Origin: Nanobdellota archaeon
Lineage (GTDB): Archaea > Nanobdellota > Nanobdellia > PEZQ01
DNA length: 64,000 bases
Direction of reading: 5' to 3'
Assembly (NCBI GenBank): GCA_018220985.1
Contig: JAAOXS010000021.1
Span: 24,274-88,273 of the forward strand
Shown: piece after piece, positions 1 to 64,000 of the stretch
Layout of the letters: each line of letters begins with the position of its first letter
Position numbering within the stretch: position 1 is the first letter of the stretch
The notes under the pieces: model-generated
Databases searched by the model: none
Seen by the model: the letters and a program-made list of their open reading frames with translations, nothing else
What the model was told of the DNA's origin: nothing
Made by a program: the position numbers and the translations under genes

Positions 1-748
1 CTGGTTTACAAACCCAATCAATATTACTACCTGTAGAAGGAATTATGAACACATCATCTTCAACCTCAAAAAGTTTTAACCTGCCATTAAACGAAGGAAT
101 TCTTAAAATAATATCACTTACATTAACATAATTAACCAGTCCAAAAGTATTACTCTCAGAAAGAGTTGCAACCTGCCCTACATCCTCATTATTGAATAAA
201 ACAGTAAAACTTTCAACATCCTTACCTTCACCAATAATAATAGGGTTCTCAATTTCAAAATCTACACTAATAGGACCTTTTGTACTAGCTTCCTGAGAAC
301 TTAAAACAACAGTTTCAGGAGAGTAAAGCATGTTATCAATTATTTTCACGCTCTTATAACCAATACTGGAATAATCATAACAAATCTTTACTAACGGATA
401 ATAATCCAAACCCTTAGTGTCCGGCGCTTTAATGGTCCAAGAATACTCAAGAGAATCTAATAAATTCAACTCATCAATAGAATAAGATTCATCATCAATT
501 AATGTAAACTCACCATAATTAAGCAATCTGATAATAACATTGCTCGCAGTTGAATTGCCAATATTCGTAACCTTAAAATTTAAAATAGTGCTCTCACCCG
601 GTTTTAACACATTATTAAAAGTTGAAAACTCATTAACTCCAACACCAAAAACGCCTTTAATCACAGGATCAACAGTTTTCGTCGAACCACTTTGAGTGCA
701 ACCACTAACCAAAACCATTGCACAAACCACTAACAACACTTTATTCAT
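1..748 (-). CDS. secreted lipoprotein-like surface protein, partial (C-terminus lies outside the window)
   Basis: Own translation of the minus strand from the ATG (complement of 746-748) gives MNKVLLVVCAMVLVSGCTQS..., a signal peptide plus lipobox-like LVSGC. The pattern GESTILNFKVTNIGNSTASNVIIRL resembles CARDB-type beta-sandwich domains. The start overlaps the stop of the upstream ORF (ATGA). It is absent from the ORF track because it runs off the window edge. Confidence 0.6.
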   Translation of the reverse strand, partial: MNKVLLVVCAMVLVSGCTQSGSTKTVDPVIKGVFGVGVNEFSTFNNVLKPGESTILNFKVTNIGNSTASNVIIRLLNYGEFTLIDDESYSIDELNLLDSLEYSWTIKAPDTKGLDYYPLVKICYDYSSIGYKSVKIIDNMLYSPETVVLSSQEASTKGPISVDFEIENPIIIGEGKDVESFTVLFNNEDVGQVATLSESNTFGLVNYVNVSDIILRIPSFNGRLKLFEVEDDVFIIPSTGSNIDWVCKP

Positions 749-1995
749 GATATTGGACTTGTATGAACACTGGTTGAACCCTCAAGATTATAAGAATAAT
801 TCATTTCAACTTTAAAAGAATATGTTTTAATAGGAATATTCAAATTTCTTAAATCAGAAAGTTCAACACTACTAATCTTAAAAGGAATTTGCAAATTATA
901 ACTTCTAACAATGTTCTCAGGATCAACTTTTTTAAGGAGAATACCCTCCGCAACAGCGAGCTCATCGCAAGTGATTGTATCAGTACAAGAGATGAAATCA
1001 CTAAACTCACTACAATCAATAACATCCCACCAATCACCACAATTACTTGTAACATCTATTTCTTCAGGTAAAATAACTTTAATAATAGAATTTTCCTGAT
1101 TGGATAAAGAACCCGCACCATTGTTCGCCACAGTGAATGAAAAAGCGTACTCTAAAGAACTACCACCAACTCTTTGAAATTCAACAGGTAAATAATTATA
1201 CATAACACTAATAGGACCCGCTGTTGTTGAAGTGTCAACAGGCACTTCTAAACTCTCACCTAAAGAACGCCTACGATTAACTTCCTCGCTGGACATTGCA
1301 ACAACAGTGAAATAATTTTCAGAAGAATAATCATAAGTAAGAACATAGTAAATGTTTTGCTTATAATAAATATTATTAATCATACCTTCACTTGGAGCTA
1401 GAATACCCCAATAAAACTCGTACTCATCACTCCTAAATAATCTTTGAACGCCATGCTCAACAACAGTTAAATCAGCATCCATATCATACAAAAACAACTC
1501 ATCTTCCACGCTTAGTGGAGAATCACCTCTCTCACCTATTTTTGTAGTAACATATGCATTGTTTAAATCTGCACCAGTAACAACAGCATTATACAAATGC
1601 CCGCAAGTTATCACATCATTATTCTCAATTTCAAAACTTTCAAATAAATCAGGATAATACGCGTTTACGCCATGTTTAACAGAATTTAAATTACTTAAAC
1701 TATCAACACTAATTGGTTCACTTGTACAATCAAGCAAAGAATAAAAACCAAGATTATCAATTTTAACAACCACGTTCTCAGCAGTTTTACCTAAAGCATT
1801 ATTACGAATTCTTAATTTCAAATAAGTGCTAGAACCTGGAGGCAATTGGTTTTTAATAACATTAAACTCAAGCACGCCAATACCCTGAAAACTTTGAAGA
1901 GAACTTTCAGAAGCGCTTACTGACTCATTATTTGATTGTTGAGTGCAACCACTAAACAAAACGACCAAACTCAATAATACTAATAATTTTTTCAA
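745..1995 (-). CDS. secreted lipoprotein-like surface protein (416 aa)
   Basis: The N-terminus MKKLLVLLSLVVLFSGCTQQ is a signal peptide plus lipobox-like motif. PGSSTYLKLRIRNNALGKTAENVVVKI is CARDB-like. The gene has 4-bp overlaps with both neighbours. Confidence 0.65.
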   Translation of the reverse strand: MKKLLVLLSLVVLFSGCTQQSNNESVSASESSLQSFQGIGVLEFNVIKNQLPPGSSTYLKLRIRNNALGKTAENVVVKIDNLGFYSLLDCTSEPISVDSLSNLNSVKHGVNAYYPDLFESFEIENNDVITCGHLYNAVVTGADLNNAYVTTKIGERGDSPLSVEDELFLYDMDADLTVVEHGVQRLFRSDEYEFYWGILAPSEGMINNIYYKQNIYYVLTYDYSSENYFTVVAMSSEEVNRRRSLGESLEVPVDTSTTAGPISVMYNYLPVEFQRVGGSSLEYAFSFTVANNGAGSLSNQENSIIKVILPEEIDVTSNCGDWWDVIDCSEFSDFISCTDTITCDELAVAEGILLKKVDPENIVRSYNLQIPFKISSVELSDLRNLNIPIKTYSFKVEMNYSYNLEGSTSVHTSPIS

Positions 1996-3953
1996 TCACA
2001 CCAACTCCAATCATCAACGTTAAAACATTTACCATCAACCCAAATCTCATCAAAATTAGGATAAATAGTGTGAAAAGCCTGCGGTGAACAATCAATAGTG
2101 ATAACAGCAGGACCTAAATCATTTCTAAAATTGTAAACAGTGTCAAGAGAAATTGCAGTTGTAGTTCTCTCCTGATTGTCAGGTAAGTTCATTAAATTAA
2201 ACTGGAAAGTTTCCAAAACACTAACGTAAGACTTATCTAAATTAAGAAAACAAAAATGCCAATCATCAGTGTTAATTTTTTTATAACTATCCCATAATTC
2301 TATAATTAATTCATCATTAATCTGGTCATATAAATTTGTTTTACTGTCATAATCATCAACATTCAAAAAATCAGCCACCCTCCCTTTCTCGTATTTCAGA
2401 ATATATTCGTACTCTGGTTGATTATCATAATCATTAAAAAAAGACTTACTAACACAAAACCAATCATCACTTACTTCATGATTTGTATCAACAGTATAGG
2501 GCTCATTAGGTTGCAAAACTTTTTCATTAACATTTATTAAATAACTTTCATCAGGTATTAATGATGAACTTAACTTTATTAAATAAAACTTAAAATTTTC
2601 AATACGCCCACTACCTTGGGTTTCATAATTAATACTTGCAAGAATATTACGTGAAGAATCCTTAATAATATACGGAGCTTCAGGCAAGTCAAAAGCAAAC
2701 TTGACAGGTCCCTCAGCATTAACAGTTATAGGTCGAAGATAATTAATTTGCTGTAATAAAAATAAATAATCCGCTTTATCATCATCTAACAATTCAAAAG
2801 TACCTATAGCACTACTCACAAATTCGGTAACAGCACTACCATCAATATACGCACCATAAGGCTCATCCCTTACTACACCACCATTATCAACAATTGTAAA
2901 ACACCAAGGATAAGGTGGTGGAATAACATTTGAATCAGAACTTAAACTAACACCCTCATCACTAACACCGTCATCATCCTTTTCATTTGCTCCTACAAAA
3001 ACATCATCACAAATTCCGTGACCTGTAGCAGAACCTGAAATACCTTCATAATAAACACAACTACCTATGTCATAAGGGCACTTTTCATAAAGTTCTGTGG
3101 CGTCTACAACACACCCACACACTCCTGCTTCTAAGTTGCTTTCTTGACAATAATTATCAATCGGCGTACTCCCTGTTGGACATTTACAAGTACTACTACC
3201 TTTCGCAGTTGAACACTGGCCTTCTTTTATTATTAAACTATTACAAGCATAATTGAAACCTGCTAACTCACAAATATCAGGGTCGCCGCGGGGAGAAACA
3301 CAATTAAACCAACCGGTAACATCAATTTTCCGTGAACCTGTGTTCTGAACATCCATAGTTATTGAAACTTCACCTTGCTCCCAACCATTAATTTTATCAG
3401 GCGCAACCTGCATCCTACTAATTTTAAAATCAATACCTTTAGCACTAATAGATTCCAAACCACCTGCGTGCTGGGTCTCCCAAATAGACCTCATTTGAGA
3501 ACGCATAGCAATTGTTTGATCTGCAGTGCTTAAACTCTCCCCTGTTTCAGCTTCGAAACTAAACTCTTCAAAACCAAGAGCTTGAAAAACATTATCATCA
3601 GTTGAATCCGTAAGCTGTTTTACATCAAGCCTGTCAGAAGTGCTAACATCAAAAGCATTATGTGCTTGAGCAGTTATTCCAGGAAACAAAAATTCACAAT
3701 TAATCAACCAATTACCAATCACAACATCAATAAGTGGAAGAGCTTGAGTGATACTGCAAATAGATTGCGTAACTTGATCAATATACAAAACTTGCTCATT
3801 AACTAAAAATGGTAGTGCAAATTCTCTAAGTATAAGTATAACTGCAAGAATAACTAATATTTTTTTTATCGTACCCCCCCAACTTTTTTTAGGAGTAAGA
3901 GCTACTTTAACATTACCACCCACTTGCTTAACCCTATCTGTCCGCCCTACCAT
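1992..3953 (-). CDS. membrane-anchored Cys-rich surface protein (653 aa)
   Basis: An N-terminal hydrophobic anchor (ILVILAVILIL) is followed by a Cys-dense central region (CNSLIIKEGQCSTAKGSSTCKCPTGSTPIDNYCQESNLEAGVCGCV) and a CARDB-like GEVSITMDVQNTGSRKIDV. The long ORF has coding-like composition. Confidence 0.65.
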   Translation of the reverse strand: MVGRTDRVKQVGGNVKVALTPKKSWGGTIKKILVILAVILILREFALPFLVNEQVLYIDQVTQSICSITQALPLIDVVIGNWLINCEFLFPGITAQAHNAFDVSTSDRLDVKQLTDSTDDNVFQALGFEEFSFEAETGESLSTADQTIAMRSQMRSIWETQHAGGLESISAKGIDFKISRMQVAPDKINGWEQGEVSITMDVQNTGSRKIDVTGWFNCVSPRGDPDICELAGFNYACNSLIIKEGQCSTAKGSSTCKCPTGSTPIDNYCQESNLEAGVCGCVVDATELYEKCPYDIGSCVYYEGISGSATGHGICDDVFVGANEKDDDGVSDEGVSLSSDSNVIPPPYPWCFTIVDNGGVVRDEPYGAYIDGSAVTEFVSSAIGTFELLDDDKADYLFLLQQINYLRPITVNAEGPVKFAFDLPEAPYIIKDSSRNILASINYETQGSGRIENFKFYLIKLSSSLIPDESYLINVNEKVLQPNEPYTVDTNHEVSDDWFCVSKSFFNDYDNQPEYEYILKYEKGRVADFLNVDDYDSKTNLYDQINDELIIELWDSYKKINTDDWHFCFLNLDKSYVSVLETFQFNLMNLPDNQERTTTAISLDTVYNFRNDLGPAVITIDCSPQAFHTIYPNFDEIWVDGKCFNVDDWSWCD

Positions 3954-3975
3954 TAACTCCCCGAAAAATATGATA

Positions 3976-5157
3976 TTATGACCATAACATTTTCAAATTC
4001 CCAATCTTAAAACGACCTGAACTACTCTCAACTCGCAACTTGTTAGTGCCGCTTTTAACATCCTCCTTATCAATATCAACAAGTAATAACCCTTCAAAAA
4101 TTTCACCAGGATTAAAAACGTAATCAGTATTACCCACGATGAATTCCAAATAACCAGCTTCAATTATTTCATCAACACTAACTTGAAAAACAAAACTCTC
4201 CGCATCATCGTAAACACTGCTTGGAACACTGAAATAAAGAGTTTTATTAGACGCTTCCTGACTTGTTTCGTAAACAATTAAAGAAACATCAGATAAATCG
4301 TAAACACCACCTTTACTTGAAGAGAACTCAACAATGTTAACACCACTATTCAAATCAACAACGCTAACAGAATCCTTCACACAATAAGCCGCATCCCTTT
4401 TAATAGGGCTTGCAGAATAAATTTGAACATCATTAAAATTAACGCTTAAACTACCCGAATTATCACTCTCAGTAACTTTGAAACATAACTTAAAATTATT
4501 ACCCTTAGCCTCAATTGAACTAACAGTAAAATCAAAAACTTCAACAACATTAATATTCGAAAAATACTGCTTAACAATTTCAAAATCCAACAACTCACAC
4601 TTTTGAGACTGCCAGAACAATAAACCACGCCATTGGCAAGAAACTTCAAGAGAATCCCCAACCATTTTATCAGCATCAACAACTAAATTAATATTCTGAT
4701 TTTTAGAAATAGCGCTCTTATACAATAAGGTATTAGCACTTTTAATTTCCAAATTTGGAGTTCCAACAACCTCACCAATTCTTGCTTTTACAAGAACACT
4801 TGAATAATCATTAGGAATCACTATTTTAGTAGAACCTTTAAGTAAAATATTCGCTGTAAGCACGGCAGTACTTTTCTCAAGAATGGACTCGTTAATCAAA
4901 GGATAAGCAAGTGAAACACTATCAAAAAAATGGTTGCCAACAGCATCACCCGTACTTCTTCCAATATAACCAATACTATTTGAGAAAACAACGTTATCAA
5001 CGCTAACTGAATTATCAGGATTAGTTGAAATTGGCGAAGTCGTGTTAATATTAAGAATTTTCGCGCGCTCACTTGGATTGATCCATAACAAATAAAGAAT
5101 AAACAAACCAAGAATTAATAAAAGTAATAATGGAATTTGTATTTGCGCTCTCCTCAT
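3976..5157 (-). CDS. N-terminally anchored extracellular protein (393 aa)
   Basis: The N-terminus MRRAQIQIPLLLLLILGLFILYLLW is a signal/anchor. This is the first gene of the co-directional surface cluster. Confidence 0.6.
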   Translation of the reverse strand: MRRAQIQIPLLLLLILGLFILYLLWINPSERAKILNINTTSPISTNPDNSVSVDNVVFSNSIGYIGRSTGDAVGNHFFDSVSLAYPLINESILEKSTAVLTANILLKGSTKIVIPNDYSSVLVKARIGEVVGTPNLEIKSANTLLYKSAISKNQNINLVVDADKMVGDSLEVSCQWRGLLFWQSQKCELLDFEIVKQYFSNINVVEVFDFTVSSIEAKGNNFKLCFKVTESDNSGSLSVNFNDVQIYSASPIKRDAAYCVKDSVSVVDLNSGVNIVEFSSSKGGVYDLSDVSLIVYETSQEASNKTLYFSVPSSVYDDAESFVFQVSVDEIIEAGYLEFIVGNTDYVFNPGEIFEGLLLVDIDKEDVKSGTNKLRVESSSGRFKIGNLKMLWS

Positions 5158-5227
5158 TTTTCTTTTTTTTACCGGACAAGGTTAGATATGCTTTTTAATT
5201 CATAAAAGTTTTTTGCTTATAATAAAT

Positions 5228-7372
5228 ATGTTGGTTCAAAAATTTGAAAAAAAACTATCGAAAACAGTTTACGAACACGTAAAAAAAAACATCAAAAAAT
5301 TTACGCCACCACAACAAACAGCAATAGAACAAGGACTATTTGATAAAAACATGATAGTATCAAGTCCAACAGCAAGTGGAAAAACTTTGATAGCTGAAAT
5401 GGCATTTTTAAAAACGATTTTAGAAGAAGAAAATAAAGCAATATACATAGTACCCTTACGCTCACTAGCATTTGAAAAACACGCCGAATTCAAAGAAAAA
5501 TACGGGAAAAAAATGAGGATAATGCTATCCACAGGAGAACTAGACGCATCAGATGAATGGCTTGGAAAAGCAGACTTAATAATCACGACCAGCGAAAAAA
5601 TGGACTCACTAATCCGACACGGAGCACTTTGGATTAGTAGAGTAGGACTAGTCGTGATTGATGAAATACACTTACTCGGCGACCAAACTCGTGGTGCAAC
5701 ACTTGAAGTGCTAATATCAAGATTGAAAGAATCACTGCCGAAAACGCGAATACTGGGTTTAAGCGCGACAATAAAAAACGCACGAGAACTAAGCGACTGG
5801 CTAAAAGCTAAACTTGTAGAAAGCGATTACAGACCAGTAAAACTTAATGAAGGAATACTACTAAACAATAAAATACACTTTGAAAAAGAACAGAAAATAA
5901 TAAACCAAAACTACGAAGAACAAAGCTATAACATAATAAAAAACTCGCACGAGCAAGGAAAACAATGCATAGTATTTGTATCATCCAGAAGAAGAGCAGA
6001 ATCACTTGCTTCAAAACTGAAAATAACCACTAACAAACAATTAAAAGAAACCTCTTTAAAAACGTTGAAAACACTGCAAAGACCGACAACTCAATGCAAA
6101 AAATTATCCGAATGTCTGATTAACGGAACCGCATTCCACCACGCAGGGCTACTTCAAAAACAAAAAACACTAATTGAACACGCTTTCAGAAACAGAATTT
6201 TACCAGTCATTTTTGCCACGCCAACACTTGCAATGGGCGTTGACTTACCTGCTTTTAGAGTAATAATACGGGACTTGAAACGATACGCTCAAGGATACAG
6301 TGACTGGATAAGCGTAATGGAATACAAACAATGCGCTGGAAGAGCAGGCAGACCGAAATACGCTGATTATGGGGAAGCAATAACTATTGCGAACAGTGAA
6401 GATATGAAAAAAACCATCACTGAAAAATTTGTTAAAGGAAAAGTTGAAGAAATATACTCACAACTAAGTGCTGAACCAAACTTGAGAACGCACTTACTAT
6501 CATTAATCGCGCAATCAGTGATAAGAACTGAAAATGATGTTATGAAATTCTTCGAACAAACGTTTTACGCACACCAATACAGTGATTTAACAACCATGAA
6601 CTCTAAAATACGTAATGTCTTAATCCAGCTTGAAAAATGGAACTTCATCAAAATTGACGGGAAAAAACTCACTCCTACAAAATACGGAATACGAACAGCA
6701 CAATTATACTTGGACCCGCGCTCAGCGAAAACATTAATGAACTCAACAAAAAATGAAGAAGAAATAAATGAAATAGGATTATTACACGCGTGCAACATGA
6801 CTAGTGAAGCAAAACCTCTATTAAGATTAACAAGGGATGATTACGTTGAACTCGCAGAAGACTTCATGTACGACAGGGAAAAACTATTACTCACAGAACC
6901 AACACCAAACTCGTACGAAGCGAATAAATTCTTACAAGCTTACAAAACAGCACGAATGATGGAGTACTGGATAGATGAGAAAACAGAACAACAAATACTT
7001 GACGAATTCAAAACGAGTCCAGGAGATATACGCGCGAAAACACTAAAACTTGACTGGCTATTATACTCAATGAAAGAACTTGCAACACTGCTCGGAAAAA
7101 AACAATTCATAACACCAATAAACAATTTAAGAACAAGAATCAAACACGGCGTGAAAAAAGAACTACTACCCCTAATTAAGTACAAAGGAATAGGACGAGT
7201 ACGAGCAAGACTCTTATTCACTTCAGGAATAAGAACAACACGAGAACTTAAAAAAGCAAACTTTGAAGTATTAAAAAGACTATTAGGCGAAAAAACAGCT
7301 TTAAAACTAAAAGAACAAGTTGAAACAAAAGATTCTAAACCAAATTATTTAAATAACTACTCACAAAAATAA
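5228..7372 (+). CDS. hel308: Ski2-like DNA helicase Hel308
   Basis: Contains Walker A SSPTASGKT, a DEIH box (VVIDEIHLL), the helicase C motif QCAGRAGRP and a C-terminal HhH-like tail. The track start at 5213 is TTG; the first ATG is at 5228. Confidence 0.85.
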   Translation: MLVQKFEKKLSKTVYEHVKKNIKKFTPPQQTAIEQGLFDKNMIVSSPTASGKTLIAEMAFLKTILEEENKAIYIVPLRSLAFEKHAEFKEKYGKKMRIMLSTGELDASDEWLGKADLIITTSEKMDSLIRHGALWISRVGLVVIDEIHLLGDQTRGATLEVLISRLKESLPKTRILGLSATIKNARELSDWLKAKLVESDYRPVKLNEGILLNNKIHFEKEQKIINQNYEEQSYNIIKNSHEQGKQCIVFVSSRRRAESLASKLKITTNKQLKETSLKTLKTLQRPTTQCKKLSECLINGTAFHHAGLLQKQKTLIEHAFRNRILPVIFATPTLAMGVDLPAFRVIIRDLKRYAQGYSDWISVMEYKQCAGRAGRPKYADYGEAITIANSEDMKKTITEKFVKGKVEEIYSQLSAEPNLRTHLLSLIAQSVIRTENDVMKFFEQTFYAHQYSDLTTMNSKIRNVLIQLEKWNFIKIDGKKLTPTKYGIRTAQLYLDPRSAKTLMNSTKNEEEINEIGLLHACNMTSEAKPLLRLTRDDYVELAEDFMYDREKLLLTEPTPNSYEANKFLQAYKTARMMEYWIDEKTEQQILDEFKTSPGDIRAKTLKLDWLLYSMKELATLLGKKQFITPINNLRTRIKHGVKKELLPLIKYKGIGRVRARLLFTSGIRTTRELKKANFEVLKRLLGEKTALKLKEQVETKDSKPNYLNNYSQK

Positions 7373-7379
7373 TAATGTA

Positions 7380-8063
7380 ATGACATTACCAGAACATGTT
7401 GGAATAATAATAGATGGAAATAGACGATGGGCTCAAAGCAGAAACAAACACCCTTGGGATGGGCATAAAGTTGGCGGTGAAGCTTTAGGAAGAATACTAG
7501 AACACGCTGATAAAAAAGGAATAAAAAACATTACCATATACATATGGAGTCTAAAAAACAACGCTGGAAGAAGCGCGGAAGAAAAAAAACAAATATTCAA
7601 ACTAATCCTGAAATGGATTAAAGACTTACTGAAAGAATCCAAAAAAAGAAAAACACGCATAAGATTCCTTGGCAGATGGGAAGAAGCAACAGAAATCAAA
7701 AAAGAACTTGAAAAAACAATGGAACAAACAAAAAATTACACAGAAAAAAACTTGAACTTCTGCTTCATGTACGACGGGCAAGCAGAAATCATTGACGCAT
7801 GCAACAAAGCAATGAAAGAAGGACTGGAAGGCATAACAATTGAAACATTCAAAGAACACTTATACACAAAAGACCTGCCACCACTTGACTTAATAATAAG
7901 AACAGGAATGGAAGACGGTTGCAGACTATCAGGTTTCATGCTATGGGACGCGTCCTACGCAGAACTAATATTCCACAACACACTATGGCCAGATTATTCT
8001 AAAGAACAATTAAACGAAGATTTAGAAGAATTCTCAAAACGCAACAGACGATTTGGAAAATAA
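7380..8063 (+). CDS. uppS: cis-prenyltransferase (undecaprenyl/dehydrodolichyl diphosphate synthase family)
   Basis: Contains HVGIIIDGNRRWA, IIRTG...RLSGFMLW and a C-terminal RRFG, all hallmarks of UPP synthase. Confidence 0.85.
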   Translation: MTLPEHVGIIIDGNRRWAQSRNKHPWDGHKVGGEALGRILEHADKKGIKNITIYIWSLKNNAGRSAEEKKQIFKLILKWIKDLLKESKKRKTRIRFLGRWEEATEIKKELEKTMEQTKNYTEKNLNFCFMYDGQAEIIDACNKAMKEGLEGITIETFKEHLYTKDLPPLDLIIRTGMEDGCRLSGFMLWDASYAELIFHNTLWPDYSKEQLNEDLEEFSKRNRRFGK

Positions 8064-8098
8064 AACTTTTAAAAACGCACAACTAATTACTTTTTTAC

Positions 8099-9142
8099 AT
8101 GCATGACGAAATAGTTGACGAAATTATTATTGGAGCAGGCCCAATAGGTAGTTATTACGCTTCGCAAAAAAATTGTTTAATATTAGAACAAAAAAAAATG
8201 TTAGAAGTCGGAGAACCTGTGCAATGCACCGGACTCGTAAGCAGGAACATAGAAGAATTTGTGAAAATACCAAAAAGCATAATACAAAACAAAATACGCG
8301 GAGCGATACTGCACTCGCCGAATAATTCTGTGCAAGTCAAAAAAGAAAACGTTGCTTATGTTATAAACAGAAAAAAATTTGACCAGTACTTATTAGAAAA
8401 AGCGCTTGAAAATTCAAAAATAATGTTTGGGGAACAAGTGAAAGAATACTATAAAACAAAAAATTACGTGCAAATAAGAACTGAAAAAAACACTTACAGA
8501 ACAAAAAAATTAATAGACGCGAGCGGTCCGAAAACCCAAAAAAATTTTTTGATGGGACTTCAAATAACTGCGAAAATGGAACGCGAACCAATTGCAGAAC
8601 TATTCTTCGGCAACGAAGTTTGCCCAGAATTCTTTGCGTGGATAGTACCTGAAAACGAAGAAGTATGCAGGATAGGTGTTGCAACACGCTCTCCTAGAAT
8701 TTACTTAGATAAGTTATTAGATAAACTTGGAAACCCGAAAATACTGGATTGGCAGGGAGGAATAATACCAATGCATAAACCCGTTTTGCGAGGTGAAAGT
8801 GAAACGTACTTATTAGGCGACCGTGGAGGACATGTTAAACCAACAACTGGAGGAGGATTAATCACAGGACTGAAAAGCGCGAAATTATTAGCACACTCAA
8901 AAAATTATGAGAAAGAATGGAACAAAACAATTGGAAAAGAACTATTGATTCATTGGAGGATAAGAAATTTTTTAGACAAAATTAACGACGAAGAATTAGA
9001 CGAACTAATCGAACTTGTTAAACACTTGAAACCAAAACTTGAAAAACATGGAAACATGGATTACCCTTCAAAATTTTTGACAAAACTGATAACTCCAAAA
9101 ACAATAAAATTTTTTGCAAAAAACTTTTCAAAAATTATATGA
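8099..9142 (+). CDS. FAD-dependent geranylgeranyl reductase family protein
   Basis: Has an N-terminal dinucleotide-binding motif IIIGAGPIGSYYA. The later GDRGGHVKPTTGGGL matches the GGR-family G-D-x-A-G..P.TG.Gi pattern. Confidence 0.7.
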   Translation: MHDEIVDEIIIGAGPIGSYYASQKNCLILEQKKMLEVGEPVQCTGLVSRNIEEFVKIPKSIIQNKIRGAILHSPNNSVQVKKENVAYVINRKKFDQYLLEKALENSKIMFGEQVKEYYKTKNYVQIRTEKNTYRTKKLIDASGPKTQKNFLMGLQITAKMEREPIAELFFGNEVCPEFFAWIVPENEEVCRIGVATRSPRIYLDKLLDKLGNPKILDWQGGIIPMHKPVLRGESETYLLGDRGGHVKPTTGGGLITGLKSAKLLAHSKNYEKEWNKTIGKELLIHWRIRNFLDKINDEELDELIELVKHLKPKLEKHGNMDYPSKFLTKLITPKTIKFFAKNFSKII

Positions 9143-9178
9143 AAAATTTTATTAACCCTTTTCACATCTTAATTTTTC

Positions 9179-10060
9179 ATGCTCGAGAAAGAATTCTCAA
9201 AAGCCTGGAAATACTATTTTGAAAATTACAAGAAACTAACAGTAATACCAATAATTCTTGTTTTAATAATGGTAAGCTCATTAGGTTACTCTAAAATCAC
9301 TACAGGAGAATTCTTTCAAAAAGACGTGAGCGTGAAAGGAGGTTATACAGCAACAATAACTCTTAACCAAGAAATAAACTTACAAGAATTAACGCAACAA
9401 CTCGGAAACCCTGAAATACGACTTGTAAAAGACACATTACGAATAAACATTCAAGGATACGAAATACTAAGCGAACAAGAACTTGTAAGCACTGAAATAA
9501 TAACTCTTTTCCAAGAAATTTATGGGATAACCCTCACTAATGATGATGTTTCAATAGGCTTTCAAAGCGCTGCAATAGCCAAAACATTTTTTGAACAAGC
9601 AACAAAAGCACTGCTATTAGCATTTTTATTAATGGGTGGAGTTGTTTTTTACTATTTCAGAAAACCTGCACCGTCAATTTCTATAATACTATCAACATTT
9701 CTTGACGTGATATGCATCCTCGGCGCAATGAATATTCTTGGAATACAAGTTTCAACAGCGTCAATAGGAGCATTACTAATGATTGTAGGATACTCAACAG
9801 ACAGTGACATACTATTATCAACAAACATTTTGAAAAGAAAAGACAAACCATTAAGTGAAAGAATGCTAAGAGCATTCAAAACAGAACTAACCGTTGACAT
9901 GGCAGCGTTTGTGGTTTTCGCAACAATGTTCTTATTATCAAATGTGGTTATGATAAAAGAAATAGCATTAATATTATTATTTGGAATACTGTTCGATTTG
10001 ATTAACACATGGTTTGGAACAGCTGCGCTCCAACGAATTCTGGTGGTGGAGAAAAAATGA
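9179..10060 (+). CDS. secF: protein-export membrane protein SecF
   Basis: Contains DVSVKGGYTATITL and MIVGYSTDSDILLSTNILKRK, with six predicted TM segments. It is adjacent and translationally coupled (ATGA) to secD. Confidence 0.75.
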   Translation: MLEKEFSKAWKYYFENYKKLTVIPIILVLIMVSSLGYSKITTGEFFQKDVSVKGGYTATITLNQEINLQELTQQLGNPEIRLVKDTLRINIQGYEILSEQELVSTEIITLFQEIYGITLTNDDVSIGFQSAAIAKTFFEQATKALLLAFLLMGGVVFYYFRKPAPSISIILSTFLDVICILGAMNILGIQVSTASIGALLMIVGYSTDSDILLSTNILKRKDKPLSERMLRAFKTELTVDMAAFVVFATMFLLSNVVMIKEIALILLFGILFDLINTWFGTAALQRILVVEKK

Positions 10061-11604
10061 AAGAACTATACAAGAATTACAAACTATGGATTCTTGCACT
10101 AATGCTAATCGCATCAATAATATTCATACACCCGAATATAACAGCAAAGGGTGTTGAAATAACAAGCGCGAAAAACCCTGCACCGTCAGATATTAAAGGA
10201 CAATTCTTAACTGGCATTGAAATAAATTACTTAAATTTTGTTGAAATAAATAACGTACAAGACTACGCGCAAGCAATCTCCCAAATACAACCAAACGACA
10301 CAATAAAACTAACAACATTAATAGAAAAAAACCCATTCATATACGCAGAACAAACAGCTTATCCATTTATAGCAGAACAGAAAGACAATAGAACAAATAT
10401 AGGAATACAAGTAAAACAAATAGAACCAACAAAACTATCATTTGGAATAGAACTAAATGGTGGAACAAAACTTGTACTACAACCCGCAGAAGAAATCACG
10501 GAACAAGATTACGAAAACTTACTGGACATACTACGACGGCGACTTGACTTATTCGGAGTTAAAGGAGCAACAGTCACCACTATCACAGACTTGTCAAGAA
10601 ATAAATACGTACAAGTCCAACTTGCAAGCGTAACCAACGAAGAAGCAATTGACTTAATAAGCAAAGAAGGTAAATTCGAAGCAAAAGTTGGAAACACAAC
10701 AGTATTCCTCGGAACAGACATAATCGACGTATGCTTAAGCAGTGGAGCTCAATGCGCTTACTACGTACGACCATTAGACTCGGGAAGTGGAAGCGTTATT
10801 TGGGAATTCGTTTTTGGAATAGCAATAAGCAAAGAAGCAGCTAACAAATTCGCAGCAACAACACTGCAACTCGCTGAAAACACGACATCAGGACAATGCT
10901 ACCTGAATGAAACAATAGATTTCTACATAGATGATGAAATAATTGAAGGTGCTTCACTTGGAATACCCTGCGATTTAAAAGGAAAAATAATTCTCAACCC
11001 AAGCATAACAGGAAAAAGAACAACACAAGAAGACGCGCAAGCAGAAATGCGCTACTTACAATCAATACTGCAATCAAGAAGCCTGCCAGTAAAAATGGAA
11101 ATACTAAGCGCGGAATCAGTATCACCAATTCAAGGGCAAATGTTCATACAAAACATTTTCATAGTATTCATAATATCAATAATCCTCGTTGACTTAATAA
11201 TCGCAATACGATACAAAAATCCTAAACTCATAATAATAACCATATTCATATCATTATCCGAAATATTCATAACGCTCGGCATCGCAGCAGGGATAGGATG
11301 GACACTAGACATAGCGTCAATAGCAGGAATAATCGCGAGCGTGGGAACAGGAATTAACGACCAAATAGTCATACTTGACGAAGTAGAAGAGAAAAAAGAC
11401 GTCTCACTGAAAAGACGGATAAAAAGCGCTTTCTTCATAGTAATAGCAGCTTACTTCGTAAGCGTTGCATCAATGATTCCACTATTTTTCGCAGGAGCAG
11501 GACTACTCCGCGGATTCGCGCTAACAACAATAATAGGCATAAGCGTAGGCGTACTCATCACGCGCCCAGCATTCGCAGAATTAATAAAAATCGTGAAAAA
11601 ATAA
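10057..11604 (+). CDS. secD: protein-export membrane protein SecD
   Basis: Contains FGIELNGGTKLVLQP (the SecD GGT motif) and a C-terminal TM bundle with GTGINDQIVILDEV. I place the start at ATG 10057 (MKELYK...), which overlaps the secF stop, rather than at track start 10009. Confidence 0.75.
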   Translation: MKELYKNYKLWILALMLIASIIFIHPNITAKGVEITSAKNPAPSDIKGQFLTGIEINYLNFVEINNVQDYAQAISQIQPNDTIKLTTLIEKNPFIYAEQTAYPFIAEQKDNRTNIGIQVKQIEPTKLSFGIELNGGTKLVLQPAEEITEQDYENLLDILRRRLDLFGVKGATVTTITDLSRNKYVQVQLASVTNEEAIDLISKEGKFEAKVGNTTVFLGTDIIDVCLSSGAQCAYYVRPLDSGSGSVIWEFVFGIAISKEAANKFAATTLQLAENTTSGQCYLNETIDFYIDDEIIEGASLGIPCDLKGKIILNPSITGKRTTQEDAQAEMRYLQSILQSRSLPVKMEILSAESVSPIQGQMFIQNIFIVFIISIILVDLIIAIRYKNPKLIIITIFISLSEIFITLGIAAGIGWTLDIASIAGIIASVGTGINDQIVILDEVEEKKDVSLKRRIKSAFFIVIAAYFVSVASMIPLFFAGAGLLRGFALTTIIGISVGVLITRPAFAELIKIVKK

Positions 11605-11610
11605 TTAATT

Positions 11611-11922
11611 ATGGAAAACTCTTTTTGTATATACTGTAAACAAATTGTTCATAATCAATTGCAAATTTGTAATTTTTGTGAAAAAGAATTATCAATTAAT
11701 ACACAAAATACTACATACCAAAATTTTTTAAAAAACATATCATGCCAAATTTTTGATTACTTAATAAAAACGGATTTTAAAGAAGGAATGCCTTTTGGGG
11801 ATATTAAAAATTATTTCAACTTAGAAAACGAATTATTAAATGACGCCCTTTTTGAACTAGCGTACTATGGTAAAGTATACGCGCCAAAACCAGAATTTTT
11901 CAAAGCTTATATAGAAAAATAA
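11611..11922 (+). CDS. small zinc-ribbon protein, function unknown
   Basis: Two CxxC pairs are present at the N-terminus (CIYCKQ...CNFCEK). No further recognisable motif. Confidence 0.4.
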   Translation: MENSFCIYCKQIVHNQLQICNFCEKELSINTQNTTYQNFLKNISCQIFDYLIKTDFKEGMPFGDIKNYFNLENELLNDALFELAYYGKVYAPKPEFFKAYIEK

Positions 11923-12062
11923 AGAATCTTAATTAGAACAAAACTATTTTTAAATTAAAAAATAAAATTAAAAATTATTTCTTAAGAAGTTCAATTGTTT
12001 CCACCGACCTTTCTTAAAAAGAAAACTTGAGCAAAAAAGAAACAAGTAAGAAGAAACTTGCA

Positions 12063-12082
12063 ATGAAATCAAATGATTTCAT
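12063..12082 (-). terminator. perfect 9+9 bp palindrome downstream of nac, possible terminator hairpin
   Basis: ATGAAATCA-AA-TGATTTCAT begins 43 nt after the nac stop. On the minus strand it is followed by a T-rich run (TTTCTTTTTTG). Confidence 0.3.
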
Positions 12083-12124
12083 GCACAGAAAATCTATTGA
12101 TTTTCTTATAAGAAAAAAAGAACA

Positions 12125-12433
12125 TTATTTTTTAAGAAGCTCTATCGCTTCAACTAAATCACCATTAGCGTTCTCCAAAGCAACACGCGCTTCATCTAAA
12201 CCAACACCCGACTGCTTAGAAACCAACTCAACATCCTCACTTGGCAAATCCTTAACTTCTCTCGCTTCACCTTTAATCTGATACATTTCCTCACCCATAA
12301 CCTTCATCTTCGTAATATCAGGATTGTCAATAACAATTTTTTTAGAACCGCTAAAAATTTCGACACGGTCAGCGTCCACTTGCTGCATGTTCATCTGTTT
12401 CATTAACTTACGCATCTGATTCGGGTTAAACAT
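12125..12433 (-). CDS. nac: nascent polypeptide-associated complex protein (NAC alpha, with UBA tail)
   Basis: Contains MFNPNQMRKLMKQMNMQQ..., the NAC beta-barrel, and a C-terminal UBA-like LDEARVALENANGDLVEAIELLKK. The track start at 12451 is TTG; the ATG at 12433 gives the canonical N-terminus. Confidence 0.8.
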   Translation of the reverse strand: MFNPNQMRKLMKQMNMQQVDADRVEIFSGSKKIVIDNPDITKMKVMGEEMYQIKGEAREVKDLPSEDVELVSKQSGVGLDEARVALENANGDLVEAIELLKK

Positions 12434-12485
12434 GAAACAAACAAATGGCAAAAGTATATATTAACTTTTTGATAAATAAATAATC

Positions 12486-13694
12486 ATGCCAAACATGGGA
12501 AAGGCAGTTCACACACTACTATTAGAAGAACGTAAACGCGTAAAAAACGTGTACTACTTATCACTAACACTAATGCTATTCGCACTAGGATGGGCAATAT
12601 CAGCCCCTTTTTACACGATTAACATGCAAAGCATAATACAAGACGCACTACTACTAGGAATATTCTTCAGCATGTGGGGACTCATAAGATTCTTTACAGA
12701 CACTTTCTTTGGAGCATTCTTCGACTTCATAGACAACAAAAAAATAATACTAATATCATTAGTAGGATACGCACTCGTTGGAATAGCATACTACTTTGTG
12801 AACAACATAATACCTTTATTCATACTAAGAATATTCCATATACTGATAGGCAGCTTGTTTTGGGTAGGTGTATGGGCTTACACTCATAAAATATCACCAA
12901 AAAATCGCAGAGAAGAAAACATAATGTTCGAAACAATATTCCTGAACGCACCGTACTTAATCGCACCATTCATAGGCGCACTACTATTTGCCATAACCAG
13001 CCCAAAAATCGTATTCTTAGCAATACCAATAACCATACTTCCAGCAATAATAATATTCAGCATTAAAGGCAAACCAACCAAACAAAAAAAGAAAATAACA
13101 ATAAAAAAAATACTCAAAAAAGAAATAAGAATAATACGCGAAAACAAAAAAAAAGTACTGACACTTTTTTATGTAATGACACCACAATTCCTCGTATCAT
13201 CAGCATTCTTTATATTCTTACCCATATACTTGCTAAACCAAGGATATGGTGCTTACTTCATAGCACTAACAGCTACGATAACAGTAATACCCTCATTACT
13301 CACATTACCATTAGGCAAGTTCGCAGATAAAAACGGAAGAATACCCGTTTTTACTGCAGGAACAATAGCGCTAACAATGGGATTATTATTATTTTATTAC
13401 GCGACAACATCACTACTACTACTGATTAGTATCTTCATAATAGGAAGCGGATTCGCAATAATAAGTCCAACAGCTAACGCGATTGTAGGCGACTTATCCG
13501 GAAAAAATGAAAAAGGCACATTATCAGGAATAACTGAAACCGCAAAAGACTTAGGAATGATGATAGGACCAATAATTGGAGGAATTGTTCTTAACATTTC
13601 AACACTACAACTACTCAGTTTACTACTATCAATAATACCCGTGTCTACCATGCTACTAGCACTAATTTTTGGAAAAATACCAAAAAAAGCTTAA
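12486..13694 (+). CDS. MFS-type transporter
   Basis: About 12 hydrophobic segments with a central basic loop (KGKPTKQKKKITIKK). The loop GKFADKNGRIPV resembles the MFS signature. Confidence 0.7.
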   Translation: MPNMGKAVHTLLLEERKRVKNVYYLSLTLMLFALGWAISAPFYTINMQSIIQDALLLGIFFSMWGLIRFFTDTFFGAFFDFIDNKKIILISLVGYALVGIAYYFVNNIIPLFILRIFHILIGSLFWVGVWAYTHKISPKNRREENIMFETIFLNAPYLIAPFIGALLFAITSPKIVFLAIPITILPAIIIFSIKGKPTKQKKKITIKKILKKEIRIIRENKKKVLTLFYVMTPQFLVSSAFFIFLPIYLLNQGYGAYFIALTATITVIPSLLTLPLGKFADKNGRIPVFTAGTIALTMGLLLFYYATTSLLLLISIFIIGSGFAIISPTANAIVGDLSGKNEKGTLSGITETAKDLGMMIGPIIGGIVLNISTLQLLSLLLSIIPVSTMLLALIFGKIPKKA

Positions 13695-13701
13695 ACACAA
13701 T

Positions 13702-14223
13702 TTACTTTCTTAAACCGCGCATTTTCCTACCCTGACTTGTTAAACCACGCAAAGCATTCATCTTCTTATTCTTATTCAAAACCCAATTTGTTTCCTCATC
13801 ATTCAAAATTCTTGGATGATTAGGATCAACACTCACAACTTCAAAATACTTGAATTGACCATCTTCACCAACCCAATAACTACCCAAAATCACGAGATTA
13901 GGGTGCTTTCTTTGAATTCTCTCTTCACAAATGAGTTGTAAACTTTTCTTATTAGAATACTTATTCTGACCGCTTTTACTTGGCTTACGACCAGAATGGA
14001 CTTGAACTCTCTTCCTACCGCCACGTTTGATTTTAATTCTATTAACTACAAAACCGCCTTTAGCTTTGTAACCGTACATTCGTGCTTTATCAATACGTGT
14101 TGGCTTACTAATTCGAACAATTGAATTATCTTTACGCCATGAGCGTATTTGTTTCTTGTACTCGTCCTTCATGGTTGAGAGTGGTTTCTTCCACAACTTA
14201 CCAAGGTACTTGTAAAATCCCAT
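13702..14223 (-). CDS. rpl15e: 50S ribosomal protein L15e
   Basis: MGFYKYLGKLWKKP...RPTRIDKARMYGYKAKGGFVVNRIKIKRGGRKR is the characteristic eL15 sequence. Confidence 0.9.
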   Translation of the reverse strand: MGFYKYLGKLWKKPLSTMKDEYKKQIRSWRKDNSIVRISKPTRIDKARMYGYKAKGGFVVNRIKIKRGGRKRVQVHSGRKPSKSGQNKYSNKKSLQLICEERIQRKHPNLVILGSYWVGEDGQFKYFEVVSVDPNHPRILNDEETNWVLNKNKKMNALRGLTSQGRKMRGLRK

Positions 14224-14315
14224 TATACTTTTTCTTACCTCTATACTTCACCTGTTCACAGGCACATCGTATGGTTAACTTAAAAAAAACAATTAAGAAT
14301 TACTTTTAAAGGTTA

Positions 14316-14900
14316 CTACAAATGACTTTCTAAAATTCCTCTAATTTCTTCAAGCAAGTTTTCAGGAATCTCATAAGATTCAGATATTTTTTTCAAATTA
14401 TCCAACTTTTTAGAAAATATAACACTTGCAAGATCTACAGCTATGCTCTTCAATTTAGTTTTAACTTCAATTTTACTTAAATTTTCAAAATCAGCATTTG
14501 TTACATTGGTTATTTCAAATAATGAACGATTAAAACCAATTATTACTAACAAATTATCTAATTCATTAATTTTTTTAATATGATAAACAGATCTTTCAGA
14601 ATCAAATTTTAGAACCTCCATGATACCATTAATAGAATCACTAATTGATTTTGACATGTTTTCAGTTCCAGAACCTGAATACACGTTTTCCAATTTTTTT
14701 AATTCAGATAACTGCGCTGCAAAAACACCACTACCCACTGGATTTAATATAAATTCACTAAATTTGTTAACATTATCTTTCATACGTAGTTCGTTAGGAT
14801 TAGGATGAGCAACAATAAATGCGCCAGTAGAATTAGTTATTATTGTAAGAATGTAATCTGTATTAAACCATTTAGGCTTTTTAATACTAAAAATTCCCAT
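14316..14900 (-). CDS. hypothetical protein (194 aa)
   Basis: A clean ORF with an ATG start. No motif I can name. Confidence 0.45.
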   Translation of the reverse strand: MGIFSIKKPKWFNTDYILTIITNSTGAFIVAHPNPNELRMKDNVNKFSEFILNPVGSGVFAAQLSELKKLENVYSGSGTENMSKSISDSINGIMEVLKFDSERSVYHIKKINELDNLLVIIGFNRSLFEITNVTNADFENLSKIEVKTKLKSIAVDLASVIFSKKLDNLKKISESYEIPENLLEEIRGILESHL

Positions 14901-14968
14901 GATAATTACTTATTTAAAATCAACTTTATATAAATTTTTTTAAACTAAATACACCACTTCTTTAAATT

Positions 14969-15523
14969 ATGTTAAAGAAAAACTTGTTACAAGCACAAAT
15001 AAGCAATAAAATAGGATTTAACAATTACGAATTACTACAACAAAAAAAACGAAAACTAGCAAAAAAAATAAGACTAACAAAAAAAACATATGACCAAATT
15101 ATTTTAGAACATGAATTTGCACAAATAGAAAATAAAGAAAGATTCTTTTTTTGTATTGGAAAAAAAGAAAATAGTACAACACATTTTAAACACTATCTTA
15201 GCAATGATGACTGTTTAGAATTTTATTTTATAAAAAGAAATTCAGACAGCATATCTTTAAAAAACATATTGAAATTACATGACTATATTGAAATTTTAGT
15301 TGAAAAAAATAAAATAGGAAAACAAAACAATCAACTTTTGTTTGGGCACACACACTTAACAAAACCACCGCATGATAAAGAGATTTTTCACGAATTAGAA
15401 AAAAAACAAATTTTTGAACAATGGGGAATATTAACATACATTATTTCTTACCCAAAAAATTCTAAAACACTTTTACACGCGTATAATATGAAATATAACG
15501 AACTTGAAATAATAATAAATTAA
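14969..15523 (+). CDS. hypothetical protein, weak JAB/MPN-like pattern
   Basis: IRLTKKTYDQIILEHEFAQIENKERFFFCIG and then LLFGHTHLTKPPHD loosely resemble the JAMM layout (E...HxH...D). The canonical S-x-x-D is not present. Confidence 0.4.
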   Translation: MLKKNLLQAQISNKIGFNNYELLQQKKRKLAKKIRLTKKTYDQIILEHEFAQIENKERFFFCIGKKENSTTHFKHYLSNDDCLEFYFIKRNSDSISLKNILKLHDYIEILVEKNKIGKQNNQLLFGHTHLTKPPHDKEIFHELEKKQIFEQWGILTYIISYPKNSKTLLHAYNMKYNELEIIIN

Positions 15524-16230
15524 AGTTTGCTAATAACTTTTCCCAAAGGAGTTAATTCAACTTTTTTTTCCCGACCATTCCTAACAGTTTTAACACAACC
15601 ATATTTCTCCAGCCTGTTCAAAAACTTTGAAAAACGAATAACATTTGAACGCGATTCCTCCCAACCCATACCCCTCATTATTTTAACAAAAGTTTCACTC
15701 ACGCCGCCTAAATCCTTTAACTTTGTAAGAATATCATTTAAAACACCCGCACGCAACTCATTAAAGTCTATTTTTGGCATGAAAATGCTAACTGGTTCAA
15801 CACCACCATCCTCAACAACTTTAACAGCGTAATCCTCAGGAACTTGAGGATTCTTAGGGGGAATATACACGCAAGAAACACTCTTAAACAAAATACCAGA
15901 AGTAATAGCTGCAATCTCAAAAGCTTTACGGGAAGAAGTAATATCAATTAATAACTCATTATTAGAAGCCAAATTAAGCAAGAAAGAAAAACACTCGTCA
16001 AAATCTCCTAAATCCATATCAACCACTTCAATAGAATTTTTATCATAAAACAAACTAATTTTCTCAATAATTTCATCAGCAAACTTTTTCGTCGTCTTCC
16101 TCCACGCACCAGTGTACTCAGAATCAGTGGTTTTAGTAATAATCAAAAAAACTTTTTCAGGCTTAAAACGAGCAATACTACTCAAAACACGATTTTTGTA
16201 AACGCCAACAGGCGCGACGAGAACAACCAT
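15520..16230 (-). CDS. Csa3-like regulator: CARF-like Rossmann domain plus C-terminal winged HTH
   Basis: By eye, the N-terminus MVVLVAPVG...KVFLIITKT...LLIDITSSRKAFEIAAITSG lines up with the Csa3 CARF core. The C-terminal FLNRLEKYGCVKTVRNGREKKVELTPLGKVISKL is a wHTH. The track start at 16236 is TTG; the ATG is at 16230. Confidence 0.5.
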   Translation of the reverse strand: MVVLVAPVGVYKNRVLSSIARFKPEKVFLIITKTTDSEYTGAWRKTTKKFADEIIEKISLFYDKNSIEVVDMDLGDFDECFSFLLNLASNNELLIDITSSRKAFEIAAITSGILFKSVSCVYIPPKNPQVPEDYAVKVVEDGGVEPVSIFMPKIDFNELRAGVLNDILTKLKDLGGVSETFVKIMRGMGWEESRSNVIRFSKFLNRLEKYGCVKTVRNGREKKVELTPLGKVISKL

Positions 16231-16284
16231 TAACAATCACTTGTTAATTGTTAATATTTCTTTTTATTTAATGTTTATTGTTAA
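16230..16284. promoter_or_regulatory. array of four TTGTTAA/TTAACAA heptamers in the divergent promoter, candidate operator
   Basis: TTAACAA lies at 16230-16236, and TTGTTAA at 16241-16247, 16248-16254 and 16278-16284. The first two form an inverted repeat that abuts the regulator's ATG. Confidence 0.35.
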
Positions 16285-16324
16285 GAAAATATACTTATAT
16301 TTGGTTTTAGTAAATAATTGTGCG

Positions 16325-16783
16325 ATGAAATGGTCTGTAATTTATTTTCATGTAACCTCCGATGAAGAACTGAAACTTGAAGAAAAACTGTTAAAAGAAA
16401 CTGTGAAAAAAAATGTTAACTGGACTAAACTCCCTCAAAAACTTATTGATGGTATAATCATACCGTCCAGTTTTAGAACTGATTATCAAGGAATTGAATA
16501 TTTAATAAGAGAATCTGGAAAAGAAGAGTGCAAAGTATACGAAATAACAGGTCAAAAACAAGACGTAAAAACATACTATAATAAGGATTATTTCAACTCT
16601 CAAAAAAGTAACACAAATTCAAAAGATATGATTGTTATGGACTTATACGACATCGTTACTACAAACAAGCTTAGACCAATAAAAGAAGCGCACTTGTGTG
16701 GAGCGCAGGGTTTTGGCGAAATTGGAGATTCGTGCCCAGGATGCGAAGGAAAATATAGAGAAAGAAGTGTGGTGATAAAATAA
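16325..16783 (+). CDS. hypothetical protein with C-terminal Cys cluster
   Basis: The C-terminus CGAQGFGEIGDSCPGCEGK may bind metal. I prefer ATG 16325 (MKWSVIYF...) to the TTG at 16241. Confidence 0.45.
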   Translation: MKWSVIYFHVTSDEELKLEEKLLKETVKKNVNWTKLPQKLIDGIIIPSSFRTDYQGIEYLIRESGKEECKVYEITGQKQDVKTYYNKDYFNSQKSNTNSKDMIVMDLYDIVTTNKLRPIKEAHLCGAQGFGEIGDSCPGCEGKYRERSVVIK

Positions 16784-17403
16784 TGAATAAAGAATCAATA
16801 TTAAATTATACTATGGATAATCTAATGGAAAGTAGACTACAAAGTAAATATGAAGAATTATTAATAAATAAAAATAATATACAAAAAGCTCTATGTTTAA
16901 TACGTATAACAGGATTACTTCCTAATGAAAATATTATTCAGAAAGCTTACAAACAACAGATTCAGAACGGTATTGATGAAAATGAAAATATTGATTGGAA
17001 TTATAGAGAACTTTGGCATGGTAGACCTTGGGACTGTGCCGGAGGCGGTGAACCTGTAGTTTGGTATAAAAAAGATATTGAAAATTATAAAGAAGGACTT
17101 CGTTCTTCTATTGCTTGTGGACGAGATGATTGGAAAAAATCAATAGAAAATATACAACTGCTTAGAGAATTAACAAATGTTGAACCCTCAAAAGAAATAA
17201 TTTATGAGGCAATTCAAATGTACATATCAAAAAAATGGAAATTAGACAAATTATCTGATGCTTTAGGCTTACATGTTGGAACATTACTCACATACTTATC
17301 TGAAGGTAGAAAGGACTCAAAAATAGAAAAAATTTTGGATAACCCTTCAGAATTTGAAGAAATATCCAGAAAACTTAAGAGTATAATTGAAGATGAAAAA
17401 TAG
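16783..17403 (+). CDS. hypothetical protein with HTH-like C-terminal segment
   Basis: Coupled by ATGA to the upstream ORF. LSDALGLHVGTLLTYLSEGR looks like a helix-turn-helix, and WHGRPWDCAGGGEPVVWY is an unassigned motif. Confidence 0.45.
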   Translation: MNKESILNYTMDNLMESRLQSKYEELLINKNNIQKALCLIRITGLLPNENIIQKAYKQQIQNGIDENENIDWNYRELWHGRPWDCAGGGEPVVWYKKDIENYKEGLRSSIACGRDDWKKSIENIQLLRELTNVEPSKEIIYEAIQMYISKKWKLDKLSDALGLHVGTLLTYLSEGRKDSKIEKILDNPSEFEEISRKLKSIIEDEK

Positions 17404-17453
17404 CGGACAAATACAATAATCCTTTTTTAACCATTGAAATTTTAATTCTAACA

Positions 17454-18629
17454 ATGAACACCGCATTATGCGCTAAGTGCAAAGGCAGAGGGTACTGTGG
17501 AAAACCCTGCCCATTTCTATCATACTACAAAAATGTAGAACTCAAAAAAGATTTTCTTTCAGAAACCCCGCCAAGCATATTCGTAGGCAGATTCAATTAC
17601 CCTAACGTGAATATAGGTGTTCTCTCACCACCTGAAGAAACGAAAAACGTAGAATACTTTGACAACCATTACGCATGGTTCAAAGAACGAAAATCACTAA
17701 ACGAAATTGCAGGACTAAGAGCCCAACTAATTAACTCAAGAATACGCGGAAGCGTAAAAAAACAAAACAAAATAATAGAAACCTTCCAAGAAATCACTTT
17801 AGGTAAGAAAAGCGTTGACTTAGAAATACACTTGAAAAAACAACCAAAACCAATAATGAACACTTTTACAACAAGCACGATGATAGGACCTCACGCGGAA
17901 CTTGAAAAAGTACGACTCGCAGAAAACGTGAAAGTTGACAAAAGAATAGAAAAAGCTTACTACGACACTGACTTGAAAAGTGTAAAAGCCATAAATGAAT
18001 TATATAAAAAAGGAGTTAACGAATCGAAACTGGCTAGAGTTCTTTCAGCAGGAATACTTGGAGTAAAAATTAATAGAAAACTCGTACCCACGCGGTGGAG
18101 CATAACAGCAGTGGATGATAATTTGGGGAAAAATTTGATAAAACAAATAAAATACAACAAACAAATAGACGAATACCACGTTTATTACTCTTCAAGAATG
18201 GGCAACGCGTTCTGCGTTATATTAATGCCAGGGCAATGGACTTACGAATTATTTGAATGCGTTCAAACAAATGAATTACAATACACAACGAACTACGAAA
18301 CGTACTATGGGAGAAAAGAATACGCTAAAGAAACAGCAGGCGGATATTACGCATCACGGCTTGGCGTGCTCGAACAATTAGTCAAGAAAAAAAGACAAGC
18401 GTCAGCGCTTATAATTAGAGAAATCACAAAAGACTATTACTTGCCTATTGGAGTATGGCAAGTTCGGGAAAACGTGAGAAACTCATTTAACAAAGTAATA
18501 AAATTCGGTGATTGGGAATTAGTAAAACAATACGTGACAAGACTGTTTAGCTTTAACATTAATGAAATACTAGTAAAAAGTAAATTGTTAAAAGAAAGAA
18601 AACAACCAAAACTCACGAACTATTTTTAA
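17454..18629 (+). CDS. nreA: archaeal DNA repair protein NreA family
   Basis: The N-terminal Cys motif is CAKCKGRGYCGKPCP. LVPTRWSITAVDD and GGYYASRLGVLE match NreA (DUF650/651). The C-terminus QPKLTNYF fits a PCNA-interacting PIP box (QxxLxxYF). Confidence 0.7.
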   Translation: MNTALCAKCKGRGYCGKPCPFLSYYKNVELKKDFLSETPPSIFVGRFNYPNVNIGVLSPPEETKNVEYFDNHYAWFKERKSLNEIAGLRAQLINSRIRGSVKKQNKIIETFQEITLGKKSVDLEIHLKKQPKPIMNTFTTSTMIGPHAELEKVRLAENVKVDKRIEKAYYDTDLKSVKAINELYKKGVNESKLARVLSAGILGVKINRKLVPTRWSITAVDDNLGKNLIKQIKYNKQIDEYHVYYSSRMGNAFCVILMPGQWTYELFECVQTNELQYTTNYETYYGRKEYAKETAGGYYASRLGVLEQLVKKKRQASALIIREITKDYYLPIGVWQVRENVRNSFNKVIKFGDWELVKQYVTRLFSFNINEILVKSKLLKERKQPKLTNYF

Positions 18630-18655
18630 AACAAAAATAACTTATCATATAACAT

Positions 18656-19297
18656 ATGAAAATCGTTGTAAGCCTTGGCGGATCAGCCTTTGTGAAAAAT
18701 GAAATAGATGTAGAATTCTTAAAAGAGCTTAAACAATTATTAGAAAAAAACACTAACAATTTTTGCATAATTACAGGCGGCGGAAAAATCGCGAGATACT
18801 ACTCTGAAGCCGGGCGAAAACTTGGGATAACGGAAAACGAACAACACACGCTCGGAAGAGATGTTACACTAATCAACGCACAACTACTAGCATACCACTT
18901 AAACACTGAATACTACTATGACAGTCCATCAAACATTACTCGGAAATGGAAAAAACAAACAATCATAACCGGAGGGTACACACCCGGATGGAACACTGAT
19001 GTGGGCGCGTCAATGATAGCATCAATCACTAACTCAACAATGATAAACATAACAAACGTGCCTTATGTTTATGATAAAGACCCAAAACTACCCGGAGCGA
19101 AACCCATAAAAAAAATGGGTTGGGAAAGAATGAAACAAATCGTCGGACTAACATTCACCCCCGGGCAAAACTCGCCATTACACCCAATAGCTGTTAAAAC
19201 ATGCGCGGAAAACAAAATAACACTCTTAGTGATGAACGTAAAAAATTTTAAGAAATATTTAAAAAATGAGAAATGGGAAGGAACAATAATTTCCTAA
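18656..19297 (+). CDS. pyrH: archaeal-type UMP kinase (amino-acid kinase fold)
   Basis: Contains MKIVVSLGGSAF, ITGGGKIARYY, ITGGYTPGWNTDVGA and VYDKDPKLPGAKP. Confidence 0.7.
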   Translation: MKIVVSLGGSAFVKNEIDVEFLKELKQLLEKNTNNFCIITGGGKIARYYSEAGRKLGITENEQHTLGRDVTLINAQLLAYHLNTEYYYDSPSNITRKWKKQTIITGGYTPGWNTDVGASMIASITNSTMINITNVPYVYDKDPKLPGAKPIKKMGWERMKQIVGLTFTPGQNSPLHPIAVKTCAENKITLLVMNVKNFKKYLKNEKWEGTIIS

Positions 19298-19330
19298 ACT
19301 TTAAAACGCTTACATGATTAATATATTTTT

Positions 19331-19864
19331 ATGGCAGACCTGTTCATAAACCCGTTCAATGACGCGGTAATAATAAGCCTAATCTCTGCAGGAGTTTACT
19401 TACTTGTAGGATTAATAGTGATATCCCTATTAATGAAGATTACACGTTCGTTCATAAATGATAATGATATTAAAAAAATGCTGAAAAGAATTGGAATAGG
19501 AATACATGGAATTGATATAATAATGTCAGGAATAAAACTTTACTTATACTTCATACTAATACTAATAATCTTAGGCAGACTTGGAGTGTCAAGCTTTCTA
19601 ACAGATGTAATAATACTTATTCTCATCATAGCAGTTATGGGAATACTATTGTTAAGTCTTAAGAATTTTGTGCCAAACGCTGCTGCAGGACTGTACATAT
19701 CATCAACAAACATGATAAGCAAAAATGACAAAATCGTTGTGGATAAACTTGAAGGAAGAGTAGATGAAATAAATCTGTTAAACACAATTCTAAAAAAGAA
19801 CAATAAAGAAAAAATAATAATACCCAACGCAATACTAATCAAAAAAAAGGTTGTTAAAAAATGA
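19331..19864 (+). CDS. small MscS-like mechanosensitive channel protein
   Basis: Three TM segments are followed by KNDKIVVDKLEGRVDEINLLNTILKKNNKEKIIIPNAIL, which matches the MscS beta-domain pattern gD.i.v.g..G.V.ei.l..T.l....g..v.iPN. Confidence 0.55.
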   Translation: MADLFINPFNDAVIISLISAGVYLLVGLIVISLLMKITRSFINDNDIKKMLKRIGIGIHGIDIIMSGIKLYLYFILILIILGRLGVSSFLTDVIILILIIAVMGILLLSLKNFVPNAAAGLYISSTNMISKNDKIVVDKLEGRVDEINLLNTILKKNNKEKIIIPNAILIKKKVVKK

Positions 19865-20088
19865 TACGAGCATACTTACTATTAATAACCAAACCCGGAG
19901 TTGAAAGTAGAATTGCAAGCAAACTAATAAACATAAAAGAAGTTAAAGACATTGAAGTAGTGTACGGGGATTATGATATAGTAATTAAAGTAGAATTCCC
20001 AAACATGGACGAACTAAGCGCTTTCATAAAAAAATTACGCGCAATCAAAAACATTAAAAACACGTCAACAATGATAGCTATGCAATGA
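19861..20088 (+). CDS. stand-alone Lrp/AsnC ligand-binding (RAM) domain protein
   Basis: The 75-aa sequence MIRAYLLLITKPGVESRIASKLINIKEVKDIEVVYGDYDIVIKVEFPNMDELSAFI has the typical RAM-domain pattern without an HTH. Confidence 0.6.
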   Translation: MIRAYLLLITKPGVESRIASKLINIKEVKDIEVVYGDYDIVIKVEFPNMDELSAFIKKLRAIKNIKNTSTMIAMQ

Positions 20089-20681
20089 TACTCATCGAAC
20101 AATTGTACAACACAACAATAACAATAATACAATTCTACGGACTGCCAGGATACTTCTTAGCAATGATAATTCAAGCAATTATTGCACCAATACCATCAGA
20201 AGCACTAATAATGCTCGGAGGCGCAAGCTTCGGCGCGTTTTGGGGTGGATTAATTGGAAGTTTAGGCGAAACAGCAGGGGCAGTGTTTAGTTTTTACATA
20301 TCAAAAAAAGGTGGAAGACCAATAGTTAAAAAATTGTTAGGGAGTAAAATAACTGACTTCGCGGATAAATGGTTTCAAACATATGGTGGCAGAGCAGTGT
20401 TTTTAGGAAGGCTTATTCCAGTAATACCCTTTGATGCTGTAAGCTACGGCGCGGGATTAACAAAAATCAAATTCAAAAAATTCTTCTTAGCAACATTAAT
20501 AGCCAGTTTTCCAAGAGCTTTCTTTTTCTCAATACTCGGAGGATTTGTAGCATCAGAAATATCAAGAGAAGGGTTCATAAGCGCTTTTAATCAAATACTA
20601 ATAATAGTAATCGGGCTTGCAGTAACACTAATAGTTTTCCAAAATTTGCTAGTAAAGAAAGTCAGAAGATTTAAAAAATGA
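20085..20681 (+). CDS. DedA / SNARE-associated (TVP38-like) membrane protein
   Basis: Contains PIPSEALIMLGGASFG...GRLIPVIPFDAVSYGAGLTKIKFKKF. Confidence 0.65.
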   Translation: MILIEQLYNTTITIIQFYGLPGYFLAMIIQAIIAPIPSEALIMLGGASFGAFWGGLIGSLGETAGAVFSFYISKKGGRPIVKKLLGSKITDFADKWFQTYGGRAVFLGRLIPVIPFDAVSYGAGLTKIKFKKFFLATLIASFPRAFFFSILGGFVASEISREGFISAFNQILIIVIGLAVTLIVFQNLLVKKVRRFKK

Positions 20682-20700
20682 CTATTAATGAATTAGGATT

Positions 20701-21330
20701 ATGAAAGTATTAGTTTTAAGTGCGCACAGTGACGATCAAGTCCTTGGACTGGGAGGAACAATTGCAAAACACTCTAAGCAAGGGGATAAAGTAGTCACAG
20801 TAGTTTACAGTGCAGGAGAGAAAAGTCCTGTTTGGACTTTGAAGAAAGAAAAACTAATCACGCAAAGAATGCAAGAAACCATAAACGCGGATAAAATTTT
20901 AGGAGTTAAAAAAACAATATTCTTAAAATATCCTGATGTGAAACTGCAAAAATTCCAGAACGAACTTAACGAAAAAACGTTGAAAATAATACGAGAGTAC
21001 AAACCAGAAAAGATATACGTACACCACAAAAAAGACTTGCACCCTGACCACATGGCTGTTTGGAAAGCGTGCGAGTATTCGCTTAAAAAAATAAAGAACA
21101 CTCCAGAAATATACGGGTACGAAGTTAACTCTTGGTTCTCACCGTTCACGCAGCAAGCAGAACTCGTAGTTGACATAACAAAAGAATACAAAAAAAAATT
21201 ACGCGCAATAAAATGCTACAAGACACAACGCTACCTACTCTTCTTCCTAAACCCATTGCTTAAACTGAGAGGATTTCACTACAGCAGCATATATGGTTTT
21301 AAATATGCCGAAGCGTTTTATACTTATTAA
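20701..21330 (+). CDS. PIG-L/LmbE family N-acetylglucosaminyl deacetylase
   Basis: Contains VLSAHSDDQVLGLGGTIAK and HPDHMAV, the zinc-binding motifs of the PIG-L family. Confidence 0.7.
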   Translation: MKVLVLSAHSDDQVLGLGGTIAKHSKQGDKVVTVVYSAGEKSPVWTLKKEKLITQRMQETINADKILGVKKTIFLKYPDVKLQKFQNELNEKTLKIIREYKPEKIYVHHKKDLHPDHMAVWKACEYSLKKIKNTPEIYGYEVNSWFSPFTQQAELVVDITKEYKKKLRAIKCYKTQRYLLFFLNPLLKLRGFHYSSIYGFKYAEAFYTY

Positions 21331-22427
21331 TGAGGAAAGTATTATTCGTACCGAGTGGTATAGGGTTAGGACACGCGGTAAGAACTCATAATATAATAAA
21401 CCACGTGAGAAAAAAAGCGGAATTCCGACTTGCAACTTACGGAGACTCAACACCTTTCTTTAACAAACTAGGATATGAACAAATAAAGTTAAGAGGCTTT
21501 AACTACCATGGCGAATACTCATTTGAATTAATGCAAACACTTGTTAAAGAAGCAGATATATTCTTCAAACTAGCTGGAGATTATTTAAAACTATCACGAT
21601 ACGCTCAAGAATTCCCTTACGACACAATTGTATCAGACTCAGATCCGATAGGGATAATAACTGCGAACTTTCTAAGAAAAAGAAACGTGCTAATAGAGAA
21701 CTTGCAAATCGTACTTGACGAAGCAAAATACTTGCCGAAAAGATTTCAAGAAACATTATCATACCAAATCGGGCTCGTACAAGAATTAGAAAAATACATA
21801 ACACAATATTTGGATTTAATACTTGTAACAAGTTTCAACAACAACAAATACGCTGATAAGAAAAAACACAACATAGGACTGGTAATGAATTCAAAAACGG
21901 ATGATAATTCTTACAAAAACGCGCTGAAAAACGAGTTCATAGCAGTGCCAATAAATGGTTCAGCACTGTCTTACAACATTGTTCACGAACTAATAAGCGT
22001 GTTCAAAAATTTTCCAAAACAAAATTTTTATTTTATAAATTTTCCAACAAAAATAATTAAAAAAATAAAAAACATTTACTTACTGCCATTCATGCACCCG
22101 CCCGAGTTAAGAGCTTACATGAAAGCAAGCAAAGCAGTAGTGAGCTTTGCAGGTCACTCAACGCTAACTGAAATCGCGCACTTCAAAAAACCCTCATTAA
22201 TATTGCCTTTACCAAATCACATAGAACAAATATCTAACGCAACATTTTTTAGAAGAAATAAACTTGCAGAAGTAGTGTTTCCACGGCAAAAATATGAGAA
22301 TGAAAGCGTTACGCGCGCTCTGACAAAACTGTTCGCAAACTTAAACGCGTACGAAGAAAACATTAAAAGCATGAATTTCAATTTTAACGGAGCGGAAAAC
22401 GCTGAAAAATTAATACTCACAGATTAG
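21330..22427 (+). CDS. glycosyltransferase (GT-B fold, MurG/UDP-glycosyltransferase-like)
   Basis: Has an N-terminal G-rich loop VPSGIGLGHAVR and a C-terminal VVSFAGHSTLTEI...LPLPNHIEQ. ATGA-type overlap with the deacetylase gene. Confidence 0.55.
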   Translation: MRKVLFVPSGIGLGHAVRTHNIINHVRKKAEFRLATYGDSTPFFNKLGYEQIKLRGFNYHGEYSFELMQTLVKEADIFFKLAGDYLKLSRYAQEFPYDTIVSDSDPIGIITANFLRKRNVLIENLQIVLDEAKYLPKRFQETLSYQIGLVQELEKYITQYLDLILVTSFNNNKYADKKKHNIGLVMNSKTDDNSYKNALKNEFIAVPINGSALSYNIVHELISVFKNFPKQNFYFINFPTKIIKKIKNIYLLPFMHPPELRAYMKASKAVVSFAGHSTLTEIAHFKKPSLILPLPNHIEQISNATFFRRNKLAEVVFPRQKYENESVTRALTKLFANLNAYEENIKSMNFNFNGAENAEKLILTD

Positions 22428-22849
22428 TTCATAATAACTCTCTCAATGTTTACGACCAATTTTTCAACATCATCATAAAACGATTTTAGCTTATCTTTAC
22501 TGAAAGTTTTAGAACTCTTCCAATTACTAATGATCACGCCTTTATCAGTTCTATACAAACTCTTGTAAGTCATGTTTTTTAAATAAAAATACATGTCATA
22601 CAATCTTTCCTCTAAAGCCACTTTTCTCAAAATTTCTTTACTCAAATCCTCAAAAGTCGTGGACGTGCTTGCGGAATCTCCACGTTGAGATTCAAGAATG
22701 ACCGGGCTAATCAAATTCATCGCGCTTAACAAATTTTCAATGTAAACTTTAATACTTGAATCAGGAAGAGTATCTAAATTAATCAGGATTTTTCTCGCTT
22801 TCTCTAATTCTAAACGAGACCTATTAAGATTTGTACGCGTAAGTTCCAT
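22424..22849 (-). CDS. hypothetical helical protein (141 aa), paralog of the upstream ORF
   Basis: The C-terminus SFYDDVEKLVVNIERV resembles KYLSNARELINNIEKL of ORF 22824-23387. Confidence 0.45.
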   Translation of the reverse strand: MELTRTNLNRSRLELEKARKILINLDTLPDSSIKVYIENLLSAMNLISPVILESQRGDSASTSTTFEDLSKEILRKVALEERLYDMYFYLKNMTYKSLYRTDKGVIISNWKSSKTFSKDKLKSFYDDVEKLVVNIERVIMN

Positions 22850-23387
22850 AATCAGTCCTAACTAGTTTTTCAATATTATTAATTAATTCTCGAGCATTTG
22901 ATAAATACTTTTTTATCATATTCACGCTTAAAGTTTCAACACGCAAACAGCCATTAACAATGTGAATAACACTACCTTCCTGAATATTATACCCACCACT
23001 TTTCATACTTCGCAAATTGTCCAGTTTAATAATCATTTCCTCACCTTCAAAGTTAAGAGCGAACTGTTCGGAATAATCTCTTAAAAAATATTTTAAACGC
23101 AAATGCTCGTTCTCAGGTAAGTGATAAATTCTCTTAAATCTTAACTCGTTCTTAAGAAAAGCGAAAATCGTATTGTTCAAGGCGGAGTTAATGTGACGCG
23201 CAACTGAAAGCATAATCTTACGATCGTTTAATAATTTGTAAGTTACGTAAACCATATGGTCAGCTAACTTCAACTCCTTCCGAGCCTCAGCTAACTCTTC
23301 CCAAATATCCACAATAAATATGATAATTCCAAGCTTAAAAATGGTTTGTGCACCTAAAAATATGGAAATATTTAAAAAATTAAACAA
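22824..23387 (-). CDS. hypothetical helical protein (up to 187 aa; start uncertain)
   Basis: The track start is TTG, and the only internal Met is 44 codons downstream. It overlaps the next gene by 26 nt. Confidence 0.45.
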   Translation of the reverse strand: MFNFLNISIFLGAQTIFKLGIIIFIVDIWEELAEARKELKLADHMVYVTYKLLNDRKIMLSVARHINSALNNTIFAFLKNELRFKRIYHLPENEHLRLKYFLRDYSEQFALNFEGEEMIIKLDNLRSMKSGGYNIQEGSVIHIVNGCLRVETLSVNMIKKYLSNARELINNIEKLVRTDYGTYAYKS

Positions 23388-23401
23388 TATTTCCCAATTT
23401 T

Positions 23402-24208
23402 ATGAGTTTAAATCTTGAAAGTTTAATAAAAAACGATTTAATCATTCCTAAAAAAGATGAAACGAGAACAGATTACTTTGTAAGAGCTATAAATATAAAG
23501 CTAAATAACCCTCCCTTGCAAAAAGTATTAAAATCATATACTACAACAAAAGAATACAAAATATTTGATTTTTACAAGGTACAACCCTCAATAATAAGTA
23601 AAAAAAATAATTTAGAAAAAAATTCGTCGCATTATGGCGGTTCAAGTGCAGGGGCTGATTTAAACCAATTTTTTTCATATTTTGTGAATGAAGGATTTAA
23701 TAAAAAATCACTTATTCCAATAATTTATGAAAACTCAAAAAATGAAGAATTAGCTGTTAAAGAAGCAACTATTAAAACATTACAACATAACATTATTAGT
23801 GACAGTGCAATAAAACCCCAATTCCATGCGAAAGAAGGAATTATAAAAGCACTTTTTAATATTCCAGCCAGCAATAGAAAAAATCAATTAAAAACTGCAA
23901 GTAAAACAATTGGTTTATATGGCTTTTACTTAACACCACCTATTTTAGCTTCAATTGTATCACCAACATTTATTCCTTTAGCAACACCAGGGATTTATTT
24001 ATGCATAAAAGACTTACAAGATATCAAAAATGAAAGAATAATGTACAAAGCCACTAACAAATTAATAAATCTAGATAAAGGATTAGAAAAAATAATACCA
24101 ACATTAACTCCTGATGAAATAGTTAAGTTAGCAAAAGGTTGTTCTTTAGACGATTTGGAAAAAACTGAATTAGAAAAAGAAATGTTTAAAATATTATCTA
24201 CAGCTTAA
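23402..24208 (+). CDS. hypothetical membrane protein (268 aa)
   Basis: The ORF has a central hydrophobic hairpin (IGLYGFYLTPPILASIVSPTFIPLATPGIYLCI). Confidence 0.45.
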   Translation: MSLNLESLIKNDLIIPKKDETRTDYFVRAINIKLNNPPLQKVLKSYTTTKEYKIFDFYKVQPSIISKKNNLEKNSSHYGGSSAGADLNQFFSYFVNEGFNKKSLIPIIYENSKNEELAVKEATIKTLQHNIISDSAIKPQFHAKEGIIKALFNIPASNRKNQLKTASKTIGLYGFYLTPPILASIVSPTFIPLATPGIYLCIKDLQDIKNERIMYKATNKLINLDKGLEKIIPTLTPDEIVKLAKGCSLDDLEKTELEKEMFKILSTA

Positions 24209-24269
24209 TTTCTATCTCAAAAATTTTTTAGAAACTTTTAAAAAACCAAAACACATCAAAAAAGTTACT

Positions 24270-24803
24270 ATGGCCAAACTTAGAAGCGGAAGGTGTTACA
24301 CAACATTGAAAAGACCGTTCACTCGGAAGAGTCGAAAACATGAACTCTCGTACGTAAGAGGAGTTCCAGGCTCAAGAATCGCAAAATTCGAAGTAGGCGC
24401 AACTAAAAAAAAATTCACGCACGCAGTTCACATGATAAGCAAACAAAATATACAACTAAGACATAACGCGTTAGAATCAGCAAGACTTGCAGTAAATAGA
24501 TACGTAAGCAAAGCAGTAGGAAAAGAAAACTTTCACTTAATAATTCGTGTGTACCCGCATCACGTTTTACGCATGAGAAAAATCATGAGCGGCGCAGGAG
24601 CAGATCGTTTATCTAGCGGAATGGCGCACTCGTACGGGAAACCCATAGGCACAGCAGCGCAAGTTAAAGAAGGTCAAGAAATAATAACTGTAAACCTTAA
24701 CGAATCAGGAGTGCAAAAAGTTAAAGAAGCATTCAAAATCGCTGGAAAAAAATTACCCTGCAAAACAAGCTACAAAATAATAGAAAAACAAACAAAAAAA
24801 TAA
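24270..24803 (+). CDS. rpl10e: 50S ribosomal protein L10e (uL16)
   Basis: Contains RCYTTLKRPFTRKS...YVRGVP..RI.KFEVG...LESARLAVNRY...RVYPHHVLR. Confidence 0.9.
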   Translation: MAKLRSGRCYTTLKRPFTRKSRKHELSYVRGVPGSRIAKFEVGATKKKFTHAVHMISKQNIQLRHNALESARLAVNRYVSKAVGKENFHLIIRVYPHHVLRMRKIMSGAGADRLSSGMAHSYGKPIGTAAQVKEGQEIITVNLNESGVQKVKEAFKIAGKKLPCKTSYKIIEKQTKK

Positions 24804-25412
24804 ATGATTAATTGGATAATTTTTGATTGGGGTGGCGTATTATTCACTATAAATTACTTAGAACTTGCTGAAACAATTCACCATTCTTTTAAACAACTTT
24901 CAAGAAAAGAAATAGAAACAATACTTTACGGAAAAGAATTAGGTTATGATTACAGAAATGGAAAATATAACAAAAAAGAATTCTGGCAAAAAACAAAACA
25001 AGTTATTGGCAAAAAATTTAACACTGAACTACTCGCACAAAAATGGCACGAATCATACAAACTAAACGAACAAGTTCTTAAAATAATAAAACAATTAAAA
25101 CAAAACTATAAAATAGGCGTTATCTCAGGCAACATAAAAGAACGCGTACAATACTTAGACAAAAAATATGACGTGCTAAAATACTTTGATTCCCAAGTTT
25201 TCTCATACGAAGTTGGAACGAACAAGCCGAACCCGGAAATTTATGAACAATTCTTGAAAAAAACAAATGAGAAAGGCGAAAACTGCGTTTTTATAGATGA
25301 TGAAATAAAGTTTATACAATCAGCGCAAAAATACGGTATTAAAACAATACACTTCAAAAACGCGGAAAACCTGAAAAAAGAATTAAAAAAAAATGGGATT
25401 AAAATTAAATAG
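24804..25412 (+). CDS. HAD-superfamily hydrolase
   Basis: Motif I is IIFDWGGVL (DxG variant), motif II is ISGN, and motif IV is FIDDE. Confidence 0.7.
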   Translation: MINWIIFDWGGVLFTINYLELAETIHHSFKQLSRKEIETILYGKELGYDYRNGKYNKKEFWQKTKQVIGKKFNTELLAQKWHESYKLNEQVLKIIKQLKQNYKIGVISGNIKERVQYLDKKYDVLKYFDSQVFSYEVGTNKPNPEIYEQFLKKTNEKGENCVFIDDEIKFIQSAQKYGIKTIHFKNAENLKKELKKNGIKIK

Positions 25413-25611
25413 CGTCACCTAAACTCTCACTGGACACGTCAGGCACTGAAGAACTTACATTCACGCCAGCACTGGATGATAAATCCGGCAAATCAGTATT
25501 AACTCCAACACCTAACTCGCTTGAAGGAACACTGCCCGTTGACTCTTCCTCCTGACTAACGCAACCGCTTAAAAATAACACGCCTAAAAACAAAAACACT
25601 AGCTTCTTCAT
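25405..25611 (-). CDS. small secreted lipoprotein-like protein (68 aa)
   Basis: MKKLVFLFLGVLFLSGCVSQ is a signal peptide plus lipobox-like motif. The rest is Ser/Val-rich. 4-bp overlap with the upstream gene. Confidence 0.5.
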   Translation of the reverse strand: MKKLVFLFLGVLFLSGCVSQEEESTGSVPSSELGVGVNTDLPDLSSSAGVNVSSSVPDVSSESLGDAI

Positions 25612-27608
25612 ATCACATCACTACTCCCACTACTCGTTTTACCTAATTGATTCATTTTCATAAACACTTTCTCAGGATTACAATTTTCTTTAACCCAATC
25701 ATAATCCCCAACGCCAAACTTGGAATTGCACTCGTCAACCGCGCCCTTAACAACAACTAACTCAACCTTATAAGCGGACATGTCACTACCCGTTTTTTCA
25801 TAATTATCAATAACTGTTTCAGAACCACTATACATGTGAGTTAACAATTGAGTGAACAAAACACTAGCAGCAAGCCTTTCAAAATTTTTGAAACGCGACT
25901 GAAGTGAAACTTGTAAACCCTCACTCTTAACATCATCACCCTGACGAAGAGCAATTTTTAACTCTTCAACAACACTTTCAATACTGATTAACTCTCCATC
26001 AACAATCGAAGAATTTAACACAATACCCTTCTCAGCGAACTCCTGCTTAACTTTAACAATATTACCACGCATAACACGAATATAATTATTAGCCAACTCT
26101 TCAACAAGAACAACCTGCACTTCACGCATAATCTTCTGAACCCTGCTTTCCAAACTCTTAACTTTTTCCCGCAACTCTTCAGAAGAAGCGGAATCCTGCA
26201 AATCACGCAACTCACTAATCATAACATCAATCTCATCAAGTTTATCATCAATTTTTTTAGAATCAATTGTTAAATTATGACCTTCACGTGCTTTACGAAT
26301 CTCTTCATTAAAATTTTCACGAACACGACTCTTAATTTTTTCACCATAAGCAACATATAACTTTATCTGTGCCTTCACAAACAACCGTTCAAAACGAGGC
26401 TGCAAATCATTCTCAAAACTTTTCGCAGTTTCATCATCCTCAAAAGACTGGCTTTGCTCAACAGCGCTTTTACCTGCTAAAACACCCAATTCACTGACTA
26501 ACTCATTTAACTCTAATTCAATACTTGAAAAATCAACAACAACACCCTCTTTCTCAGCATTCGCTTTCATCTTCACTAACTCCTCACGCACTCTTTCAGA
26601 AAAAGTATTAGCCATAACAACATAAACTTTGTAAACCATACGACGCTTCAACTCCAAATACATACTAACAACTTCACTTTCAAAACGAAGCTTAATATCC
26701 TCCATGTTCTCAGAAGTAAGCTCGTTTTTTAACTCTTCAATATTAGCTTCAACACTACTAAGATATTCCTCATCATCAGAAAAATCAACACTCAAACCCT
26801 GCTTCTGAATTTCACTCTTAACCTCTTCAAACTTACTTCTAACCTCATTCATAACAGCATCAGCTTGCTCTAACATAAAATTAACCCAATACTCCATTCC
26901 ACTCTCATGAACTTCACTAACAATTTCATCAAAATTTTCCTGAACACTAAGCCTTAAAACCTGCCAATCCGTGAAAAAATCTGATTTCTCAAATACCGGC
27001 GCAATTTCTCCACGCCTATTAGAAAAAATTGAAACCTTACCACTAATGCTTGAAACACTAACACCTCTACTTTCAAGACTGCTTGTTAAATTATTAAGAA
27101 ACGCGACCTCCCAATCAAAATGTTGCAAAGACAATTCTTTCATCAAACTCTTAGCCTCCTCAAACCTGGTTTCAAAACTGTTTTGCATAAGACTAACAGC
27201 CACGTTAGAACCGCTCCTCGCTTCACTTCTTTCAATTTCGTCAACAATAACTAAACGCGAACTTGATTTGAAATCATCTTTTAAAACGCTAAACTCATCC
27301 CACAAATTTTCATAACCATCATCAGTAGAATCAACTTCGCCAATGTAAACAGCTAACTCAGCGTGCAAGTCAACAAAATTATCATAAATTTTTTCCAAAG
27401 AAGAAACATCATAATTCTTAACTTCCGCGAACTCAATAATTTTCAACATTTTAATTTCAAAAGTGTCAAGCTCAACACTGTTAAAACCATAACGAACACT
27501 TAACCAATCCTGAGTAGCTGTTTTCTCAAAACCACTAACAACATCATAATCATCAGCGAAAACAGGAACTGCTAATAACAATACAAAAAATAAAACTCTA
27601 CCCATCAT
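25608..27608 (-). CDS. secreted coiled-coil repeat protein (666 aa)
   Basis: Has the signal peptide MMGRVLFFVLLLAVPVFA. About five modules of roughly 95-100 aa recur, each with ...AEKEG(V/I)V(V/L)..SSI...EL... and ...F.RL....Q.KL.V... Confidence 0.6.
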   Translation of the reverse strand: MMGRVLFFVLLLAVPVFADDYDVVSGFEKTATQDWLSVRYGFNSVELDTFEIKMLKIIEFAEVKNYDVSSLEKIYDNFVDLHAELAVYIGEVDSTDDGYENLWDEFSVLKDDFKSSSRLVIVDEIERSEARSGSNVAVSLMQNSFETRFEEAKSLMKELSLQHFDWEVAFLNNLTSSLESRGVSVSSISGKVSIFSNRRGEIAPVFEKSDFFTDWQVLRLSVQENFDEIVSEVHESGMEYWVNFMLEQADAVMNEVRSKFEEVKSEIQKQGLSVDFSDDEEYLSSVEANIEELKNELTSENMEDIKLRFESEVVSMYLELKRRMVYKVYVVMANTFSERVREELVKMKANAEKEGVVVDFSSIELELNELVSELGVLAGKSAVEQSQSFEDDETAKSFENDLQPRFERLFVKAQIKLYVAYGEKIKSRVRENFNEEIRKAREGHNLTIDSKKIDDKLDEIDVMISELRDLQDSASSEELREKVKSLESRVQKIMREVQVVLVEELANNYIRVMRGNIVKVKQEFAEKGIVLNSSIVDGELISIESVVEELKIALRQGDDVKSEGLQVSLQSRFKNFERLAASVLFTQLLTHMYSGSETVIDNYEKTGSDMSAYKVELVVVKGAVDECNSKFGVGDYDWVKENCNPEKVFMKMNQLGKTSSGSSDVI

Positions 27609-27692
27609 AAACTATGATAATTAACAATTAATAATTATAAAACTTTTCCACGCGAAATTAATATAAGCCAACACTCATTCTAAAAATGTATT

Positions 27693-29489
27693 ATGACAAA
27701 ATTTGTATCCTGGTTTAAAGATGTAGACGTAAGCCAAACATCACTTTTCGGTGAGCAAGCAGCAAAAATAAGTGATTTATACAAAAACAATTTTCCAGTA
27801 CCAATAGGTTTTGTAATAAACAAATCAGCGTTCAAAGAATTTATAGAACAAAATGGGATGGCAGAAAAAATAACGCAACTAATCAACACGGAAAACAGTG
27901 AAGAAATAATGAACTTAATCATGAGCGCTGAAATACCTAACAACGTTTCAGAAAGAATACTAACAGCATACCACAGCTTAGAAACAGGAGGCGAAAGATT
28001 TTCAAGAATAACCAACACAGCACTTGAAATGATACGAGTGGGAAGAACGAAAACACCACTTGTAACAATTGAAACATCAAACAATTACGCTGGAACACTA
28101 AACTTGCAAAGAAACGTGCAAGGAGACAAACAATTACTTGAAAACGTGAAAAAAGCTTGGACAACAATATTTTCACCAGCAGGACTAATACAAATAAAAC
28201 AATCACAACAAATTTTTGAAACAGGAATAATAATAAAAAAAGAATTAGAAACGAGCACGTCAACAATATCCTATTCAAAACATCCAATAAATTTTAATGA
28301 CGAAATCTTCGCAGAATCAGTATGGGGTGGGATAACACCTTTACTGGAAAGTGAAATAACACCAGACTCTTACGTGATAAGCAAACAAGACGGAACACTA
28401 AAAAACAAAAGAGTAAGCACTCAAAACTGGATGATTTACAAAGACTTAAGAACGAACACGCTAACGCGAAAAGAACTATCATACGAACGCGCGAACTCAC
28501 AAGTACTAAACCCAGAAATAATCAAAAAAATAGCGTACTTAACTAACAGAGTTGAAAAATACTTCGGAGCACCCCAAAAAATAATGTTCGTAACAGAAGG
28601 CAACAGAATATACATAACCCGCGTAGAACACATTAAAAAAAATCAGGAAACAACGCAAATAACGCAAGAAGGATTTATCGAACTACTAAAAGCGCACCCG
28701 ACAACAATGGGAATAGGAATTGGAAAAGCAAAAATAATACAATTACCTCGCGACTTTTCCCAAATAAATCAAGGAAACATAATCATCACAAAAAAACCCT
28801 TACCTGGAATTGAAAAAGCACTACTCAAATCAAACGGGTTAATAATTGGCAGTGGAGGAATATCATCAAAAATTACGGAACTTGCAATAACCCTAAAAAA
28901 ACCAGTTATAACAGGCGTAATAGACTTCACAATTTTTGACGAAAATTATGAAACAATGATTAATGCTGAAAACGGGGTTATCAGCCAAAAAGAAATCACA
29001 CAACAGCAAACAATACTTCAAGAAGGACTATTACAAGCACCGACACTAAACGAAAACATAAAACTATCAATTGAAACTTCATCAGAACAAGCACTGCAAA
29101 CAATCATGCAAATGTGCAAACAGTACGGAGTTCAAATAAACGTGATAAACAAACCAGAAGAAATTATTAAACAAGAAACACCATTCATGCAAGAAATTCC
29201 TGAAACAATAACTCCACAATTTATTGATGAAACACCAACAAATTCTTTTTTAGACGAACCAAAACAAATAATTAAACCTGAAGAACAATTTTCAGTTCAA
29301 GACATGCTAAACAAACCAGCTCAAGAAAACCCACTACCATTACCGCAAACCCGAATTGAAACAGAAAATTATGAAGAACCAATATCGCCAAAACCCGAAA
29401 ACGCGTACACAATAGGAGACGACTACCAAGAAAAGAAAGAACCTGAAAAGAAAAAAGAAAACAAAGACGAACTAGTACCTTACTGGTAA
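27693..29489 (+). CDS. PEP synthase / pyruvate phosphate dikinase-like protein lacking the TIM-barrel domain and the catalytic His
   Basis: The N-terminus is like PPDK_N (FPVPIGFVINKSAFKEFIEQNG). The swivel-domain motif GSGGISSKITELAITLKKPVITGV aligns with canonical GGxTSHAAIvARelgiPaVvG, with His replaced by Lys. There is a Q/E/P-rich C-terminal tail. Confidence 0.65.
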   Translation: MTKFVSWFKDVDVSQTSLFGEQAAKISDLYKNNFPVPIGFVINKSAFKEFIEQNGMAEKITQLINTENSEEIMNLIMSAEIPNNVSERILTAYHSLETGGERFSRITNTALEMIRVGRTKTPLVTIETSNNYAGTLNLQRNVQGDKQLLENVKKAWTTIFSPAGLIQIKQSQQIFETGIIIKKELETSTSTISYSKHPINFNDEIFAESVWGGITPLLESEITPDSYVISKQDGTLKNKRVSTQNWMIYKDLRTNTLTRKELSYERANSQVLNPEIIKKIAYLTNRVEKYFGAPQKIMFVTEGNRIYITRVEHIKKNQETTQITQEGFIELLKAHPTTMGIGIGKAKIIQLPRDFSQINQGNIIITKKPLPGIEKALLKSNGLIIGSGGISSKITELAITLKKPVITGVIDFTIFDENYETMINAENGVISQKEITQQQTILQEGLLQAPTLNENIKLSIETSSEQALQTIMQMCKQYGVQINVINKPEEIIKQETPFMQEIPETITPQFIDETPTNSFLDEPKQIIKPEEQFSVQDMLNKPAQENPLPLPQTRIETENYEEPISPKPENAYTIGDDYQEKKEPEKKKENKDELVPYW

Positions 29490-29494
29490 AAAAA

Positions 29495-30196
29495 TTATTT
29501 TATCAAATTTAGATAAGAATCAATTTCTTCAACACTAACAGCGCAACCTTTCAACTTCAAACTCCACAACAAACCCGCAAGAATACGCTGACGCTTATTA
29601 TCCAAATTCAACAAACTCTCATTCTCAAAATTGGAGAAAAAACCATTCTCAAAAGCGAAAACGCCCACCTCAATACTACGCACAACTTTAACAGCACCAA
29701 TTAATGACTTAACACTATCCAACTCACCGCTAACAATTTTAACATGAGTATGCAACTTTTTCTCCTGACGCGCACGCAAACGCTCAGGACTCTCAATAAA
29801 CAAACGAGTATTACGCTCATCCATCAAAACAACCTTAGCACCTAAATGCTTAGCTAACGCAAGCATTTCAGCCTCACCCCAATGAATAATTTGAATAGGA
29901 TTACCCTTAGCAACAAAACACTTATTGCAAGAACGAATAATCCTATCAGTTAAAGATTTAACCTCATCATTCTCAACAAACTCGATAACACCCGACTTGA
30001 TTAACTCCAAAATCCTAAAACCCTCCAAACGAAACTTCTTACTCTCAATAGCTTTAACCACAGTCTCATTCAAAACTTTCCTACCAACAACGAAACGCAC
30101 GTCAAACTCATTTTTTAAACGAGACAACACACCAAGCAAACAATTACTAGACAAACTAATAATAGAAGATGAATCAACAACAATAGTCTCAGTCAT
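29495..30196 (-). CDS. PIN-domain protein (DUF3368/COG2405-like) with C-terminal extension
   Basis: IVVDSSSIISL (first acidic residue), GEAEMLALAKHLGAKVVLMDERNTR (the E and D of the PIN catalytic set). Confidence 0.55.
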   Translation of the reverse strand: MTETIVVDSSSIISLSSNCLLGVLSRLKNEFDVRFVVGRKVLNETVVKAIESKKFRLEGFRILELIKSGVIEFVENDEVKSLTDRIIRSCNKCFVAKGNPIQIIHWGEAEMLALAKHLGAKVVLMDERNTRLFIESPERLRARQEKKLHTHVKIVSGELDSVKSLIGAVKVVRSIEVGVFAFENGFFSNFENESLLNLDNKRQRILAGLLWSLKLKGCAVSVEEIDSYLNLIK

Positions 30197-30780
30197 TTAC
30201 GCTTTAAAACCTCCTTAAGCACAGCATAACGATCACCAACGCCCTCCGTAATCAAACCCTTATAATCATGACTCTTAGTATGCCCAAGATAAGACATTGC
30301 CTCCCACTCACTAATATCTAATAATTCAGCAACCCTGCCCATACTAACACCATGCTCGTAAATCTTCCACGCTTTAGCAACTCGCGCTTTTTCCAAAACG
30401 TACTGCAAATGCTCTGAAAACTCTTTATCAGCAACACTGATTAATCGAGTTAATTTTTTTAATGAATTAGAAACGTTTCCAACCTCACGTTTTTTAAGCG
30501 CGTTACGAGCTGTAACCAACTGCTTAGTCACGTCACGCCAGAAAGAACGCCAATAATTCCTATTCTTCCGCTCGTACTTTGATTTCTCAAAAAGTTTTGA
30601 TAACGCGTAAACAATAATGCTTGTTTGCACTGAATGCCTGTCCTGAAAAATACTCGCGTTATGAATGATGTGATCACTCCATTCTTTAATGTGCTTTGAA
30701 TCATTATTTTTCAAACCAATTAACACGTTATTGACTACGTCAAGAATATCACCAAAAATGGCATCACTTCTCTCACTCAT
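30193..30780 (-). CDS. UPF0175-like HTH protein with long N-terminal helical extension (putative antitoxin partner)
   Basis: The C-terminal KIYEHGVSMGRVAELLDISEWEAMSYLG matches the UPF0175 pattern (lY..g.lSlgkAAelagms..ef...L). 4-bp overlap with the PIN gene. Confidence 0.45.
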   Translation of the reverse strand: MSERSDAIFGDILDVVNNVLIGLKNNDSKHIKEWSDHIIHNASIFQDRHSVQTSIIVYALSKLFEKSKYERKNRNYWRSFWRDVTKQLVTARNALKKREVGNVSNSLKKLTRLISVADKEFSEHLQYVLEKARVAKAWKIYEHGVSMGRVAELLDISEWEAMSYLGHTKSHDYKGLITEGVGDRYAVLKEVLKRK

Positions 30781-30867
30781 TAATACAAAAATAATACTTA
30801 CTAATTAATTATAATTGCGGTCGAAAGACAACAACCATTATTAAACATAAATGATTACACAAACCAA

Positions 30868-32742
30868 ATGAAATTTTTTCCCTACGCGCAAGTGCGAAAA
30901 CACCAAGACGCGTTTATTAAAGACGTGAACGAAACACTTGAGAAAAAAAAGATTTTACTTGCAAACGCGCCAACAGGAATTGGGAAAACAGCAGCAGTGC
31001 TAAGCCCTGCAATTGAATACGCAATAAAACATGACAAAACAATTTTCTTTCTAACACCAAGACACACGCAACATAAAGTAGTAATAGAAACGCTAAGACT
31101 AATACATGAAAAAGGAATTAATTTTTCTGCAATAGACATAATAGGAAAAAAATGGATGTGCGCAATACCGGGTTCAACTAATTTGAACTCAACAGACTTC
31201 TCACAACTATGCAAACAACTAAGAGAAAATAATGCTTGCAAATACTACGAAGCATCAAAAAAGAATAAAAATGTTTTAACAGAAATATTACACGTAGAGG
31301 AAGCAGTAGAGCAACTAACAGAACAAGGACTCTGCCCGTATTATACAACAATTGCTTTTGCGAAAAAAGCAAAAGTGATTATCGGCGATTACTATCACGT
31401 GTTCAGTGAAAACACGCGGAAAGCACTTTTCAAACACACAGAAAAAGAACTGAAAGATGCAATACTCATAATTGATGAAGCGCATAACCTGCCTGGAAGA
31501 ATACGAGAACTGCTAAGCGCCCGAACAAGCAATCTATCATTATCACTCGCGTTCAGAGAAGCGCAAAAATACAACAAACAAACAGCAGATACAATACAAC
31601 AAATCGGAAACGCGCTGAAAAACAAAGGGGATACAATGCATGGGGAAGAAGGATTAATACACCGCGAATGGTTCTTACAAGAACTTGAAGAATCATTAAC
31701 AACCACTATTGAAAACTTTTTAATAACACTTGAAAAAATAGCTGAAAAAACAAGAGAAAACAAGAAAAACAGTTATTGTGGAGCACTAGCCGACTTCATA
31801 GAAAACTGGATGACACAACACGAAGAATACGTAAGATTCATACGCAGAGAGAGCTTCAAAGGAAAAGAATACTACTCACTGAACAATAATTGTTTATCAC
31901 CTGCAATAATAACTTCAAACGTGCTAAAAAGCAGTCACTCAACAATACTGATGAGCGGAACACTACAACCACTTGAAATGTACGCGGACTTGTTAGGCAC
32001 GCCAAACGCAATCCTAAAAAAATATGAATCACCGTTTCCTAAAAAAAACAGGACAATACTTATAGTACCTGAAACAACAACAAAATACTCAAAACGCTCT
32101 GAGAACGAATACAAAAACATAGCTGAAAAATGCGTGAAAATAATAAACTCGCAAAAAGTGAACACTGCAATATTCTTTCCATCATACGCTCTGAAAAACG
32201 ATATATACCAATACATACGAGACACGTCAGAAAAAACAATATTCATTGAAAGACAGAACATGACAAAACAAGAAAAAACAGAAATGATAGAAAAATTCAA
32301 AAAATACTCACAAAATGGGGGAGCAACGCTTTTAGGAGTCATATCCGGAAACTTCGCAGAAGGAATAGACTATCCTGGGGAATTCTTACAAATGATAATA
32401 GTCGTTGGAATACCACTTGCAAAACCGAACTTGAACACGCGCGCAATAATACAATACTACCAAAACAGTTTTGGAAAAGGATGGGAATATGGGTACACTT
32501 ACCCTGCAATCACGAAAGTACTGCAAGCAAGCGGAAGAGCGATAAGAAGTGAGAATGATAAAGGGGCAATAATACTATTAGACGAAAGATACATACACGA
32601 AAATTACTTACCATCACTACCTGAAGATGTGGAAATCACCACGAAACCCGTAGAAAAAATAAACAAATTTTTTAACAAAAACATTATAGAAAACAACTAT
32701 GAAAATATCAACAAAAATTTTGAAACTAAAAAAATCGAATAA
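30868..32742 (+). CDS. xpd: XPD/Rad3-type 5'-3' DNA helicase
   Basis: Contains Walker A ANAPTGIGKT, a DEAH box (IIDEAHNL), four Fe-S cluster cysteines (C..CKQLRENNACKYY...GLCPYY) and the C-terminal motif QASGRAIRS. Confidence 0.85.
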   Translation: MKFFPYAQVRKHQDAFIKDVNETLEKKKILLANAPTGIGKTAAVLSPAIEYAIKHDKTIFFLTPRHTQHKVVIETLRLIHEKGINFSAIDIIGKKWMCAIPGSTNLNSTDFSQLCKQLRENNACKYYEASKKNKNVLTEILHVEEAVEQLTEQGLCPYYTTIAFAKKAKVIIGDYYHVFSENTRKALFKHTEKELKDAILIIDEAHNLPGRIRELLSARTSNLSLSLAFREAQKYNKQTADTIQQIGNALKNKGDTMHGEEGLIHREWFLQELEESLTTTIENFLITLEKIAEKTRENKKNSYCGALADFIENWMTQHEEYVRFIRRESFKGKEYYSLNNNCLSPAIITSNVLKSSHSTILMSGTLQPLEMYADLLGTPNAILKKYESPFPKKNRTILIVPETTTKYSKRSENEYKNIAEKCVKIINSQKVNTAIFFPSYALKNDIYQYIRDTSEKTIFIERQNMTKQEKTEMIEKFKKYSQNGGATLLGVISGNFAEGIDYPGEFLQMIIVVGIPLAKPNLNTRAIIQYYQNSFGKGWEYGYTYPAITKVLQASGRAIRSENDKGAIILLDERYIHENYLPSLPEDVEITTKPVEKINKFFNKNIIENNYENINKNFETKKIE

Positions 32743-33541
32743 ACAAATTAAACAACTAACATTCACTACTCCTAAAAAATCAACAGTTTCAAAACACTCC
32801 AACCTAACAACGTGTTTGAAAAAAATAAACGGACTGAACAATGTTAAAGGTAAAGTATTAATTAAAGTAAACCTGAACTCTGATGACAAATACCCTGGAA
32901 CAAGCAATCCGAAAACTTTAAGCGAACTAATAAAATTGTTGCAAAAGAAAACTAAAAAAATATTTGTAGGAGACCGCTCAAGCATTTTTTGGGAAGGAAC
33001 ACGCGAAAACGCTGAAAAAGTAGGAATAACGCAAGCAACAGAAAAAGCAGGAGCGGAAATGGTATACTTTGAAAATCATCCTTGGATAAAAACGCGTGAC
33101 TTCTGGATAACAGAAAAAATACTTGACTACGACCACGTAATAAACTTGGCAGTTCTAAAAACGCACAGAATAGCGGGGATAACATTATCCTTGAAAAACA
33201 TGATGGGCATCACGCATCCCAGAACTAGATTATTCATGCACGCTCATAACTTGAACAAGAAAATAGCAAGAATAAACACTCTAATAAATCCAACAATAAA
33301 CATAATAGACGGCACGAAATGCTTTATAGACGGCGGACCTGACACAGGTGTGCTGAAACAAGGAAAAATAATTCTCGCATCAAAAGATAGAATAGCCCTT
33401 GATGTTATAAGCTTTAAAGAATTACAACAACTCGGTTCAAAAAGTTTAGCTAGAAAAAATCCTTGGAAACACCCTCAAATCAAGGAAGCAGTAAAACTAA
33501 AACTCGGCGTTAACTCTGATAAAAAAATAATCATAAAATGA
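32699..33541 (+). CDS. DUF362-family protein
   Basis: Contains KVLIKVNLNS, NLAVLKTHRIAGITLSLKNMMG and IIDGTKCFIDGGP. Overlaps the xpd 3' end by 44 nt. Confidence 0.6.
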   Translation: MKISTKILKLKKSNKQIKQLTFTTPKKSTVSKHSNLTTCLKKINGLNNVKGKVLIKVNLNSDDKYPGTSNPKTLSELIKLLQKKTKKIFVGDRSSIFWEGTRENAEKVGITQATEKAGAEMVYFENHPWIKTRDFWITEKILDYDHVINLAVLKTHRIAGITLSLKNMMGITHPRTRLFMHAHNLNKKIARINTLINPTINIIDGTKCFIDGGPDTGVLKQGKIILASKDRIALDVISFKELQQLGSKSLARKNPWKHPQIKEAVKLKLGVNSDKKIIIK

Positions 33542-33555
33542 AAAAAATAGGAAAA

Positions 33556-33627
33556 AGCTTCGAGAGGGAGTCGAACCCCCGACCTACAGCTTACAAGGCT
33601 GTTGCTCTACCACTGAGCTACCGAAGC
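33556..33627 (-). tRNA. tRNA-Thr (anticodon UGU)
   Basis: Hand-folded cloverleaf: GCTTCGG/TCGAAGC acceptor (one G-U), GCTC-AGTGGTA-GAGC D arm, ACAGC-CTTGTAA-GCTGT anticodon arm, GGGGG-TTCGACT-CCCTC T arm. No encoded CCA. Confidence 0.85.
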
Positions 33628-33710
33628 AACTGAAAAAAAACAAGCCACTGCCTTTTAAAAACTTTATCTGTTCAACAAACTTAAAATATTCAAAAAAATA
33701 TAATAAAACT

Positions 33711-34133
33711 ATGTCAAACAGTACTGTAACAGAAATTAAAGAACTACTAAAAATACCTGACGAAAAAAAAATTGAATACAAAGAATATGGAGGATTCTGG
33801 AGAAGAGCATTAGCAACAATAATTGATGCAATCATAATATCATTTGCAGTAACAATACCTTACGGATGGGTAGTATCATTAGCGTACTATCCACTACTAA
33901 TTGCTTTCTACGGACAAACAATAGGAAAAAAATTGTTAGGACTAATGGTCGTGAACAAAGATGGCAAATCTCCAATCGGAATATTTGATGCAATAGTAAG
34001 AGAATGGCTTGGCAAATTCGTACTATTAATCATAAACCTTTTCTTCTTCATAGGATTCCTCTTAATCGGATTAGACTCTAAGAAAGAAGGAATACACGAC
34101 AAAATCGCTAAAACACGCGTGGTCAGGGTTTAA
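33711..34133 (+). CDS. RDD-family membrane protein
   Basis: GFWRRALATIIDAIIISF is followed by 3 TM segments and a conserved D near the C-terminus (GIHDKIAKT). Confidence 0.65.
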   Translation: MSNSTVTEIKELLKIPDEKKIEYKEYGGFWRRALATIIDAIIISFAVTIPYGWVVSLAYYPLLIAFYGQTIGKKLLGLMVVNKDGKSPIGIFDAIVREWLGKFVLLIINLFFFIGFLLIGLDSKKEGIHDKIAKTRVVRV

Positions 34134-34168
34134 AAAAAAAAAAAAAATTTTTATTTTTTTTATTTTTT
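34132..34168. terminator. A16 run followed by T5-A-T9-A-T6 between convergent genes, candidate bidirectional oligo-T terminator
   Basis: Read directly from the sequence. Either strand presents long oligo-T tracts immediately after its stop codon, and oligo-T is the known archaeal termination signal. Confidence 0.35.
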
Positions 34169-35122
34169 ATTATAATTATTTATAATTCCATCTAATAATA
34201 ACTCACTTGCTTTATGAGAACTAATATTAGTAGTATCAATCTTCGTGTGATTCCAACCATTTTCTTTAACAGAATCTAAAAACACTGATATCTTACATTG
34301 AATCGCAGTAGCATACTCCGGATCATCTTCACCTGAATCTGACCTGTCTGGATCTGTTAACATCCTATTTTCCACACGTCGCATTATTTCATCTACGCTA
34401 GCAGTAATTCGAAAATAATGATCTGGCTTATGATCATCTAAAACTTTTGGAAGAAAATTAAAATACCTTTTAGAAATGAGATTTGTTAACCCATTATTCT
34501 TATTAAAAAATTCACTCATAGGACTATTAAAAAAATCATTAATAACAGCATACCGATTCATACCTTGTTTATGAGAAATATTAATATTAAGCACATTTTT
34601 TAAGTCAGCTACGTCTTTTTCAGTTACTTCACCTTCAAAAGCGCCAAGACTCTGAAAATAAGGAGTATAAGCTTTAACAGTATCCCAAAAACTAATATCA
34701 TTAACTTGAATAATATCTTTTTTCAAAGAATTCGCAAGCAACCTTACAAGAAAAAATTGTAAATTTGGCTGAATAGCAAAAGCTGACTGCCCAACTATTG
34801 GATTATACTTATTCTTAGAACCTATAAGCTTTGAATGATCAATAAAACCAGTATAATCTGAAACCCACTCCTTAAAAATCAAAAAATAAACATTCTCAAA
34901 CTCAAAAATTTTTCCACCAGACTTACCACCATTAGTTATTGGAAAACTTATAGCATTCTCACCAACAATATTATTAATCAATTCTGTTGTCAAAACTTTT
35001 TTTCCAAGAAATTTTCCTAAAACAGGATTACACTCGATTTCTAATAATTTTTCAAGAGATTTTAGGGTTTCTGTTTTACCACTACAATACTCTCCACCAC
35101 AATGAACAACAAAAAGACCCAT
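34160..35122 (-). CDS. P-loop NTPase/kinase-like protein (320 aa), possibly deoxynucleoside-kinase-like
   Basis: Walker A is GGEYCSGKTE at the N-terminus, and a basic lid-like segment IMRRVENRM lies near the C-terminus. The assignment beyond P-loop is weak. Confidence 0.5.
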   Translation of the reverse strand: MGLFVVHCGGEYCSGKTETLKSLEKLLEIECNPVLGKFLGKKVLTTELINNIVGENAISFPITNGGKSGGKIFEFENVYFLIFKEWVSDYTGFIDHSKLIGSKNKYNPIVGQSAFAIQPNLQFFLVRLLANSLKKDIIQVNDISFWDTVKAYTPYFQSLGAFEGEVTEKDVADLKNVLNINISHKQGMNRYAVINDFFNSPMSEFFNKNNGLTNLISKRYFNFLPKVLDDHKPDHYFRITASVDEIMRRVENRMLTDPDRSDSGEDDPEYATAIQCKISVFLDSVKENGWNHTKIDTTNISSHKASELLLDGIINNYNKK

Positions 35123-35194
35123 TACAAATTTAATAAAATATTTTAAACAAATAAAAAGAAATTCTTAACACCAATATAATAATAGTTAATGAAA

Positions 35195-35701
35195 TTACTT
35201 ACTAATATTCTTCCTTAACAAATCCAAAATATTACTCGACTTATCTTGAGGTAAACCTTCAATAGTGATTTCGGGAACAGGCATGCCACGAGACCCGCTT
35301 AACTGACCGGCAGTATGAATATTCACATGACTAATCTTCACCAATTGCTCAACAACGCCCTGCTCAGAACTAATATTCGTAATCTTATTAAAACTTACAA
35401 ACTTATCAAACTTCCAAAAAATACCACCCTTAAAATGAACACCCTTACTCGTAATCACGTAAGCATAAGTTTTACGCAAAAAATCATAATAAACCATTAA
35501 AACAATAGCGCCAACAAACAAAACAATCAAAAACAAATTAAACAAACCTCCAATCAAACCAGATAAACTAATCAAACTCGTAAAAATAATGACAACAAAA
35601 ACTAAACCACCAACAAGAATAGCGCCACCCTTACCAATAAGCCAAGGATAAACTACCTTATCATCAGGCGAATGCTTAAACAAAACCTTATCAACAACCA
35701 T
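35195..35701 (-). CDS. membrane protein with bacterial PH domain (bPH_2/YdbS-like, DUF304)
   Basis: Two TM helices are followed by YAYVITSKGVHFKGGIFWKFDKFVSFNKITNISSEQGVVEQLVKISHVNIHTAG. Confidence 0.6.
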   Translation of the reverse strand: MVVDKVLFKHSPDDKVVYPWLIGKGGAILVGGLVFVVIIFTSLISLSGLIGGLFNLFLIVLFVGAIVLMVYYDFLRKTYAYVITSKGVHFKGGIFWKFDKFVSFNKITNISSEQGVVEQLVKISHVNIHTAGQLSGSRGMPVPEITIEGLPQDKSSNILDLLRKNISK

Positions 35702-35791
35702 TATACCAAACTAAAAACAGAAATAACATAAAATACTTTTCTATCCCACTCCAAAAAATTTATTAAATAACTATTGTTAATGTGAGTAATC

Positions 35792-36529
35792 ATGTTTGAA
35801 GCAGTTTTGTTAAGCTTAATTGCGGGACTAGCAACAGGCCTTGGCGGACTAATTGGCATACTAATAAAACCCGGAAACAAAACCACTGGCGCAATACTAG
35901 GATTCGCATCAGGAGTTATGATAACACTCGCATTTTTAGACTTAGTAATGCCCGCACTTGCAACAGCAGGATATTTCATAGTCATAATCGGATTCGGCCT
36001 TGGCGCATTCTTAATGTTTGGAGTTGATAACTTCATACCCCACATGTACAGACATGAAAAAGAAAAAGGCATGTTAAAATCAAGAAATTTGAAAACGGGA
36101 ATGCTCGTAGCAATAGGAATTGCAATTCACAATTTTCCAGAAGGAATAGCTGTTGGAGCAGGATACGCGCACGCACCTCAATTCGGGATAATAATTGCAA
36201 TAGCCATTGCATTACACAACATTCCCGAAGGAATTGTAACAGTTATACCATTAATCTCAGCTGGCGTTAAAAAAAAGAAAGCGCTGGCAATATCATTATT
36301 CTCAGGAATTGTCGAACCATTAGGCGCAATAATCGCGCTAACATTTTTAAACAATATAACAGGATTCGTACCTTTTGGCCTAGCCTTTGCAGGAGGCGTA
36401 ATGGCATTCCTAACCCTTGACGAACTAATACCCATGTGCAAAATAAAATCGAACAAAAACTTAACATCAATTGGAATCATTATCGGATGCTTAAGCGTAA
36501 TGACGCTATCAGCAATATTCGGAATATAA
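35792..36529 (+). CDS. zupT: ZIP-family metal transporter (ZupT-like)
   Basis: Two HNFPEG/HNIPEG motifs and about 8 TM segments. Confidence 0.8.
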   Translation: MFEAVLLSLIAGLATGLGGLIGILIKPGNKTTGAILGFASGVMITLAFLDLVMPALATAGYFIVIIGFGLGAFLMFGVDNFIPHMYRHEKEKGMLKSRNLKTGMLVAIGIAIHNFPEGIAVGAGYAHAPQFGIIIAIAIALHNIPEGIVTVIPLISAGVKKKKALAISLFSGIVEPLGAIIALTFLNNITGFVPFGLAFAGGVMAFLTLDELIPMCKIKSNKNLTSIGIIIGCLSVMTLSAIFGI

Positions 36530-36587
36530 ACAAAAAAGGGTTTATGAGTTAAACTTTTAAACAGTTAAAAATTATTATTACACCTAC

Positions 36588-36659
36588 GCATTGGTAGTCT
36601 AGTGGTTAGGATCTTGGCCTTCCAAGCCGAGGACCCGGGTTCAAATCCCGGCCGATGCA
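36588..36659 (+). tRNA. tRNA-Gly (anticodon UCC)
   Basis: Hand-folded cloverleaf: GCATTGG/CCGATGC acceptor, TTGGC-CTTCCAA-GCCGA anticodon arm, CCGGG-TTCAAAT-CCCGG T arm. It is followed by a T-rich hairpin at 36667-36688. Confidence 0.85.
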
Positions 36660-36734
36660 CTACAACCTTTTTTCTTGTAAGAAAAAAGCTTGGGTAAAAA
36701 AGAACCTTAAAATCAATAATTTTTCTGAAAAAAA

Positions 36735-37808
36735 TTAATTTAACTTAGTGTACTTCAACTTACCACCCAAAAAAATTTTACGCGTTTGACCGCGAACACC
36801 TTTACCTGTGAACTCAGTTCTTAACAAACCTAACCTTTCAAGTTTCTCTAAAGAACGGCGAAAACTCCTTTTAGTTAATTTACCGCCTTCTTTAACGTAT
36901 TCTTCAAAAACCATGCCTGAAACCAAACCCTGCGACGCACTAACTAAACCAATAATTATTTGCTCAGATTCACTTAATTTACTAAGCGATGTTTTAATAC
37001 GAAACTCTGATAATTTCTTCAAAGCAACATCAACATCTCCTTGCTCAACTTTAGAACGCTCATTGCTTTCAGCAATGCGAACAGACCTTAACAACAAAAA
37101 CAAGCCCACACGAATATCACAAGCATTATACGTTTCACGAACAACTCTGTTCAACAATAAGTCAGAAAACGCGCCCGGACGAAACGCTTGAGAGCAACGA
37201 GCCTTCAAAATTTCTTTAACTTCCTGAAGAGAATAAGCCTTAAAATGCAAATCATCCACGCTCAAACGTGAAACAATACGAGGCTCAAGACTTAACAAAA
37301 AATCCTTATCATTCGCGATAAGAATCAAAGAAACTTTACCTTCCAAAGCATCAGCGAACCTGTAAATAAAACTTGTATCACGCAACTTATCAACTTCATC
37401 TAAAACAAGAACTAAACCCTTAATTCTTTCAACACGCTTAACGATCTCACGAAAAACGTCATCAGAACTTTTACCCTGATAAAAAAAATAGCCTAAAGCC
37501 TTACCAACATCCACTAAAGCTTGATACTCCCTACTAGAATCCCAACAATTAATGTAAACACACTTAACATCACCACTGTAATCCTCCAACTTTCGAATAA
37601 TATCCAAAGAACATAAAGTTTTACCAAGACCAGGGTCACCGTGAATAAATAAGTTATACGCTTTCTGACCGCGTAACAAAGGCTTAACGCATTCAGCAAT
37701 AACACTTCTTTCATCGTCCCTGAACAAAACGTTCTCAGGGACATGCGAGTAATTCAAAACACCACTCTTAAGAAAAATACTTTCAGACTCCCCACCAAAA
37801 AAACGCAT
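36735..37808 (-). CDS. cdc6: Orc1/Cdc6 replication initiator
   Basis: Contains Walker A GDPGLGKT, Walker B LVLDEVD and a C-terminal wHTH (SFRRSLEKLERLGLLRTEFTGKGVRGQTRKI). Confidence 0.85.
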   Translation of the reverse strand: MRFFGGESESIFLKSGVLNYSHVPENVLFRDDERSVIAECVKPLLRGQKAYNLFIHGDPGLGKTLCSLDIIRKLEDYSGDVKCVYINCWDSSREYQALVDVGKALGYFFYQGKSSDDVFREIVKRVERIKGLVLVLDEVDKLRDTSFIYRFADALEGKVSLILIANDKDFLLSLEPRIVSRLSVDDLHFKAYSLQEVKEILKARCSQAFRPGAFSDLLLNRVVRETYNACDIRVGLFLLLRSVRIAESNERSKVEQGDVDVALKKLSEFRIKTSLSKLSESEQIIIGLVSASQGLVSGMVFEEYVKEGGKLTKRSFRRSLEKLERLGLLRTEFTGKGVRGQTRKIFLGGKLKYTKLN

Positions 37809-37879
37809 GATTACCGGACATATGGTTGCACTTGTTTATTAAATAATTTTTGCTTCAAACAAACAGAGGTGATAATAAA

Positions 37880-38032
37880 ATGAACACAAAACTAACTGAA
37901 ATTCCAGTTGAGGGAATGTGCATGAAAGATACAGTTGAAATGCTCGGAAAATTATCAAACATTGGCTACGAAGCAAACATAAAATCCAAGCACGGTACCA
38001 TTGTAATACAACTCAACAAACAAAATGCATAA
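37880..38032 (+). CDS. small protein (50 aa), function unknown
   Basis: A strong Shine-Dalgarno AGAGGTGAT ends 7 nt upstream of ATG 37880. The track ORF begins at an upstream TTG. Confidence 0.4.
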   Translation: MNTKLTEIPVEGMCMKDTVEMLGKLSNIGYEANIKSKHGTIVIQLNKQNA

Positions 38033-38055
38033 TCTAAAAATTCTTTTTCTCCGGC

Positions 38056-38084
38056 GGGAGTGGTTTTTTTTTAGAACCACTCCC
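38056..38084. other. GC-rich perfect 10-bp hairpin (GGGAGTGGTT / AACCACTCCC, 9-nt T-rich loop)
   Basis: Read directly from the sequence. It stands out against the AT-rich background and lies between the small ORF and the HPF-like gene. Confidence 0.4.
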
Positions 38085-38121
38085 TAAAATTATTTAACAA
38101 CAAAAAAACAAGTAAAACACT

Positions 38122-38421
38122 ATGGCAAAAATAACTTTCTCCAACTATGAACAATTAAAACCTGAAGAGCGAGAATACGCTCAAAAACAAATAAACTATT
38201 TCCTAGAAAAAAACAATCCCCTAATAAAAGAAGTTGACACACTGGACATTAGTCTCGCTGAAAAAAGAAGAAGACTCGGCAAATTCGGACTATCCGAAAT
38301 AAACCTTAAAATAGTATGCAGCTATGGCGTATTCCACTCAAACAGTTCAAACTGGAATAAAAAAAAAGCATTAAAAAAAGCACTGGACAAACTTGAAAAA
38401 CAAATAAGAAAAAAACGCTAA
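38122..38421 (+). CDS. possible ribosome hibernation factor (HPF/RaiA, S30AE-like)
   Basis: The 99-aa sequence lines up by eye with the S30AE pattern: KITFSNYEQLKPEEREYAQKQINYF.. against i.itg.n.elt.alreyvekkl.kl, and SEINLKIVCSYGVFHSNSSNWNKKKALKKALDKLEKQIRK against vevtv.v.g..l.a.....d.yaaid.a.dklerqlrk. Confidence 0.45.
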   Translation: MAKITFSNYEQLKPEEREYAQKQINYFLEKNNPLIKEVDTLDISLAEKRRRLGKFGLSEINLKIVCSYGVFHSNSSNWNKKKALKKALDKLEKQIRKKR

Positions 38422-38738
38422 TTAAAAATCATTTGAACCCTAAGCATAAAATCATCCCTTTTAGCTTTAAACAATGATTTTCTGAACTCAGCGCAAACAC
38501 TATCATCACTAACATAAATGTGATTAAGACCATTATCAAGAACTTCCTTAATAATCGCTCTACTTAACAGTTTTTTATTAGAACACTTTGAATTCAAAAT
38601 AATTCTAATATCCTGCTCCAATTTCTTCCAATTACCAACTTTACCACCATAACGTTTCTCATAAGCTCTAACAACTAAACCAACATTTCTTGAAGAACTC
38701 CTAACACCCAACTCTTCCAACAAAACAGTTTTTAACAT
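38418..38738 (-). CDS. hypothetical protein (106 aa)
   Basis: SD GAGGTGG lies 8 nt upstream of the ATG. No motif recognised. Confidence 0.5.
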   Translation of the reverse strand: MLKTVLLEELGVRSSSRNVGLVVRAYEKRYGGKVGNWKKLEQDIRIILNSKCSNKKLLSRAIIKEVLDNGLNHIYVSDDSVCAEFRKSLFKAKRDDFMLRVQMIFN

Positions 38739-38808
38739 TTTAAAACCACCTCAAAAACATTACAAAAAATTGTTATTTAAAAAACAAATTAGACCAGTTG
38801 TCCAGTAA

Positions 38809-39291
38809 TCATCTCGCAACACAAAACTGGCTACCAACAACATTTCCAGGCAAACTAATCCTTAAAGTATATTCCTCTCCAAGAACAAGGTCAGTTGTAA
38901 CATTAAAATTAACACTTAAAAAAGTATCAACATTAAAATCACCACTCATAACATTCTTGTTCTCAACAAATTCTAAATCACTACCCTCAGAATCAACAAG
39001 AACTAAACTAACAGGACCATCATGAATATTTCCCTGACCTGTGTTTTCAATAATTAATTCAATCTCATTATGACCATAAACACCGCCAGTTTCTGTTGCA
39101 TTACACTTTTTATACTTGAAATCAAACATTAACTGAGTAGCACCCGTAACTCCACCCGCAGTGTCTTCAACTTGCCGTTGAATAGTTGCTTGAAGAGAAT
39201 TCATCCACATGTATGCTGCGCCAGCAGCGGCAACAGTCATCATTAATAATAACACAGTTGCAATTATTGGAGTAACACCCTTACAATTCAT
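38809..39291 (-). CDS. archaeal type IV pilin-like protein (class III signal peptide)
   Basis: MNCKGVTPIIATVLLLMMTVAAAGAAY matches the archaeal pilin N-terminal pattern (K/R)G(V/I)(S/T)P(V/I)IATVLL. Confidence 0.65.
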   Translation of the reverse strand: MNCKGVTPIIATVLLLMMTVAAAGAAYMWMNSLQATIQRQVEDTAGGVTGATQLMFDFKYKKCNATETGGVYGHNEIELIIENTGQGNIHDGPVSLVLVDSEGSDLEFVENKNVMSGDFNVDTFLSVNFNVTTDLVLGEEYTLRISLPGNVVGSQFCVAR

Positions 39292-39293
39292 TT

Positions 39294-39836
39294 TTAGTAA
39301 CCCGCTAAACCTGCGAAAAAGCTAATGACGCCAGATACAATTGTTGAAATAAAACTTCTAACTACTGCAGCAACACCCTTCTCTTTTTCAATAGTGAACT
39401 CTAACGGAGTGAACTTTTTTATAAGCGACACGCCTGTTTCAGCCTTAATTGACTTAGGAACTATTACAACACTCGCGTTATTGAAAAGACTAATCAACTC
39501 TTCCTGTTCAATATCATCTTTCATCACAGCATCATAAATTTTATTGAAATTAATTGAATCAATCTTAACCAACACATCCGAATTACGATTATCATTAACT
39601 CTAACAGAGAAATCCTGCATAATCGTAACTTGCACAGACGCATTATTATCAATAATTAATAACTCACCAGTAAAAGGCAGTAAAGGCTTAACCATGCCAT
39701 CAAACTCGGTTGTAATATTCAAAGTGTTAATTTTAACAGCAGCGGCATCAGCCGTTTCCAATAAAGTTTCACTAGTAATGGCGAGTGCGGGCATTAAAAC
39801 AATCAAAGCGCTTAATAATACAATTCCCCATTTCAT
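39294..39836 (-). CDS. secreted protein with C-terminal membrane anchor
   Basis: Has the signal peptide MKWGIVLLSALIVLMPALA and a C-terminal hydrophobic segment ISTIVSGVISFFAGLAGY. It lies 2 nt upstream of the pilin gene. Confidence 0.5.
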   Translation of the reverse strand: MKWGIVLLSALIVLMPALAITSETLLETADAAAVKINTLNITTEFDGMVKPLLPFTGELLIIDNNASVQVTIMQDFSVRVNDNRNSDVLVKIDSINFNKIYDAVMKDDIEQEELISLFNNASVVIVPKSIKAETGVSLIKKFTPLEFTIEKEKGVAAVVRSFISTIVSGVISFFAGLAGY

Positions 39837-39893
39837 AACAACTAATTAAACCTTATAACTTAAAAAACGTTGTCAAATTCTTTAAAAAAAATT

Positions 39894-39955
39894 GTGTGTC
39901 AGAAGTTACCCTGCAAATCATCCTCGCGTCATGCTGGGATGGCCTCATCATCCAC
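39894..39955 (-). ncRNA. candidate C/D-box sRNA
   Basis: Minus-strand read: GTGG-ATGATGA(C)-12 nt-ATGA(D')-CGCG-AGGATGA(C')-15 nt-CTGA(D)-CACAC. Terminal GTG/CAC can pair. It is a GC-enriched island in a 182-bp intergenic region. Confidence 0.45.
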
Positions 39956-40060
39956 AATAATAAAAACTGGAAAAGTAACTTATAAACGTATTGGGTTAAA
40001 CTAAGAACGAAAACAAGCTTGAATAATTATTTAATTAAGAAAAGACTAATTAATAATTTA

Positions 40061-40666
40061 ATGAGAACCATCACTAAAATATTCATATTCTCAGATATCC
40101 TGCTTTTATCATCAGCAGGACTTATCGGACCTATTTTTGCAATATTCATAGACGACCACTTGATTGGAGGAGGAGCACTAGCCGCTGGAATGGCGATGAT
40201 GGTATTCTTACTAGTGTCGGGCGTTGGCGACCTGATAATGGGAAGATACATTGACAAAATAGAAAACCCGAAACTCTTCCTAATAATCGGCTCACTAATA
40301 ATAGCAATAGTACCAATAGCATTCATATTCATAACAAACGTGAATCAATTGTACGCATTGGAAGCAGTAGCGGGAATAGGCGCCGCGCTTTCATACCCAA
40401 TATGGTATATGATGTTCTCAAACAACCTAGACCAAAAACATGACGGGTACGCTTGGTCAATATACGAGTTTTGCACGAGAATAAGCATGGCAATTACAGC
40501 TTTTTTAGGAGGATGGGTAGCACAAAACTTTGGATTTAAAGAAACATTCATTATAGTTGGGGTTTTGGGAATAATGGGTGCGGTAACACTAATATTCATT
40601 AAAATACCTGAAAAAAAGAATAAGCGAAAAATAAAACGCAAAAAAATACGACTCACCAAATATTAA
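40061..40666 (+). CDS. six-TM half-size MFS-like membrane protein
   Basis: Six hydrophobic segments and a basic C-terminal tail. The motif GRYIDKIENPK resembles the MFS loop. The track start at 40019 is TTG; the first ATG is at 40061. Confidence 0.5.
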   Translation: MRTITKIFIFSDILLLSSAGLIGPIFAIFIDDHLIGGGALAAGMAMMVFLLVSGVGDLIMGRYIDKIENPKLFLIIGSLIIAIVPIAFIFITNVNQLYALEAVAGIGAALSYPIWYMMFSNNLDQKHDGYAWSIYEFCTRISMAITAFLGGWVAQNFGFKETFIIVGVLGIMGAVTLIFIKIPEKKNKRKIKRKKIRLTKY

Positions 40667-40693
40667 AATACGAATACTACATAATATATTTTT

Positions 40694-41827
40694 ATGAATA
40701 CAGCTTACTACTCAGCATGGATACCACGATCCTACATGCACTTACAAAGAGTGTACGCATACCTAAAAAAACAAGACACTCTTGACATAACAAAAATAAA
40801 CCACGACTTTCAAAAAAACCAATTCACATGCAACATAAACTACTTAGGAAAAAACGTAAAACTATTATTTGACGCGGATGGCGTATTCATATTTGAAACA
40901 CAACTCAAAAATGATGAAATAGAAAACTCAGAATACTTAACAACATTTTTTTACACACTATTCAAAAAAATTCTCAGCATAGCAATGCCCGTAATAAAAA
41001 ACCAAATAGAGCAAGGACTCATGCCACTACAACAACAATTATTCATTCAAACAAAACAAAAAATAACGCTAAAATACGGCTTTGAAACAAAAAAAATAGG
41101 CAAACACACAATGATAACAAACAGAATAACCAACCAAGAAAAAACAGTAACAACATACTTTAATTCAACAAAAAAATTAAACGAAAAATTCCTAATACAA
41201 TACTTTTTCATAAAATCCTACGAACACGCACTAATAGACTTAACAGAAAAAATGGTAAAACTGTTTAGTAAAACAGGCGAGATGAACAAAAAACTTGAAG
41301 CAGAACACATGGATGTGGAAACATTAAAAGAAATCACAACATACTTAGCAGACAAATCAAAAGACGTATCACTAATGCATTCAAGAATAGAACACATGAA
41401 AACAAATTACAATAGAAAACTAGAACTATGGAAACACTACAAACCACAAAAACTGGAAAAAACGCTAAGCGAACAAACAGCCATTGACGAAAGATACGAA
41501 AACGCTTTTTATGATAATGAATACGTAAAACACTTATGGTCACTGCTCGGAGAATTCATGGACCGTTCACTGGAAATACTGCAAATCACAACAAGCAACC
41601 AAGAAGTAGTAGAATCAAACAAACTGCAAGCACTAGTAAGCGCGGAAGCAGCTCAAATCATAGCAACAAGCCTACTATCAATAGTGGTAGCAGAAGGAAT
41701 AAACATATCACCAAAATATCAAGCAGCAGGAACAATAATTATATGGGTAATACTATTCCTAATAATCTCAGGATTCTTCAAAATATTCACGTCACGAAAA
41801 AAAGTTAAAACACTACTAAGCAAATAG
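40694..41827 (+). CDS. hypothetical protein with large soluble domain and two C-terminal TM helices
   Basis: The topology resembles CorA, but there is no GMN motif. Confidence 0.5.
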   Translation: MNTAYYSAWIPRSYMHLQRVYAYLKKQDTLDITKINHDFQKNQFTCNINYLGKNVKLLFDADGVFIFETQLKNDEIENSEYLTTFFYTLFKKILSIAMPVIKNQIEQGLMPLQQQLFIQTKQKITLKYGFETKKIGKHTMITNRITNQEKTVTTYFNSTKKLNEKFLIQYFFIKSYEHALIDLTEKMVKLFSKTGEMNKKLEAEHMDVETLKEITTYLADKSKDVSLMHSRIEHMKTNYNRKLELWKHYKPQKLEKTLSEQTAIDERYENAFYDNEYVKHLWSLLGEFMDRSLEILQITTSNQEVVESNKLQALVSAEAAQIIATSLLSIVVAEGINISPKYQAAGTIIIWVILFLIISGFFKIFTSRKKVKTLLSK

Positions 41828-41880
41828 TGGACACCACCCCACAACTAACCTTATATTAACCAACCCTTTTCTAAAAAAAT

Positions 41881-42888
41881 ATGAACGAAGAAGACATGCT
41901 TGAAGAATTTGATGAAACTGATGAAACACCAAAAAAACACGGCGACGACATCACAATAGAAGACTTACCCGGAGTAGGCCCGAAAACAGCTGAAAAACTA
42001 GTTGACGCAGGATTCAACGACTTAATGAGCATAGCAGTAACACCCGTCGGCGACTTAATGGCAGCAGCAGACCTTACAGATTCCGCTGGAAGAAAAATCA
42101 TAAACGCAGCGCGAAAACTATTAGAAATGAACTTTATGAGCGCTGAAGAAATGAAAGAAAAACGAAAAAGCGTAGGATTCATAACCACAAGCAGTGAAAA
42201 CTTTGACAACTTACTAGGCGGAAAAGGAGTTGAAACACAGGCGCTAACAGAATGCTACGGAAAATTCGCAAGCGGAAAAAGCCAAGTAGGATTCCAACTA
42301 GCAGTAAACGCGCAACTACCAATAAAAAAAGGCGGGCTTGACGCTGACGTAGTATTCATAGACACTGAAGGAACATTCAGACCTGAAAGAATAGAACAAA
42401 TCGCTGAAGCAGCAGGAATAGACCCTGAAAAAGCGTTAAAAAGAATACACATCGCCCGCGCGTTCTCAAGCGACCATCAAATGCTACTCGCAGAAAAAGT
42501 ACCTGAACTAATAGAACAAGAAGGTAAAAACGTAAAACTCGTAATAGTTGACAGCTTAATGGGATTGTTTAGAAGCGAATTCATAGGCAGGGGAACCCTC
42601 GCAACAAGACAGCAAAAGCTTAACAAACACTTACACACACTTCAAAGACTAGCAGACAGGTTTCAACTCGCAATATACATAACAAACCAAGTCATGGCCA
42701 GACCAGACATATTCTTCGGCGACCCTACAACTGCAGTTGGCGGACACGTGCTCGCACATGCTGCAACGTTCAGAGTTTACTTACGAAAAAGCAAAGGAAC
42801 CAAAAGAATAGCACGGTTAGTTGATTCACCATCACTACCTGAATCAGAAGCTGTATTCACAGTAGATACTTGCGGCGTAAGAGACTAA
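41881..42888 (+). CDS. radA: DNA repair and recombination protein RadA
   Basis: Has the HhH segment LPGVGPKTAEKLVDAGF, Walker A GKFASGKSQ, VVFIDTEGTFRPERI and Walker B LVIVDS. Confidence 0.9.
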   Translation: MNEEDMLEEFDETDETPKKHGDDITIEDLPGVGPKTAEKLVDAGFNDLMSIAVTPVGDLMAAADLTDSAGRKIINAARKLLEMNFMSAEEMKEKRKSVGFITTSSENFDNLLGGKGVETQALTECYGKFASGKSQVGFQLAVNAQLPIKKGGLDADVVFIDTEGTFRPERIEQIAEAAGIDPEKALKRIHIARAFSSDHQMLLAEKVPELIEQEGKNVKLVIVDSLMGLFRSEFIGRGTLATRQQKLNKHLHTLQRLADRFQLAIYITNQVMARPDIFFGDPTTAVGGHVLAHAATFRVYLRKSKGTKRIARLVDSPSLPESEAVFTVDTCGVRD

Positions 42889-42897
42889 AAAAAAATT

Positions 42898-43695
42898 ATG
42901 ATAAAAGAAATCAACGTTAAAGGAGTGATAACTAAAAGCAACTTACCAGATGCTGATTACGTTATAAACCCATACATTGGTTGCGCACATGGTTGTATAT
43001 ACTGTTATGCAGAATTTATGAAACGATTTACTAATCATAAAGAAGAATGGGGTTGTTTTGTGGATGTTAAAATGAACGCTTTAAAAAAATTAGGTAACAT
43101 TAACAAATTAAGAAATAAGAAAATACTGTTTAGCTCAGTGACAGACCCTTACCAATCCGTAGAAGCAAAATATGAATTAACTAGAAACATATTAAAAAAG
43201 TTAATTTGTGTACAACCAGAAATTGGAATTCTAACAAAATCACAACTCGTAACAAGAGACATTGACGTATTCAAAAAATTTGAGAAAATAGAAGTTGGAA
43301 TCTCAATATCAACACTAAAATATTACAAACAACTTGAACCCTTAGCTTCACAGCCAGAACATAGGATTAAAGCACTAAAAAAAATAAGCCAAGCAGGCAT
43401 ACGAACCTACGTGTTTATTTCACCAATACTTCCAAGCATTACTGATTATAAGAGAATAATGAAAAAAACCAAATTCGCTGATTACTTCATGTTTGAAAAC
43501 ATTAATGTACAACCAAATAATAAAAACAAAATTTTAGAATTCGTAAAAAAAACAAAACCTGATGCGTTAAAATACTACGAAAAAGAATATGATTGGAAAA
43601 AATTAGAAAAAGAAATTACGGAAAATTATAATAATGCGAAAACATACTTTCACCACGACAGTTTTAAGAAGCGTCAGGCACAATCCATCGAATAA
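42898..43695 (+). CDS. radical SAM protein (SplB/COG1533 DNA-repair-photolyase-like)
   Basis: The CxxxCxxC motif is INPYIGCAHGCIYCYAEF. Size and layout resemble the SPL-related family. Confidence 0.7.
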   Translation: MIKEINVKGVITKSNLPDADYVINPYIGCAHGCIYCYAEFMKRFTNHKEEWGCFVDVKMNALKKLGNINKLRNKKILFSSVTDPYQSVEAKYELTRNILKKLICVQPEIGILTKSQLVTRDIDVFKKFEKIEVGISISTLKYYKQLEPLASQPEHRIKALKKISQAGIRTYVFISPILPSITDYKRIMKKTKFADYFMFENINVQPNNKNKILEFVKKTKPDALKYYEKEYDWKKLEKEITENYNNAKTYFHHDSFKKRQAQSIE

Positions 43696-44197
43696 TCGCG
43701 CAAGCCCCGAAAAAAATCAAAAAAATCAACGAACTCGCAAGAACAGTAACAAAATCCAACGGGATATCAGAATAAATAATAGCCAAATTCAAATAAGCAA
43801 GAATGTTCACAGTCGCAGGACTTGAAATAATAAACGCCAACTTAGAAGGAATCTTATGAAAAAAATCGAACACTGCGAGCAACAAACCATAACTAACAAC
43901 AAAAACCACAACCAAAGTCTTCAAAAACACGCCACTAAACAAACTACCAACACCAAAATTATCAATCAAAAAACGAACAGAATCCACTCCAACAAAAAAC
44001 AAAACTAACGAATTACTAAGCGCAGTATTCCAACCAATTTTCTCATTCTTATACCTGCCAAAATAAATTTGCAATAAAAGAGTTGAAACAAGCAAAGGTA
44101 AAGTCATCCAAATCATATCCGGATGCGAAAAAGGAGCTTGCAACAACTCCATAAACCGGGGAGTAAGCTCAAACTGAATAAAACTCTCCAAAACCAT
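43664..44197 (-). CDS. hypothetical integral membrane protein (177 aa)
   Basis: About five hydrophobic segments. Its 3' end overlaps the radical SAM gene convergently. Confidence 0.45.
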   Translation of the reverse strand: MVLESFIQFELTPRFMELLQAPFSHPDMIWMTLPLLVSTLLLQIYFGRYKNEKIGWNTALSNSLVLFFVGVDSVRFLIDNFGVGSLFSGVFLKTLVVVFVVSYGLLLAVFDFFHKIPSKLAFIISSPATVNILAYLNLAIIYSDIPLDFVTVLASSLIFLIFFGACAIIRWIVPDAS

Positions 44198-44283
44198 AAA
44201 ACAAATAGTGTAATTAAGACTTAATAAAAATTATTCAAAAACGTGCAGAAATATTTATAAAACACGCATTCATCAAAATTTTG

Positions 44284-45270
44284 ATGAAATCATTTGAAAA
44301 CAAAACAATTCTAATCACAGGCGGGACAGGAACAATAGGGCAAGCAGTCACGCGATACTTGTTGAACGAAAACGTGAAAAAAATTAAGATAATCAGCAGA
44401 AACGAGTTCAAACAACACGAGACAAAAATTAAATTTAACAATTCAAAAATAGAATTCATAATTTGTGATGTTAGAGACTACACTGCGCTGAACAGTGTAA
44501 TGCAAGACGTTAACATAGTATTCCACACAGCAGCAATGAAAAGAATAGAAATATGCGAAAAAAACACGCAAGAAGCAATAAAAACAAACATTGTTGGCAC
44601 TATGAACGTGATAAACGCTGCAGGAAACAACAATGTAGAAACAGTTGTTAACATGAGCACTGACAAAGCAGTTAAACCAGACTTTGTTTACGGAACAACA
44701 AAAAACATGGCTGAAAAACTAATAGTGAACGCGAACAAAAAATTTAAAACAAAATTCGTAAACATACGCTCATCAAACGTGACTTGGAGCACTGGAAACG
44801 TTTTTCACATATTCTACGAAAAACTAATGAACAATGAAGAAATAACTGTTTTCGGAGAAAACATGATAAGACTATTCGTAAACCCTGAAGACATAGCAAA
44901 ACAATTCCACTACGCTTACTCAAAGGGGCAAGGTGGAGAAACATTTGTAATACTAACAAATTCAATACGAATAAGTGAACTCGCAAAAGCAATGCAAGAA
45001 ATAATTGGAAAAGGAAAAATAACTTTGAAAGACCACTTAAGACCTGGAGAAAGATTTGAAGAAATACTAATATACGCAGAAGAAGTTGAAAGAGCATTTA
45101 AAACAGGAAATTACGTGGTAATAATGCCAAAAGAAGAAAAAGAACTAATGCAAAAATACGCGGAAAACGAAAAATTTAACATGGAATACTACAGCACGCA
45201 TAACTCTCCAGAATTAAGCATTGAAGAAATAAAAAAATACATAACACTAACCGAATTCTCAAAAATATAA
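44284..45270 (+). CDS. CapD/PseB-like NAD-dependent sugar 4,6-dehydratase/epimerase
   Basis: Contains KTILITGGTGTIGQAV (Rossmann), CDVRD and YGTTK (the YxxxK catalytic motif). The track start at 44281 is TTG; the ATG is at 44284. Confidence 0.7.
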   Translation: MKSFENKTILITGGTGTIGQAVTRYLLNENVKKIKIISRNEFKQHETKIKFNNSKIEFIICDVRDYTALNSVMQDVNIVFHTAAMKRIEICEKNTQEAIKTNIVGTMNVINAAGNNNVETVVNMSTDKAVKPDFVYGTTKNMAEKLIVNANKKFKTKFVNIRSSNVTWSTGNVFHIFYEKLMNNEEITVFGENMIRLFVNPEDIAKQFHYAYSKGQGGETFVILTNSIRISELAKAMQEIIGKGKITLKDHLRPGERFEEILIYAEEVERAFKTGNYVVIMPKEEKELMQKYAENEKFNMEYYSTHNSPELSIEEIKKYITLTEFSKI

Positions 45271-45271
45271 A

Positions 45272-46345
45272 TTATTTCTCAACTACTTTTTGAATAACTT
45301 GATTATACTTCTTACTAACGGACTCCCAACTAAACTCGTCTAAAAACTTGAAAGCCTTACTAACCTTACCACTTTTTTTATCACTTAAAGCGCTAACAAT
45401 ACACTCTTCAAGCCCACTAATGCTTTCAGGTTTGAAAACCCACGCCATACTATTATCTAACAAACCAATATCGCTAACGACCACACGCGTTTTAGAAGAC
45501 ATAGCTTCAAGTAAAGAATAAGGAAAACCCTCACTAACAGATGGTAAAACATAAACACTCGAATCCGCCAAGTGCTTTTTATACTGTTCAGGCTTGTAAA
45601 CGCCTAAAAACTTAGCGTTAACACCTAAACTTTTAGCAAGACTTTCAAGAAAAACTCTCTCAGGACCATCACCTAAAATAACTAACTCATAATTCTTCAA
45701 ACCAACACAAGCCTTAATCAAAGTATCAACACTTTTAACTTTAATCAACCTGCCCGCGAAAAGAATCTTATTCTTACCCAATTTTTTTTTCTTCAAATTA
45801 AACCATGACTTATCAAAACCAAGACCGATAAAAGTTGAAGGCGCCCCATACTTTTTATTCTTAACACTTAACACGTGATCAGCACCAGAATAAATCAAAC
45901 CCTCAACTAATTTGAAACCAGTTTTAACCAAAAAATTGTACTGCGGTTGCTCAGAAGGGGTTCCGAGCATAACTGAAATGAAAGGCTTCCTCTTAATTTT
46001 TGAAAGAATCAAACCAAAAAAACTTGCAATAACGTCCTGACAAATAATCACGTCAAAATTCAATTTTAACGCTTTCAAAAAACTCATAAAATTAAAACTC
46101 GGATTCCTAAAAAAGAAACCTTTAACCCAAGGTACTCTAAAAACAGTTACATTCCTAAATTTTTCAAATTTTTTAGTTGAAGGAAACTTCCGAGTAATAA
46201 CCATAATATTATGCTTTTTCTTAAGAGTATTAACTAACTCTTCAGCATGAACTTCCATACCACCACTACTAAACTTATCAAAATTATTATTAATCCCTAA
46301 AGGAAACTCCTTAGAACCTAAAATCAGAACATTAACCATTTTCAA
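45272..46345 (-). CDS. glycosyltransferase family 4 (GT-B)
   Basis: The EX7E-type motif is PSVSEGFPYSLLEAMSS, preceded by ILFAGRLIKVKSVDTLI. Confidence 0.7.
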   Translation of the reverse strand: MKMVNVLILGSKEFPLGINNNFDKFSSGGMEVHAEELVNTLKKKHNIMVITRKFPSTKKFEKFRNVTVFRVPWVKGFFFRNPSFNFMSFLKALKLNFDVIICQDVIASFFGLILSKIKRKPFISVMLGTPSEQPQYNFLVKTGFKLVEGLIYSGADHVLSVKNKKYGAPSTFIGLGFDKSWFNLKKKKLGKNKILFAGRLIKVKSVDTLIKACVGLKNYELVILGDGPERVFLESLAKSLGVNAKFLGVYKPEQYKKHLADSSVYVLPSVSEGFPYSLLEAMSSKTRVVVSDIGLLDNSMAWVFKPESISGLEECIVSALSDKKSGKVSKAFKFLDEFSWESVSKKYNQVIQKVVEK

Positions 46346-47169
46346 ACACCTAACACCAATTTAAAAAACTCGTAAAACACGCCAAAACCAACGCAAAAAG
46401 CATTTAGAAAATAATACGGCAACATTTTAAAACCTGTAAATAAACCAAACTTCCCACTAACCCTGTAAAAACCATAAGGGACACTAAGCAACCAATTCAC
46501 TAAAAATTTAGGAGACTTATGCTTCCAAGCCATCCGCGCATTACCCCAACCATACTGAAACTTTTGCTTAACAAACGAACGAAAATTAGTACGATGCCTG
46601 TGAAACGCTTCAACACTACCCACTCCCAAAGAAAAACCAGCATTAACCAACCTAACGCAAAGATCCTGATCCTCACTTGTCCTATTCATGAAAGAGTCAA
46701 AACCAAAACTTAAAACCTTACTTTTCTCCCACACAGTAACAATAGTACCAATCCTATGCCTACGACCAAAATTATTAAATAAAACTCGAAAATGAACATC
46801 CTCAGCCCACTCTAAATAATTATGATTCTTAGGAGAAACTATTTGAGCATGAATACTAACCCAACTATTTTCACGCATTTCACGAATCAAACTTTTATAA
46901 CAATTTTTTGGAACAACAGTATCCGCATCAGTGTAAGAAATCAAAGACTCTTTAGCTTTTTTAGCGCCTAATTGACGAGCATAAGACAAACCTTTACCTT
47001 TATCAGAGTAAACACTATCAACATACTTCCTCGCGATTTTAAGAGTATTATCTGAAGATTTACCATGAATAAGGATTATTTCAGAAGGATTATTATTCCT
47101 AACACTTTCCAAACACTCTTTAATTGTTGATTCACTGTTCTTAGCACAAACAATAACTGACAATTTCAT
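46342..47169 (-). CDS. glycosyltransferase family 2
   Basis: Contains MKLSVIVCAKNSE and a DxD (YTDADTVV). The C-terminus is membrane-associated. The track start at 47175 is GTG; the ATG is at 47169. Confidence 0.7.
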   Translation of the reverse strand: MKLSVIVCAKNSESTIKECLESVRNNNPSEIILIHGKSSDNTLKIARKYVDSVYSDKGKGLSYARQLGAKKAKESLISYTDADTVVPKNCYKSLIREMRENSWVSIHAQIVSPKNHNYLEWAEDVHFRVLFNNFGRRHRIGTIVTVWEKSKVLSFGFDSFMNRTSEDQDLCVRLVNAGFSLGVGSVEAFHRHRTNFRSFVKQKFQYGWGNARMAWKHKSPKFLVNWLLSVPYGFYRVSGKFGLFTGFKMLPYYFLNAFCVGFGVFYEFFKLVLGV

Positions 47170-47271
47170 GAACACAATGACTTAAAAACCATTTTTAAAC
47201 TTTGTTAACAAACAATACATTGCCATAAAACTTAATACATTAAAAAAACATGATAATAAACAGGTGCACGC

Positions 47272-47574
47272 ATGGTAGAAAAGAAAAAACCTGCACGAAC
47301 AACTTCTAAAAAGAAAAAGCCAGAGCAAGTAGGAGTGATAACTCACTACTTCAACAACATCAATGTAGCAGTACTAAAATTGAACAAAACACTTAACCAG
47401 GGGGATAAAATTCGCATACAGTCCGACACACCCAATGGATTGACAAATTTTAAACAAACCATAAAATCAATGCAACACAACCACAAACCACTAAAAAGAG
47501 CGATTAAAGGCAAAGAAATCGGCTTAAAAGTTCGTGACAGAGTACGAGCAAATGATTTGGTTTATAAATTATAA
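47272..47574 (+). CDS. small EF-Tu-domain-2-like beta-barrel protein
   Basis: The pattern VGVITHYFNNINVAVLKLNKTLNQGDKIRI...IKSMQHNHKPLKRAIKGKEIGLKV..RVRANDLVY resembles translation-factor domain II. A basic N-terminal tail is present, and SD AGGTG lies upstream. Confidence 0.45.
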   Translation: MVEKKKPARTTSKKKKPEQVGVITHYFNNINVAVLKLNKTLNQGDKIRIQSDTPNGLTNFKQTIKSMQHNHKPLKRAIKGKEIGLKVRDRVRANDLVYKL

Positions 47575-47658
47575 ACAAATTATAAACCAACACCAACTCA
47601 ATTTTTTTTATTTTTTTATTAAATACGCTTATAAATTTATTAATAGTATAAATAAAGT

Positions 47659-50600
47659 ATGGGGAGAAGAGCAATACTAACAACTTTAGTAATACTTGCT
47701 CTACTACCTGTTGTAATAAACGAAGTAAAAGCGGAAACATGTACAACAGACAGTGACTGTTCTAATTACACGTACTGCGATGCAGACGCGTGTAATGGAC
47801 GAATAACAGGAATATGCGACACATCAATAAGTGAATGCGCTTGCTGCATTACTGACGGAGACTGTTCTTCAGGATACACTTGTTCAACTGAAGGTTATTG
47901 CTACGACAATAGTAATTATTGTGGTGACGGAACCTGCCAGGATGAAGAAGACTGTGAACAATGCCCTAGTGATTGCGGAACTTGCAGTGTAGCATCTGTT
48001 TGCGGCGACGGAGTATGCGACGCTGACGAAGATGCAACAAACAATTTCTGCGAAGCAGACTGTACTTATACAACAATTGGAACGGACGTGTGCGGTAACG
48101 AAATTTGCGAAGGAAGCGAAAACTGCGATAACTGTTACGTAGACTGTTGCGAAGATAATACAATAACTGTAGAATGCGGTAATGGAATCTGCGAAGACGG
48201 AGAAGACTGCGGAAGTTGCTCTACGGACTGTTGGTGTGACTGGGAACAGGAACAGCAACAAAAAATAGACGCTTACAAAGCAACATTAATCTTAACTTCA
48301 GAAGAGCAAACACTTGCAAGCACAATAATAAACTCTTTGAAAGCAGTTCATACAGCAGCAACAGCATACATTTCAAGCCCTTCAGGAACAACAGCGTACA
48401 ACCTTGCGTACCAGCAAAGATTGAAAGAACAATCTTTTTGGGATTTAGAAAAAAATTATGCGGGAACAACGCTTAAAAAATCAGGAGAATACGCAATACT
48501 AAACTATGGCTCTGGAAGAGTAAACGCGTGGGAAGACGAATTCGGAAACTTCCAAATCAACGGACTGGACATCATAGAAGGTTCAGGAATAAGATTTGGC
48601 GCGCACATATGGTACAATGACTGGGAAAACAAATACGGAATTGGAATGTGGGTTGACTGGGATGATAACGCCAGAAACTATGAAGAAAACATTAAGAACG
48701 GGTGGATGGACGGTGAAGACGTTGCAAGACAAGCTCAAGCAGCTGAAGACGTTAAAGAAATAATTGCAACATTCACAATCACAGACGACAATAAAGAAAT
48801 CGCAAATGAACTAATAAATTACATGGACACAGTTTACGACCTTGCAAACGAATTTACATTAAACTCTGATAAAATCTACAAATTACAATACGAAGCAGAA
48901 CTACTAAATGCAAGAATGAACGGCGTAGCCGAAGGACTAAGCTGCAACGACGTTAACGAAGTTTCAACATACATTCTCGTCTACTCAAAAGGAAGTGTAG
49001 AAGTATGGGACGACGAATTCGGAGGAAAAACACTTGCACAACACAAAAGACTACTTGACACAGACTACGTTAAACTCGAAATTAACGCTGGCGGATGCGA
49101 CGATTGGAGTGAAAGAGGATGGATGGGAACCAACTTACAATGGAGCAGAACCGTAACAGAAAACGAAAATTACAGAACAGCAATAACGAACGCGAGGAAA
49201 TCAGCTTGGAGAGAAGCTGAAGCACTAAGACAAAGATACATGGTCTTAGAAGCAAAAAAACTTTACACGTTCACAGTTGAAGAAGAAAACATAGCGAAAG
49301 AAATAATCGAAAAACTCAACAAGTTCAAAGAAGAAATAAAAGAATTCGAAGCAGGAAAAGTAACAGCATACAAACTACACTACGACAGCATACTACTAAC
49401 CTCAGAACTTGAAGGATACTCATGGGCATACCCTGAAATCGCAAAAGGCATAGGAGAATACGTACTATTAAACGGACCTGGAATTCCAGATGTTTGGAAA
49501 GATGAATTCGGAGACATAGAACTAGGACACAACTTAAGAGTTCACTTTGGAGAAAACATAGAATTTAACTTAAACAGATGGTGCGACGAATGGAGAGACT
49601 TCTGCGGATTTAACTCATGGATGCAATGGGGGCAACTAAGAGAAGACTACAGAGACGACATAAAAAAAGCTGAAAGAGACGGATGGAGAGAAGCTGAAAG
49701 AAAAAAACGAAAAACACTTGCTGACAAATTTAGAAAAGAATTGCAAGGAGAAATAGAAGACGTTTACTCATCAGCAATAAAATCATTCGTATCAAAAGCA
49801 AAAAATTTCATGGAAGGCGGAGCAACAGCTTACGATGTTGAAATGACAAGACTTGAAGCATCATACTTACTGCAAAAAAACATTGACGAACAAAAAAGAG
49901 ACTTCATAATGGTCCTAGACTTAGGAGAAGACGTTCCACCACCAGAAGCATGGCTTGACTGGGAAACAGGAGAAATCCACATAGGCGGCTGGAGAGAACT
50001 TGTACTAACATCCAAAGACGGTAAAGAAGATGTTATTGCAGGAATGGACACATGGTGCGATGATTGGGATGGATTCTGCGGAGGAAACATTTGGATGAAC
50101 TGGCCTGAATGGGACAGAATAAAAACAGACATTCACCGCGCGAACAACGACTTTTGGAGACAGAAACGTGAAGAAGAGATTAAACCAATGCTCAGTGAAA
50201 TAATCAGTAAAAAAACAACTTACTCAAGCAAAGACCAAACACTAATCAACGAATTATCTGACTTAATAGAAACAGTAGAAGAACTTGGTGAAAACTATGA
50301 CACGCTAGGTGTTGAAAACTTTCAATACAGTATCTTAGTTAAGAGAGATGTCATAAACGATAAACTAATTACTGCACAAGACGGAAGCTTAATAGAAATT
50401 GCAGTTGCAGAAGCAGAAGGATACCATGATTATGATGACTGGATGCAAAGACTTTATGGAGTAGCAGTTTACACAGGAGAAAAAATTGACTTAGTAATAA
50501 GATTTTACGAAAAATTCACACCATTCTTCCTTGAAGCAATTGAAAAAACACAAGGATCAGAATTCGCAATAGAAATAGAAATAGTTTGGAAAGAATGGCA

Positions 50601-51966
50601 AGAAGGCATGGAAAAATCCATTGAAAACGCTTACGAAAAATACGAAAAAGAACAAAGCGGGGTAAGATTAACAAAACTTGTTGAACAACGTGAAAAAATA
50701 ATTTCAGAAGTTGACAACATAGAAACAAAAGTTAACTCTTACGAAAACAATGAGATAAGCCTAAGTCAACTAAGAAAATACGTGAACAGTATATACTATA
50801 AAATACAAGCCTACGACCAAGAAGTAGCTTATTACGCTGCAATGTCTGGACAAGAATTCCCAACATTCGAATTTGTAAACGTAAAAATAAACACGGAACA
50901 CGTTAAAATGGAATTATACGAGAAAGATTTTGAATACAGATTTGGAGGCGGAATTGGAGTATTCCAAGCAAAAACGTACAACAACGACCAAGAAAGAGAA
51001 TACGAATTAGAATTCGCACCAACAAATGTTGAAACAACAAAAGTTGTGAAACAAACTTCATCAGATTCATTTATTCAAGAAGAATATAATGAACAAGGAT
51101 TTGAAGAATTCACAGGAAACTTTATAGCAGTAACAGGCAGACCAATACAACCAATAACCACAGATGTGAAAGCAATAAGTTCAACAGCAGTTTCAACAAC
51201 GCTCGCTAAAGGAGATGTGCAAGACACTGAAATTGAAATCTTTGACGAAGACGTAGCTCGAGAAATAGAATTCGAGAAACAAAAAATTGTTGAAGAAAGA
51301 TACGAAGACATAAGCATGTTCAGAGAGCAAGAAATGGAAACTAAATCAATTAACAAAATAATCAACAAAAAGAAAGGTTACAGCGGAGAAAGAATAATAA
51401 TTAAAGGAATTAAGCCAAGACTTAAACTCAGCACTCAAATGACTGATACAGAAATAATGCGCTTAGCGGAAGAACTGAAAACGAAATGGAGCGAAGCAGC
51501 AGAACTAGGATACATTGACGACGCAGTATACAACATGAACATGCATATAGATAACTTTCCAGCACTGCAAGAAGCAATAACTTCTTGGGGAGATACAGCA
51601 CTATCCTTAAAACTAAACTATAAAGAAAACTCTGTTTTCGAATTCTCATTCAAAACAGAAGATGGATACATAGGATGGGTTAAGTATGGAATAGCTGAAA
51701 ACGCTGGAAGCGGAAGTGACAACATATACATAGAATTAGACTTTGAATCGTTACTACGACTAAGAAATTGGTGGGAAGACAAACTCAAAAACGCTGAAGG
51801 AATAATGGACGTAATAGGGGCTGTACCAGGATTTTTAGGTAACATGATTGGAATGCTTATGAACGGAGAAATAGTAATACAACCATTCGGTTCAATTTCA
51901 AAAATACCTCAATTCCTAAGCGTATTCTTCGAAGGAATAGTTCACACAACAGGAGTAGAAATATAA
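47659..51966 (+). CDS. giant secreted repeat protein (1435 aa): Cys-rich modules plus Trp-rich repeats
   Basis: Has the signal peptide MGRRAILTTLVILALLPVVINEVKA. Four CG(D/N)GxC..(E/D)(D/N)C..C..DC modules are followed by four or more repeats of about 160 aa, each containing W.DEFG...W.D/W..G/W....W. Confidence 0.7.
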   Translation: MGRRAILTTLVILALLPVVINEVKAETCTTDSDCSNYTYCDADACNGRITGICDTSISECACCITDGDCSSGYTCSTEGYCYDNSNYCGDGTCQDEEDCEQCPSDCGTCSVASVCGDGVCDADEDATNNFCEADCTYTTIGTDVCGNEICEGSENCDNCYVDCCEDNTITVECGNGICEDGEDCGSCSTDCWCDWEQEQQQKIDAYKATLILTSEEQTLASTIINSLKAVHTAATAYISSPSGTTAYNLAYQQRLKEQSFWDLEKNYAGTTLKKSGEYAILNYGSGRVNAWEDEFGNFQINGLDIIEGSGIRFGAHIWYNDWENKYGIGMWVDWDDNARNYEENIKNGWMDGEDVARQAQAAEDVKEIIATFTITDDNKEIANELINYMDTVYDLANEFTLNSDKIYKLQYEAELLNARMNGVAEGLSCNDVNEVSTYILVYSKGSVEVWDDEFGGKTLAQHKRLLDTDYVKLEINAGGCDDWSERGWMGTNLQWSRTVTENENYRTAITNARKSAWREAEALRQRYMVLEAKKLYTFTVEEENIAKEIIEKLNKFKEEIKEFEAGKVTAYKLHYDSILLTSELEGYSWAYPEIAKGIGEYVLLNGPGIPDVWKDEFGDIELGHNLRVHFGENIEFNLNRWCDEWRDFCGFNSWMQWGQLREDYRDDIKKAERDGWREAERKKRKTLADKFRKELQGEIEDVYSSAIKSFVSKAKNFMEGGATAYDVEMTRLEASYLLQKNIDEQKRDFIMVLDLGEDVPPPEAWLDWETGEIHIGGWRELVLTSKDGKEDVIAGMDTWCDDWDGFCGGNIWMNWPEWDRIKTDIHRANNDFWRQKREEEIKPMLSEIISKKTTYSSKDQTLINELSDLIETVEELGENYDTLGVENFQYSILVKRDVINDKLITAQDGSLIEIAVAEAEGYHDYDDWMQRLYGVAVYTGEKIDLVIRFYEKFTPFFLEAIEKTQGSEFAIEIEIVWKEWQEGMEKSIENAYEKYEKEQSGVRLTKLVEQREKIISEVDNIETKVNSYENNEISLSQLRKYVNSIYYKIQAYDQEVAYYAAMSGQEFPTFEFVNVKINTEHVKMELYEKDFEYRFGGGIGVFQAKTYNNDQEREYELEFAPTNVETTKVVKQTSSDSFIQEEYNEQGFEEFTGNFIAVTGRPIQPITTDVKAISSTAVSTTLAKGDVQDTEIEIFDEDVAREIEFEKQKIVEERYEDISMFREQEMETKSINKIINKKKGYSGERIIIKGIKPRLKLSTQMTDTEIMRLAEELKTKWSEAAELGYIDDAVYNMNMHIDNFPALQEAITSWGDTALSLKLNYKENSVFEFSFKTEDGYIGWVKYGIAENAGSGSDNIYIELDFESLLRLRNWWEDKLKNAEGIMDVIGAVPGFLGNMIGMLMNGEIVIQPFGSISKIPQFLSVFFEGIVHTTGVEI

Positions 51967-52014
51967 ACGAAAAAAAACCATTTATCTATTTTTTTTTATT
52001 TTTTTAACAAACCA

Positions 52015-52182
52015 TTAATGAACATTAGTTTTAAGGTTAAGATAAACAAGATTAGTATACTCTCCTATTTCTTTAGGTAAACTAACAATATTTTTGTTTG
52101 ATAAATTTAATCTAGTAATTCTTTTATCTATTTCAACACTAACTTCTTTAACTTTATACGTTAACTTCACAAAAAACAACAT
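52015..52182 (-). pseudogene. 55-codon ORF encoding about 1.5 leucine-rich repeats, probably a gene fragment
   Basis: Own translation: MLFFVKLTYKVKEVSVEIDKRITRLNLSNKNIVSLPKEIGEYTNLVYLNLKTNVH*. The segment LNLSNKNIVSLPKEIGEYTNLVYLNLKTN fits the LxxLxLxxNxLxxLPxxIGxLxNLxxLxLxxN LRR consensus. It is below the 60-aa cut-off of the ORF track. Confidence 0.3.
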
Positions 52183-52214
52183 TTTTAATTAAAATTTAAA
52201 TATTATTATACATA

Positions 52215-52814
52215 ATGAGCGACTTTAATTTTGGAAAAATTACTGGAACAATGATAATCCTATGCATTGTAGGATTCATACTACAACAATTTATTGACAT
52301 GTCCACACTATACTTCTCACCAGACTATTTAACAAAACCATGGGTGCTAATCACATCACTATTCTTGCACGCAAACGTAATCCACTTAGCTTACAACTTG
52401 TACGCACTATTCATATTCGGAAACGTACTTGAAAAAAACACAAACCAAAAATTCACACTAACAATAATACTATTAGGCGGAATAAGTGGAAACATACTAT
52501 TCTCAATAATCTCACCATCAAACGCCATCGGATTCAGTGGAGCAATATACGCGCTAATGGGAAGCGTAACAATACTACTGCCAAACCTGAAAATCCCCCT
52601 ACCCCTCGGCTTCATCGCAGTACCAGCAAAAGCATGGTTCGCAGGACCAGTAATGGCATTAGGAGAACTATTACTAAGCATAACAAGCTTTGATAACATA
52701 GCGCACTCAGCTCACCTTGGAGGATTCGCACTCGGATTCATCATGAGCTGGTTTTGGAAAAAATATTACTACCAATCCATTACTTCCCTTTCAGCCCGAG
52801 AACTCCACGATTGA
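52215..52814 (+). CDS. rhomboid family intramembrane serine protease
   Basis: Contains the catalytic GFSGAIYALMG (GxSG) and AHLGGFALG (His), plus HANVIHLAYN. Confidence 0.8.
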   Translation: MSDFNFGKITGTMIILCIVGFILQQFIDMSTLYFSPDYLTKPWVLITSLFLHANVIHLAYNLYALFIFGNVLEKNTNQKFTLTIILLGGISGNILFSIISPSNAIGFSGAIYALMGSVTILLPNLKIPLPLGFIAVPAKAWFAGPVMALGELLLSITSFDNIAHSAHLGGFALGFIMSWFWKKYYYQSITSLSARELHD

Positions 52815-53116
52815 ACTGCGCTAACAATCCTACTCTTAATATCCATCTTATCCTTAGTTTTGTACTTGAACAAGTAACCGCCACGAGACATGTTAACCTG
52901 AGTTTTCACCAATAATTTTTGTTTAACCAATTTCTTAACCGCTTTTTGAACAGTGCTTCTCTCAAAACCAGTGAGTTCAGAAATCTTAACAATTGAAAAC
53001 TTATCATGAGCCTTTAATAATTTAAGTAAAATGTTGTACTCTGTTTTGTTAAGATTAAAACTACACTTAATTATTTCGCGCAACTCAATTTTTTTACACG
53101 CGAAATCAATCATCAT
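52769..53116 (-). CDS. winged-HTH transcriptional regulator (MarR/TrmB-like)
   Basis: Contains LNKTEYNILLKLLKAHDKFSIVKISELTGFERSTVQKAVKKLVKQKLLVK. ATGA overlap with the upstream thioredoxin gene. Confidence 0.55.
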   Translation of the reverse strand: MMIDFACKKIELREIIKCSFNLNKTEYNILLKLLKAHDKFSIVKISELTGFERSTVQKAVKKLVKQKLLVKTQVNMSRGGYLFKYKTKDKMDIKSRIVSAVQSWSSRAEREVMDW

Positions 53117-53433
53117 ACGTTATCATCAACCCATTTCTGAATGCTTTCATTAGGCAACGTGCCCACAAATTCAGCTGTGACTTCCCCATTCTTGAACATT
53201 TTAACACTAGGAATACTCATAACACCATAAACTCCAGGCATAACCGTATTCTCTTCAACATTCATTTTAGCTAAAATAAACTTATCCTTGTTTTCTTTAG
53301 CTACTTCCTCAATAACTGGACCGAGCATTTTGCAAGGCATACACCAACCAGCCCAAAAATCAACAACAACAGGAATATCCTTTGATTTCCCTAAAACTTT
53401 TTCTTTAAAATTTCCATCATTAACATCAATCAT
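53113..53433 (-). CDS. trxA: thioredoxin
   Basis: The active site is FWAGWCMPCK (CxxC). SD GAGGTGGT lies 6 nt upstream of ATG 53433 (MIDVNDG...), so the track start at 53469 is probably too long. Confidence 0.8.
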   Translation of the reverse strand: MIDVNDGNFKEKVLGKSKDIPVVVDFWAGWCMPCKMLGPVIEEVAKENKDKFILAKMNVEENTVMPGVYGVMSIPSVKMFKNGEVTAEFVGTLPNESIQKWVDDNV

Positions 53434-53505
53434 GTTAAACCACCTCAATTGTGATAATAACAAGCACATGCATTTAAGGATTTCTTAAATGTGATTTTTT
53501 AACAA

Positions 53506-53826
53506 CTATTCATTCACAATACTTTCTAAAGAATTACCCTTTTTTTTTAATTTATTAAAATGGTTCTTACCTTCTTCAGTTAAATAATAAGTTACTCCCT
53601 TACTGTTTTTGTTGTTAAAATTATTTTTCGTATTAGCTTCAAAAGAATATAAATAGATGTTTTCACTTTTTAAACTATATACTGTGCTTTCAATAGTTGG
53701 TTTACCTAATTTAGTTTGTTCTGTTGCAAAAAGCATATGATTTGAGTTTGAAGGTGTAAATCCATCAGTATAATTATTACCCATGAGCAAAAATATTTTA
53801 GCTCTATTACTTAACTTGTTTTTCAT
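53506..53826 (-). CDS. hypothetical protein (106 aa), possible wHTH
   Basis: KGVTYYLTEEGKNHFNKL resembles the wing/C-terminal helix of PadR-like regulators. The resemblance is weak. Confidence 0.4.
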   Translation of the reverse strand: MKNKLSNRAKIFLLMGNNYTDGFTPSNSNHMLFATEQTKLGKPTIESTVYSLKSENIYLYSFEANTKNNFNNKNSKGVTYYLTEEGKNHFNKLKKKGNSLESIVNE

Positions 53827-53889
53827 ATTATTATAATACCCTCACTTTTTTCTAGTTAAGAATTAAAACTGCTTTTTAAACATTACTAT

Positions 53890-55386
53890 TTACTTAACAC
53901 GCCACTTAACACCACTATCAGTGTCCTCTAATTCAACACCCGCTTTCTTGAGTGCTGTGCGAATATCATCACTCGTAGCGTAATCCTTTTTAGAACGCGC
54001 TTCCACGCGAAGAGAAATTAACTGCTCCATTAAACCATCAATTTTGTTTTTCTTTTTTAGAGAACCACTTACTTTCTTAACTAACTCTTTCCAACTTAAA
54101 GTAACTTTAACACTAGAACCGCTTGTAACACCAATAACTATTTCCTTATCCAATCTTAAACCAAGAACTCTTAACAATTCCTTTACTGTCTCAACTGATT
54201 TTTCAAGAATTGACTTCTTATTACCCAAACTTTGAGAAACCTTTTTCAAAAAAAGCATTGTAACATCAACAGCTTTTGGAGTGTTTAAATCATCATCCAT
54301 AGCTTTCTCAAAACTAACTCTGTACTCCCTAATCCACTTATTCAAACTCTCGCTTTTACCGCCAGTGCTCTCCTGAACTCGTTCAAAAACTCTGTAAACG
54401 CGCAGAAGCAACGCTTCAGAATTCCGCACGTTTGACTTGTTAAAATCAATTTGCTTACGATAATGAGAAGAAACCAATGTTAACCTTAAAGCTTCCCAAT
54501 CATACATTTTCAAAGCATCCCTAATCAACAACATATTACCAGTACTTTTACTCATCTTTTCACCATTCAAAGTCATGAAAGTAGTGTGCATCCAATAATT
54601 CGCGAAACGCTTACTAGTAGCGGCTTCACTCTGAGCAATTTCATTAGGGTGATGTAAATACAAATGATCATAACCACCACCATGAATGTCCAAAGTTTCT
54701 CCCAAATATTTCATACTCATAGCAGAACATTCCACATGCCAACCAGGTACGCCAACACTCCAAGGACTATCCCACTTCATAATTACATTAGAATCAACTT
54801 TTCGCCAAAGAGTAAAATCATTAGGATCATTTTTATTAGTGTCTGCGTGCACACGGCACTTTGATTTTTTTTGAAGAATGGGTGTTGGCGAAAGAGTGCC
54901 ATAGTCTTTAAACTTACGCACTTTAAAGTATACGTTACCATCCTTTTCATACGCGTAACCACTTTTAATAATTCGTTTTGTTAAATCAATCATTTCCTGT
55001 ACGTGTTGTGTTGCACGAGGATAAATATCAGCCCTATTCAAATTTAGCGCGTCTAAATCTTCAAAATACCTTTGAATGAATTTTTCAACAAGAGCGTACG
55101 GATCAACTTTTCTTTCCTTAGCCCTTTTCTCAATTTTATCTTCACCCTCATCAGCATCACTTGTAAGATGACCTACATCAGTGAAGTTCTGCACGTGAGT
55201 AACCTCATACCCTTTGTAACGTAAATACCTAACGAGAACATCCCAATAAGAATACGTGCGCGCATGACCCAAATGCAAATCATCATAAACTGTTTGTCCG
55301 CAAGTATAAATGGAAACCTTACCTTTATGAATTGGTTTGAAAACCTCTTTCTTACGCGATAAACTATTATAAATTTTGAAACTCAT
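53890..55386 (-). CDS. cysS: cysteinyl-tRNA synthetase
   Basis: HIGH motif DDLHLGHARTY; KMSKS motif GEKMSKSTGN; zinc-site context CGQTVY, HVEC. Confidence 0.9.
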   Translation of the reverse strand: MSFKIYNSLSRKKEVFKPIHKGKVSIYTCGQTVYDDLHLGHARTYSYWDVLVRYLRYKGYEVTHVQNFTDVGHLTSDADEGEDKIEKRAKERKVDPYALVEKFIQRYFEDLDALNLNRADIYPRATQHVQEMIDLTKRIIKSGYAYEKDGNVYFKVRKFKDYGTLSPTPILQKKSKCRVHADTNKNDPNDFTLWRKVDSNVIMKWDSPWSVGVPGWHVECSAMSMKYLGETLDIHGGGYDHLYLHHPNEIAQSEAATSKRFANYWMHTTFMTLNGEKMSKSTGNMLLIRDALKMYDWEALRLTLVSSHYRKQIDFNKSNVRNSEALLLRVYRVFERVQESTGGKSESLNKWIREYRVSFEKAMDDDLNTPKAVDVTMLFLKKVSQSLGNKKSILEKSVETVKELLRVLGLRLDKEIVIGVTSGSSVKVTLSWKELVKKVSGSLKKKNKIDGLMEQLISLRVEARSKKDYATSDDIRTALKKAGVELEDTDSGVKWRVK

Positions 55387-55431
55387 TTTATTGCACCTAA
55401 TATTTTTTTAGAATTAAGAATAGATAAATGT

Positions 55432-55461
55432 TCACTCCTTGCAGGGACAATCACTTTTCAT
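55432..55461 (-). promoter_or_regulatory. leader mini-ORF MKSDCPCKE* upstream of cysS
   Basis: Own translation: ATG AAA AGT GAT TGT CCC TGC AAG GAG TGA. It ends 45 nt upstream of the cysS ATG. The core AGTGAT-NNN-CCC-NNN is shared with the trp and val leaders. Confidence 0.5.
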
Positions 55462-55596
55462 ATTAATTTATTATAATTAACTCCTGTTCTTTAAGATTTT
55501 CTTTAAAACAAATGCTTTCTAAACTAATTTTATTACTAAATCATTAAAAAACAGCTATGGGAATCTTTAAAAAACAATAAAGCCCGAAAATTGGCT

Positions 55597-55962
55597 ATGT
55601 TAAGCGAAAATGTTGCTAATAAACTCGTAGAAGAATTAACAAAAAAGGATTCAACATACAGCTTAAGCTATGATGATTCGACAATTCTTATAAGAAATAA
55701 ATCTAATGACTTCACAGGTAACTTGAATAACTACGAACCTGAAAAACTTCTAATAAACATTAAATCCCGAAAACACCACGCAATTTTTTGGCCTCATAAT
55801 TTTCCAAAAGTACTAGAACTACCAAAACTTCCAATATACATAGTTATAGCTGATAATAACTTAACACTTGATGATATTATGATTGGTTTGAAACATACTG
55901 AAAATTTTAAAGAATTTTACCCTAAAAATGATAATAAAATAGAATATTTACGAATTAGATAA
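55597..55962 (+). CDS. hypothetical protein (121 aa)
   Basis: ORF with ATG at 55597 (the track start at 55591 is TTG). No motif recognised. Confidence 0.4.
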   Translation: MLSENVANKLVEELTKKDSTYSLSYDDSTILIRNKSNDFTGNLNNYEPEKLLINIKSRKHHAIFWPHNFPKVLELPKLPIYIVIADNNLTLDDIMIGLKHTENFKEFYPKNDNKIEYLRIR

Positions 55963-57013
55963 CTCCAAAAACCATAAGCAAACCTAAACCCAACATTAAT
56001 ACACCAGCAACTAAATGCAACAACCTTAAATTCTTCTGCCTTAACCTCTCCGCTTTCTCAGTGCTAAAACCTTTCACGAACAATAAAGTTAAGAAAACCA
56101 TCGGCGCAATAAAAATTAAATTGTACAAAATCAACAACGGAATCGAACCAAGCATGGTGGTTTTACTTGCTAATAAACCAATAATAACGATGTACGGACC
56201 GCTCGTGCAAGGAGTTAAAAAAACGCTAACAATCAAACCCGTAAAAAACGCGCCTTTAGGAGAAGTAGTTGCTTTAAGCAACCGTTTCATGTGCGGTCGC
56301 CAACTCATAGGAACTTCCATTAACACACCTTTACCATACCAAAAGAAATCCTTAATATTCAACAAACCAACAATGATTGCTAAAACTCCAACACCCTTAA
56401 AAATTATGTTAGACAAACTAAAAACTTGAATAACACTGAATAAACCAAAACCCATCAAAAAATACGCGATAAAAATTGCGCTTGCAAAAGCCAAACCTGC
56501 TTTTAAAGCAGTTTTCTTATTACCTTTTAAGAGAATAGTTGAGATAAGAATTATTAAAACAGCGAACTCGCAGGGATTAATAGAATCAAGAAACGCGCCG
56601 GCAACCAATGCTCCAAGCGTTAAAGTTGTTACACCTTCTTCCATGTAAACATTCGCTCCAGGCTCACTGCAACCTGCTACGCTATAAAAATTAATTCTTT
56701 CCTTTAATACATCATAAATGTTTGAAGAATACTCTATTACATCAGCACCAATAAAAATAATTGGCGTCGCGCTTGGAGCAAAATCATACTGTTTGGCAAG
56801 AGTTGTTAATAAATTATAATTATCTAAACTTTCACGAATATCAAACTTTTCAACAATTAAATCTGAAAACTCGCTTTCTAATTGAGCAAGCACGGGCTCA
56901 GTGGCAGCGCAATGAGAACAACCTTCCTGATAAAAATAATATAAATGTGTTTCAGCAGCTAAACTCGTTAATGGTAATAATAACACCAATACGAACAATA
57001 ATGCTCGTCTCAT
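55955..57013 (-). CDS. thioredoxin-fold / CcdA (DsbD-like) fusion, membrane thiol-disulfide electron transporter
   Basis: A signal peptide MRRALLFVLVLLLPLTSLAA is followed by a CxxC (EGCSHCAA). The CcdA-type TM core then has conserved Cys in NPCEFAV and TPCTSGP. The ATG at 57013 is preferred over the track start. Confidence 0.7.
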   Translation of the reverse strand: MRRALLFVLVLLLPLTSLAAETHLYYFYQEGCSHCAATEPVLAQLESEFSDLIVEKFDIRESLDNYNLLTTLAKQYDFAPSATPIIFIGADVIEYSSNIYDVLKERINFYSVAGCSEPGANVYMEEGVTTLTLGALVAGAFLDSINPCEFAVLIILISTILLKGNKKTALKAGLAFASAIFIAYFLMGFGLFSVIQVFSLSNIIFKGVGVLAIIVGLLNIKDFFWYGKGVLMEVPMSWRPHMKRLLKATTSPKGAFFTGLIVSVFLTPCTSGPYIVIIGLLASKTTMLGSIPLLILYNLIFIAPMVFLTLLFVKGFSTEKAERLRQKNLRLLHLVAGVLMLGLGLLMVFGVI

Positions 57014-57060
57014 GAAAAAACATTTAAACTGAAATACTATATAAACATTTGTTTCAAAAA

Positions 57061-57540
57061 ATGAAATCAATGACTTTAACTACAAAAGACTTAATGCTCT
57101 TATTTACAATTCTTTCAGGATTCATTTTCGCAGTATCATTCTCATCATATTATATTAATAATTTAATTCATGAAGGAAAAGTGTGCAGTTGTTTTATTCC
57201 AGTTCCATTACTCATAATGACTATGTCATCTCTCGGATTTTTTGTAGGTGGAATCGCATCATACTATTTCTTGCGAAGAATAATTGGTGAAAGAAAAGAA
57301 ACAAAAATCAACGCTGAAAAATCCTTAAACTTTTTGGAAGGTGATGAAAAAATTATAATAAAACAAATAATACAAAAACAAGGAGAAATCATGCAATCAT
57401 CAATTACTGGATTAACACGAGTCAGAACAACACGTGCAATTAAAAAATTAGAATCAAAACAAATTATTATCCGAGAAAAAAAAGGAATGACAAACAAAAT
57501 AATATTAGACAAACAAATAATGTCATTGTTCAAGAATTAA
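57061..57540 (+). CDS. membrane-anchored winged-HTH regulator
   Basis: Two TM helices are followed by EKIIIKQIIQKQGEIMQSSITGLTRVRTTRAIKKLESKQIIIREKKG (MarR-like wHTH). The track start at 57049 is TTG; the ATG is at 57061. Confidence 0.5.
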   Translation: MKSMTLTTKDLMLLFTILSGFIFAVSFSSYYINNLIHEGKVCSCFIPVPLLIMTMSSLGFFVGGIASYYFLRRIIGERKETKINAEKSLNFLEGDEKIIIKQIIQKQGEIMQSSITGLTRVRTTRAIKKLESKQIIIREKKGMTNKIILDKQIMSLFKN

Positions 57541-57549
57541 CTTGAGGAA

Positions 57550-57777
57550 TTATTTTAATTCCCCAAGCCTTTTCTTAATTGCAGAAAGCTCGTTCTCAAG
57601 AATTTTAGATTCACTCTCTAAAGATTCCTTTTCACTTATTGCAGTTAAAGGAACTTGCCTACAACCAAAACCCCTACCAAAACCCCTGCCTAAACCGCTT
57701 TTACCTTTACCACAATGTCCGCGACCAGCACCAGTAGGTCCTTTACCTGAAGGTCCTGTTCCATCAAAATTTGGCAT
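57550..57777 (-). CDS. DUF5320-family protein
   Basis: The N-terminus MPNFDGTGPSGKGPTGAGRGHCG is followed by a C-terminal coiled coil, typical of DUF5320. SD GAGGTGGT lies upstream. Confidence 0.6.
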   Translation of the reverse strand: MPNFDGTGPSGKGPTGAGRGHCGKGKSGLGRGFGRGFGCRQVPLTAISEKESLESESKILENELSAIKKRLGELK

Positions 57778-57798
57778 TTAAACCACCTCACAATGTTA

Positions 57799-57852
57799 TT
57801 ATGAATAAGTATTCATAATTGGTATTTAAACGTTTCGAATAATCATTCATAA
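57799..57852. promoter_or_regulatory. two related palindromes (TTATGAATA-AG-TATTCATAA and GAAT-AATC-ATTC) in a divergent promoter
   Basis: Read directly from the sequence. Both end in ATTCATAA. They lie between the DUF5320 gene (-) and the dcd-like gene (+). Confidence 0.3.
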
Positions 57853-57920
57853 CTTTTTTGTTTAATGTAAAATAACAGCAACCTAAAAACTTTTAAACAC
57901 AATAACTTTCAGTTTTTCTT

Positions 57921-59003
57921 ATGGTTTTAGAAAAAATACTAAATGACAAAGGATTAAATTACGCAATAGAAAACGATTTTATTAACATAAGTAAAACCAT
58001 TTTTAAACGCGACTTTGATGACTATTTTGTAAAAAGCAATGGAAATGAAATTCAACCAGCAACAGTGGATATGGGTTTTCTTTTAAACGATTTTTGCGAA
58101 TTTTCTAGTGGAAATTTTTCCTCAAATTATGAATCCGTAAGTTTTATGAAAGCAATTAATGATTATATACCAAAAAAAATACAAAAAAAAATTTTTTTTC
58201 TTGCTCATGAATTACGCGACCAAATTAATAAAAAAGAAATTTTAGATGTGTTACCACCATACAGTATTAATCAAATTCACCTTAATGATAGAATTACTAT
58301 GAATGATATGATAATGCGAGTGACCGCTAAAAGTTGTTTAGGAAGAATAGGATTAACCACCAATCACCCATTTTACCTTTATTCAGAACAAAAATATGAA
58401 AAAATGAAAAGACAATTTTCTTTTACACTAACTAATAAAACATCCATACCTTGGCGGTTCAAACCCTGTGAAAAAATAGTTCAAGCAATTTTTCAACCAA
58501 TTGATATTAACCTAGAACCATTATACGATAAAAGCATGTATGGAACAAAAACAGGCAAATTCCATGAATTAACAGCTGGAAATGAAATGACAATTATAAG
58601 ATATGATGAATTAATAACACAACTAATTGAAAACTCGGATAACGTGAATGATATGATTATGGATTTTGATAAAAGAAACGAAATCTTGAAACCATTCACT
58701 CACACAATAGAATTGTCAAAATCAAAACCTTACCATGTTCGAAACGGTGAACACGTAGCTGTTAAAACCCGTGAAAAAATCTCTTTAGACTCTAAAATAG
58801 GATTATACTTGGATGATGGTGCCAATGCAGGATGGGTTGACCCTGGATATGAAGGCCACTTATTTCCAAACCCTTATGATAAAAAAGTGAAAATTGGTGA
58901 TGTTATTGCTAAAGCTTACGAATACTATTTTCCTTCAGGCGTTCAAGATGTTTACGGAACTAAAAACAACACACATCAAAATAGTGAAAAATTTGGATTA
59001 TAA
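57921..59003 (+). CDS. divergent dCTP deaminase/dUTPase-fold protein, apparently tandemly duplicated (360 aa)
   Basis: Half 1 has NEIQPATVDMGF (cf. iqPasvDLrlg), AKSCLGRIGL (cf. grSSlaRlGl) and FSFTLTNKTSIPWRFKPCEKIVQAIF. Half 2 has VRNGEHVAVKTREKISL and AGWVDPGYEGHL (cf. G.iDPGf.G). Confidence 0.5.
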   Translation: MVLEKILNDKGLNYAIENDFINISKTIFKRDFDDYFVKSNGNEIQPATVDMGFLLNDFCEFSSGNFSSNYESVSFMKAINDYIPKKIQKKIFFLAHELRDQINKKEILDVLPPYSINQIHLNDRITMNDMIMRVTAKSCLGRIGLTTNHPFYLYSEQKYEKMKRQFSFTLTNKTSIPWRFKPCEKIVQAIFQPIDINLEPLYDKSMYGTKTGKFHELTAGNEMTIIRYDELITQLIENSDNVNDMIMDFDKRNEILKPFTHTIELSKSKPYHVRNGEHVAVKTREKISLDSKIGLYLDDGANAGWVDPGYEGHLFPNPYDKKVKIGDVIAKAYEYYFPSGVQDVYGTKNNTHQNSEKFGL

Positions 59004-59005
59004 AA

Positions 59006-59076
59006 AGCCAGACCCCGGAGTTGAACCGGGTTGCACGGCTCTGCAGGCCGCTGCATAACCGTTCTGCCAGTCTGGC
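59006..59076 (-). tRNA. tRNA-Cys (anticodon GCA)
   Basis: Hand-folded cloverleaf: GCCAGAC/GTCTGGC acceptor, GCGGC-CTGCAGA-GCCGT anticodon arm, CCCGG-TTCAACT-CCGGG T arm. Confidence 0.85.
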
Positions 59077-59112
59077 ATTGTTATTAGAATAATTAACACT
59101 TAAAACGAGTTT

Positions 59113-60393
59113 TTAAAGGTTTGTCCTTACACCATTAGGGTAATTCTTGTGCTTTGGAAAACTAACTATAGAATCAGGCTGAAACGAGAAAACGCTTTTC
59201 CTAGCAGCGGGATTATTATTAAGAATAATTGAATCCACCCCTTTTTTATACCTATTATTATTTAGTCTGAATCTTTTAGCTAAAAACTCGTTGGCGTAAC
59301 CCACATGATGGTTTCGAACCATGAACTCCAACAATTTAGGGTGAAGTATTTGCATTGGAAATTGATTCAAATTAAGGTTGACTGTCCACAAATCTAAATC
59401 TTTGAAGTAATACCATTCAATAAATTTAGCTACTAACGGGTGCTCAAGATTTGTTAATGGCTCAAACACTTTTGCAACAGTAAAATTGTTAATGTCCACA
59501 TTAGTGTTATTAGTTATTTTTACGCTGCCAACGTTTTTCAAACCTTTATTAACTATGTTCTCAGCAGCGCTAAAATGATGACAATGAATTCTTACCTTTG
59601 TCCCTTCATCATTAGCTTCGTTTTTGTGAGTTCCACAAGAACAGCGATGATCTGACATCATTAATTTATGAAACTCAATTTTTTGAGATGGGTTTTTTAA
59701 ATCAACTTCATACTCTTCAACTTTTACACCTAATAAGCTTGGTATTTGAAAACTTCCAGCATGACCAATGAATCTTTGTTTCTTATTATTCCAACTGCTA
59801 GTGTTATCAAAAGTTATTTCTCGTAAATTTACGACTTCATTAGATTTTTTTTCATAAGCGTTCTCAAAAATTTTCATGAAATACTCTGATTCTTTTTCAC
59901 CAAACCTTTTGAAAACTTTATCAAAAATTTCTTGCTTAGAATTAGTCATAAGCGCAGCTCTAATTTCTGAACTTGGCTGGTATAGTACGCGATTTTTTTC
60001 AAATTCCCCATCGATTGTTATAAGTCGTGTTAATGAGTAACCCACAAGTTTAGTTGTGTAATACACGAAATCAGGTGCTGGATCTTTTTTTGGATGCGAG
60101 TGAATCCGGCGTAAAGTTAGGAATTCTAAATCAAACTGGTTTCCAGTTGCTTGATTGGTTGATGATAATGGAATGTTCATGTAAGGAAAAAAATTTGCTC
60201 CCCCTAATCCAAGTTTTTTTGCTCTACTAAAATAAGTATTAACAATTCTTTTAACTTCTGATTTCGGAATTGAATAAACACTTTGCTCAAGCAGGTTGGA
60301 AAGATCGTCTTGGTTTAATCTTAACTTCTGCAAACTTTCAACATCAAAAATTGAGTTGTAATACTCTTCTCTTTTGAATTCATCAACTACCAT
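59113..60393 (-). CDS. hypothetical protein with SWIM-type zinc finger (426 aa)
   Basis: CSCGTHKNEANDEGTKVRIHCHH fits the SWIM pattern CxCx(n)CxH. Confidence 0.45.
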   Translation of the reverse strand: MVVDEFKREEYYNSIFDVESLQKLRLNQDDLSNLLEQSVYSIPKSEVKRIVNTYFSRAKKLGLGGANFFPYMNIPLSSTNQATGNQFDLEFLTLRRIHSHPKKDPAPDFVYYTTKLVGYSLTRLITIDGEFEKNRVLYQPSSEIRAALMTNSKQEIFDKVFKRFGEKESEYFMKIFENAYEKKSNEVVNLREITFDNTSSWNNKKQRFIGHAGSFQIPSLLGVKVEEYEVDLKNPSQKIEFHKLMMSDHRCSCGTHKNEANDEGTKVRIHCHHFSAAENIVNKGLKNVGSVKITNNTNVDINNFTVAKVFEPLTNLEHPLVAKFIEWYYFKDLDLWTVNLNLNQFPMQILHPKLLEFMVRNHHVGYANEFLAKRFRLNNNRYKKGVDSIILNNNPAARKSVFSFQPDSIVSFPKHKNYPNGVRTNL

Positions 60394-60430
60394 TAAAAAA
60401 AATGATTAAGACTTGAGAATAAAAACTTTA

Positions 60431-61594
60431 TTAATCCCTTAACAAGAATTTTTCAAGCACTTTCTTTGCTTTAACACGCTCCTTCTGATGATTAGCCAAA
60501 TAAGAGTTCACTTTTTCAATTGCAATTGCTTTCAACTCACCAGAAAGCATATCACCATTCTTATAACTCTCATAAATTTCTTTTAACTTTTTATCATCAG
60601 GCTCGAATAAGAAATTAAGCAACTGATAAGACATGTCAACATCAGGATTACCTCCTTTTTCCCTATGCTCTTTTACAGTATCACGACCACCACTAAAAGC
60701 GCTTCCAATCTTTTTCTTAACCTCTTTCGCAGAATCAGTTGTGTAAATCGCGCTCGACGGATCTGAAGAACTCATCTTCCCACCTTCCTTCAAACCAGGC
60801 ATTAACACATTATGAATCGCGGCAGGCTTATAATAACCAAGCTTAGGCATAACATCTCGTGAAACCCTAAAATGCGGGTCCTGATCAATACCGTGAGGGA
60901 TAAGACAAGGCACATTCTTACCCTGACGAACACTCTCCAAAAAAGCAGGAACTGCCTGAAAACTCGTGTAAAAAATGCTACCAATATTCGTACTATTATT
61001 AAAACCGAAAACAGCTTTAATTGTTGAAAAAGTAATTTTTTTAGCAACACGAATAGCATTATTATACAACGTTTTCGAATAAAACGTGTCAATTAAGATT
61101 TCAGTATTTTTTGGCTTAAAACCAAGAGCGATAATGTCCAAAGCATCACTTAACGCTTGATTAGTTGTTTGCTCAAGCTCAAGATCCTGCCTGAACATGA
61201 ACTTTTCATCATCAGTCATTTGAATTACTAATTTTGCTTTGAACTTATCCTGCAACCACTTAGTGAACACGAAAGGCATTAAATGACCAAGATGCATTCG
61301 CCCACTCGGACCCCTTCCTGTGTACAAATAGAACTTCTCTTTTTTCTCGTACTTGTCAAGCAACCAGTTCAAATCACGGTGTGAAAAGAACATACCTCTA
61401 CGCAACATGAAATGAGCAGGTCCAGTGTGCTTTTCAATTCGCTTAATTAAAACATCATTAATTCGCACAGTTCCGAACTGTTTGATTAAATTATTATAAT
61501 CAATTTTACCGGACACCTCCCACGGCGTCACGACAAAACCTGTTTTATCAGTCATATTATAACTAACAAGTTCTCTTGATTTAATATTTTTCAT
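60431..61594 (-). CDS. trpS: tryptophanyl-tRNA synthetase (archaeal/eukaryotic type)
   Basis: HIGH motif GRMHLGHL; KMSKS variant GGKMSSSDP; N-terminal VTPWEV...DYNNLIKQFG. 4-bp overlap with trpB2. Confidence 0.9.
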   Translation of the reverse strand: MKNIKSRELVSYNMTDKTGFVVTPWEVSGKIDYNNLIKQFGTVRINDVLIKRIEKHTGPAHFMLRRGMFFSHRDLNWLLDKYEKKEKFYLYTGRGPSGRMHLGHLMPFVFTKWLQDKFKAKLVIQMTDDEKFMFRQDLELEQTTNQALSDALDIIALGFKPKNTEILIDTFYSKTLYNNAIRVAKKITFSTIKAVFGFNNSTNIGSIFYTSFQAVPAFLESVRQGKNVPCLIPHGIDQDPHFRVSRDVMPKLGYYKPAAIHNVLMPGLKEGGKMSSSDPSSAIYTTDSAKEVKKKIGSAFSGGRDTVKEHREKGGNPDVDMSYQLLNFLFEPDDKKLKEIYESYKNGDMLSGELKAIAIEKVNSYLANHQKERVKAKKVLEKFLLRD

Positions 61595-62850
61595 TCTAAC
61601 TCACCTCGCAAGAACTGTTCGTAACCTGTCAAGTCTAGTAACCCATGCCCGCTCAAACAAAACACTAAAACCTGATTCTTTCTTCTCTTAGCATTTTCTA
61701 TAACACTTTTTATTGCATGACAACTTTCCGGAGCAGGAATAATACCTTCAGTTTCAGCGAACAATTTTCCAGCTTCAAAAACACTTTTCTGATTATAATA
61801 CTCTGTTTTCATTAAACCATGCTCTTTTATAGCTGACAATAACGGTGCCACTCCATGATACCTTAACCCGCCTGCATGTATTGCCGGTGGTACGAACTCG
61901 CATCCAAGCGAATGCATTTTTAGCATAGGCGTTATTTTTGCAGTGTCACCAAAATCGTATTTGAACTCGCCTTTTCCCATACTCGCACAACTTTCTGGCT
62001 CTACACCAATTAATTCAGCGCCAGTATTATAGAAAGGTAATGCTATTCCTCCAAAATTACTTCCACCACCCACACAACCAATTACTGCATCCGCTTTTTC
62101 AGGCAATTGCTCTTTAGCTTCCAAACCAATTATTGATTGATGTATTAACACGTGAGTTAGCACTGAACCAAGACTATACTTGTAGTTTTCTAATTTCATG
62201 CAAGTTTCTAAAGCTTCACTTATTGCTATTCCTAAACTTCCCGGATGCTCTGGATTTTGGTCTAATAATTTTTTACCAAAACTTGTTTCTTCATTTGGGC
62301 TGGGCAGAACATGTCCGCCATAAATATTCATAATCGTTTTCCTTCCAGGTTTCTGATAATAACTACTTCTTACCATGAATACTTTACAATCCAAATCGAA
62401 TAATTTGCACGCAAGACTTAATGCACTACCCCACTGCCCAGCACCTGTTTCAGTTATTAAACCTTTCAAGCCCTCTTTCTTCGCGCTAAAAGCTTGCGCT
62501 AACGCAGTATTTAATTTATGACTTCCAGTAGGGCTCGCACCCTCATACTTATAATAAATCCTGCAATTAGTCCCAATTTTTTTTTCCAAATTCTTAGCCC
62601 TAATTAATGGCGTTGGCCTGTATTTTTTGTAGAATTCCAAAATTTTTTCGGGTATTGGAATGAACCGTTCCTTGCTGATTTCTAATTCCATACTTTCTTT
62701 TGGAAAAATTTGTTTTAATTCTTCAGGATTTATTGGTTTTTTTGTTGCAGGATTTATTGGCGGACTAACCTTGAAAGGTAAGTCTGCAGTTATGTTGTAA
62801 TAATGTTTTGGTACTTTACCAGGGACACTCAACCCTTTTATTGTTCTCAC
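61591..62850 (-). CDS. trpB2: tryptophan synthase beta-like protein, TrpB2 type
   Basis: Contains PKHYYNITADLP, the PLP-lysine motif EGASPTGSHKLNTA, GCVGGGSNFGG and GLRYHGVAP. The start is GTG at 62850 with an in-frame stop immediately upstream. No trpA is visible nearby. Confidence 0.85.
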   Translation of the reverse strand: MRTIKGLSVPGKVPKHYYNITADLPFKVSPPINPATKKPINPEELKQIFPKESMELEISKERFIPIPEKILEFYKKYRPTPLIRAKNLEKKIGTNCRIYYKYEGASPTGSHKLNTALAQAFSAKKEGLKGLITETGAGQWGSALSLACKLFDLDCKVFMVRSSYYQKPGRKTIMNIYGGHVLPSPNEETSFGKKLLDQNPEHPGSLGIAISEALETCMKLENYKYSLGSVLTHVLIHQSIIGLEAKEQLPEKADAVIGCVGGGSNFGGIALPFYNTGAELIGVEPESCASMGKGEFKYDFGDTAKITPMLKMHSLGCEFVPPAIHAGGLRYHGVAPLLSAIKEHGLMKTEYYNQKSVFEAGKLFAETEGIIPAPESCHAIKSVIENAKRRKNQVLVFCLSGHGLLDLTGYEQFLRGELE

Positions 62851-62860
62851 TAGTTTTCAT
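62816..62860 (-). promoter_or_regulatory. second, out-of-frame mini-ORF MKTSENNKRVECPW* overlapping the trpB2 start
   Basis: It starts with ATG at 62860, and SD AAGGTGA (62869-62875) ends 8 nt upstream of that ATG. It ends ...GAG TGT CCC TGG TAA, 33 nt inside trpB2. Its 5' context AAATTAATATGAAAA is identical to that of the cysS leader. Confidence 0.3.
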
Positions 62861-62903
62861 ATTAATTTTCACCTTAGAAAGAGTGTTCTCTAGCAAAATC
62901 TTA

Positions 62904-62933
62904 TCATAATTTTTGCCAGGGATAATCACTCAT
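62904..62933 (-). promoter_or_regulatory. leader mini-ORF MSDYPWQKL* upstream of trpB2-trpS
   Basis: Own translation: ATG AGT GAT TAT CCC TGG CAA AAA TTA TGA. It ends 53 nt upstream of the trpB2 start. The ATG lies about 28 nt from the centre of TTTATAAAA (62957-62965). Confidence 0.5.
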
Positions 62934-62956
62934 AAAAATAAAGTATTCAATTTTGC

Positions 62957-62965
62957 TTTATAAAA
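62957..62965 (-). promoter_or_regulatory. TATA-like box (TTTATAAAA) for the trp leader transcript
   Basis: The spacing to the leader ATG is about 28 nt, compatible with the known archaeal TATA-to-TSS distance of about 26-27 nt. Confidence 0.3.
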
Positions 62966-62977
62966 CTAACGAAAAAA

Positions 62978-62987
62978 ATTTAAAAAT
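62978..62987 (+). promoter_or_regulatory. TATA-like box (ATTTAAAAAT) for the val leader transcript
   Basis: Its centre lies about 28 nt upstream of the val leader ATG at 63011. Confidence 0.3.
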
Positions 62988-63010
62988 CAAATCATGTTTA
63001 AATTATTGTT

Positions 63011-63043
63011 ATGAATCTAAAAAGTGATCGCCCCGTACAATAG
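63011..63043 (+). promoter_or_regulatory. leader mini-ORF MNLKSDRPVQ* upstream of valS
   Basis: Own translation: ATG AAT CTA AAA AGT GAT CGC CCC GTA CAA TAG. It ends 39 nt upstream of the valS ATG. Confidence 0.5.
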
Positions 63044-63082
63044 ACCGATTACTTTATTATTCAATTTCGAGAGACTTTAGAC

Positions 63083-64000
63083 ATGACTATGGATAAGCGT
63101 TACAACGTGGAAGAAACAGAAAAGAAATGGGCGAAAAAATGGGTTGAAAACAAAACTTACGAATTCGTAGAAACCAAGAAAAACTACGTAATCGATTCCC
63201 CACCACCATACCCTTACGTATCCTTACATGCTGGGAACTTTTTTAATTTCGCTTACCAAGATTTTGTGGCACGATACAAACGACTTAGAGGATTCTCAGT
63301 ATTACACCCTTGGGGTTGGGACTGTCATGGATTACCAGCTGAAATTTTTATAGAAAAAAAATATGGGAAAACCGCTGAAAAAATAGGCATTGAAGCATTC
63401 AAAGAACTATGCGAAAAACACATATTAGAAAACATTGAAAACATTCGCGAAAACCAAGCTCAAGTAATTGGGATGAGTGTTGACTGGAGTAAACAATATG
63501 CAACAATGACTGATGATTACAAAACTCGCGTCCAAAAATCCTTTCTTGAAATGGTAAAAAAAAAATACGTTTACAGAAAAGAAGCACCCGTATCATGGTG
63601 CGTGAGTTGCCATACAGCCATTGCAGAAGCGCAAACTGATAAAATAGAAAGAGAAACCAATTTTTACCACATAAACTTACCATTAAAAAACAAAAAAGGC
63701 TCAATAACAATTGCAACAACTCGACCTGAACTAATGCCCTCATGTGTCGCGGTCTTCGTTAACCCAAAAGATGAACGTTACAAAGAATTCATAGGAGAAA
63801 TAGTTAAAATACCCTTCTTCGGACAAGAAGTTAAAATAATCGCTGACGAGAAAGCAGACCCTGAATTCGGCACTGGCGCAGTTTACCACTGCACTTTTGG
63901 AGATAAAACTGACTGGGAATGGGTTGTAAAACACAAACTGCCAATAATAAAATCAATAGAAGAAAACGGAAAACTCAACGAAAACACGAAATTTTTAAAA
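63083..64000 (+). CDS. valS: valyl-tRNA synthetase, N-terminal 306 codons (continues beyond the window)
   Basis: Own translation: MTMDKRYNVEETEKKWAKKW...VIDSPPPYPYVSLHAGNFFNFAYQDFVARYKRLRGFSVLHPWGWDCHGLP...ATTRPELMPSCVAVFVNPKDERY...ADPEFGTGAVY. This is the ValRS pattern. It is absent from the ORF track because no stop falls within the window. Confidence 0.85.
   Translation, partial: MTMDKRYNVEETEKKWAKKWVENKTYEFVETKKNYVIDSPPPYPYVSLHAGNFFNFAYQDFVARYKRLRGFSVLHPWGWDCHGLPAEIFIEKKYGKTAEKIGIEAFKELCEKHILENIENIRENQAQVIGMSVDWSKQYATMTDDYKTRVQKSFLEMVKKKYVYRKEAPVSWCVSCHTAIAEAQTDKIERETNFYHINLPLKNKKGSITIATTRPELMPSCVAVFVNPKDERYKEFIGEIVKIPFFGQEVKIIADEKADPEFGTGAVYHCTFGDKTDWEWVVKHKLPIIKSIEENGKLNENTKFLK

Follow-up and report, generated by a model that had tools for sequence, protein, structure and literature searches.

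A short open reading frame upstream of the valine--tRNA ligase gene, valS, found in a 64,000-nucleotide stretch of Nanobdellota DNA (the whole of which is hereafter called the window), is probably the zero-frame part of a programmed +1 frameshift switch, in which scarcity of the cognate aminoacyl-tRNA would cause ribosomes to shift frame and would couple them to translation of the synthetase. An architecture of the prfB type, together with a +1 frame running precisely to the start codon, favours frameshifting as the output, and the sequence arrangement thus points to a change of frame rather than to simple stalling or attenuation. Leaders of the same kind precede other synthetase genes, both in the window and in a few relatives. 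Within a small clade of DPANN archaea ('Nanoarchaeota'), it seems reasonably likely that at least three synthetase genes are governed by modular, amino-acid-specific +1 switches placed in leaderless leader ORFs, the Trp version consisting of two switches in series.

Results

The leader of valS

The mini-ORF encodes MNLKSDRPVQ followed by a stop (ATG AAT CTA AAA AGT GAT CGC CCC GTA CAA TAG, positions 63011-63043, plus strand), its letters and coordinates being exactly those of a first-pass annotation of the same DNA. Other local features claimed there were found as well: the stop lies 39 nt upstream of the valS ATG (63083), reading of the sequence reveals no Shine-Dalgarno (SD) element before the mini-ORF, and a TATA-like box, TTTAAAAAT, occupies positions 62979-62987, its centre (62983) being 28 nt 5' of the A of the leader ATG. 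Directly 5' of the box, in BRE position, lies the BRE-like sequence CGAAAAAAA, so that the putative promoter, as read from the sequence, spans 62970-62987 on the plus strand; the block AACGAAAAA-N-TTTAAAAAT is kept in the related genome L032. Since the TATA centre lies 28 nt before the leader ATG, a leaderless transcript is predicted.

The elements of a candidate frameshift site follow one another within the mini-ORF, on the plus strand. An SD-like element, AGUGAU (63023-63028), in which GUGAU(C) is complementary to the GAUCAC assumed for the archaeal 16S 3' tail, ends 3 nt before a slippery codon; the 3-nt spacer CGC (63029-63031) is a putative E-site codon; CCC-G (63032-63035) could allow peptidyl-tRNA-Pro to re-pair on CCG after a +1 slip; and GTA (63035-63037), cognate to valS, is the candidate sensor codon of the A site. 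The tail GAUCAC / GAUCACCUCC, assumed as anti-SD, is drawn from general archaeal knowledge and from the SDs seen in the window, those regarded as genuine in this genome being AGGTG, GAGGTGA and AAGGTGA. The +1 frame continues from the site for 14 codons, as YNRPITLLFNFERL (63036-63080, plus strand), and its TAG (63078-63080) ends 2 nt 5' of the valS ATG. The 5' part of valS (63083-64000, plus strand), which runs off the window, matches the NCBIfam valine--tRNA ligase family (1.8e-116; full-length protein P0243) and lacks a convincing SD of its own, which fits a dependence of valS on coupling.

The leaders of cysS and trpB2-trpS

Two other loci had been mentioned alongside the Val leader, and both do exist, as MKSDCPCKE upstream of cysS and MSDYPWQKL upstream of trpB2-trpS, each followed by a stop. 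The sequence AGTGATNNNCCC occurs in the window as three exact copies, where 0.16 would be expected, and none of 100 shuffled sequences contained three or more. All three copies lie in frame within tiny ATG-initiated ORFs, and the next codon is invariably the cognate one: GTA before valS, TGC before cysS and TGG before trpB2-trpS, which are the only synthetase transcription units identified in the ORF list of the window. The probability of three cognate codons by chance, computed from codon counts as (4/61)(2/61)(1/61), is about 3.5e-5.

The Cys leader (ATG AAA AGT GAT TGT CCC TGC AAG GAG TGA) lies at 55432-55461 on the minus strand, with AGUGAU UGU CCC at 55455-55444 and the sensor UGC at 55443-55441. 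Its +1-frame continuation of 19 codons (55383-55442, minus strand) ends in a TGA overlapping the cysS ATG (ATGA). The cysS gene (53890-55386, minus strand; NCBIfam cysteine--tRNA ligase, 1.9e-145) is preceded by the SD AGGTG, 7 nt before its ATG.

The Trp leader (ATG AGT GAT TAT CCC TGG CAA AAA TTA TGA; 62904-62933, minus strand) is divergent from the Val leader, from which it is separated by 77 nt, and for both the centre of a TATA-like box lies 28 nt upstream; the Trp box, TTTTATAAA (62957-62965, minus strand), is also present in L032. On the minus strand, AGUGAU (62930-62925) is followed by UAU, by CCC (62921-62919) and by the sensor UGG (62918-62916). From this first site a +1-frame ORF of 33 codons (62816-62917, minus strand) leads to a second one, CCC UGG UAA (62824-62816), with which it ends; here the SD-like element is poor (GAGUGU), and a second +1 slip would lead into the trpB2 frame. 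The same ORF includes an ATG at 62860 with a good SD, AAGGTGA (62875-62869), this ATG being out of frame with trpB2. The trpB2-trpS operon covers 60431-62850 on the minus strand, with trpB2 at 61591-62850, called from a GTG start, and trpS at 60431-61594; the NCBIfam matches are to a TrpB-like PLP enzyme (5.2e-190) and to tryptophan--tRNA ligase (8.7e-150). When the GTG 62850 start and the ATG 62860 plus shift were compared, the homology scores for the TrpB2 N-terminus were 160.1 vs 159.3 bits, and the pre-shift residues RVECP align with RIDLP of PDB 4qys.

Most window genes have no SD, in keeping with a largely leaderless genome; the SDs at cysS, trpS and ATG 62860 belong to genes that are not at the 5' end of a transcript, being located behind leaders or inside operons. 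The G+C content of the window is 34%.

Leaders in related genomes

Searches with TrpRS and full-length ValRS, combined with contig look-ups, identified four related genomes with leaders, in a lineage that is sparsely sampled. The L032 genome, whose TrpRS is 83% identical to that of the window, has a Val leader, ATG AAC TCA AAA AGT GAT CGC CCC GTA TTC TGA (MNSKSDRPVF), and a Trp leader, ATG AGT GAT TGT CCC CGG AGA AAC AAT TAA. A Trp leader, ATG AAA CGT GAT TAT CCC TGG AAT TAA, was found in L033/L034 (TrpRS 73% identical), and L039 (TrpRS 70% identical) features both a Trp leader, ATG AAA AGT GGT CAT CTT TGG CAG TGA, and a Cys leader, ATG AAA GTA AAA AGT GGT CGT CTT TGC TGA. In L123, whose ValRS is 54% identical, the Val leader is ATG TTT AAT GGT GGT TGT CCC GTA TTC GAG TGA (MFNGGCPVFE) and the Cys leader, ATG ATC CGT CCC TGC TGC TGA, contains two sensor codons.

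The claim that the codon following Pro tracks the downstream synthetase is borne out by this comparison, which the first-pass annotation had proposed for valS: GTA is present in all three Val leaders, in the window, L032 and L123, with varying flanking codons. The cognate codon is likewise kept as TGC in 3/3 Cys leaders and as TGG in six of the seven Trp sites. The exception is the L032 trpS leader, where UGG is replaced by CGG, which alignment indicates to be Arg and which is a minor codon in that genome. A reassignment of CGG to Trp in L032 was considered and rejected, as CGG aligns with conserved Arg. The L032 site reads C CCC C, allowing a perfect slip, and its +1 frame is the trpS frame itself; it looks like a rare-codon version, similar to that of Ty1, which no longer has Trp specificity.

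Several loci, both near and far, gave no leader. None was seen at valS in the sister lineages L001, L040, L042 and L125, nor at trpS in L035-L038, and because these sister lineages have no leader the element appears limited to a small clade. L001 was reached by a contig search with a ValRS fragment, its ValRS being 60% identical; the closest ValRS relative is P0242, with 74% identity to the protein of the window. Of 12 more distant archaeal valS loci, 11 had no leader and the other, L051, offered only 4 nt of upstream sequence; pheS, metS and a class-II synthetase gene (PF00152) within the fetched loci had none either. A metagenome search with a 13-sequence ValRS alignment, whose patterns were too general, returned no match above 47% identity.

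Conservation of the site

In total, 13 sites from five genomes contain an SD-like element, a 3-nt spacer, CCC-N or CUU-U and then a codon which is the cognate one in 12 of them, although these genomes are uncultured and share ancestry, so that site counts and statistics overstate independence. The SD-like element, (A/G/C)GUG(A/G)U, ends 3 nt 5' of CCC or CUU in 11/13 sites, the anti-SD being assumed and not taken from the 16S of this lineage; in the exceptions, L123 cysS (UGAUC) and the second Trp site of the window, it is weaker or offset. First-site elements are short, 5-6 nt, and a change of GAU to GGU within them is tolerated as G-U pairing. Of the 12 sites with 3-nt spacing, 11 have a pyrimidine-purine-pyrimidine spacer, and the second site of L033 has UCU. 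The slippery codon is CUU-U in four sites and CCC-U, CCC-G or CCC-C in nine; among these 13 sites, CUU occurs only before U-initial codons, giving CUU-U as in prfB. CCC is the rarest Pro codon here (55/558).

All ten first sites lie 0-4 codons downstream of an in-frame ATG and are followed within 0-3 codons by an in-frame stop. The specificity of such an arrangement can be judged from a structured pattern requiring GTGRT-N3-CCC/CTTT, with an ATG no more than six codons away and a zero-frame stop no more than five codons away: across the 1.66 Mb of DNA fetched, only these leaders and two chance matches, with +1 extensions of 0 and 4 codons, were retrieved.

The first-pass annotation had described the site as K-S-D-x-P followed by a Val codon. 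The sensor codon holds, and the peptide does not: at the corresponding positions the relatives encode KSGRL-C, KSGHL-W, KRDYP-W, GGCP-V and IRP-CC. A conserved arrest peptide was rejected on these grounds, since S is replaced by R, D by G and P by L. Nucleotide changes at the motif are almost all transitions, after which the site remains SD-like and slippery. Variation of the residues with maintenance of SD complementarity and slipperiness indicates that the constraint acts on RNA and decoding, not on the peptide.

Promoters of the leader ORFs

A TATA-like box is centred 27-30 nt before the leader ATG in eight of the ten first sites. The exceptions are the cysS leader of the window (about 31.5 nt) and that of L039, which adjoins a tRNA-Cys gene; the L039 Cys leader ATG is 3 nt downstream of the tRNA gene, and tRNA processing could be the source of its 5' end. 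From the position of the TATA box and the lack of SDs, leader ORFs are predicted to be translated from leaderless mRNAs.

Destination of the +1 frame

The +1 frame gets to the synthetase start in 9/10 first sites, in various ways. In L123 valS it runs for 18 codons and its TAA abuts the ATG (TAAATG); this gene has a strong SD of its own, so that coupling is not strictly required there. In L039 cysS the +1-frame TGA ends 4 nt before the ATG. In L123, the +1 frame of the Cys leader coincides with that of cysS, whose only other start is a TTG without SD. In L032 valS, the +1 frame overshoots the ATG and reaches its stop 29 nt into the gene.

In the Trp leaders of L033 and L039, 13 +1-frame codons lead into a second site, GGU GAU U(C/A)U CUU UGG UUC UGA, with a perfect SD-like AGGUGAU and the same spacing as first sites; this 22-nt block is a conserved island between the two genomes. 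The second slip would lead, in L033, into the frame of a 185-aa gene preceding trpS; in L039 it would lead into a short ORF that terminates with a TAA 2 nt short of the trpS ATG. That the Trp leaders of the window, L033 and L039 repeat the architecture of the first site in their +1 frame makes sense only if that frame is read.

Stop codons were counted from the sensor codon to 6 nt before the gene start and summed over the ten first sites. There are 21 stops in frame 0, two in frame +1 and nine in frame +2, and both +1 stops fall in the L039 Trp leader, at or after the end of the second site. Shuffled sequences have 13.2 +/- 3.4 stops in the +1 frame, and the probability of two or fewer is about 1e-4.

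The Val hairpin

A 7-bp helix enclosing the last codons of the Val mini-ORF, reported in the first-pass annotation, is real and in fact longer. Its arms, AAAGUGAUCG (63021-63030) and CGAUUACUUU (63046-63055), form 10 bp including one G-U and enclose CCC GUA CAA UAG, the whole hairpin spanning 63021-63055 on the plus strand. The local z-score is -4.3, and none of 200 shuffled sequences was equally stable. A wider role is not borne out: the closest relative keeps the hairpin, whereas L123 lacks it, as do the Cys and Trp loci, the latter in agreement with the earlier failure to find an equivalent at those two loci. The fold and covariation analysis suggested for it yielded identical arms in L032, hence no covariation, and no equivalent in L123. 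The hairpin is no general component of these leaders, and its 5' arm would sit within the ribosome when the shift takes place.

Discussion

The proposed switch

According to the model suggested by these sequences, transcription would start at or beside the leader AUG, as promoter geometry implies, producing a leaderless mRNA. After seven codons the ribosome would have CCC in the P site and GUA in the A site, with AGUGAU paired to the 16S tail. If Val-tRNA is plentiful, GUA would be decoded and translation would terminate two codons on, at UAG, 39 nt short of valS; with no usable SD at valS, little ValRS would then be made. If Val-tRNA is scarce, the A site would stay empty and peptidyl-tRNA-Pro could slip from CCC to CCG. 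The shifted ribosome would translate the 14 codons of the +1 frame and, on terminating 2 nt before the valS AUG, could reinitiate there, raising ValRS synthesis.

The same device, with UGC or UGG as sensor, would operate before cysS and trpB2-trpS, the Trp version having two sites in series. The direction of regulation is one that we infer from the logic of the arrangement. With the same moderate confidence that we attach to the clade-wide reading as a whole, of which this forms part, L123 cysS and, possibly, trpB2 of the window may be expressed solely via the shift; the trans-frame peptides predicted are MIRPAAEKLKIK... for L123 CysRS and ...NNKRVECPGKVPKHYYNI... for TrpB2.

Alternative explanations

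The strongest competitor, although an unlikely one, is translational attenuation by stalling only, similar to that of erm and cat genes and essentially the view of the first-pass annotation: an in-frame pause would melt a pairing of the leader motif and expose the ribosome-binding site of the synthetase. The cognate codon does follow a Pro codon at most sites, and suitable pairings can be drawn. In the window, pairing is possible between the leader motif and the SD region of cysS (GAUUGUCCCUG with UAGGUGCAAU, -8.5 kcal/mol); downstream of the Trp leaders the motif can pair with UUAGGUGAUU, in the SD-like second sites, with -5.8 kcal/mol in L033 and -12.3 kcal/mol in L039; in the Val leaders it is contained in the 10-bp hairpin. 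However, the pairing partner varies between loci, at valS it is not the ribosome-binding site, and the L123 leaders lack any structure. The motif as an anti-SD mimic which always sequesters the downstream SD was likewise tried and rejected, since it holds at some loci only.

Stalling alone also leaves four features unexplained: the restriction of the P site to CCC-N and CUU-U, the stop-free +1 frame up to the start codon, the CUU UGG of the second sites, lying in the +1 frame, and the case of L123 cysS, which has no ATG and SD of its own and yet is in the +1 frame.

It is far less probable that the leader acts as a tRNA-binding RNA, with the codon exposed in a hairpin loop like the specifier of a T-box, or as a transcription attenuator formed by the hairpin and the U-rich CUUUAUUAUU. 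The codon matches the synthetase, and in the Val leaders it does fall within the hairpin loop, the 10-bp stem being stable and a T-rich stretch coming after it; this hairpin, however, has no counterpart in L123 or at the Cys and Trp loci. Rfam analysis gave no family match, neither at the gathering threshold in the window and its relatives nor, with the threshold relaxed to E<=1, in 62780-63120. The leaders offer no partner for a tRNA acceptor end, and the in-frame ATG and stop at all ten first sites indicate that the reading frame matters. The T-tract is interrupted and reads as sense codons in the open +1 frame. A mimic of the tRNA anticodon arm, mediating autoregulation as in E. coli thrS, was also evaluated, as UGCA and GUAC hold both codon and anticodon, and was rejected because Trp leaders have no CCA.

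The least probable reading of all is a DNA-level element, that is an operator or promoter-proximal site common to synthetase genes, or a functionless chance similarity, since the location of the motif 10-25 nt downstream of the predicted transcription start, in the usual zone of repressor binding, and the identity of the codons AGT GAT CCC in all copies of one genome are outweighed by the preservation of frame, ATG and stop, by the number of copies expected by chance, and by the fact that a shared operator would not differ exactly at the three bases of the cognate codon.

Comparison with known systems

The proposed +1 frameshift switch finds its closest architectural parallel in prfB, where an SD-like element lies six nt before the slow codon, the slippery CTTT is three nt after the SD-like element, and the slow event in the A site reports how active the gene's own product is (PMC12421855). 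As in prfB (AGGGGG UAU CUU UGA C), the SD-like element of the leaders is 3 nt before the slippery P-site codon and six nt before the slow codon, the slippery sequence is literally CUU-U in the L039 and L033 sites, and CCC-N otherwise, and a short zero-frame ORF ends just past the site, the functional outcome lying in the +1 frame. In contrast to prfB, where the A-site codon is the UGA stop read by RF2, a sense codon (GUA, UGC, UGG) awaits an aminoacyl-tRNA; the leader is a separate leaderless ORF, mostly tied to the gene by juxtaposition of stop and start, not by fusion; the host is an archaeon, and the SD-like element corresponds to GUGAU within the SD, not to GGAGG; and several paralogous copies of differing specificity are found in one genome. 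As the defining UGA read by RF2 is missing, the leaders share the architecture of prfB only, and are not members of its family.

Slippage in the P site of tRNA-Leu on CUU, or of tRNA-Pro on CCC, at slow A-site codons has been described (Atkins et al. 2016, PMC5009743), and the L032 trpS site, where CCC is followed by the rare Arg codon CGG, resembles that of yeast Ty1 (PMC5009743). In ermCL, ketolides induce a frameshift within the leader ORF, which sends ribosomes into the spacer and activates ermC initiation (PMC5009743). There the trigger is an antibiotic and the output is the unfolding of a hairpin sequestering the SD; here the proposed trigger is a shortage of aminoacyl-tRNA, and the output a stop at the start codon or a fusion. 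The leaders resemble the +1 shifts at hungry codons or codons of rare tRNAs (starved E. coli, Ty1 CUU AGG C, CCC_UGA of pheL) in the proposed slip of a P-site CUU tRNA-Leu or CCC tRNA-Pro before a slow A-site codon. Known cases of this kind are either incidental, or devices of mobile elements setting a fixed ratio, or, as for pheL, judged to be a by-product. We know of no hungry-codon case described as a dedicated regulon, with its own cognate sensor codon for each synthetase gene.

With T-boxes and leader-peptide attenuators the leaders share a cognate codon upstream of the synthetase gene that would report on the charging of the matching tRNA. Unlike the former, they have no T-box structure; unlike the latter, they have one or two sensor codons instead of a run, they would be read out by a shift of frame, and alternative terminator and antiterminator hairpins are absent. 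A hairpin is confined to the Val leaders of the window and L032, and no alternative pairing was found, the L123 leaders being unstructured.

Coupling by termination and reinitiation at stop-start overlaps or at very short spacings has been shown in archaea, according to two reports (PMC6728339, PMC10666635). The ATGA and TAAATG arrangements and the 2-4-nt stop-to-start spacings at cysS and valS are similar to those described there; in contrast to known archaeal coupling, the upstream ORF engaged here would arise only after a frameshift. For Archaea, a review of 2021 lists only one programmed frameshift, which is of the -1 type (PMC8211752). Our literature search did not turn up any account of such synthetase leaders. 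There is a fair chance, somewhat better than even, that the clade-wide switches fulfil in archaea the function of T-boxes and attenuators, and they would be the first programmed +1 frameshifting proposed for Archaea.

Significance

The way in which archaea adjust the amounts of their synthetases to tRNA charging is, to our knowledge, largely unknown, T-boxes and classical attenuators being bacterial. At the level of annotation, genes such as L123 cysS and trpB2 of the window may have been wrongly started by gene callers. If the proposed switch is true, hungry-codon frameshifting, mostly seen so far as an error or as a trick of mobile elements, would be a natural and dedicated sensor of specific aminoacyl-tRNAs, and the design principle of prfB would have been reinvented with sense codons, in a compact part of about 20 nt, whose specificity could be reprogrammed by the swap of one codon.

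Organization of the valS/trpB2-trpS region

The start of trpB2 may be wrongly annotated in the window: at 62816-62875 on the minus strand, a short ORF led by an SD ends in a candidate slip site. The start as called, GTG 62850, lacks an SD, while a good one (AAGGTGA) lies 8 nt 5' of ATG 62860; the ORF opened by this ATG is only 14 codons long (MKTSENNKRVECPW, then stop), and its frame differs from that of trpB2. Mis-starting is suggested because a +1 slip at CCC UGG UAA, the second Trp site, would fuse this ORF with trpB2.

The leaders of the divergent valS and trpB2-trpS genes share an intergenic region of 232 nt (window 62851-63082), in which two TATA boxes are found back-to-back, 14 nt apart, at 62957-62965 (minus strand) and 62979-62987 (plus strand). 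The divergent valS/trpS order is also present at the related locus L032, and the two genes adjoin in the contig of P0242, the closest ValRS relative, too.

Variants and gene neighbors in related genomes

In the trpS leader of L032 (4002-4056), CCC CGG is found in place of CCC UGG, producing a four C run that is perfect for slipping, and a +1 shift at this site leads into the reading frame of trpS. CGG is a minor Arg codon, and the site may be a variant of the rare-codon or set-ratio kind, or else a sensor that has degenerated.

At two further related loci, L033 and L039, additional sequence separates trpS from the Trp leader. L033 has a gene here (9447-10004) for a 185-aa protein, with no match in NCBIfam and none recorded in Pfam; L039 retains no more than the first codons of this gene (2225-2289), which form an ORF of 16 codons that stops 2 nt upstream of trpS. 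A 22-nt block, AGGTGATTNTCTTTGGTTCTGA, is conserved between the two, despite the loss of most of the gene in L039.

A tRNA-Cys gene and a Cys leader precede cysS in L039 (9282-9384), the tRNA gene ending 2 nt before the leader ATG. Processing of the tRNA 3' end could yield a near-leaderless 5' end for the Cys leader, and could couple tRNA-Cys and CysRS expression. In two of the related genomes, a tRNA-Phe (GAA) gene lies directly 5' of pheS, on the same strand: in L033 (1240-1337) and in the sister-lineage locus L035 (2069-2165). No leader ORF precedes pheS at either locus, and this arrangement may represent a different route for tying a synthetase to its own tRNA.

SD usage

About 50 of the 57 genes predicted in the window lack an SD-like sequence at a distance of up to 25 nt from their start, and the SDs present are mostly found at operon-internal genes or at genes lying behind leaders. 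This distribution is consistent with predominantly leaderless translation.
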